Shown here: positions 1 to 51,132 of the stretch, piece after piece
Numbering within the stretch: the first letter of the stretch is position 1
Layout of the letters: every line of letters begins with the position of its first letter
From: Sphaeroforma arctica JP610
Lineage: Eukaryota
DNA length: 51,132 bases
Assembly (NCBI RefSeq): GCF_001186125.1
Contig: NW_014040211.1
Coordinates: forward strand, 1 to 51,132
Direction: 5' to 3'
The notes under the pieces: model-generated
What the model saw: the letters and a program-made list of their open reading frames with translations, nothing else
Told to the model about the DNA's origin: nothing
The model's database searches: none
Made by a program: the position numbers and the translations under genes

Positions 1-123
1 AGGTTCATCGAGTGATGACCTAAATGTCTCACATGATCTATATATATAAATATATATATATACATACATACATACATACATACATACGTACGTACATACA
101 TACATACATACATACATGCACAC

Positions 124-154
<31 letters not shown>

Positions 155-223
155 CTCATACATATAGGCACATACACAAATACACACACAAATATATTCT
201 ACCATTATAACGTTGTGACATAC

Positions 224-353
224 GGTGAACAGCTGTGGTGCAGCAGATACGCTACATCGCGTGTGGGTACGTCCACCCCACAGTACTGGAAGTCCACAGC
301 CGCCACTTGCCTCTCATCGACTGTGAATAGTAAGTTCTCGGCTTTGAAATCGC
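224..353 (-). CDS. Internal exon of an aminoglycoside phosphotransferase / ecdysteroid-kinase-like (APH/EcKL) protein
   Basis: Minus strand reads tccacag|GC GAT TTC...TCA CC|gtatgt. It translates (H)GDFKAENLLFTVDERQVAAVDFQYCGVDVPTRDVAYLLHHSCS, with the Brenner HGDxxxxN motif, the DFQ motif and a downstream DxAY. Other exons were not resolved. Confidence 0.75.
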
Positions 354-949
354 CTGTGGATTTGATTGGAAGTGATGAAAATAGTGAGAGTACATGATGT
401 AATAATGAGTAGAGTAGAAATGATGCTGCTAGTAGGTGGTTTAGGTTTCAGGTGTATACGAGTAGGGTAGGAGTGATGCTGCTAGTATGTGTATATGAGG
501 AGAGTAGATGTGATTCAAATAATAGGCACATGGATTAGGTTTCAGATGTATACGAGTAGAGTAGATGTGATGCTTATAGTAGGTACATGATTTAGGTTTC
601 AGGTCTATATACGTAGATTCCCAGTCGTGGTTTGCGGAGAGTACTCTTCCAGCTGTACGAGTGCTCTGAGATCGGAAACAAGTTTCCCAAAGCACCAGTG
701 GGTATGATTGAAAGTGGTGGTACTGAGGAAACTGATACCTACATGTATTAGGTCTCAGGGTTTAGGGTTGAGGGTTTAGGGTATATTTCACACTGGGGGT
801 GTGTGGAGAGTACATTTCCAACAGTATGGATTCTATGAAACTAGACGGGGATGTGTGAAAGTGTGGTAGATAGCGATCTTAAGTCAGGTTATGTTGACTT
901 AGGAGTGGCTTAGCTTAGATCAGCTCAACAGCCCCATACAGCTCAAGGT

Positions 950-1425
950 GCAATTGACTCAAATGACTTAAATGTATGAGATTGACTTAAATGACTTAAA
1001 TATGTATGTGATTCACATAAATGACATAAATATGTATGTGATTGACTTAAATGACTCAAATATGTGTGTGATTGACTCAAATGACTTAAATATGTATTTG
1101 ACTGACTTAAATGACTTAAATATGTGTGATTAACTTAAATGACTTAAATATGTATGTGACTGACTTAAATGACTTATATATGTATGTGATTGACTTAAAT
1201 GACTAAAATATGTATGTGATTAACTTAAATGACTTTAAATATGTTTGTGATTGACTTAAAAGACTTAAATATGTATGTGATTGACTTATATGGCTTAGAT
1301 ATGTATGTAATTAACTTAAATGACTTAAATATGTTTGTGATTAGCTTATATGACTTAGATATGTATGTGATTGACTTAAATGAATTAAATATATTTGTGA
1401 TTGACTATGACTTTAAAATGTATGT
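950..1425. repeat. ~30-bp AT-rich minisatellite (attgacttaaatgacttaaatatgtatgtg)
   Basis: About 15 tandem, slightly degenerate copies are directly visible. Confidence 0.95.
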
Positions 1426-2289
1426 GCTCGAGGGAAGACGATGCAATACAGATGTTTTCTGAGGTACAACTGGTCGATGTAAAGAACACTGCAGGTTTAT
1501 ATATATATATATCTTATGACAACCCGTCATGCACTTTTCATAAATTGAAGTTGTACTATTGAAGCTAAACATATACATATACTTATACATGTAGATTGAG
1601 TATATATATATATATATATATATATATAACATATGATGTCATACTTATTCAATTCATAGTGTTTGGTAAATATATCAGGCGCTCTTCATACATTTTAGTT
1701 GTACTATTGAAGGACATATATCATGCTACCCCACTGTGTCTAATAAATATATCAGACGTTTACAGAGAACTTGTTTACGTTTTAAGTTGTACTAGTGAAT
1801 GCATCCATTCCATAAGTTTCACTTTAGAAATCATGACTAATTAATAAATGTATAGACATAGAGGCACAGCCAGTGTACCCCGGAATAAACCTCCATGCAG
1901 AAACTGTACTATGAAATGGAAGCAAGAATAAAACAATATGAAACGCAGACTACGTACTATCAACACGTACTACCAACTACCCTCTCAGCTGAGTGAACAC
2001 GCCAACGTGAACCAAACAGTACACCAAGGGTAGTGGCACTAGGGCTGGTGCAGTTCTAGTTGAAGGGCATGCTTTATTGAGGGGTGTATCTCAGTCACAC
2101 GCATGTTGGAGAGGTCCTTTTACATCGATACAAAGCTGCGCAAAACGTATTGCCTCAATAAAGCAGTATCTCGGTCACACGTATACTGAAGAGGTCCCTT
2201 TACATCTATACAAGGCTGCTCAAAACGTATATGTGTTGCCGCAATACGTGAACTTCTACGATTGTAGCAGCACTTCTCTGCGTAAAATA

Positions 2290-2492
2290 GCTAAAAGCGG
2301 GACAGGTAATGCCAAAAGCGAGACAGGTAATGCTAAAAGCGGGACAGGTAAAGCTAAAAGCGGGACAGGTAATGCTAAAAACGGGACAGGTAATACGAAA
2401 AGCGGGACAGGAAATGCTAAAGGCGGGACAGATAATCTAAAAGCGGAACAGGCAATGCTAAAAGCGGAACAAATAATGCTAAAAGCGGGACA
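2290..2492. repeat. 21-bp minisatellite (gctaaaagcgggacaggtaat)
   Basis: About 9-10 tandem copies. They explain the SGTGNAK repeats in ORF 2077..2514. Confidence 0.95.
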
Positions 2493-2788
2493 GCGCTTTA
2501 CTCTAATGGTGTGATATAACAGCCTCATGTTTAACACGAGAATACTGTTCGCTGCGAAGGTTTATATCAATTCGTAACGAAACTAGCATACAAACAATGG
2601 TCTAAATGATCATATAAATTGCTTTGGCACAATAATGAGTTCCTCTGCATGAAGTAACTAAAACCGGGACAGATTATGTTTAAAGCGGGACAGTGCCCTA
2701 CTCAAGGAAAGAGAAACAAAAGGTCTCACGCCTGACGCAGGAATGCCCTTGAAGTATATCATTTTGTAAAAATGATGACTGAAACGAA

Positions 2789-2823
<35 letters not shown>

Positions 2824-2881
2824 CTATATATATATAATATATATATATATATACATATANANNNNNNNNNNNNNNNNNNNN

Positions 2882-3320
2882 CAATACACAGCTAACCAAT
2901 TGAAAATACTCAATACAGAACTGACCAATTGGAAATGCCCAATACACAACTGACCAATTGAAAATGCTCAATACAGATCTGACCAATTGGAAATGCTCAA
3001 TACACAACTGACCAATTGGGAATGCTCAATACACAGCTGACCAATCGAAAATGCATAATACACAGCTGACCAATTGGAAATGCTCTATACACAGCTGACC
3101 AATTGGAAATGCTCAATACACAGCTGACCAATTGGAAATGCATAATACACAGCTGACCAATTGGAAATGATCAACACTCAGCTGACCAATTGGAAATGCT
3201 CAATACACAGCTGACCAATTGGAAATGCTCGACACACAGCTGACCAATTGGAAATGCTCAATACACAGCTGACCAATTGAAAATGCTCAACACAGCTGAT
3301 CAACGGGAATGTTCACCACA
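2882..3320. repeat. 29-bp minisatellite (caatacacagctgaccaattggaaatgct)
   Basis: About 15 tandem copies. The unit contains the palindromes cagctg and ccaattgg. Confidence 0.95.
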
Positions 3321-3545
3321 TAGCCTAGCCTGTACGTTAGGAACTGGCTGAGTGACAGTCTCAGGTGTGCTTGAGGCACGTCTAATGGTACATGCAACCC
3401 TGTCAACGAGCTACTTTCGAGATGATTGTTGAGCAAACAGTTAGACCACAAATGGGCGCATGAAGAAGTCCCGCCAATGTGAGCCTCCTGACAACGAGCC
3501 ATTGCTAGGGCACCCTGTTGAACTATCTCTATATCTAGCACAACT

Positions 3546-3628
3546 GCCATGATGTCATCTGCGTCATGATGTCAACTATGCCATGATGTCAACGGTGTCA
3601 TGATGTCAACTGTGTCATGATGTCAACT
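3546..3628. repeat. 17-bp tandem repeat (catgatgtcaactgtgt)
   Basis: About 5 tandem copies. Confidence 0.85.
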
Positions 3629-5531
3629 CCTCTGGTACAGGCCTAAACGTGCATTTGTAGTGGTATTATGTAGTAGTTTCTGCGGAACAGTACGGCTGCA
3701 CTACAGCCAACATAAGGCGACAGGACAACACATGAGAAATGACTCGTATAGGCGCGTTTTGAAACCTGTCCACCCCCGCACTCAGATATAGATATACAGA
3801 GACACCTCCAACGTGGCTCAGGCACATCCGATAGAGTGAAAGAAGTATACAGAGGTATTGGCAAACTGTGCGGTCAGCGCGCGTGAAGGATACATACCGA
3901 TTCCTTGGACAGACTCACATCCTCTTGTTGGAAAACCAACCTGTAACGCAACAGGAATGGCATTCAGCCTTACTTGCACAGGTAAGCTCATGCTAGAGTT
4001 GTGTCTCTGCGCATGTGCGACAGGGGTTTGTACGCCTATGATGCAGAGCATGTAGGCTCTAATGCAAAGTATGCGGGGACTAGTCCTTGGGCACGCTTCG
4101 CAGCGGTTAAAATCGTGCGTTTGGATGTCGCATATATATATATATATATAAATATCTTTAAAAAGCAGCCAATATGAATAGAAATAAGGTTACACAGAGC
4201 ACAGCTACCTCGCGATGCTAAAAAATCACCGTACATAGAAACCGCCCGGAAACACACACTGGTGACTGGCTTGTGTATACTATGGGTGCATATTGGTGAA
4301 GCTGATATGTATCATCACTGCGTGAAGTGAGCCATACCGCAGCCATAGATAGGTGTGGCGGGTACAATAAGCGGAAGTAGTATACATTCTTTTGCAACTA
4401 GTCTGAGAATTACAACGAGGCTTCTGCAGAGTAAGAAGAGTATGACACATATTTATGGCCTCGCATGGTGCCTACCGATGAAATGATGAAGGTATGATAC
4501 TCGGTATAGCATATACATGCGGCACTTGCTTCGGATATGTGACAGCGCTACACACACANNNNNNNNNNNNNNNNNNNNNNNNNNNNNNNNNNNNNNNNNN
4601 NNNNNNNNNNNNNNNNNNNNNNNNNNNNNNNNNNNNNNNNNNNNNNNNNNNNNNNNNNNNNNNNNNNNNNNNNNNNNNNNNNNNNNNNNNNNNNNNNNNN
4701 NNNNNNNNNNNNNNNNNNNNNNNNNNNNNNNNNNNNNNNNNNNNNNNNNNNNNNNNNNNNNNNNNNNNNNNNNNNNNNNNNNNNNNNNNNNNNNNNNNNN
4801 NNNNNNNNNNNNNNNNNNNNNNNNNNNNNNNNNNNNNNNNNNNNNNNNNNNNNNNNNNNNNNNNNNNNNNNNNNNNNNNNNNNNNNNNNNNNNNNNNNNN
4901 NNNNNNNNNNNNNNNNNNNNNNNNNNNNNNNNNNNNNNNNNNNNNNNNNNNNNNNNNNNNNNNNNNNNNNNNNNNNNNNNNNNNNNNNNNNNNNNNNNNN
5001 NNNNNNNNNNNNNNNNNNNNNNNNNNNNNNNNNNNNNNNNNNNNNNNNNNNNNNNNNNNNNNNNNNNNNNNNNNNNNNNNNNNNNNNNNNNNNNNNNNNN
5101 NNNNNNNNNNNNNNNNNNNNNNNNNNNNNNNNNNNNNNNNNNNNNNNNNNNNNNNNNNNNNNNNNNNNNNNNNNNNNNNNNNNNNNNNNNNNNNNNNNNN
5201 NNNNNNNNNNNNNNNNNNNNNNNNNNNNNNNNNNNNNNNNNNNNNNNNNNNNNNNNNNNNNNNNNNNNNNNNNNNNNNNNNNNNNNNNNNNNNNNNNNNN
5301 ATATGGTATATGTTAAACGTGTAGAGCACCGGTTTATGGAGTGTTTCAACGCGTGTATCTGACGTGCTTACGGCACCCGTGGCATCCATTTATCAGGCAA
5401 CGACACTGTGATGAGATTTGCCGGACAACGAGTGACATTCGTATCATTCAGCGGGTGTATATGCATCGCACAAGCACAACTATACAACTGAATCACTGCC
5501 CCTTCTGTGCTTAAGGCGCGTGTAAACTTAC

Positions 5532-6678
5532 AGGGTGCCGTGGATTCGCTCCAGAATAGGCAGCAGGCAATACTGGCCGTCCATCAGCGCATTCACAGCT
5601 GCACTCCTGGCGATCTATGCAGGGTGTGCCAGATAAAACTAAGTTTGGGTTGGGCTCTAACCCTAACAATAGACCCAGACTGAAACTAAAGAAAACTTCA
5701 GTGGGCTCGTCGCAGTGAGTTTGGATTAGGCTCTAACCCTAACAATAGACACTCAAACGGGAATTAATAAAACTTCAGTGAACTCGTTGCTGTAAGTTTG
5801 GATTGGGCTCTAACCCTAACAATAGGTACTCAGACTGTAACTACTGAAAAATTCCGTGTTAACTCGTTACGGTGTCTTTTGCTAGGTTAGACAAACTATT
5901 TTTCAATGCACGATGTTTTTTTTACTGCGCTGTAGAGAATCGATTTGTTGCTGAAACTCAGAGATATAGCGATGCACCAGTTCATCATCTACGCCCAGGA
6001 TATCGTAGGTGATATTTTGGTCTCAGCATTCTTTATATTATACGCAAAAATAAATAAAAAATTGCTAACTTGAGTCGGCAACACACACGACGAACCGATA
6101 TACCAAGGAGCACGACAATGTGCTACGACAAAATCAAAACTAAACAGACGAGAAGAATACATGTGATATACTCAGCAGCCAGGAACATGTACACACAACA
6201 CGGCCATCATCGCGCACAACAAGACAACACACGCACAGCGCAGTACATGTCTTGACCTCCAGGTGCAATGCGCGCCAATTGCGTCAGGTCGAGAGAAACT
6301 ACTAGACATGCGTGATTTCACAGAACTTCTAACAAGGATAACTTGAGTGAATGAGTGCATATTATAGCACCTGGACAAACAATTATATATATGAACAATA
6401 TTAATAAATGAACACTAATCCAAGTGCAGCCGTTTCAGATCCATACCGATTTAATACCCGTACGTTGTCCGACGGATAGATTGGTTTTGGCCGTAAACTC
6501 GAGCGAGGGTGGATTCTGCGCCGAAAGAGTGCCATCGAGAGGGAAAGTTATAACAGCAGAGAATGTATTGTCACCCATAGTGATGTCAACTACGCATATA
6601 CCCTGAAGAGGGTCATGGTCAATGATGTCCTCTCTGAAACGATCGATGGCGTGGCGGAACTCCTCCGCGAGCCAGATT
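5532..6678 (-). CDS. Two exons (6678-6447 and 5614-5532) encoding an RWD domain resembling WDR59/Sea3 (GATOR2 subunit)
   Basis: Both exons have canonical AG/GT sites and join in phase 0. The product is IWLAEEFRHAIDRFREDIIDHDPLQGICVVDITMGDNTFSAVITFPLDGTLSAQNPPSLEFTAKTNLSVGQRTGIKS|IARSAAVNALMDGQYCLLPILERIHGTL. The pattern LxxEF...C.V...FP...PS..F...GQxCLxPxL matches my recollection of the WDR59 RWD region. The rest of the gene was not resolved. Confidence 0.55.
5640..5870. repeat. ~76-bp intronic tandem repeat (3 copies) containing ctctaaccctaac
   Basis: The block agtttgg(g/a)tt(g/a)ggctctaaccctaacaatag recurs three times. Confidence 0.85.
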
Positions 6679-8625
6679 CTATTGTGCACCGTTGGAGACG
6701 AGCAAATTAGTATTAAGATTCGCNNNNNNNNNNNNNNNNNNNNNNNNNNNNNNNNNNNNNNNNNNNNNNNNNNNNNNNNNNNNNNNNNNNNNNNNNNNNN
6801 NNNNNNNNNNNNNNNNNNNNNNNNNNNNNNNNNNNNNNNNNNNNNNNNNNNNNNNNNNNNNNNNNNNNNNNNNNNNNNNNNNNNNNNNNNNNNNNNNNNN
6901 NNNNNNNNNNNNNNNNNNNNNNNNNNNNNNNNNNNNNNNNNNNNNNNNNNNNNNNNNNNNNNNNNNNNNNNNNNNNNNNNNNNNNNNNNNNNNNNNNNNN
7001 NNNNNNNNNNNNNNNNNNNNNNNNNNNNNNNNNNNNNNNNNNNNNNNNNNNNNNNNNNNNNNNNNNNNNNNNNNNNNNNNNNNNNNNNNNNNNNNNNNNN
7101 NNNNNNNNNNNNNNNNNNNNNNNNNNNNNNNNNNNNNNNNNNNNNNNNNNNNNNNNNNNNNNNNNNNNNNNNNNNNNNNNNNNNNNNNNNNGTGTGTGTG
7201 TGTGTGTGTGTGTGTGTTTGTATACATTTACTTATTCATGTATATGCGTCAATTTAGTATTTACATGGTCCTTTAACAGATCACATCTACGACCACAAGA
7301 GTCAAGTCGGTCCTCAAACACCCTATTCTCTACAATCATATACTAGTGTGCATAATTCATATGTCAGGGAAACTTCATGTATATGTCATTTTGTGTGTAT
7401 CCGGTTTATATACATAATTTGACATAGCTACGATAATTCAAAGTCCAAGGGTACTTCAGTGATAATATAAGTTTCAGAAATTGACTGAGCGGTCCTTTCG
7501 ATGTATAGTAAATACGATATATCGTTTGGTTGTGCCTGCAGCAGATACTCAGCTTGTGTCTGAACTCGCTTTCTTTCAATTAAAGATATAGTGGTACTTT
7601 CTTCGACTTCAAGCGGTTCTATGGATAGTAACTGCTTCTATCACCTTATCCCAAACAAGAGAGTTAATATTAATGATTGACCATCTATTCAATGTTACAT
7701 ACCGATAATCTTCTGCATCTATCATTCTGTTTAAAGTTTCTGTGGAGATACGCTTGCACGGCCGGGCACCGAAGTTTCAGTGAAAGTGCGGTGGATCCAT
7801 TACACTACAAAGATTGACTTTATCACTCGCTGAAGCCAAGCATTTGCATAGTTATAGACGATACATCTGGGACATTCAACTCGAGATATCGAGAGACATG
7901 TTGAAGTACAACTGTAAGTACGAACAAATACAAATGGTCGCTTTAATGTAATATGTATTAATTTGAATAGCTTCCAGCCTTCCACAGCTACATGAAATGA
8001 ATACAAACCCATTTATTTAGCTATTTTTAGTTGAGAAATAGTATATTTAAATGCCGACATCGCATGACTTATTCCTATCAGGACGTGCAACTGAAATATT
8101 ATTGGCTACGAGATTTTCCCGCTAAAACGTCTTGTACTTACATCAACAAATACATAAAGTCAAATTCATCTGTCAGTTCCTTCTTTTCAATGCATACTGT
8201 ATATGCGTACTTGCTTTTTTTATGTGTGTACAAGCTATCACTACAAGGGAAAGCTATTTAGTATAACACATAAAGTGATGTATGTACTGATCTCGGCAGT
8301 GCGGATGAGTGACTAGACTGAAGCTAAATGAAAACATGCTGTGCATGCTGAGCTTGGTTGTGCCGATGAGAGGCTAGACTAAAACTCGACATTGTAGCCT
8401 GGCGTAACTAACTTGTAAATTATGTGTAAGTGCATCGGATGGTCATCTTATGTATTCAACCCTGTGAAAACTACATGACATTTACTTTGATTCTTTGCAA
8501 AGATCAGGACTGGCGCGCATTTTTCCCGGCCCAGTGTATCATATTTCGCTCGGACGTTTTCAAGATAATGATTCGGCATACGCACACGAGAGTGAGTATA
8601 TACGTGTGTATGTGTACACACCCAT

Positions 8626-8679
<54 letters not shown>

Positions 8680-8732
8680 ATGTGTATGTATGTATGTATG
8701 ATGTATGCTTGTCTATATATATATATATATAT

Positions 8733-8829
<97 letters not shown>

Positions 8830-9242
8830 CATATCGATAAATATATATATGTATATATGTATATATATAGAGAGAGCGAGAGAGAACGATNNNNNNNNNN
8901 NNNNNNNNNNATGTTGTATCCCTTAATAGTTTAGTCGTGTATCCTGGGGTGCATGTGACGACTGGCTTGCGTGTCAGTCCACGACAACACCCTCAAGCAA
9001 GAGTGTATACCTACGCTTTCTATATCGCTACGGATTACACGCAAGTGCTGGTTCTCTGCGCTACGGTTTAGAAATAGGGCATTCCTGGCGTGTGTACGCT
9101 TCTTTAGCTTCGTTATTGGAGAAATGAGTTGTTTTCTGTGGTCGATGTGGGTGCCGGACAGGTTGCAATAACTATCACTGGCAGTCTATGAAATAACTTT
9201 AGCGCCAAACTATTTATGATTGTGAACCCAATGGTTGTTTAG

Positions 9243-9640
9243 GACATGTGGATATACCTACTGGTTTGGTAGGGCATGTGGATATACCTACTGGTTTGGT
9301 AGTGCATGTGGGTTTACCTACTGGTTTGGTAGTGCATGTGGGTATACCTACTGGTTTGGTAGTGCATGTGGATATACCTACTAGTTTTGTAGTGCATGTG
9401 GATATACCTACTGGTTTTTCAGTGCATGCGGATATACCTACTGGTTATGTAGTGCATGTTGATATACCTACTGGTTTTGTACTGCATCTGGATATACTTA
9501 CTGGTTTTGTAGGGCGTGTGGATATACCTACTGGTTTGGTAGTGCATGTGGTTATACCTACTGGCTTGGTAGTGCATGTGGATTTACCTACTGGTTTGGT
9601 AGTGCATGTGGATATACCTACTGGATTGGTAGTGCTTGGA
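9243..9640. repeat. 30-bp minisatellite (gtggatatacctactggtttggtagtgcat)
   Basis: About 13 tandem copies. They produce the spurious VDIPTGLVVH ORF. Confidence 0.95.
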
Positions 9641-11091
9641 ATGAATATCACCTAGGACCTGCGTTCCCCTGTACGGCCTTTGGCACCATTGGTTTGTATT
9701 GATATGTGTTGAGCCTGTGGTCCAGCTCCAACCACACGGGGAATTGGTTTCATGACAACACTCGTCTGATGGTAGTAGACTCTGGTCACACCGTGCAGTA
9801 GCATATGCATCATAACCACAATACTATAGGAAAATGGATCGGAGAGTAGCTTTCTTTATTGCTGTCTCTGAGATACCACATGCCTTAACAAGTAGTTTGA
9901 GGTGCAGTTGTCGCCGTTGCTGTCTCTGAGTTGCCATATCCCTTAACAAGTACTTGGAATACACCATGCACAGTCGATGCGAGTATCCCCACCCTGCAGG
10001 CGACCGCTGGCAGTGGCGTAGACCCGCTCGGATTGCGTCAATACAAAGTGCGACCGAGTAAGGATACCATCAGCTCAGTGCACAATGATATCCTCAAGTC
10101 CACGGTGCCTTGTGCTATCAACACAGTTCGACAGAAAGCGTACAGCGAAGTCAATGCACATCCCAGCGGTATGTATGCGGATACGAACACTGCAGTAGTG
10201 TCAGGGGATAGGCCTGCTTGAGGACTGGAATATGTACTTTAAGACAGATTGCAGTCTGCAGTTTGTACTTCGAACATGTACAGCCGGCGTGTATACGTAT
10301 GATTTGCAGTACATCACTCAGTACTTTGATTCGTATTGTTGACGCGACATAACCATCAGCCCCTTCATTATACGGATCACATCTATACACCGCGTCGAAT
10401 ATTGTACATCTCGTGAGACTAGCTGATCACAGCTTAACTAGAATGCGCAAGTGCCTAAGAAGGTGTCACAGCTTCGGGTTTACAGGAGTGGTCCAATGCT
10501 GCCTACAAGTTACATGCTACGTTGTTAACACGCACTAGCCTACAATTGCATGTCTTCTATCGGCTTCCTACTTGCACTATAGCGAGTTTAGTTGATTCGA
10601 ACTTGGCGATGGGCGATGTGTGCCATATATCATAAAGCCCAGCCAGACAAACACATCAGTGATTGGACAGTCGAGGTATCAACCTTGTAATGAGTTTTTG
10701 TAGGGAGTACGAGTATACAATATCAGCACCTACAATGTGCAAAGACATGGCACCAGTCCCTGGCACTAAGAAATTTTATACTTGCACAGAGAGCGTCGAT
10801 TGTGTGTATCATTCCGCCACCATAAAGTCATCACACGCCCATTACGCCTCGGGCACGCTACTCTGCGCAGCTCAGAGCCTAGACGGGAGTGCAAGTACCC
10901 CTTAACCAAGTTACACACACTTCGTATGGATGATCTAGAGAAGTCCATACAAACCTTACAGAGATCCGTGGGTATGCGATTCAATCCGGACCCATAGCAT
11001 CTGGCATAGTCCTCGTCGCTATGCGTCTCACACATAGCACCGAGGTTTTTCAAACTCAAACGGATATGCATGGTCAGGGATAACATTGCAG

Positions 11092-14000
11092 GATAGTATT
11101 GACAATGCTCGAGTCGATGCCCCTGGACAGGCCCGTACAGCAGGCCAATCAACCCATTCGATACCTCAAAGTAATGGTGGTAGAGAGATCCCCACTAACC
11201 AAACGGCACAAGCCATTCAAAAGGCGGTCAAGAAACCACGGGCACCCCGCAAACCTAAGCCGCCAAAGACAAAACAGCCTGCAGGTAGGTAAATGTAAGG
11301 GATGTATGCTGCCAACTGACTGAACACCGTCATTAGCCTGTAGGTAAGTAAATGTGAGGGATATATACTGCCAACTGACTCAACACCGTCATTCGCATGG
11401 ACTGGGTACCAATTGGGTTTCGCGTGCAAGTGTGATCTGAGCTATTACACGCATTGAGTCGCATAGCCTTGGATCTGCAACCGGTCTTTTGCCACTGCGT
11501 TATTTCTCAAGTAGGTACCAATGTACCGGCAATCAATGGAGGAAATGCGCCCACTGATTCAGTTAGCGCCGCGACGGGTTCTGAAAATGCAGTAGCACCC
11601 GTTAAACCAGCCGGTAAAGTGGCCAAGAAGCCGCGAAGACCAAAACAGCCAAAGCCGAAGCAGGCCCCAGGTAGTGATTGTACACTATATCTCTATGCTA
11701 GAGCTCGGTCGGGCATAGATCTACTTCTGATTGATAGATAGATCTTTTTAAGATTAAAACTAATTCTGAGTTGGATCTTTGGTATTGGGCTTATCTTGCG
11801 GATGAACAGTGTAAGTGTCGAGACATTAACAGTCATGGTCAGTCCGAAGTCTCTGAGTGGTTTTACATATTAGCTAGATATACTCAACCGACCACTCCCA
11901 AAAGGCGCTGCAAAGAGCTTACGGACTGACGCACAGGCAGTGGGTACCGCTTCAGGGCCAGATGTGAGTTCCGAGGACCGCGAATTATTGAAGTTCACAT
12001 CCGCAGATAAAGCGGGTGTAGACATTTCCAGCAGGTGTCCAGAAAAAACAGGTGAGGTGCACGGGTGGGTATCAGTGCTGCATGTCTGTTGATATGTCCT
12101 CAGGGCACTACAGGTGTGCCTGCCTTGAACGAACCATGAGCATTGCAGGAGACACCTATTCCTGTGACGAATCTGCAATTGAATTCATCTGATCCCCTGA
12201 TCCCAGCTGACTTCTAGGCTCTCCAATTATTTTCTCCCAAGATGTCGACGCTGTGAATGGCACATCGGGTGAACTAAAGCGACCACGCGCAAGTGACCAG
12301 CCCACTGTGGTGAAGAGTGGCATCGTAGCAATATCACAGAGCGGTGTGGGCAGTGCCATTGGTCAGGTTGCTAAGCAACTGAAAAGAGCCAAAGTTGTGA
12401 AAAAAAAAGATGCCGGCAAGTCCCCTGGGAAAGTGGTTAAGACCAAGGCAAAAACGAAGCCTAAAAGTGTTGCGCTGACGGATGCTGAAGGTAGCGTGTG
12501 CGTACCACATAGACAGCAGAATTGGGTGCGAACGCAGATGCCACTGAAGCTTGCTATCTCGGTGATGCGATTGCATTTGACGGCGGAGGTACGTCAGTGC
12601 ACGTTGTAGTACCAAAGTTAATACACCAAGGTGCATGGGTATTTATCGCACCCACTTATACATGCCGTTTATTTTTTGTTTTTTCAACGAAAACCCCTGC
12701 TGCGCCGTTCGTCGTTCTTAGTCCAAGCAAAGCTGTTGGAATATCTGCGCGTACAGAACAGGCCGTACAGCGCAACAGATGTCTACAACAACCTCGGCGG
12801 AACTCTTGGCAAGACGGCGGTATGTGCACCAATTCCTGGACATATGGTCATAAGACTAATAACCATATGTATCCGCAATGCGGCGAAGTAGTATCTTATT
12901 CTGATAAATTTATATCGCGCGTGCATATGACTATCGGAATGGAACCTTTTCCCCAGCGATGCCACTCCTGTACGTACACGGCACGAAGTCTATATATTTC
13001 CGCCTGTTTGTGGCGGCTGGAACCAGGCGACCGAAACACCCTCGATGCTACTACTGTCTTCAAAGCGAGCTGTATTTCCGATATATAGTACTCATTGCGA
13101 AATGGACTGTCGAGCGTACATATTCTCACTTTTCGGGTATATTAGGTAACGAAAGCGCTCGCTGAAATGGCCAGTACTGACGCCGGCATCACTGAAAAGG
13201 TGTACGGCAAGCAGAAGGTGTACTGCGTCAAGCAGGTACAATACACCGGCTGATGCGTGTGTGCGCGACTGATACGAATGTGCTGCCTTATGTCTACTCA
13301 CGTACACGCCTAAATGCCTGTGTGTTGTGTGTTGTAATTTTTTATGCCTGTGTATCTTCGTGGATAGTCTGTGTCCATACGCGTGTGTGTCTTTACTGCC
13401 GCATGTGTATGTGTGCGTGCGAATGTGAGTGCCTATGTTGTTCTATAGTATTTCTTTCCGCAGCCATTTTCAGCCACAGGCGCCACAGATCGCTTACTAA
13501 TCAATCATGCCAGCACTCAAGAGGCAACTCCGTTTTTGGGAACTTTTGATTCAATTTTCGTGGAGTTATCATACAGAGCGATGTTGCGATAGAGCCAGGG
13601 TTGCTGCAAACACTGATCGAAAAATTGGAGACACTCAAAATAGAGGTGGCTAACCAGACGGGTGAAAAGGTTACGAAAGAGAAAAGTAAGGATGTAGATA
13701 AGTCAGGAGAATTGTCTTCGACTTGCAGGGTCTACGTGCATGTTGTCGACTACTCTGCGGTTAGCATGGTTGTAAGGGCACATCGCATTTCGAGTCTGTT
13801 ACGAGCTTTGCAGACCTTGGTCTTATTTAAGCTCAGTGCACTTGAGCGGTCGCTAGTAGATATTTGAACCGCACGTCGCGTGTGTACCAGGCACGTTGCT
13901 CATACTACCATTGGATTGCTATTTCACTTTTATAAACTTTTATAAACTTCGAAATAGACACTAATCACTTTCTGCTCAAACTTAACCGGACGATAGTCCG

Positions 14001-14892
14001 CGTCGAGTTGCTTTCCAAGCCAACCACCTCCCAGTTGGTGAGAGACGTATCGCAGCTGCAACACCGCAAGGCCACAGTAGAAGACGGGCTCAGGCGGTTA
14101 TGTGAAAGTATGCCTGTTTTATCGCACAAATACCACCTACAGGTCTAGCTATACTAATAACAGGAATTATTGGGGATGTGCTAGTGGCGTGTTGTAAGAT
14201 AAGCGTCTTGTGGGCTATACGGGCGATTGTTAGAATGCTTAATGAAGTACCGGCTGCACGGATTACAGGCACATCCTCATACACCGCTGACGACGTACTG
14301 AGAATCGCAACGGATGCCGCAGACGCAACCGCAAAACTACTCGAGAGAAAGCGTGAGGTTAGTCTATTTATGTAGCTGCAAAGAGGTGCTTATGACAACG
14401 CTCAAGGATGGGTAATGCACTCACATTCTGGCCTTTTTGGTACAATATAGTGCGTGATATAGTTCGCACGACTGTACGCATGAGGCACGTACAAGGATTG
14501 CTTACATAGCCACCTTTGCATACTATTCTATACTGTATTGCCACCGGATTAATGTGCGTCGTTGGTTCCGTAGGCGACGTCAGTGTATCCTCGTGACATT
14601 CAATCGATCACAATAGGAAAAACAGTACACCAATACTGAGCATAAGCCATTGGCGATGAAGGTTTCTGAAGTTTGATTCTCGCGTGAGAGACGCATGTAC
14701 TCGAGCACCCAACTCTAGGAGTGTTGCATCAACCAATCAACGTCACCTAATACAAGGTTTTGCATCACATTCGAGCAGTGTAATAATATGGTGGACGTGA
14801 TTCTGGAGGGGTATGAACAGAAGAGACAGTATCTAATTACGGAAATTGGGATCGAAACCGACGAGGACGCCGGATTTGTAGCAAATAGATGA
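11092..14892 (+). CDS. HOP2: Homologous-pairing protein 2 (HOP2/TBPIP/PSMC3IP) with N-terminal low-complexity extension; 5' end uncertain
   Basis: Phase-compatible GT-AG exons: 11092-11284, 11515-11670, 11878-12051, 12242-12490, 12722-12819, 13146-13235, 13577-13685, 13997-14107, 14269-14357, 14779-14892. The core reads LLEYLRVQNRPYSATDVYNNL..LGKTA|VTKAL...EKVYGKQKVYCVKQ, then a coiled coil, then ILEGYEQKRQYLITEIGIETDED at the C-terminus, all characteristic of Hop2. Confidence 0.92.
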
Positions 14893-15836
14893 ACTTCGAC
14901 GCCACAAGGTTTTCTTATACGTGCATTCAACACCTACCAATACGAAACTTCATCAAACGGGCATCTTTGAACACATACACACAAGTATATACGCTGCTAA
15001 AGTCATTTGCGACTGTTCGAAGACAGAAGTCAAGTCGCAGCAAGGGCGAGGCTTCGGCGCAAGCAGTCCACCCAATATGACCAAGAACGAGACAATTGTA
15101 GTACATATACCAATGCATGATGTGGGACAAGGCTAAGTATGAAAGCTCTAGAAAATATTCATACCCACGAGTAGACATACGGTTGTGATCTAAATGCCTG
15201 GGATGGTAACATAGTGACAGACTTGTAGGCACAAAACGGCCTTCATCGTTCTACATTTCCACGCAGTATATTGTACAGATTCTCGCAATATTAATAAAAG
15301 TGACTTTCAAGAAGCTTTTCAATGTTCGGTTCATGAGCTCGGCAAAAGATGAAGTTATAGAGCGAACATGGATTTTCGAGTGCATCTATGTGTACTTAAA
15401 CATACATACACATAACTGGTACATACGACAATTGAACTTCCGAGTTTGCTGAAGGTGCAAAATGCCAAAGCATTTAAAAAAAAATACGCGCGCTTTTTAG
15501 GAGGTACCTATTTGTACACCAATCAAAACTCCGCCGATCGATTTTTTTTTTCCCTCTCTAAAAAAACTCTGCACAGATACACTGTGAAGTGGGAACCCTC
15601 CGATGCAATTGATCATGATGTCGGGTTCAGTCACAGTGGTAGACTGAGGGCCATGCACCCTCGCTACATAGTCCAAATAATTACAAATGTATTTTTTATT
15701 TAGCTACAGCTCGGTTGACACCGGCTTATGTATGTACATACCACTGCTCACCAGATTGGACGCCGAGCGACGACACGCCCTGACAGTCTGACACCAACTC
15801 ACACTTGGTACATAGTAGCGCAGCTGGCTAGATACG

Positions 15837-26969
<11,133 letters not shown>

Positions 26970-28703
26970 GGGTGACGGTCTGAGATTTTTAGAATGAGCA
27001 TAGTCGAAGGAGAAGGTGCGCATGACTCGGATCTTCCTGGAGATTGCATATGGGGGGGGCAGGTGCGATATAAAGCATTAGACACCCCTGGCCGTATCAT
27101 AGAGTTGCTGGCAACTCGGGGATTGACGAAGGGTACTATCTGGTGTTATCAACAGATGCTACGATGATAAGTACATCTGCTACAAATATTTCCGTGAAAT
27201 AGCTTAACCCTACTACACCGAATAGATGAAGCCTACGACACCTTAGCTTATCACCACTGATTCGTGTGTAGTGTGAAGTACGATAGCATGATCGAGTGTG
27301 TGGGCTCATACGTGAGGATTCAGTAAGAGCTCTGTACGGAATGGTCCCGTTTAACGTTCCACTACATATCCAAAAGCCTACTATCAGTATGACCAAGGCA
27401 TCCCGCACAAGGGCCAGGACAGGGCACCCATAGGCCAGGACAGGACACCCATAGCGTACATCAGCAATATAACTGGCAAGACACAGCCGGCCAGAAATCT
27501 GAACAAGATTCGAATTAAAGATAGATAATTGATGATTGTCTAAGCTAGGTCAGTCTGGACATTCTGGCCAATATGGTCACAACTAAGTGATGCTAAAACA
27601 TAGAAGGTAAATATATGTGTTGCATCTTTAGATATTTTTTACAATAGGACTCATGGTTGCCTTATAAATGTAGTAGGTATGACAAGGTTTCATCTGCAAA
27701 CTACAAATCGTATGAGCTTCATCTTTGCTCTCTTTATTGTTCACTAGCGGTGTCGGCAATAAAATAACCGTTTGAGGTTCCAGTGTGGGCCCGCCTATAA
27801 ATAAAAAGAACATCGCATACTCTGTAGACCACGGCATTACTATATCAGATTGGTCGGATATGAAAGATAAATAGTTGAGCAAAAGACGGATATATAGGTT
27901 TCAAATATATATTATTTTTAGCCATGGTGCGATCGATAAAGTACGGATATCACCCCCAAGAGTTTACAACCTTCTCTAGATGAGAAGGCAAAGTTAGGCT
28001 GAACAGCTCCCTCGAAGAGACAGGGCTGTCATTCAAATCTCAAGAACGACAGACCTCCGAGTCAGATAAAAACGCTTATACGCGAGAGGATCTATTATTG
28101 TATATAAAAGAGTTCCAGCAGAGCAGAGTCTACTGAGTATTTACACATCTACTGAGTAGCTACACACATCAGTAATAATACGGTTCTTTGTTTCAATGTT
28201 TTTGAGACCTGAATGATATGTAAGTCCCCCTTTCCACATGTGCGAGAGAGAATTAAATTCGGCATTTGGCAATCCTTCACTGCACTGAATGCAGTGATTC
28301 TACTGCAGTGACTGCACTGCGTAAATATGTCTGCTGTACATCCCCCATTATACAAATATGTATAAATACATTTATTTATTTATGTATTTATTTTTACTTG
28401 CAGTATGATACAGTAACAGTGTGTATGGTACTTTTTGTAATAAATTTTTATTTTTAAAAAGAACACATAATTTTCTGTTGAAATAAATGAGTAACAATGG
28501 CATGGCAACGTACTCGACAGCCAGGTCCCATCACTCATACTCATCTCAGAGATTTTCATACTCGCAGGTATGCAGGCTATAGAATCATGAAAAAATACAT
28601 GAATGAATGACTGAATCAGAAGCTTAGCATATCAACGTGTACTGTGTGTCCAGGACACGTTCGATAATCACCACATCATAGTAACTATTATCTGATCTTC
28701 AAT

Positions 28704-29238
28704 ATGGGTGGTAAAGCAAGAGTGAGTACCCGATGGGTGTTAAAACTCTGTGTGTTCATCGTATTTATCGCGGTTGGGATGTGGAGTTTCAATCGAATTA
28801 CGGGTCGCTCGCACAAATACGCGCAGAGCTCACATACAGATGAAGAAGGCGATAAAAATGAAAATTTGGGTTTCTTGAACTATTGGAACAAAGCTAGGCA
28901 ATATGTCCAGGATAGCAATAGCGCAGAGGAGAACGCAGTGGCCGGAGTTGCTGGATTCGCTAACGAAGCCGTACCTAATGATGACTCAGGTATCCTTCGA
29001 TATATACATATATGTATGTATACATATATATNNNNNNNNNNNNNNNNNNNNNNNNNNNNNNNNNNNNNNNNNNNNNNNNNNNNNNNNNNNNNNNNNNNNN
29101 NNNNNNNNNNNNNNNNNNNNNNNNNNNNNNNNNNNNNNNNNNNNNNNNNNNNNNNNNNNNNNNNNNNNNNNNNNNNNNNNNNNNNNNNNNNNNNNNNNNN
29201 NNNNNNNNNNNNNNNNNNNNNNNNNNNNNNNNNNNGTG

Positions 29239-29277
<39 letters not shown>

Positions 29278-32200
29278 ATATGTATATATACCTGTAGAGC
29301 TAAAATCTTTCTACCTGATAGCTAATAGTTATGACATACTGTTCGACGATGTGTAATAGCATGTATTTCGTACACATGTACATAGGCATACATATAATCA
29401 ATTTTCACAACTGTACATGTATAGGCATATTTGAGAAAATGTATATATATGTATATGTATATATACATATATATATATATGTGTGTGTGTGTACATATAT
29501 ATAAATATCTTTATATATATACATATATCATGTGTATATATATATGTATGTATATCTAGATCTAGATCTGTGTCTGTTAGAATACAAATATGTATATATT
29601 TCCATATATATATATATATATATATGTGTTATAATATAATATTAATATTCTATATATCTAGATCTAGATCTGTGTCTATTAGTATACAAATAAGTATATA
29701 TATACATGAACATATGTATATATATATATGTGTGTGTGTGTGAGTGTTGATATATATATATATATTTGTATTTATATATTTATGCATCTATGTATATTTT
29801 TATGGTTGTGCGTGCTGTATGTATAAATGTGTGTGCTAAAGTGCGTGTATTTTTATATGTATTCGTTTTTATATTTCAAGAAGTAATATTATGCATATAG
29901 ATTTACATATTTATGTGTGCGCATTGCATTCTATAAAAATATTCTCATGGACATCTGACACCTTTCTATGTGTGTATGAAACTATCGAATTAGTTGAGTA
30001 TGTGTATATATATGTGGGTGGGTGTGTGTGTATGTATGTATTGAATAGTCAACAGATTTTGCAAACAGAAAATGGAAGTGTACACAAATTCATTTGAAGC
30101 AATTTATATAGTACATGATCATATACTGATAGTACAAGTATATGAAGACAACAAGTACGTACTTTCAATTGGCTTTTATTTTGACAACTTTTAGCCTTTA
30201 TAGCTATATGCGGATCGGTACGGCAATAGCAGACACTTACGTGTTGCTAAGCATGTACGCACGACAATGGAAGGTCTTTGTTATACCATACAATGCCGAT
30301 TGTATGCTACGGGCTATAGGTCAAAACTAATAACAAACTGTGTCTTGTATGAGTTAGAGATGGAGAAGGGAGACATGCGTGAAACCAACCTCGGTACCAA
30401 AGGACGCGCCCTAGCCGATGAAGAAGACCAACTAGAATCATCCCAGCAAAAGGTACGTACCAATGTGACTGAGGAGTTGCAAATTACAACCAGCAGGTAA
30501 AACGCCGTGTTTCCATCTGTGTACGCTGGCACCCGCACTAACTATATACATTAAGCGATGTAAACAATTTTGATACGCGCGAGCGGTTTTATCATAGAGC
30601 TAGGGTAATGACTTGGAAGACATCTGTATAGTTTATCGGTATAGATTTAGAAGTCACCTGTGTATTACAGGGCACACTCTTAGCTCCCATGGTACAGCAC
30701 TTGCATAGTCAGCTATTATGCGCCTATGTTCAGAACCTCGGCGTTGTGCTACACGATATTGGGAGCTCTATCGGTGGCACCTCCGATGTAAATAAGGATA
30801 GAGTCATGATCCATGCACTGAGCCTCACGCGTGTGAGTTCAAATTTACCGAATATCAGGCCCCACTTGTGACGTCAGTATATGTGTGTTTTGCACGTGTG
30901 TAGGGCCTCTCTTTAGGTGTTCAGCTCCAATTTTAACCTTTTATGTGGCTCACCAAAAGTGCTCAGGAAATGTGGGTTGGATAGCTAGTGGGGTTGAATT
31001 AAAATGCGGATATCAACTCAATCCTATCCAAAAATTACTTAAAGGCCAAGCAGGGTACAAAAGAGCTTGATGGAGATTATGAAGAAGAAGAAGAGGATGA
31101 GGAGGGAAACGAGGTGCATGACAGTCACAAACAAAGTGACGAGGGAACGAAAGAGCTTGATGAAGATAAGGAAGCAGAGGTGCATGATAGTCACAAACAA
31201 CGTGACGAGGGATCAAAAAATATTGACGAAGATAAGGACGGAGACGTGCATGATGGTCACAAGCGAAGTGACAAGGGATCAAAAAATATTGATGAAGATA
31301 AGGAAGAAGAGGTGGAAAAGGAAGGAGAGGTGGATGACAGCCACAAACAAAGTGACAAGAAACACAAGTCAAAGGTATGGCAGCAAGTCAGTCTTCTGCA
31401 ATGTTACACAATCATCGACACTCCATGGCTATGATGTGCTTGATAGGCACTAGATATTATATGCATTCTGAACATGTATTGCATCTCTCAAAGTGTTAAT
31501 TATACAACTCTACTTATATGTATATGTATGTGACACCCCGACGTGTCGAGGACACGTGAATGGTATAGCTGTGTATGATTGGGGTTGAGCTGCAAATGCC
31601 TACTAAATCGTATGCCAAATGCTCGCTAGGCCAAGAAGGAGACTACAGAGCTTTACGAAGAAGAGGAGGAAGAAGAGGAGGAAGAGGTGCACCACAGCCA
31701 TAAACACAGTGACAAGAAGCACAAGTCAAAGGTGTGTGTGTAAGTCTGTGTTGTAGAATGCAGTGAATTCATCAATGCTACTCGCCTTTGGCACATACAT
31801 TAGACACTCCAACTACACACCCTAGATGCACAGCAAGGAAATCCCATTTCAAAGTCAGACTGAGATTTATCAGTCTCTATTTTTCTATCGATATACTCGT
31901 TGTCAGTGATGTGGTGTGCCTAAACAAGTCACGAGAAAACTTTACGTCCGACCTCATACTGGCCTTCTAATACCATCCGTCTGGGTCCTACAAATGGCAC
32001 TCTAGAGCACTGACGTGGATCACGCGGTACGAGAGTTCACCATGGAAGATCCGGCTACTATATTTGTAATGGGCACTTTCTTTGGCTTCCATACCTACCT
32101 CCACGAGGCCCATCTGTTCAACTACACCAAGCAGTGCAAGGTGCCCTGCCGCTTCATCACCAGGTAGGAGTTGAGTATATCGTAGCACTCATCGCACTCT

Positions 32201-35200
32201 AGTTAGTACATACATCTATGATAGATACTGTGTCTTTGTCATTACCAGATAAGTGATGAGTGGATCGTGGCACTCATTGCATACTAGTTAGTATATATCT
32301 ATGGACACGATGCTATGGACACTGCTTGCGTCTCTGTCATCATCAAGAAAGAGTTGAGTACATCGTAGCACCCATTGCATTCTAGTTAGTATATATCTAT
32401 GAACACGTTACTGTGGATACTGTGTCACTGCCATCAAGAAAGAGTTGAGTATATCGTAGCACCCATTGCATTCTAGTTAGTATTTATCTATGAACACGTT
32501 ACTATGGATACTGTGCTTCTGTCTCTGGTATATAGACATGCTGGTGTCGAATCTCGTTGTAAGTGTATTGATTGCATATGCATATTGAAATATTTAAAGT
32601 CGATCTGTGAGTATGTATACTCACAATCCATGTAAAACATCAACAATACAATTCGGTTTCAAATGTACGCTAAACCCACGCTATTTGTAAACAGATTTAA
32701 CCCCAAAGAGAAGAAGTGTGTAACTCATGCGCCCCGCGACGACACGAGAATACCATACGGAGACTGCGAGAACGCTTTGGAAGAAGCGGACATCGTTCTT
32801 CGTCATAAGCAGTGGAGATACTTAAGCGCAGCCGAGCCACACAAGGTAAAGTCTATACTGTACGTATAGTATACTGTTTTCTAGGGGTCTTCATATACCC
32901 CTAAAGTGCCCGTATCTTGGTTCTGTGCGTGTGCCTATGGCCTGTTTGTTAGTACGTTCTCTGTCGTAGTCGTTATGCTGCGAGTTTTGCCAACAAACAT
33001 CATAGCGACACACAGATTGTCCACAGTATAAATGTATCTATAGTTCTATTTTTACCTGGATCTATAAACGCCGTAGCGACACACGGATTGTCCACAGTAT
33101 AATGTATCTATGGTTCTATTTTTACCTTGATCTATAAACACCATAGCGACACACATAGATTGTCCACAGTTTAATGTATCTATGGTTCTATCTTTACCTG
33201 GATCTATAAACGCCATAGCGACACACACACAGATTGTCCACAGTATAAATGTATCTATGGTTCTATCTTTACCTGGATCTATAAACACCATAGCGACACA
33301 CAGATTGTCCACAGTATAAATGTATCTATGGTTCTATCTTTACCTTGAACCATCGGGTCGCCGATGACTAACCTCTCCCGTCGATGCCCACGAAATTTCA
33401 GGAAGGTCAAAAGACGGCTTTCCTGACTATTGAAAGCGGACACTATGCACCAGATCTGTGGGACAACCGCCGCCTGGGCCAAATTGAGATGACCTTCAGG
33501 AAGAAGGCGGACATCCGCGTCAACTACTTCTCCAACGAATTCAGAAGTGTATGTTCAATTGGAGTGCATGGTGATTGCCGTGGTGTGCTTACTTGTGTGT
33601 AGTGATGTGTTGTTAAGGTCATCGGAATGATACATGCTACTACATGGATGCTTCTAGCTATAGGTTAAGTGACGATGTATGCGATGGAAGCCATACGACG
33701 CCACTAATATATCAACCGAGAATCGTTTTTCATCACCATTCTAATGATATACGAAGAGGCTACATTTATACATATATGTGCAGGCTACTAGAATGAATTA
33801 GTGAGAAACACGCGCGGTCATCTCGTTTTTCAGAAGCGCTCGATCGCTGACAAGCACTGCGACAAAGGCAATTCATAAGATCACTCCTATTCATGGGTTG
33901 TATCATGTCCATTCCCTGCAGATTCCCGATCTCTACCACAAAGTGTCTCATTCGCTCGTGAACAAAGCGAAAGTGGGCGGTGACATGGCACTGGCCACGG
34001 CGTTCATCTCCAACTGCATCAAGCACAGAGCCGACTATGTGCAACGCATGGAGAAGGCTGGCATGAGTGTAGATATGTATGGCCTGTGCGATGTGCTCAG
34101 AAACAAGGATGAGAATAAAGACATCAAGAAGTATGCGAAGGGAGGACGGATGAAGAAGGCGGACCGCAAGCAGTTCCTGAGTAGCATGCACAAGTTCATC
34201 CTGGCGTTTGAGAACAGACAGGTCGACGACTACGTGACCGGTAAGGTGGGAGTGTCGTGTTACCTCGTTTATCAATTTTGATACAAATGTGTAGTAGAGT
34301 ACGTAAGCACCACAGGCATGAATGAGAGTGTGAACTTATTGCCTTTCCGAGTGTGTACCTGTGTGGGGTTGGTACTGTCGCACGCACTTCTACAAACCCT
34401 TCTGGAGTTTTTGTGCAGTGAAACTTCCAGTGCGCATGTCGTTCAGGTTGATTTTCTGTAGCTGTCAGTCAGTCTACTGCATTCTTCAACTTCTTCACCG
34501 TATGTACTCTATATATATATATATATAACGTATATGTGTATATGTATATGTATTTTTTACCAGGCTTACTTTCCCATCCCCAAGAGATGTGTGGAAGGCA
34601 TCCGCAACTTTTATCCGCCACATTAGATATCTGAACCGTGGCATACATTTTCAAACAGAGAAATTCTTCCAGGCGCTCGTGTCAGGTGCGTTGCCTATCT
34701 ACCGTGGAGCCCCGAATATCAAGGAGTACGTTCCCAATCTGGACTACCCATCATTCATCAATGCGGATGCCTTTGAGACCCCGGAGGACCTCGTGAAGTA
34801 CATGAATAAGGTGGGTAGCTATATGTGACACTGGTTCTATACAATGCCACACACGCTTAAAACTATATGTATTGGAACACGTGGTGGATAGCATCATAAT
34901 ACACGAGATAGTCCGATTTGAGCTCCGCCTCGTGTGTGCCCTGCACGCGTAGGTTATAATTTTGTCCTCGAGAGCGGAAAAAGGGCTAGCGATGTGGAAG
35001 GTGTTTGGTGGGATGCCTACATGTATACGTAATTCAATGCGCATGCACACCAAATGCGGTTTGCTTATCAAATATTGAGCTTGGCTTCTTGGAAAGGTTT
35101 TGGATTGTCTTAGTCTCGAGCAATATGTTACCCATCTACTTAGCTATCCCTGATGCTTTCATTGAGATGATGTTGCACCTACAGCGTTTTTTGTATGTAG

Positions 35201-35977
35201 CTTCTGTATAACATAGCAACCACAAAGCTCCATACCACACGCCTCCCTGCCTCCCTGCCTCCCTTACGATGTGATGTTCAGTGTCGTCAAGTCAAACAGT
35301 CATTAGAATATTACTACTACTATGATATGAGTATCAGTACCCGCGGGCACTACCAAACCAACACCACGGATAGTCTGTGGCGTACATTGATTGACAATCG
35401 CTTCTGACCGCTTTGCTTGGCCTATGCCACATGTTTGGACCGCTGTAGGTGGTAGCCAATCAGACGCTCTATGACTCGTACTTTGAGTGGAAGAAGAAAC
35501 CGTTCAGGAAAGAGTTCCTGGATTTGTTTACCTGGTCTCGCGATACCATTCCATGCAGGGTATGTTTTCTTCTTCTTCTTCAGATTTTGCCTAATTTACC
35601 CCGTATTACTACTTATATAACTGTTTCATATAATTGCGTGTTTCAATGTGCACAAACACATGTAGTCAGGTGTTCACTGGTAACGTTTTTTTAAAACGTA
35701 CACAGGCGTATACTTTGTTGCGTGGGTTACTGCACTAGCGTCGTTCGGTTGGTTGTAATCTGCATTTGCACACCAATCAACCCAGTCTCTTAAGTCAGCA
35801 CTGACACGATTTCTTCGTTGGCTGTTGTAGATATGTGAGTATGCTCAGAAGCAGTACGACGTGCAGGGCAAACGCTATTTGATTGACGGCCGTGACTTGG
35901 CCGAAGAAGCTCTAGTGCACTACATGCAGGAAACAGACGACAAGCATGCATGGAAGGCACAGGAAGGCTACAACTGA
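28704..35977 (+). CDS. Alpha-1,3/1,4-fucosyltransferase (glycosyltransferase family 10), type II membrane protein
   Basis: Exons: 28704-28989, 30358-30452, 31045-31374, 31630-31731, 32006-32163, 32695-32845, 33402-33548, 33922-34240, 34659-34810, 35449-35559, 35831-35977. It has an N-terminal TM anchor (VLKLCVFIVFIAVGMW) and an acidic stem. GT10 motifs include FISNC, KFILAFEN..DDYVTEKFFQAL..GALPIYRGAPN, SFINA..F, and LY.SYFEWK. Confidence 0.92.
32155..32520. repeat. ~85-100-bp intronic tandem repeat (4 copies) starting at a fucosyltransferase exon end
   Basis: The block catca..a(g)..gagttgagta.atcgtagcac.cattgcattctagttagta recurs at about 32155, 32240, 32341 and 32432. Confidence 0.85.
32998..33346. 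repeat. ~70-bp intronic minisatellite (about 5 copies)
   Basis: The unit catagcgacacacagattgtccacagtataaatgtatctatggttctatctttacctggatctataaac is repeated. Confidence 0.92.
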
Positions 35978-37002
35978 GTACCTATTACTCGGTCAAACGT
36001 ACATATATAGCTTATATAGGTTAACAAGAGAATATTACACTACGATACGTGTAATTTAGCATAAAGTATAAAGATGAGCAACGTTAATAGATAGTTATAA
36101 TTGTGTGGTCTTGTCAGATTTCTGATATGTTACTCAACCATATATATATATATATATATAGTGTGTGTTTGTGTATTTATATTTATATGTAGACATACGG
36201 ATATTTAGTTGTATTTGTGTTTAAATAGATGTTTGTCTGTCTGTTTATATATATGTATATATTTATGCTTGTCTGTATATATGTCATTTTACATACACAT
36301 ATGTCTTATTTACATATACATCCAAATATATATATACGTATATACATACACATAGACATACATAGACAGTTCTTTGTGTGCGTTCCTATGTGCGCATGTA
36401 TACAGATATGTGCTCATCCATACGTGCTCGTGTGTTTATGCATATGTGTGTACATACATAAACTCTCATATTCTTTTCATTTACATGTGTGTGTGTGTAT
36501 TTATATATTGTATTTACGTACATAAATATGACGTGTATGTGCATATTTTTTACAGATGTGTCATATACATAATATATATATATATGGTATTGATATTTCA
36601 ACTAGAAAATAATTCCTTCCTGTCGTGTGTATCTATATAAGCTACGTGGATACAGCCATTGGCATTACATTCGATTTTTGCGCATGAGAGTCTGCGAGAA
36701 CCCGAGAGTGTCAGGCTGCTAGCTCCATCACCCCAATTCACAAATACTGAACAAGGCACATTGTTGCTCACGCCTGCGTACCACATATTATAGTGTGTTC
36801 GGAAGCTAAAGATTTTTAATATCCCATAAGGCCCACGATACTAATTCGCTAATAACAGGTGCTGACCAACCCATATGTGCACAACTGTGCAGTATCGAAG
36901 TCTTCAAGCATGTTATAATAGTTTTTAGAAGTTGAGCAACAGTTGGATAAAAGTACAACAAGAAATGAAAGATACGAATTTGGGATTACAGCCAAAGTGA
37001 AC

Positions 37003-38695
37003 TGTTATGAAAAATTCTAGCAAACTTTGAAACTAGAGCGCAATGAAATGGACCGTTGAATAACAATATTTATTCGAGTTTAATCCTCAGCTGTAAACCC
37101 AAAACGAGACCAGATCCTGAAAATATACATTACGAAAAGGTGAGAACAAAATCTGGTCTGGTTCTGGGTTCTTCCAATCCCTATTAGATATGAGAGTGAA
37201 ATTTCCGGGCCGCAACTTTGCGAGCCGGGTTCGCTAATGCGACCGGTGTACTTGGACTCGACACCTGTCCTAACTCACTTATGAACAGGTCCGTTTCATC
37301 TCGCTCTCAAATTAAAGTAGGATGGGGTAGGCTAATTCTAGAGTCGACGACGTTTACTTCCATAGCAACGACACTTTGTTGAAGTAGGGCTGGCTGGGGG
37401 ATTGCTACCCTTCTGAGTTTTGAACGCCTTGAAAGCGGTTCAAACATGACCTCGGCGTCGAAGCCTTAGCAGCATAGCCAGTGCCATTAGTGAAAGCCTT
37501 GAAACCTCAATACAACCATCTGAAGATGAAGAACATTGATCCCACCGTCTGCGAGTACCGACTCACGACAATGACATAAAATGTTAAAAATAACAGCTGT
37601 TTTGAAGAAGAAGAAAAATAGGAGTACTTTACTTCTTTAACATTCGGGTACCACTTCCGGGAAGAGGGGTGTATCACCCCGCTCCCCGGATGTAGTACTT
37701 TTATACGAGAATGCTTGGCATTTTTCGCATGTAAGGACGTATATCATGCTCATAATATTCATCTTTATTTCTTTGTACATTATATGTTACAAGCGTGGAC
37801 CAGCTATAACCCCTCATTTACATCTTCACGAGGAAGATGGCCGATGATAGACTAGACGATCGAGAACAGAACGGCGGCAATTCGATCCTTTTAGAGATTG
37901 GACGAGCAAGACAAACTCGTCGAGAAATCAAGGCGACCGGATATTGTTCCAGGCTCCGAAGAAGCCAGCGTATATCAGCTAGAATAACCGTTAGGTGACG
38001 TCTCCTCAGACAGTCATCTTCGCCAAACTTTGCGAGCCGGGTTCGCTAATGCGACCGGTGTACTTGGACTCGACACCTGTCCTAACTCACTTATGAACAG
38101 GTCCGTTTCATCTCGCTCTCAAATTAAAGTAGGATGGGGTAGGCTAATTCTAGAGTCGACGACGTTTACTTCCATAGCAACGACACTTTGTTGAAGTAGG
38201 GCTGGCTGGGGGATTGCTACCCTTCTGAGTTTTGAACGCCTTGAAAGCGGTTCAAACATGACCTCGGCGTCGAAGCCTTAGCAGCATAGCCAGTGCCATT
38301 AGTGAAAGCCTTGAAACCTCAATACAACCATCTGAAGATGAAGAACATTGATCCCACCGTCTGCGGCTGTCTTATTGCATCTCTATAAGCTCTGTCGTTA
38401 TTTTAGCATCAGCTGGTAGGTCGAACTGTCAAGCATCAAGTCAACATGGTAAACATTCAAATGGCTCGCAAGTGAGTCCAAGGCTATTCACATCCGCACC
38501 AAGTAAATCCAGCGGCGACAATAACAAGTCCAGGGATGTAGTCTCAACGCGCCCGATGTGACTCATGGCACGATGTCTGTCGGCAACGAAATTTTGGTCG
38601 TAAGATGAAACAGATTGGTTGTTCTCAACACAGGCTATATCAGCGGTAGTAGCCATCACATCTGGATCCGATGAGAGACAATCATACTTCCGGCG
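37003..38695 (+). repeat. Left arm of a long inverted repeat, with an internal 340-bp direct duplication (37214-37553 = 38026-38365)
   Basis: 37023-37553 and 38026-38695 match the reverse complement of 48787-49656 closely. Both arms begin TGT(A/T)...ATGAAAAAT. Confidence 0.9.
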
Positions 38696-38698
38696 TCA

Positions 38699-40988
38699 AT
38701 GGGTGTCACACAGTCATCTGCAAAGGCAGCATACATTAGTGATAAGACTCGCTCACAAAAGGCATATACACCTGAAGTATTCAAGCACTTGCAGGAAGCA
38801 AACAAGAATGAACACGAATTGGCATTGTCCAAAGCATATCTTCCTCCCCCGCCGCCGAAATCCGTTCCAAGACCCCCCAACGATCCTAAGAAAACGGATG
38901 TGGATCTCTAGCCACTGTACTTATCTGTTCGATCCGAGGCAAAAACATGGAGAAAGCACCAGGCCAGCAAACGGCTACTACAGAATATCAAGTATGGGGT
39001 TCGACCCACATGGAACGAATTAGGACCTCCAGCGAAGAATCTGACAGGCTCATGGATATCGAACCCGGAAGTAACGGATTTGATGAGCCAGACCGAACTA
39101 ACCAGGTTAGCATCGCAAGGGGTAATTCGGAAATATCCCGAATCAGAGGCTTACTTGATTCATCGCGCCTTCATGGTCCTGAAATCCGACGGCATTCGCG
39201 CCCGCCTGATTCTCGACCCCAAATCTATCAACTTGCACGCAGAGAAGTCTAGATTCCGAGCCGAAGGATTGGACAAGCTTCATCAAGTAGCTCGTCGGAA
39301 GGATCTGGCGATGAGTACAGACTTTCAAAACGGTATTTACGCACTCGCCGTCGCCGAACCCAAACTACGGCGGTTCCGAGATCACTTGGGACAGCTTTGG
39401 TGCTTCATGGCACTGCCAATGGGGTATATGAATTCCCCACATTGCTTCAACAAATTGATGAATGTATTTCGTCGGATCTGCCACAAACGACACATAAGAA
39501 TAAATGAAGTTGCGATGTTGTACTATTCTGCTTCTGGGCTCCAGGCGCAGAATAGTAAAACATCGCAACTTCATTCAGCTAGTCGTGGACTCCCTTGGAC
39601 TGCAGCTAGCGAAGGCAAGGGTCATTGGCTGACGCCAGTGACTCGGTTGATCTACCTTGGGTTAATTATCGACCTCCGCGCGAACACGCTCGAACTGACC
39701 CCTGTTTTCAAAGATAAAATGAACTCCCATACAGCGGCAATAGTCAGCAATGCATTACGCAACCAACGCCAAATACGAACCAAATTGTGGCAATCCTACC
39801 TCGAATGTCTTCATTGGGCGAGTTTCGCAATTTTGAATCTGAGACCCTTTCTAGCCGATCTACAGCGATCCACGGATTGGAGCAAATGAACTAAGCTCCG
39901 ACTCTCTGGAGCGTAATTGAGTAAACTAGAAGAAAAAAAATACTCTTCTGGTGGAGCTCTTCCATCCCCGATCAATATGGTTACCACAAGCCAATACGGA
40001 TTTGACCTCGGATGCCAGCAAAATAGAGTATGAAGCAAAAATTCACTTCAACAACAAGACCCACACATTTTCCGGGTAATGGAGTCCTCGCGAAGTACTC
40101 AGGCCAATTTCAGTTTTGGAACTGAAAGCACTAGTGCTAGGCTTAGAATACTTCCACACCCATCAATTGATCACCAGCCGGACGCACCTTCTGATGCTAA
40201 CCGACTCCAGCACGGCCTTTCATGCCTTGAGAAAGCGCCGGAGTCAATCTAAGTTGATGAATGCACAGTTACGATGACTCACATGGTACTGCCACAACCA
40301 GCAGATTCACTGGCCAGTGGCCTTGGGCTACCTTCCAGGGAAATTATTGTGGGCATGCGACGACCTTTCGAGAGTGGTGGTCTGTTGCGTTATCATTAGA
40401 CCGCCCGTGCCACTACACTACACACATCAGCTTTACCTCCGATGGGCAGTAGCCCTACCCCCCTCCAAGCGCACGTACGATGCCGGACACGTATTACCTG
40501 GACTTAGCGTTTCAAGTTCACCTTCATACGTTGCTCCCTTTCCAACCCAAATGGAAACAGAACGTTCCGCTGATCGCCGCGCCGGATGCTCTCCTGGGAG
40601 AAGTACTGTTGAAAGTCGATGCTCAATTACAACCGGCAGTGCTGATAGTTCCCTATTGGACACGGGCAATATGGTGGGCGAATATACTTCATCACATGGT
40701 GGATTACGCTTTACTTCCGCTTGGATCCGTCCACTATCCAGTCGACGTTCAACATGTCCTAGGGCGAAGCCTGCCTCCATCACTGTTTTACGACCCTTCG
40801 CACGGAAGCGATTTGTTGTGCCCTCCGTTAGACGTGAACCGAATCGTGACCTCCCCCGGGTGGTACCAAGAGCACGCGCGAAACGAGTGACCATCCGACA
40901 GAGCATGTCTGCGGATGCTATTACTCAATCTATTCTGGATGGTGGACTCGAGCCCAATACGAAAACCAGCTATGCGCGCGCTATGTGA
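38699..40988 (+). mobile_element. Decayed DIRS-type (tyrosine recombinase) retrotransposon: gag-like, RT, RNase H, MT-like domain, start of YR
   Basis: RT: AFMVLKSDG.RARLILDPKSIN...DFQNGIY...FMALPMGYMNSPHCF...YLGLIIDL, with YxDD not intact. RNase H at about 40080-40372: ISVLELKALVLGL..F...LTDSSTA..ALRK...YLPGK....DDLSR. MT-like: LLGEVLLKV....AVLIVPYW.RAIWW. YR N-terminus: SILDGGLEPNTKTSYARAM, cut at about 40990. There are several in-frame stops. Confidence 0.85.
39080..39889 (+). pseudogene. DIRS-type reverse transcriptase, degenerate
   Basis: RT motifs RLILD, LPMG..NSP and YLGL are present. The YxDD region is disrupted and the frame ends prematurely. Confidence 0.85.
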
Positions 40989-41026
40989 TATGTAATAAGC
41001 CGGGCCTCCACATTAGACTCTATGTT

Positions 41027-41212
41027 ATAAACGTACTCTTAAGCAGTACGTAAATTATAAACGTACTCTTAATAGTACGAGGAACTTAAGTTTCATAAAT
41101 GTACTCTTAATAGTACGAGAAACTTAAGTTTCCTAACTGTACTCTTAATAGTACGAGGAACTTAAGTTTCCTAAATGTACTTTTAATAGCACGAGGAACT
41201 TAAGTTTCCTAA
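41027..41212. repeat. ~39-bp tandem repeat built from two palindromes
   Basis: The unit is gtactcttaatagtac plus gaggaacttaagtttcct, in about 4-5 copies. Confidence 0.9.
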
Positions 41213-43757
41213 AATGGCTTTTAATGGTTTTATTAATTAATACCTTTTCCATTTTACATATCCGATATTTGGACGAGGCCATTAAAAGGCCTCAGTAAAA
41301 TACCAAGCATAAGAGTTGGTCTAGTTCTATTAATTGAACTATATTTACTTTCCAACTTTATTTATATCTGAATACTTCGGTAGCGAGATGGCTCAACCGA
41401 ATATAGGTTTCTAGGGACTATCAACGTTACCTAGTTGATCCTCCGATCAGCCAACCAGATGTGCCATTCTGATGAAGGCTAAGTCGGTAATTCTTGATAA
41501 GTGGCATGTTATTGCTTAAGATAATAACTAAGGACATCAAGAGTATTATTTTATTTTTTTCTTCTAAAGATAGGACTTTATGAGTCTCTCGGATTCGCCC
41601 CAATGAAACATACCATAGTTTCTAATAGAGCGACAACGAAACACTAAATAAAATTCCTTCGGCGGAAACAGTACTGAGAGGATTATATATAGGCAATGTC
41701 TCAGCCTCACAATCCCTCACAGTATTGCTGTTTTCACGAGGCATACCTAATTTTACTAAATGTCTTATTTCGTTCATCTACTTTGATATTTTCGCGATAC
41801 TTAGAATTTACCTACGTGTTTATTTATTCTAAGGCGTTAATATCGCCTTGAGAGACCGAATCTTACACATTTTAAAGTTAGCAAAGGTATTAACTACTTA
41901 GACTACTTAAACGTAAAGGTAGAAAACTACAACAATTTTTTCTTGTCCAAGCTAGTCCTTAAGAGACCAGCTAGCAGTCAGAATTTAAGATTATGACCAA
42001 GAAAGACAATACTTCTTCTAAGAAGCGTAGAGCTGAAAATAACATTTAACGCGACCGCAGAAGAGGACAATCAATCCGTAACCGAAATCATTGCTACTGG
42101 TATTAATAACCAGAAAAATACAACAGAGAAGGGTGAAGACACCACATTAAGAGAGATGTCCCCTGAAGTAAAAGCCCGCGGGCCAACTATTGCGTCTGCT
42201 TCGAAGCTTACGTTTACGAAGCCAAGAAGTCACGCAAAAGGATCGATTAAGACGATCCCTACTAAACCTGATGAGAACACTCAGAAGGATCTAACTCCAA
42301 TTACGGAGAAAGGAGACAACCCGCTTAAGGGAGAGGATGAGAAGGAAAGCTCAGAGAGCCGACCCGAATCAGAATCAAACCAGCCATCGCACATATGTAA
42401 GTTGATCGATGAGAACACTGAACTTAAGAATTAGTTAGCCACTCTTAAGAAGCGAATGACCTCGCAGGAAAAGGCGGTGGTTAAGAAACCGCGGGAGCAG
42501 ACCGATCAAGGGTACGTATCCCAGGCAGACCTCAAACGAGAGACCCCAATATACACGTCCACGTGAATCTACTCAATTTACACGCCCTGTTAAGAAGGTG
42601 CGTGCGGAGCACAAGGAACCTGCATACAAGCAAGTTAAGAAATGTGCTGATGAGAAATGTGGTTATAACATGTACCAGGTAACACCTAACGGCTACTGGA
42701 ACGGAAAGCATGCCCAATCTTGTAAACACTATCTTACAAAATGCGATAAATATGAGAAGACCAATGGCTACCACACTAAATCGTGTAACGTCAGACCCGA
42801 CATTAAGCTGGACTGACGATACTACCGGGTACAATCGTTACACAGACAGTACAACGACTCTTTAGATGAGCGTGTCATAATCCCTGTATATTGCAATGGA
42901 AATAAAATCCTTGCGTTGATTGATCCTGGTTCAGATATTTTATGTATATCCGATCGCTTTGCATTAATGAAAGATATCGAAAGGAGAACACAAACAACTC
43001 ACCTCATTTTAGCTGATGATAAAACTGCTAAGTGTGATACCATGGCCACAGATATTAAAATCTCCCTGGCCGATGATAGGAATATCACTACCCAAGCTGT
43101 GATAGTTAAGATGTCACANNNNNNNNNNNNNNNNNNNNNNNNNNNNNNNNNNNNNNNNNNNNNNNNNNNNNNNNNNNNNNNNNNNNNNNNNNNNNNNNNN
43201 NNNNNNNNNNNNNNNNNNNNNNNNNNNNNNNNNNNNNNNNNNNNNNNNNNNNNNNNNNNNNNNNNNNNNNNNNNNNNNNNNNNNNNNNNNNNNNNNNNNN
43301 NNNNNNNNNNNNNNNNNNNNNNNNNNNNNNNNNNNNNNNNNNNNNNNNNNNNNNNNNNNNNNNNNNNNNNNNNNNNNNNNNNNNNNNNNNNNNNNNNNNN
43401 NNNNNNNNNNNNNNNNNNNNNNNNNNNNNNNNNNNNNNNNNNNNNNNNNNNNNNNNNNNNNNNNNNNNNNNNNNNNNNNNNNNNNNNNNNNNNNNNNNNN
43501 NNNNNNNNNNNNNNNNNNNNNNNNNNNNNNNNNNNNNNNNNNNNNNNNNNNNNNNNNNNNNNNNNNNNNNNNNNNNNNNNNNNNNNNNNNNNNNNNNNNN
43601 NNNNNNNNNNNNNNNNNNNNNNNNNNNNNNNNNNNNNNNNNNNNNNNNNNNNNNNNNNNNNNNNNNNNNNNNNNNNNNNNNNNNNNNNNNNNNNNNNNNN
43701 NNNNNNNNNNNNNNNNNNNNNNNNNNNNNNNNNNNNNNNNNNNNNNNNNNNNNNNNA

Positions 43758-44026
43758 GGTGGTTTGAACTGGCTCAAAAGATATTTGGGCCACATACAGT
43801 TGACATGTTTGCTGCACATCATAATTCACAACTTAAGAATTACAGGACCTAAATCATCCTGTAGGAGATGCCTTGCAACTAGACCTCTCCAAACATAATG
43901 CGTGGGCAAATCCACCATGGCAGTTAATTGCTGAATTACTAAAATATGTTCATATACACAAAGCTACCATCACGGTGTGTTGCCCAATACGGAGTAAAGA
44001 TTCATGGCTCAATAAATTAATAAGCT
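43758..44026 (+). pseudogene. DIRS/Dam-type N6-adenine DNA methyltransferase domain fragment (copy 1)
   Basis: It reads RWFELAQKIFGPHTVDMFAAHHNSQLKNYRT, then a 1-nt frameshift near 43850, then DLSKHNAWANPPWQLIAELLKYV...ATITVCCP...SWLNKLIS. It is truncated at about 44026. Confidence 0.8.
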
Positions 44027-44663
44027 TAAGGTGGTACGGCCAATCATCTGCATCATCCGTTAATGTAGTACGCAAGAAGAACTTAAGTCTTCTATGGCGC
44101 GTTTCATTCGCGCCTTGCGTTTGCGGCTTATATGGCACACTTCTCTTATGGCATATGCCTGATACGAGTACTAGCGATTCCATTATGTCATCGCGGAACT
44201 CACTACCGTTATCAGTGCACATATTACCCGGCCACCCGTGGTCAGCAAAGACTTGGCAACATAATTCTGCCACGGTCTGCATATTCTTATCCTTCAATGG
44301 ATAGAGCAAGTTATACCGTGACGCCACATCAAAAAAGTGGCATACGTAACGGTCGCCTATGTGCTTGGACGTAGGCAGGTCAACCAGATCAATGATGACC
44401 CTGCGCCATGGAACATTTTCAGTCACACTCTTAAGCGGTTCCAACCAATAGCGCTTGATCTGATTGAGATCACAGTCTGTACATGACTGATATACTTTGT
44501 CAACTAAAGTTGCCAGCTTAGGGTGCGCGAAACCATTTTGCTTAGCATCTTTAAGTGCGTCTACTACGTTCTGGTGCTTCAGCTTATGGTTTTGCGTCAG
44601 CCAAGTAAGAATGTTTTCATCATTCTGCTCTTCCAGAATAAACGTAGTGTGTCGAGAATCCAC
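44027..44663 (-). pseudogene. Retroviral-type (rve) integrase with HHCC zinc finger and DD35E core, C-terminally truncated
   Basis: Zinc finger H-KLK-H...C-TD-C. Core PWRRVIIDLVD...DVASRY...TDNGSEF...PYKPQTQGANE, with exactly 35 residues between the second D and the E. Confidence 0.93.
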
Positions 44664-44849
44664 TTGCGTGGTCTCTAAGTCTGTAGTGTTTCCAGACTCC
44701 TGTCCTTCTTTTGCGTGAGTGTCATGAGTGCACTCGTGTGCGTTTTATACACCTGACTTATTTAATAGTCGTATTATATGTGTATATGCTTCGGGATTAT
44801 CTTTCATTAATCCCTTTAAAAATAGGATTTGAAAGACTTCGGGCTTGAA

Positions 44850-45433
44850 CTATGTGTTATTAAACAGAGTCCTAGCTAGAGACTGACGCTTCTTAACTGT
44901 AGTGTCATTAGTAAATTGTATTTCTTGTGCACAGACTTCAAGTGCTGTGTTGCCTTTGAACTGCTTAACGTTCAAACTAGTGGAGAGTGGAATCTCCGAT
45001 TCTTTGACCTTGTTAAAGAAGGTCTCAGAAGGCGTCCATTTGGTTGTTCCAATGAAACCTATACGACATATTATAGTATGTCTCCAGGGCGTCTTCTGGA
45101 CGGCTCGGGTACCCTGATATTTGAAAGTATCTACTTCCCTATTTAAATATATTGGCTCGCATTGTATCATGCTTATCAATTTATTGAGCCATGGATCTTT
45201 ACTCTGTAATGGGCAACACAACGTGAAGTTAGCTTTATGTATATGAACATAATTTAATAGCTGGACAATTACCTGCCATGGTGGATTAGCCCACGCATTA
45301 TGTTTGGAGAGGTCTATTTGAAAGGCGTCTCCCAAAGGATGATTTAAAGTCCTGTATTTCGATAGTTGTGCACTATGATGTGCAGCAAACATATCTATGG
45401 TATGTGGCCCAAATATCTTTTTGAGCCAGTTCA
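44850..45433 (-). pseudogene. DIRS/Dam-type N6-adenine DNA methyltransferase domain (copy 2), in frame with the downstream integrase
   Basis: It reads FGPHTIDMFAA (SAM-binding motif I-like)...GDAFQIDLSKHNAWANPPWQVI (motif IV NPPW)...FTLCCP...PWLNKL. It shares its frame with the integrase, separated only by a TAG at 44850-44852 and a TAA at 44745-44747. Confidence 0.85.
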
Positions 45434-46378
45434 CCCGGATGGATCTGAAATTCCCTATTTGCCACCTACTTCCTATGTGACTAAACTTTCTGATCTGCTT
45501 ACCAACAGAGCAGAAAATTCTTCGAGCTTACTTACTAATGAAGAACAACCTTTGGCTATTACCTTACCAAGTAATAAACGTAAAGCGCCTACATCGGAAA
45601 TGGTTACTGGATCAAATACTAAACGACATAGAGTACAACATGAGTCTTGAACTCGTACATATAAGCACATACTTACTCGATAAGCCATGACCGAAACCGT
45701 TTTACCTTGGGTTTGCTTTACGAACTAGATCGTACCTTCACGTACGTCCGTAGTCCTAAAAGCTACTGGGGGCTATGTAGAAATACGGCCTCTGGTCAGT
45801 CTAAAATATCAAGATCAAATGAGGCAACACATTGGTTTTTATTTGTATTTAAAATAATTTAATACAAGTTCTTTTTCCAAATTTCTAAAGTGTTCTAAAT
45901 TCCCTTTGATGGCTCCAATAGCCTGAGTATTTGGTATGACTCATTTACTTGGACCTATTTGAGACGATAATAGATGTAGGATATTCTAAACTAAATTTTA
46001 TAATCTCTGAACTGTTACTTACAGGTTTTGGTCTTCCCGCCAATCTCCAAAATCCAATAAGTCTTTTTCTTTTTTTAACTTTTCTTCAGATGGAACTTTA
46101 TTTATTTTAGCTAATGTATTAACTTGACTTGCGTTCTTATGTCTATCTACAAATTAGACGTGTGGTCATGAATACTTAGTACTTCTAGTATTATTTTTTT
46201 CTCAATAAAGTACAGCTAGAGATACGTCCTGTGTAATCGAGGATATTAAGGCTCTTACCAAGAGGCAGTCCCAATCATTCTTACACAAGCTACTACTGCT
46301 AAATCCTAACTGATTTAAATTGTATCTTAATTTATATAGCATAGCTTCAAACATAAAAATATATCCATCGAAATTTAC

Positions 46379-46751
46379 ACCCATTGAAGCCTGAATCTGT
46401 CCTAAGCTTCGGTGGTCACATGTCAGTCACGTAATCCCATTGTGAATACATTTGGTTGGTACAAAATAAACGTGTAAAACTTCCTTTCACAGTATATTCT
46501 GATCAACCAAGCGGACTAGTACCAAGTTCTCGTCTCGCATTTGCCCCGTGTCTCGCAGGCCAATGCCCTTGAAGACATGAATTTGATTCCGTACACGGCT
46601 GCACCATGGGGATGACGTGTAAACCTAGGTCTATCCCAAGCTTGGGTTACCATCGTATAACCCATTGAAATCTGAATCTGTCCTAAGCTTCGGTGGTCAC
46701 TTGTCAATCACGTAATTACATTGTGCATACATTTAGTTGGTTCAAAATAAA
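46379..46751. repeat. ~90-bp direct repeat pair (46379-46471 and 46660-46751)
   Basis: The sequence cccattgaa..ctgaatctgtcctaagcttcggtggtcac...aaaataaa occurs twice. Confidence 0.85.
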
Positions 46752-46940
46752 ACTATAAAACAACGAATGTTCAACAGTTTACGAAAAATAGTCGCATAAC
46801 GGCCAATCATAACCGCTTGACAACTATTCTTACTTTCAATTCGCGTTGAGCATAGTTTCCGAATTCCAACAATGTTTTTTTTTCTCGCTTTATTTTATTT
46901 TTCTTCCGAGTGTGTTGGCAACTTTGCATTTGGCAACTTA

Positions 46941-47046
46941 GCATCATATGGTGTTGGTATCATATAGTGTTGGTATCATATAGTGTTGGTATCATATAGT
47001 ATTGGTCTCATATAGTGTTGGTATCATATAGCGTTGGCATCATATA
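46941..47046. repeat. 16-bp tandem repeat (gtgttggtatcatata)
   Basis: About 6 copies. Confidence 0.9.
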
Positions 47047-48493
47047 TCTGAATCTTCTCAAACTTCTCAGAACAGCTCGAGGTGACTCGAACTGATCTGT
47101 ACAGTACGATTTTTAATTCACAATACTTTGGTCTTTTTATCAATGGGGTGTTTCTATTTATTGATATTAAACTTTTGCTACATAGAGAAAGTAGAGGATT
47201 ATAGTAGAAAGCCAAGTTGAGAACATCATCGCACTCAGTCATATTGGGTGCGGGAGTGAGAGAGGGAGATAGTGAGGGTCTCAGAGAGAGAGAGTTGAAA
47301 GTCGCGAGCCTTATCATGAAACTTTAACTGGGGCTCTGGGCTCTGAGCTCTGAGAAGGCACATTGCTGATATGACTCATACGAGTAACGAGTATGAAGTT
47401 CTGAAATGCCTGCTGAAGCTGCAGGTTTATGTACACTGTGCTATTAGTAACTAAATCGGATTGTGTCGCTTCGTAGTATATGACCTCAAATATATACCTG
47501 GTAGTGAACATTCTGTAGCGCAAACTGTGAATACCAAAAAAAGTATGAAAATGCAATAACTTGCGACTGCGAGCTTGCGAGGTCACACCCGTCATGGCCG
47601 CCACAGTAACTAATAAGGAAACTGCAGCCTCCGCAGCTTAGGCTGTTCAGCGGGCATTTCAGCTTCGAATATGTCGTAGCAGCCTATTCAACTTTCATTA
47701 TGTCGAGACACAGCCTTCTAAATCAAGCAGTCCAGAGTCCAGACTGTCACTTTTACTGTCTTAAAATACTGCTGCTCGCCATTTTCTAATCTCACTATTT
47801 TTCTCTCGAGAGAGTGGAAGATCAGAGAGTATTCAAAAAAAAAAACAGTAGCCTAGGTGGCTACTAGGTCCCAGGTCCCCGGGCCCAGGCCAGCCCCGGA
47901 CTCAGAGTCCCATAATAGCAAAACATGTCCGCAACTTTGCTCTATGCTATTTATTATTATCTATTTACCTCTACAGTGCACAGGCTCTACTCAGTCTCTC
48001 TAGCAATAGTGATCAATGATAAATACACACCAAAGGTAAAAGACCAAAACATTGTGAATTAAAAGTTCGATATGTACAGATCAGTTCGAGTTACCTCGAG
48101 GCTCGAGCTATATATTCTGAGAAGTTTGAAACGATTCAGATAAATGATACCGACACTCCATGATACCAACACACTCGTAAGAAAAATAAAGTGAAAAAAA
48201 AAACATTGTCTGAAACTTTGCGCAAAGCGAATTGAAAGTAAGACTAATTGCCAAATGATCATGATTGGCCGTTTAGGGGATTTTTTTATTATGGGTAGAT
48301 CACTCATTTGATCACTTGATCCAGCTGTTATTCATTTTAAATTTTATGTCACAGTTGTGAGTTGGTACTGAACTACTGGTACTCGGTAGTCGGTATATAC
48401 TGATGCGCGATGACAGTCATGGCACCAGAGTCCAGAGTGACCAGACACACAAGAAAACTGGTATGTAGAGGAAAGACATACTCTCTCTAGAGT

Positions 48494-48543
<50 letters not shown>

Positions 48544-48786
48544 GATCGTACATATTTAAAAATAGTGTAAAATAATGCGAAGGATGTCCATTCCGAGCTA
48601 AATTGTATTAAAACTGTAGGTCTTTGAAAATCACTGAGGTAGGTTCTCGAATACTATATACCATACTTTCATAGCTTGTGATCAATAAGAACTATAAACA
48701 ACAAGGAACAAACTGAAATATGAGCACTGACTAGGTCACTAGGAGCCAGGCTCGCCGGTTGAACAATGGCTGCCTCTCCTGTTCGG

Positions 48787-49695
48787 CGCCAGAAGTATGA
48801 CTGTCTCTCATCGGATCCAGATGTGATGGCTACTACCGCTGATATAGCCTGTGTTGAGAACAACCAATCTGTTTCATCTTACGACCAAAATTTCGTTGCC
48901 GACAGACATCGTGCCATGAGTCACATCGGGCGCGTTGAGACTACAGCCCGTTATTGTCGCCGCTGAATTTACTTGGTGCGGATGTGAATAGCCTTGGACT
49001 CACTTGCGAGCCATTTGGATGTTTACCATGTTGACTTGATTCTTGACAGTTCGACCTACCAGCTGAGGCTAAAATAACGACAGAGCTTATAGAGATGCAA
49101 TAAGACAGCCGCAGACGGTGAGATCAATGTTCTTCATCTTCAGATGGTTGTATTGAGGTTTCAAGGCTTTCACTAATGGCACTGGCTATGCGGCTAAGGC
49201 TTCGACGCTGAGGTTCTGTTTGAACCGCTTTCAAGGCGTTCAAAACTCAGAAGGGTAGCAATCCCCCAGCCAGCCCTACTTCAACAAAGTGTCGTTGCTA
49301 TGGAAGTAAACGTCGTCGACTCTAGAATTAGCCTACCCCATCCTACTTTAATTTGAGAGCGAGATGAAACGGACCTGTTCATAAGTGAGTTAGGACAGGT
49401 GTCGAGTCCAAGTACACCGGTCGCATTAGCGAACCCGGCGAAACAAGGGCTCGGCTCGCAAAGTTGCGGCCCGGAAATTTCACTCTCATATCTAATAGGG
49501 ATTGGAAGAACCCAGAACCAGACCAGATTTTGTTCTCACCTTTTCGTATAGTGTATTTTCAGGATCTGGTCTCGTTTTGGGTTTACAGTTGAGGATTAAA
49601 CTTGAATTAATAATGTTATTCAACGGTCCATTTCATGGCGCTCGAGTATCAAAGTTCGTTGGAACGGTTTAATAAAGAGCATTTTTCATATTACA
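48787..49695 (-). repeat. Right arm of the long inverted repeat
   Basis: It is the reverse complement of 37023-37553 and 38026-38695. ORFs 48669..48863 and 48766..48966 mirror ORFs 38619..39023 and 38441..38659. Confidence 0.9.
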
Positions 49696-51132
49696 CTCTC
49701 GGGGTCACTCAGGCTCGCGGTCTCTCATACGCAGAAAAAAATAGTTCAATTTTAATGGCCGTCTCCATGAAGCTTCCATAAATATACACACAACAGTAAA
49801 AAAATCATTTATTAGTTGAAGTATCAATTTTATTTGTATATAATATATATTTTTGTACCTGACGTTCATGTAAAATATTTGCATATACATATATTTTGTA
49901 CGTATTTATGCACGTAAATAAAATAATATTTCTTTATGTACGTAAAATTGACATTTAGAAATATATACGTACACACAATATAAAAATGCAAAGTATAAGA
50001 GAATATGTTTAGATATATGTATGTATGTATACACACGCACACATGCATTGACGTACACACACATCTGTCTACATACGCACACACGCATCGACAGACAGAT
50101 ATTTGTATACATACGCACTGAAGCACGTACACATAGACACTGACACAATACACATTTATATGTCTATGGTTTCCGGAATAACAGCAATGCGTCCTCTGAT
50201 GGTCGGCAATGATTTACATATGTAGCAGAAAAAACGGGTATGGTCCTGTTTATTGTCTATAACATTTGAATCACAGATCCACTTATGGCGATTGGAGGTG
50301 AATCACCTGTTCAGCTCAGCTCACTTGTAGAACACTACAGAACTCTTCCGAGAGCAAAGCCAGAGCCTGAATGAAGGTACACGTGTATGGAAGAAATATG
50401 AGTACGCTTACATATAAGCACACTTGTATGGATAAAATGTTGTACGCTTACATATAGGCGACGCAGAGGATTTCAGATGCATGAACCCTTTCTATTGGTA
50501 TGACTTCCAATCATCGCTGATGAAGGTACGGTTTGTACTTATTGCTCACTCCGCTGTAGCATAGGCACTGTTCCGGAGTGAAATACAAATTTGCAGGCCT
50601 ATGTCTCTAGGAGACCCAATTGTCATCACGTTAACGTTTTCTATGTTAATAGCGTTGAGCAAGCAGATACAATTGTCAACACGTTAACATTTTCTAGTCA
50701 GAGAGTTGAGCAAGCAGACACCCAGATAACTGTGGGGGACTACGTATAGGTACGCACTCTGTACTTTCACAATGTACACATATAAACATAACACATATAA
50801 GCACGGATGAGCACCAAGACACGAATATGCGTTAGTAAGAGGATATACAAACACGACGTACAATCACATTACATCCACTGCAGTATGCAAAAGTAGTAGA
50901 CGTGCGCCTTGGTGTCAAAAAGAGAGACATTCTCAGAAGTTGGTTGTAATTCTACACTGAAGAATCAGTTTACTTCGTATACCATGCGCTTGCACCTACC
51001 AAGACAGCCTCCAGCCCCAAAGTAAAACATTGTCTTATGCGTAGTCATAGGTGTATAGCCACGTGTTCCTATCCTATCCTATCCTATCCTATCTTATATC
51101 ATATCATATCATTAATTTTAATACTATATAAC

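What the first reader, a model, noticed from the sequence alone, without database searches (positions are those of the whole stretch)
44027..45433. Gypsy-like polyprotein with an N6-adenine methyltransferase domain in frame with a DD35E integrase
Seen in sequence: the minus-strand ORFs 44850..45434 (IDMFAA...WANPPW) and 43950..44663 (HHCC plus DD35E integrase) share one frame. The 62-codon linker (FKPEVFQILFLKGLMKDNPEAYTHIIRLLNKSGV*NAHECTHDTHAKEGQESGNTTDLETTQ) is interrupted only by TAG 44850-52 and TAA 44745-47, both explicable as C>T changes from Gln codons. Established knowledge: this MT domain type (phage Dam-like, NPPF/NPPW) is a hallmark of DIRS tyrosine-recombinase retrotransposons, whereas DDE integrases define LTR elements. 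Inference: an LTR retrotransposon family captured a DIRS-type adenine MTase with an intact catalytic motif and expresses it fused upstream of integrase. It could methylate its own cDNA or target site. I do not know of this domain combination being described.
Basis: partly seen in the sequence, partly recalled or inferred. Interest (0 to 1): 0.9.

Follow-up and report, generated by a model that had tools for sequence, protein, structure and literature searches.

The report
Broken gypsy retrotransposon with adenine methylase
This is a broken, flipped piece of a common gypsy-type jumping gene whose family really does carry an adenine-methyltransferase-like domain just before its integrase, but this kind of element was already described in a 2026 preprint, including in what is likely this organism's group.

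Summary
Observation confirmed; novelty not. The minus-strand Dam-like domain (IDMFAA...NPPW) and the HHCC/D-D35-E integrase share one frame with two stops. The fusion is a family trait. Intact 1,376-1,400 aa relatives read (PR)-RT-RH-Dam-IN, and 27 of 156 fetched proteins have Dam before IN in one chain, two of them from Abeoforma whisleri. Dam and IN trees agree. Both stops are absent from 98-100% of laid contig depth in 4 runs, where the codons are Lys and Ser, not Gln. The 44026-45433 piece is inverted inside a patchwork of at least two decayed copies. Fernandez-Moreno et al. (bioRxiv 2026.05.21.726589) describe an 'Ichthyosporean DAM-LTR lineage' in Sphaeroforma arctica and A. whisleri; the closest named relative here is an S. 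arctica protein. This scan already noted the type in 23 findings from at least 3 genomes. Side points: the best structural match is the RNA cap methylase PCIF1, and chromodomain-like tails occur in the Abeoforma proteins. Enzymatic activity is unproven.

The parts
44026..45433 (-). Inverted internal Pol fragment of a Ty3/Gypsy DAM-LTR: Dam domain, linker, integrase zinc finger and core; matches residues 652-1106 of intact relative P0003
   Evidence: tblastn 49% identity, E 4e-133; loose ends at 44025 and 45433 in other copies' contigs mark both break points
44994..45428 (-). Dam/PCIF1-like N6-adenine methyltransferase domain; IDMFAA 45398-45381, NPPW 45287-45276
   Evidence: Pfam Dam E 6e-4; own profile E 1e-49, built with this copy included; AlphaFold2 model pLDDT 93.5; best folds PCIF1 E 2e-5, Z 8.7, rmsd 3.1, 120 aligned
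44850..44852 (-). In-frame TAG, rare among the laid copies
   Evidence: 98.6-100% of laid contig depth in 4 of 4 runs shows another base at 44852, giving a Lys codon
44745..44747 (-). In-frame TAA, rare among the laid copies
   Evidence: 98.3-99.3% of laid contig depth in 4 of 4 runs shows another base at 44746, giving a Ser codon
44472..44591 (-). Integrase HHCC zinc finger
   Evidence: sequence, motif positions; aligned to P0003 and P0004
44026..44396 (-). Integrase catalytic core D-D35-E, truncated at 44026
   Evidence: Pfam rve E 4e-7; motif spacing
43757..44025 (+). Second Dam-domain copy from another family member; frameshifted near 43850, cut at 44025
   Evidence: 87% nucleotide identity over 263 nt to the minus copy; sister to it in the tree, 98/80
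43119..43756 (.). Assembly gap (638 N) where RT and RNase H would lie; P0003 spacing would need about 1,620 nt
42817..43118 (+). Aspartyl protease (start of pol), directly after an in-frame TGA that ends the gag-like frame
   Evidence: Pfam Asp_protease_2 E 8e-4; 40% identity to P0003 residues 20-103
41997..42816 (+). Broken gag-like region (TAG at 42432-34, frameshift near 42520); inferred from position, no Pfam match
40991..41867 (+). 5' LTR-like repeat with TGTAA...TTACA ends
   Evidence: termini; other copies have unrelated flanks behind 41867, agreement 0.34-0.36 in 4 runs
45434..45650 (+). C-terminal tail of the Pol polyprotein
   Evidence: 72% identity to P0003 residues 1334-1400, E 6e-22
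45776..46340 (+). Second LTR-like repeat (starts TGTAG after a short G run), not similar to the 5' one; right end approximate
   Evidence: unrelated flanks before 45776 in 32 contigs of run X14, depth drop near 46336; local score 216 against a shuffled maximum of 240
38912..40988 (+). Decayed DIRS-like element (RT, RNase H-like, its own degenerate Dam-like ORF 40453-40890) that ends where the LTR begins; context, not part of the fusion
   Evidence: Pfam RVT_1 E 0.026; Dam profile E 1.5e-6 at 40540-40704; very long branch, about 23% identity to LTR Dams; no recombinase match obtained

Best explanation
The 44026-45433 segment is a dead, inverted piece of a high-copy Ty3/Gypsy retrotransposon whose Pol has the order protease-RT-RNase H-Dam-integrase, and it likely belongs to the ichthyosporean DAM-LTR lineage described in 2026. 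Shown here: domain order in intact relatives, joint inheritance of Dam and integrase, a methyltransferase fold in the predicted model, purifying selection, and the decay of this copy. Inferred: in active copies the domain is made as part of Pol and so is carried into the particle with RT and integrase. I think it most likely (about 0.45) puts N6-methyl groups on adenines of the single-stranded or RNA/DNA-hybrid reverse-transcription intermediates. After integration the host 6mA system (AMT1) would keep those marks and help the new copy stay transcribed, which is the preprint's model. The catalytic step and substrate are untested.
For: Intact ORFs P0003 and P0004 match across Dam, linker and integrase at 49% and 44% identity, with Pfam order (PR)-RT-RH-Dam-rve. 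Of 156 fetched proteins, 32 have the MT domain, 27 have it before IN in one chain, and 19 of those show RT-RH-MT-IN; none shows another order. The query held both domains, so this set is enriched for such fusions. Best PDB match of the relatives' profile is Ty3 Gag-Pol, E 1e-156. Dam tree: window plus P0003/P0004 at 100/99, inside an 18-row clade at 99/99 with A. whisleri P0010/P0011. IN tree: sister to S. arctica P0002 (0.949), inside a 19-row clade (0.964) with 13 Dam-bearing rows. 5,213-37,146 contig records per run lie on the element in 4 runs; both stops are absent from 98-100% of laid depth. NPP[W/F/Y] is kept in 23 of 33 rows; dN/dS 0.34. [quoted passage not shown] The preprint reports more 6mA and expression on S. 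arctica and A. whisleri DAM-LTRs than on other LTRs.
Against: No activity is shown: the preprint's E. coli assay gave no rise in 6mA. Iyer et al. judged DIRS1 MTase domains likely inactive (PMC4738411 passage). 8 of 33 rows have an altered motif, including the closest intact relative P0003 (CPPW), and 2 lack the region. The window's own Dam hit is below Pfam's cut-off and PHROGs gave no hit for either window MT. The host was not identified directly: no genome is held. The preprint says the lineage lacks chromodomains, but my profile finds chromodomain-like tails in the Abeoforma proteins. The MT tree bootstrap had not fully settled.
Confidence: 0.88

Rival explanations
1. Same element, but the domain is a non-catalytic or weakly catalytic nucleic-acid-binding module kept for binding the element's RNA or for Pol localisation, as Iyer et al. 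proposed for DIRS1 domains.
For: Negative E. coli assay; altered catalytic motif in 8 of 33 rows including P0003; published view that DIRS1 domains are likely inactive.
Against: NPP[W/F/Y] kept in 23 of 33 rows and the motif-I Asp in 26 of 26 rows that cover it; 6mA enrichment on DAM-LTR insertions in the preprint.
Confidence: 0.3
2. Same element, but the substrate is the element's own RNA (cap-adjacent or internal adenosine, as for PCIF1/CAPAM) rather than DNA.
For: The six Foldseek hits with E <= 0.001 are all PCIF1 chains. PCIF1 is the only chain of 48,161 at Z >= 8, while T4 Dam, M.TaqI and E. coli Dam score 6.0-6.1. Iyer et al. place DIRS MTases in the PCIF1 clade.
Against: Z 8.7 is near the level that the tool calls common, and a shared fold shows no substrate. 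No solved structure of a PF05869-type phage Dam appeared for comparison. The 141-residue model matches only part of PCIF1 (TM-score 0.2 by target length). The preprint derives the domain from prokaryotic DNA Dams.
Confidence: 0.2
3. The Dam-integrase junction is a one-off chimera or misassembly joining a DIRS methyltransferase to a gypsy integrase.
For: The locus is a patchwork with an assembly gap, an inversion and a DIRS-like element 4 kb away. The best run holds only 0.64 of this copy's sampled words.
Against: 27 chains have the same fusion. Gap-free contig pieces of other copies cross the linker, for example 44695-44952 and 44754-44882. The nearby DIRS MT is about 23% identical at best and on a very long branch.
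Confidence: 0.01

Closest known systems
Ichthyosporean DAM-LTR lineage (Fernandez-Moreno et al., bioRxiv 10.64898/2026.05.21.726589; whole main text read; figures and supplement not seen)
   Same: Ty3/Gypsy organisation with a Dam (PF05869) domain; reported in Pirum gemmata, A. whisleri and S. arctica. The window fragment groups with S. arctica P0002 and A. whisleri P0010/P0011.
   Different: This copy is broken, truncated and inverted. The preprint says the lineage lacks chromodomains; a profile built here finds chromodomain-like tails in P0011 (E 9e-15) and P0010 (E 4e-6) and only a faint trace in P0003 (E 0.058). Pfam Chromo does not detect them.
DIRS1-type tyrosine-recombinase retrotransposons with an MT domain after RNase H
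   Same: Same domain family (Dam-like, NPPW/F), placed directly after RNase H in the relatives; proposed donors of the domain.
   Different: Integration is by a DDE integrase with HHCC, and there is a protease and LTR-like ends; RT/RH are Ty3-like.
PCIF1/CAPAM cap-specific adenosine N6-methyltransferase
   Same: Best structural match of the predicted domain; grouped with DIRS MTases by Iyer et al. (PMC4738411 passages).
   Different: Cellular enzyme, 10-16% identity, much larger; the substrate of the retrotransposon domain is unknown.

Membership tests
Ty3/Gypsy LTR retrotransposon | Pol order PR-RT-RH-IN with Ty3-like RT | tested here: met
   Met in intact relatives P0003, P0011; best PDB match Ty3 Gag-Pol. 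In the window PR and IN are present; RT/RH fall in the N gap or are lost.
Ty3/Gypsy LTR retrotransposon | HHCC zinc finger and D-D35-E integrase | tested here: met
   Motif positions; Pfam rve E 4e-7.
Ty3/Gypsy LTR retrotransposon | Two matching LTRs and a target-site duplication | tested here: inconclusive
   TG...CA LTR-like unit at 40991-41867 with varied flanks in other copies; the 3' LTR-like unit does not match it, as expected for a patchwork of copies; no duplication identified.
DAM-LTR (Fernandez-Moreno et al. 2026) | Dam domain (PF05869) in the Pol ORF of an integrase-type element | tested here: met
   30 of 31 aligned members match Pfam Dam at E <= 0.05, best 2e-14; 27 of 156 proteins have MT before IN.
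DAM-LTR (Fernandez-Moreno et al. 2026) | Asn-Pro-Pro-aromatic catalytic motif | tested here: met
   NPPW in both window copies; 23 of 33 rows.
Ichthyosporean DAM-LTR lineage | Groups with S. arctica / A. whisleri / P. gemmata elements | tested here: met
   IN sister to S. arctica P0002 (0.949); Dam clade 99/99 holds A. whisleri P0010, P0011. The preprint's own alignment was not available, and the clade also holds unnamed metagenomic rows.
Ichthyosporean DAM-LTR lineage | Host is an ichthyosporean | tested here: inconclusive
   Indirect only: 81% identity to S. arctica SARC_07241 over 107 integrase residues; no host gene was searched.
Ichthyosporean DAM-LTR lineage | No chromodomain | tested here: inconclusive
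   The region is missing from the window (P0003 residues 1107-1333 have no match). No Pfam Chromo in P0003, P0004, P0010, P0011, but an own profile finds a chromodomain-like tail in P0010/P0011 and a trace in P0003.
DAM-LTR (Fernandez-Moreno et al. 2026) | Raised 6mA and expression on insertions; methyltransferase activity | not testable with these tools
   No modification data; activity not shown in the preprint either.
DIRS1-like retrotransposon | Tyrosine recombinase instead of DDE integrase; no protease | tested here: not met
   The fragment and relatives carry rve integrase and aspartyl protease.

The most novel reading that the evidence does not exclude
The retrotransposon 'Dam' is not a double-stranded-DNA methylase but a PCIF1-like enzyme that is packaged with Pol and marks the element's own RNA or RNA/DNA intermediate, which would explain the negative E. 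coli assay; and the ichthyosporean lineage descends from a chromovirus that is losing its chromodomain.
Probability: 0.25. Interest if true: 0.5.

Novelty: already known. Interest (0 to 1): 0.13.

Why it matters
The element type is interesting: retrotransposons that may write the host's 'active' 6mA mark on their own copies. But it is in print as a preprint for this lineage, and this copy is dead, so it adds one more example. The small additions are the PCIF1-like fold as a pointer to single-stranded, hybrid or RNA substrates, a selection estimate on the domain, and chromodomain-like tails in a lineage reported to lack them.

Tried and rejected
Own genome: none held, so copies were studied through laid contigs and protein collections. 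Gln C>T origin of the stops: rejected. A ciliate-type code as the reason for the stops: not needed, since other copies lack them. Linker stop count as evidence: rejected, 20% of shuffles do as well. Local DIRS-like element as donor of the domain: rejected, too divergent. Matching LTR pair: none found. PHROGs: 0 of 2 window MT proteins matched. No RNA holder listed among the runs, so expression was not assessed. Earlier-findings search by sequence: nothing. The protein atlas did not answer, so the chromodomain trace rests. Tree rows dropped: P0029 and P0063 (fragments without the catalytic part) from the MT tree and alignment A1; integrase hits under 110 residues from the IN tree, leaving 150 rows. 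P0097, P0128 and P0154, found only by the iterated MT profile, were not in the MT tree. Literature searches.

Full report
1. Observation. The minus strand 45527->43950 reads in one frame with two internal stops, TAG 44852-50 and TAA 44747-45. The frame holds IDMFAA (45398-81), NPPW (45287-76), an H-x3-H/C-x2-C finger (44591-44472) and D-D35-E. Pfam gives Dam E 6e-4 and rve E 4e-7, both under their gathering scores. The few stops in the linker prove nothing alone: 20% of 2,000 shuffles have 2 or fewer.

2. Anatomy. The piece is 44026-45433 and is inverted against its neighbours. On the + strand lie an LTR-like unit with TGTAA...TTACA ends (40991-41867), a broken gag-like region, a protease (42817-43118), a 638-N gap, and a second Dam copy (43757-44025) that is 87% identical to the minus copy. 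After the inverted piece come the Pol tail (45434-45650, 72% identical to the end of P0003) and a second LTR-like unit from 45776 that does not resemble the first. Contigs of other copies run off the window at 44025 and 45433, which marks both break points. The locus is a patchwork of at least two decayed copies next to a decayed DIRS-like element (38912-40988). I could not tell whether the inversion is genomic: no genome is held, and the best run holds 0.64 of this copy's sampled words.

3. The fusion is a family trait. A word search among proteins of similar length found 1 hit, S. arctica SARC_07241, 81% identical over the integrase. The search among longer proteins found 7, of which P0003 (1,400 aa) and P0004 (1,376 aa) align across Dam, linker and integrase at 49% and 44%. 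Their Pfam order is (protease)-RT-RNase H-Dam-integrase. Of all 156 proteins fetched by then, 32 carry the MT domain, 27 carry it before an integrase in one chain, and 19 of those show RT-RH-MT-IN; none shows another order. The query contained both domains, so this is not a prevalence estimate. Two are A. whisleri proteins; cluster look-up was done for 10 of the 32. The relatives' profile matches Ty3 Gag-Pol best in the PDB (E 1e-156). In the MT tree (33 rows; two fragments dropped; bootstrap not fully settled) the window copies group with P0003/P0004 (100/99) within an 18-row clade (99/99) that holds the Abeoforma proteins. In the integrase tree (150 rows) the window is sister to the S. arctica protein (0.949) within a 19-row clade (0.964) that holds 13 Dam-bearing rows. 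The two domains have travelled together.

4. The stops. Four runs each lay 5,213-37,146 contig records on the 5.5-kb stretch. At 44852 and 44746, 98-100% of laid depth in 4 of 4 runs shows another base; the codons there are Lys and Ser. Depth is summed contig depth, not a copy count. So the stops are decay of this copy or its close kin, and the Gln C>T idea is wrong.

5. The domain. 30 of 31 aligned members match Pfam Dam at E <= 0.05, and four pass the cut-off. The AlphaFold2 model has pLDDT 93.5. Foldseek's six hits at E <= 0.001 are all PCIF1/CAPAM. VIA-align ranks PCIF1 first (Z 8.7, rmsd 3.1, 120 aligned), then rRNA adenine methylases at about 7 and T4 Dam, M.TaqI and E. coli Dam at about 6; this Z is modest. 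NPP[W/F/Y] is kept in 23 of 33 rows, altered in 8 (including P0003) and missing in 2. The two window copies differ with dN/dS 0.34 over 81 codons (Fisher p 0.009).

6. Mechanism. Shown: order, co-inheritance, predicted fold, selection, decay. Inferred: as part of Pol the domain enters the particle with RT and integrase. My preferred step (about 0.45) is N6-methylation of single-stranded or hybrid reverse-transcription intermediates, later kept by host AMT1. This is the preprint's model, and it fits the substrate ranking of PCIF1 (PMC9178792, abstract only). Rivals are a non-catalytic binding module (0.3; negative E. coli assay; Iyer et al., PMC4738411 passages) and an RNA substrate (0.2).

7. 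What is known. Fernandez-Moreno et al. (bioRxiv 10.64898/2026.05.21.726589, 22 May 2026; whole main text read; figures and supplement not seen) report DAM-LTRs, at least four DIRS-to-LTR transfers, and an ichthyosporean lineage in P. gemmata, A. whisleri and S. arctica with conventional Ty3/Gypsy organisation, raised 6mA and raised expression. PMC5890265 (cytosine MTases in retrotransposons) was seen as a search listing only. This scan's notes hold 23 findings with the same words from at least 3 genomes, 8 shown, all pointing to the same preprint; they came after my own reading and are not independent support. One difference from the preprint: a profile trained on other fetched proteins finds chromodomain-like tails in P0011 and P0010 and a trace in P0003 (E-values for a 4-sequence search), which Pfam misses.

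8. Verdict. Real feature, correct architecture, already described; this copy is dead. Novelty: already known. Interest 0.13.

Noticed in passing
window 42814-42816 (+): The gag-like frame ends in one TGA and the protease frame continues in the same frame. A divergent copy keeps a TGA at the same place (loose ends at 42786 in runs X5 and X13), so the family may make Gag-Pol by UGA read-through. That UGA followed by C is a leaky context is recalled, not tested.
   Followed up: partly
window 43757-45433: Two Dam copies (87% identical) lie as an inverted pair, and the junctions at 44025/26 and 45433/34 share about one base. P0003 residues of about 650-733 occur twice and 1107-1333 are missing. Genomic rearrangement or misassembly was not resolved.
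   Followed up: partly
window 38912-40988 (+): The DAM-LTR sits directly after a decayed DIRS-like element that has its own degenerate Dam-like ORF (40453-40890), so both carriers of the domain are side by side.
   Followed up: partly
P0011 1346-1392, P0010 800-828, P0003 1265-1311: Chromodomain-like Pol tails in A. whisleri DAM-LTR proteins and a faint trace in P0003, although the preprint says the lineage lacks chromodomains.
   Followed up: partly
window 37015-37553, 38036-38695, 48787-49664: Long inverted repeats (94-97% identity, 555-660 nt) and an exact 340-nt direct repeat (37214-37553 / 38026-38365) surround the whole nest of elements.
   Followed up: no
window about 19300-26970 (+): Exons of an MCM-family helicase gene, probably MCM6 ([21 protein letters not shown] in the ORF list); name from recalled motifs, not searched.
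   Followed up: no
window 46379-46480 / 46660-46761 and 46798-47196 / 47985-48273: Further direct and inverted repeats, 75-88% identity, probably other small repetitive elements.
   Followed up: no
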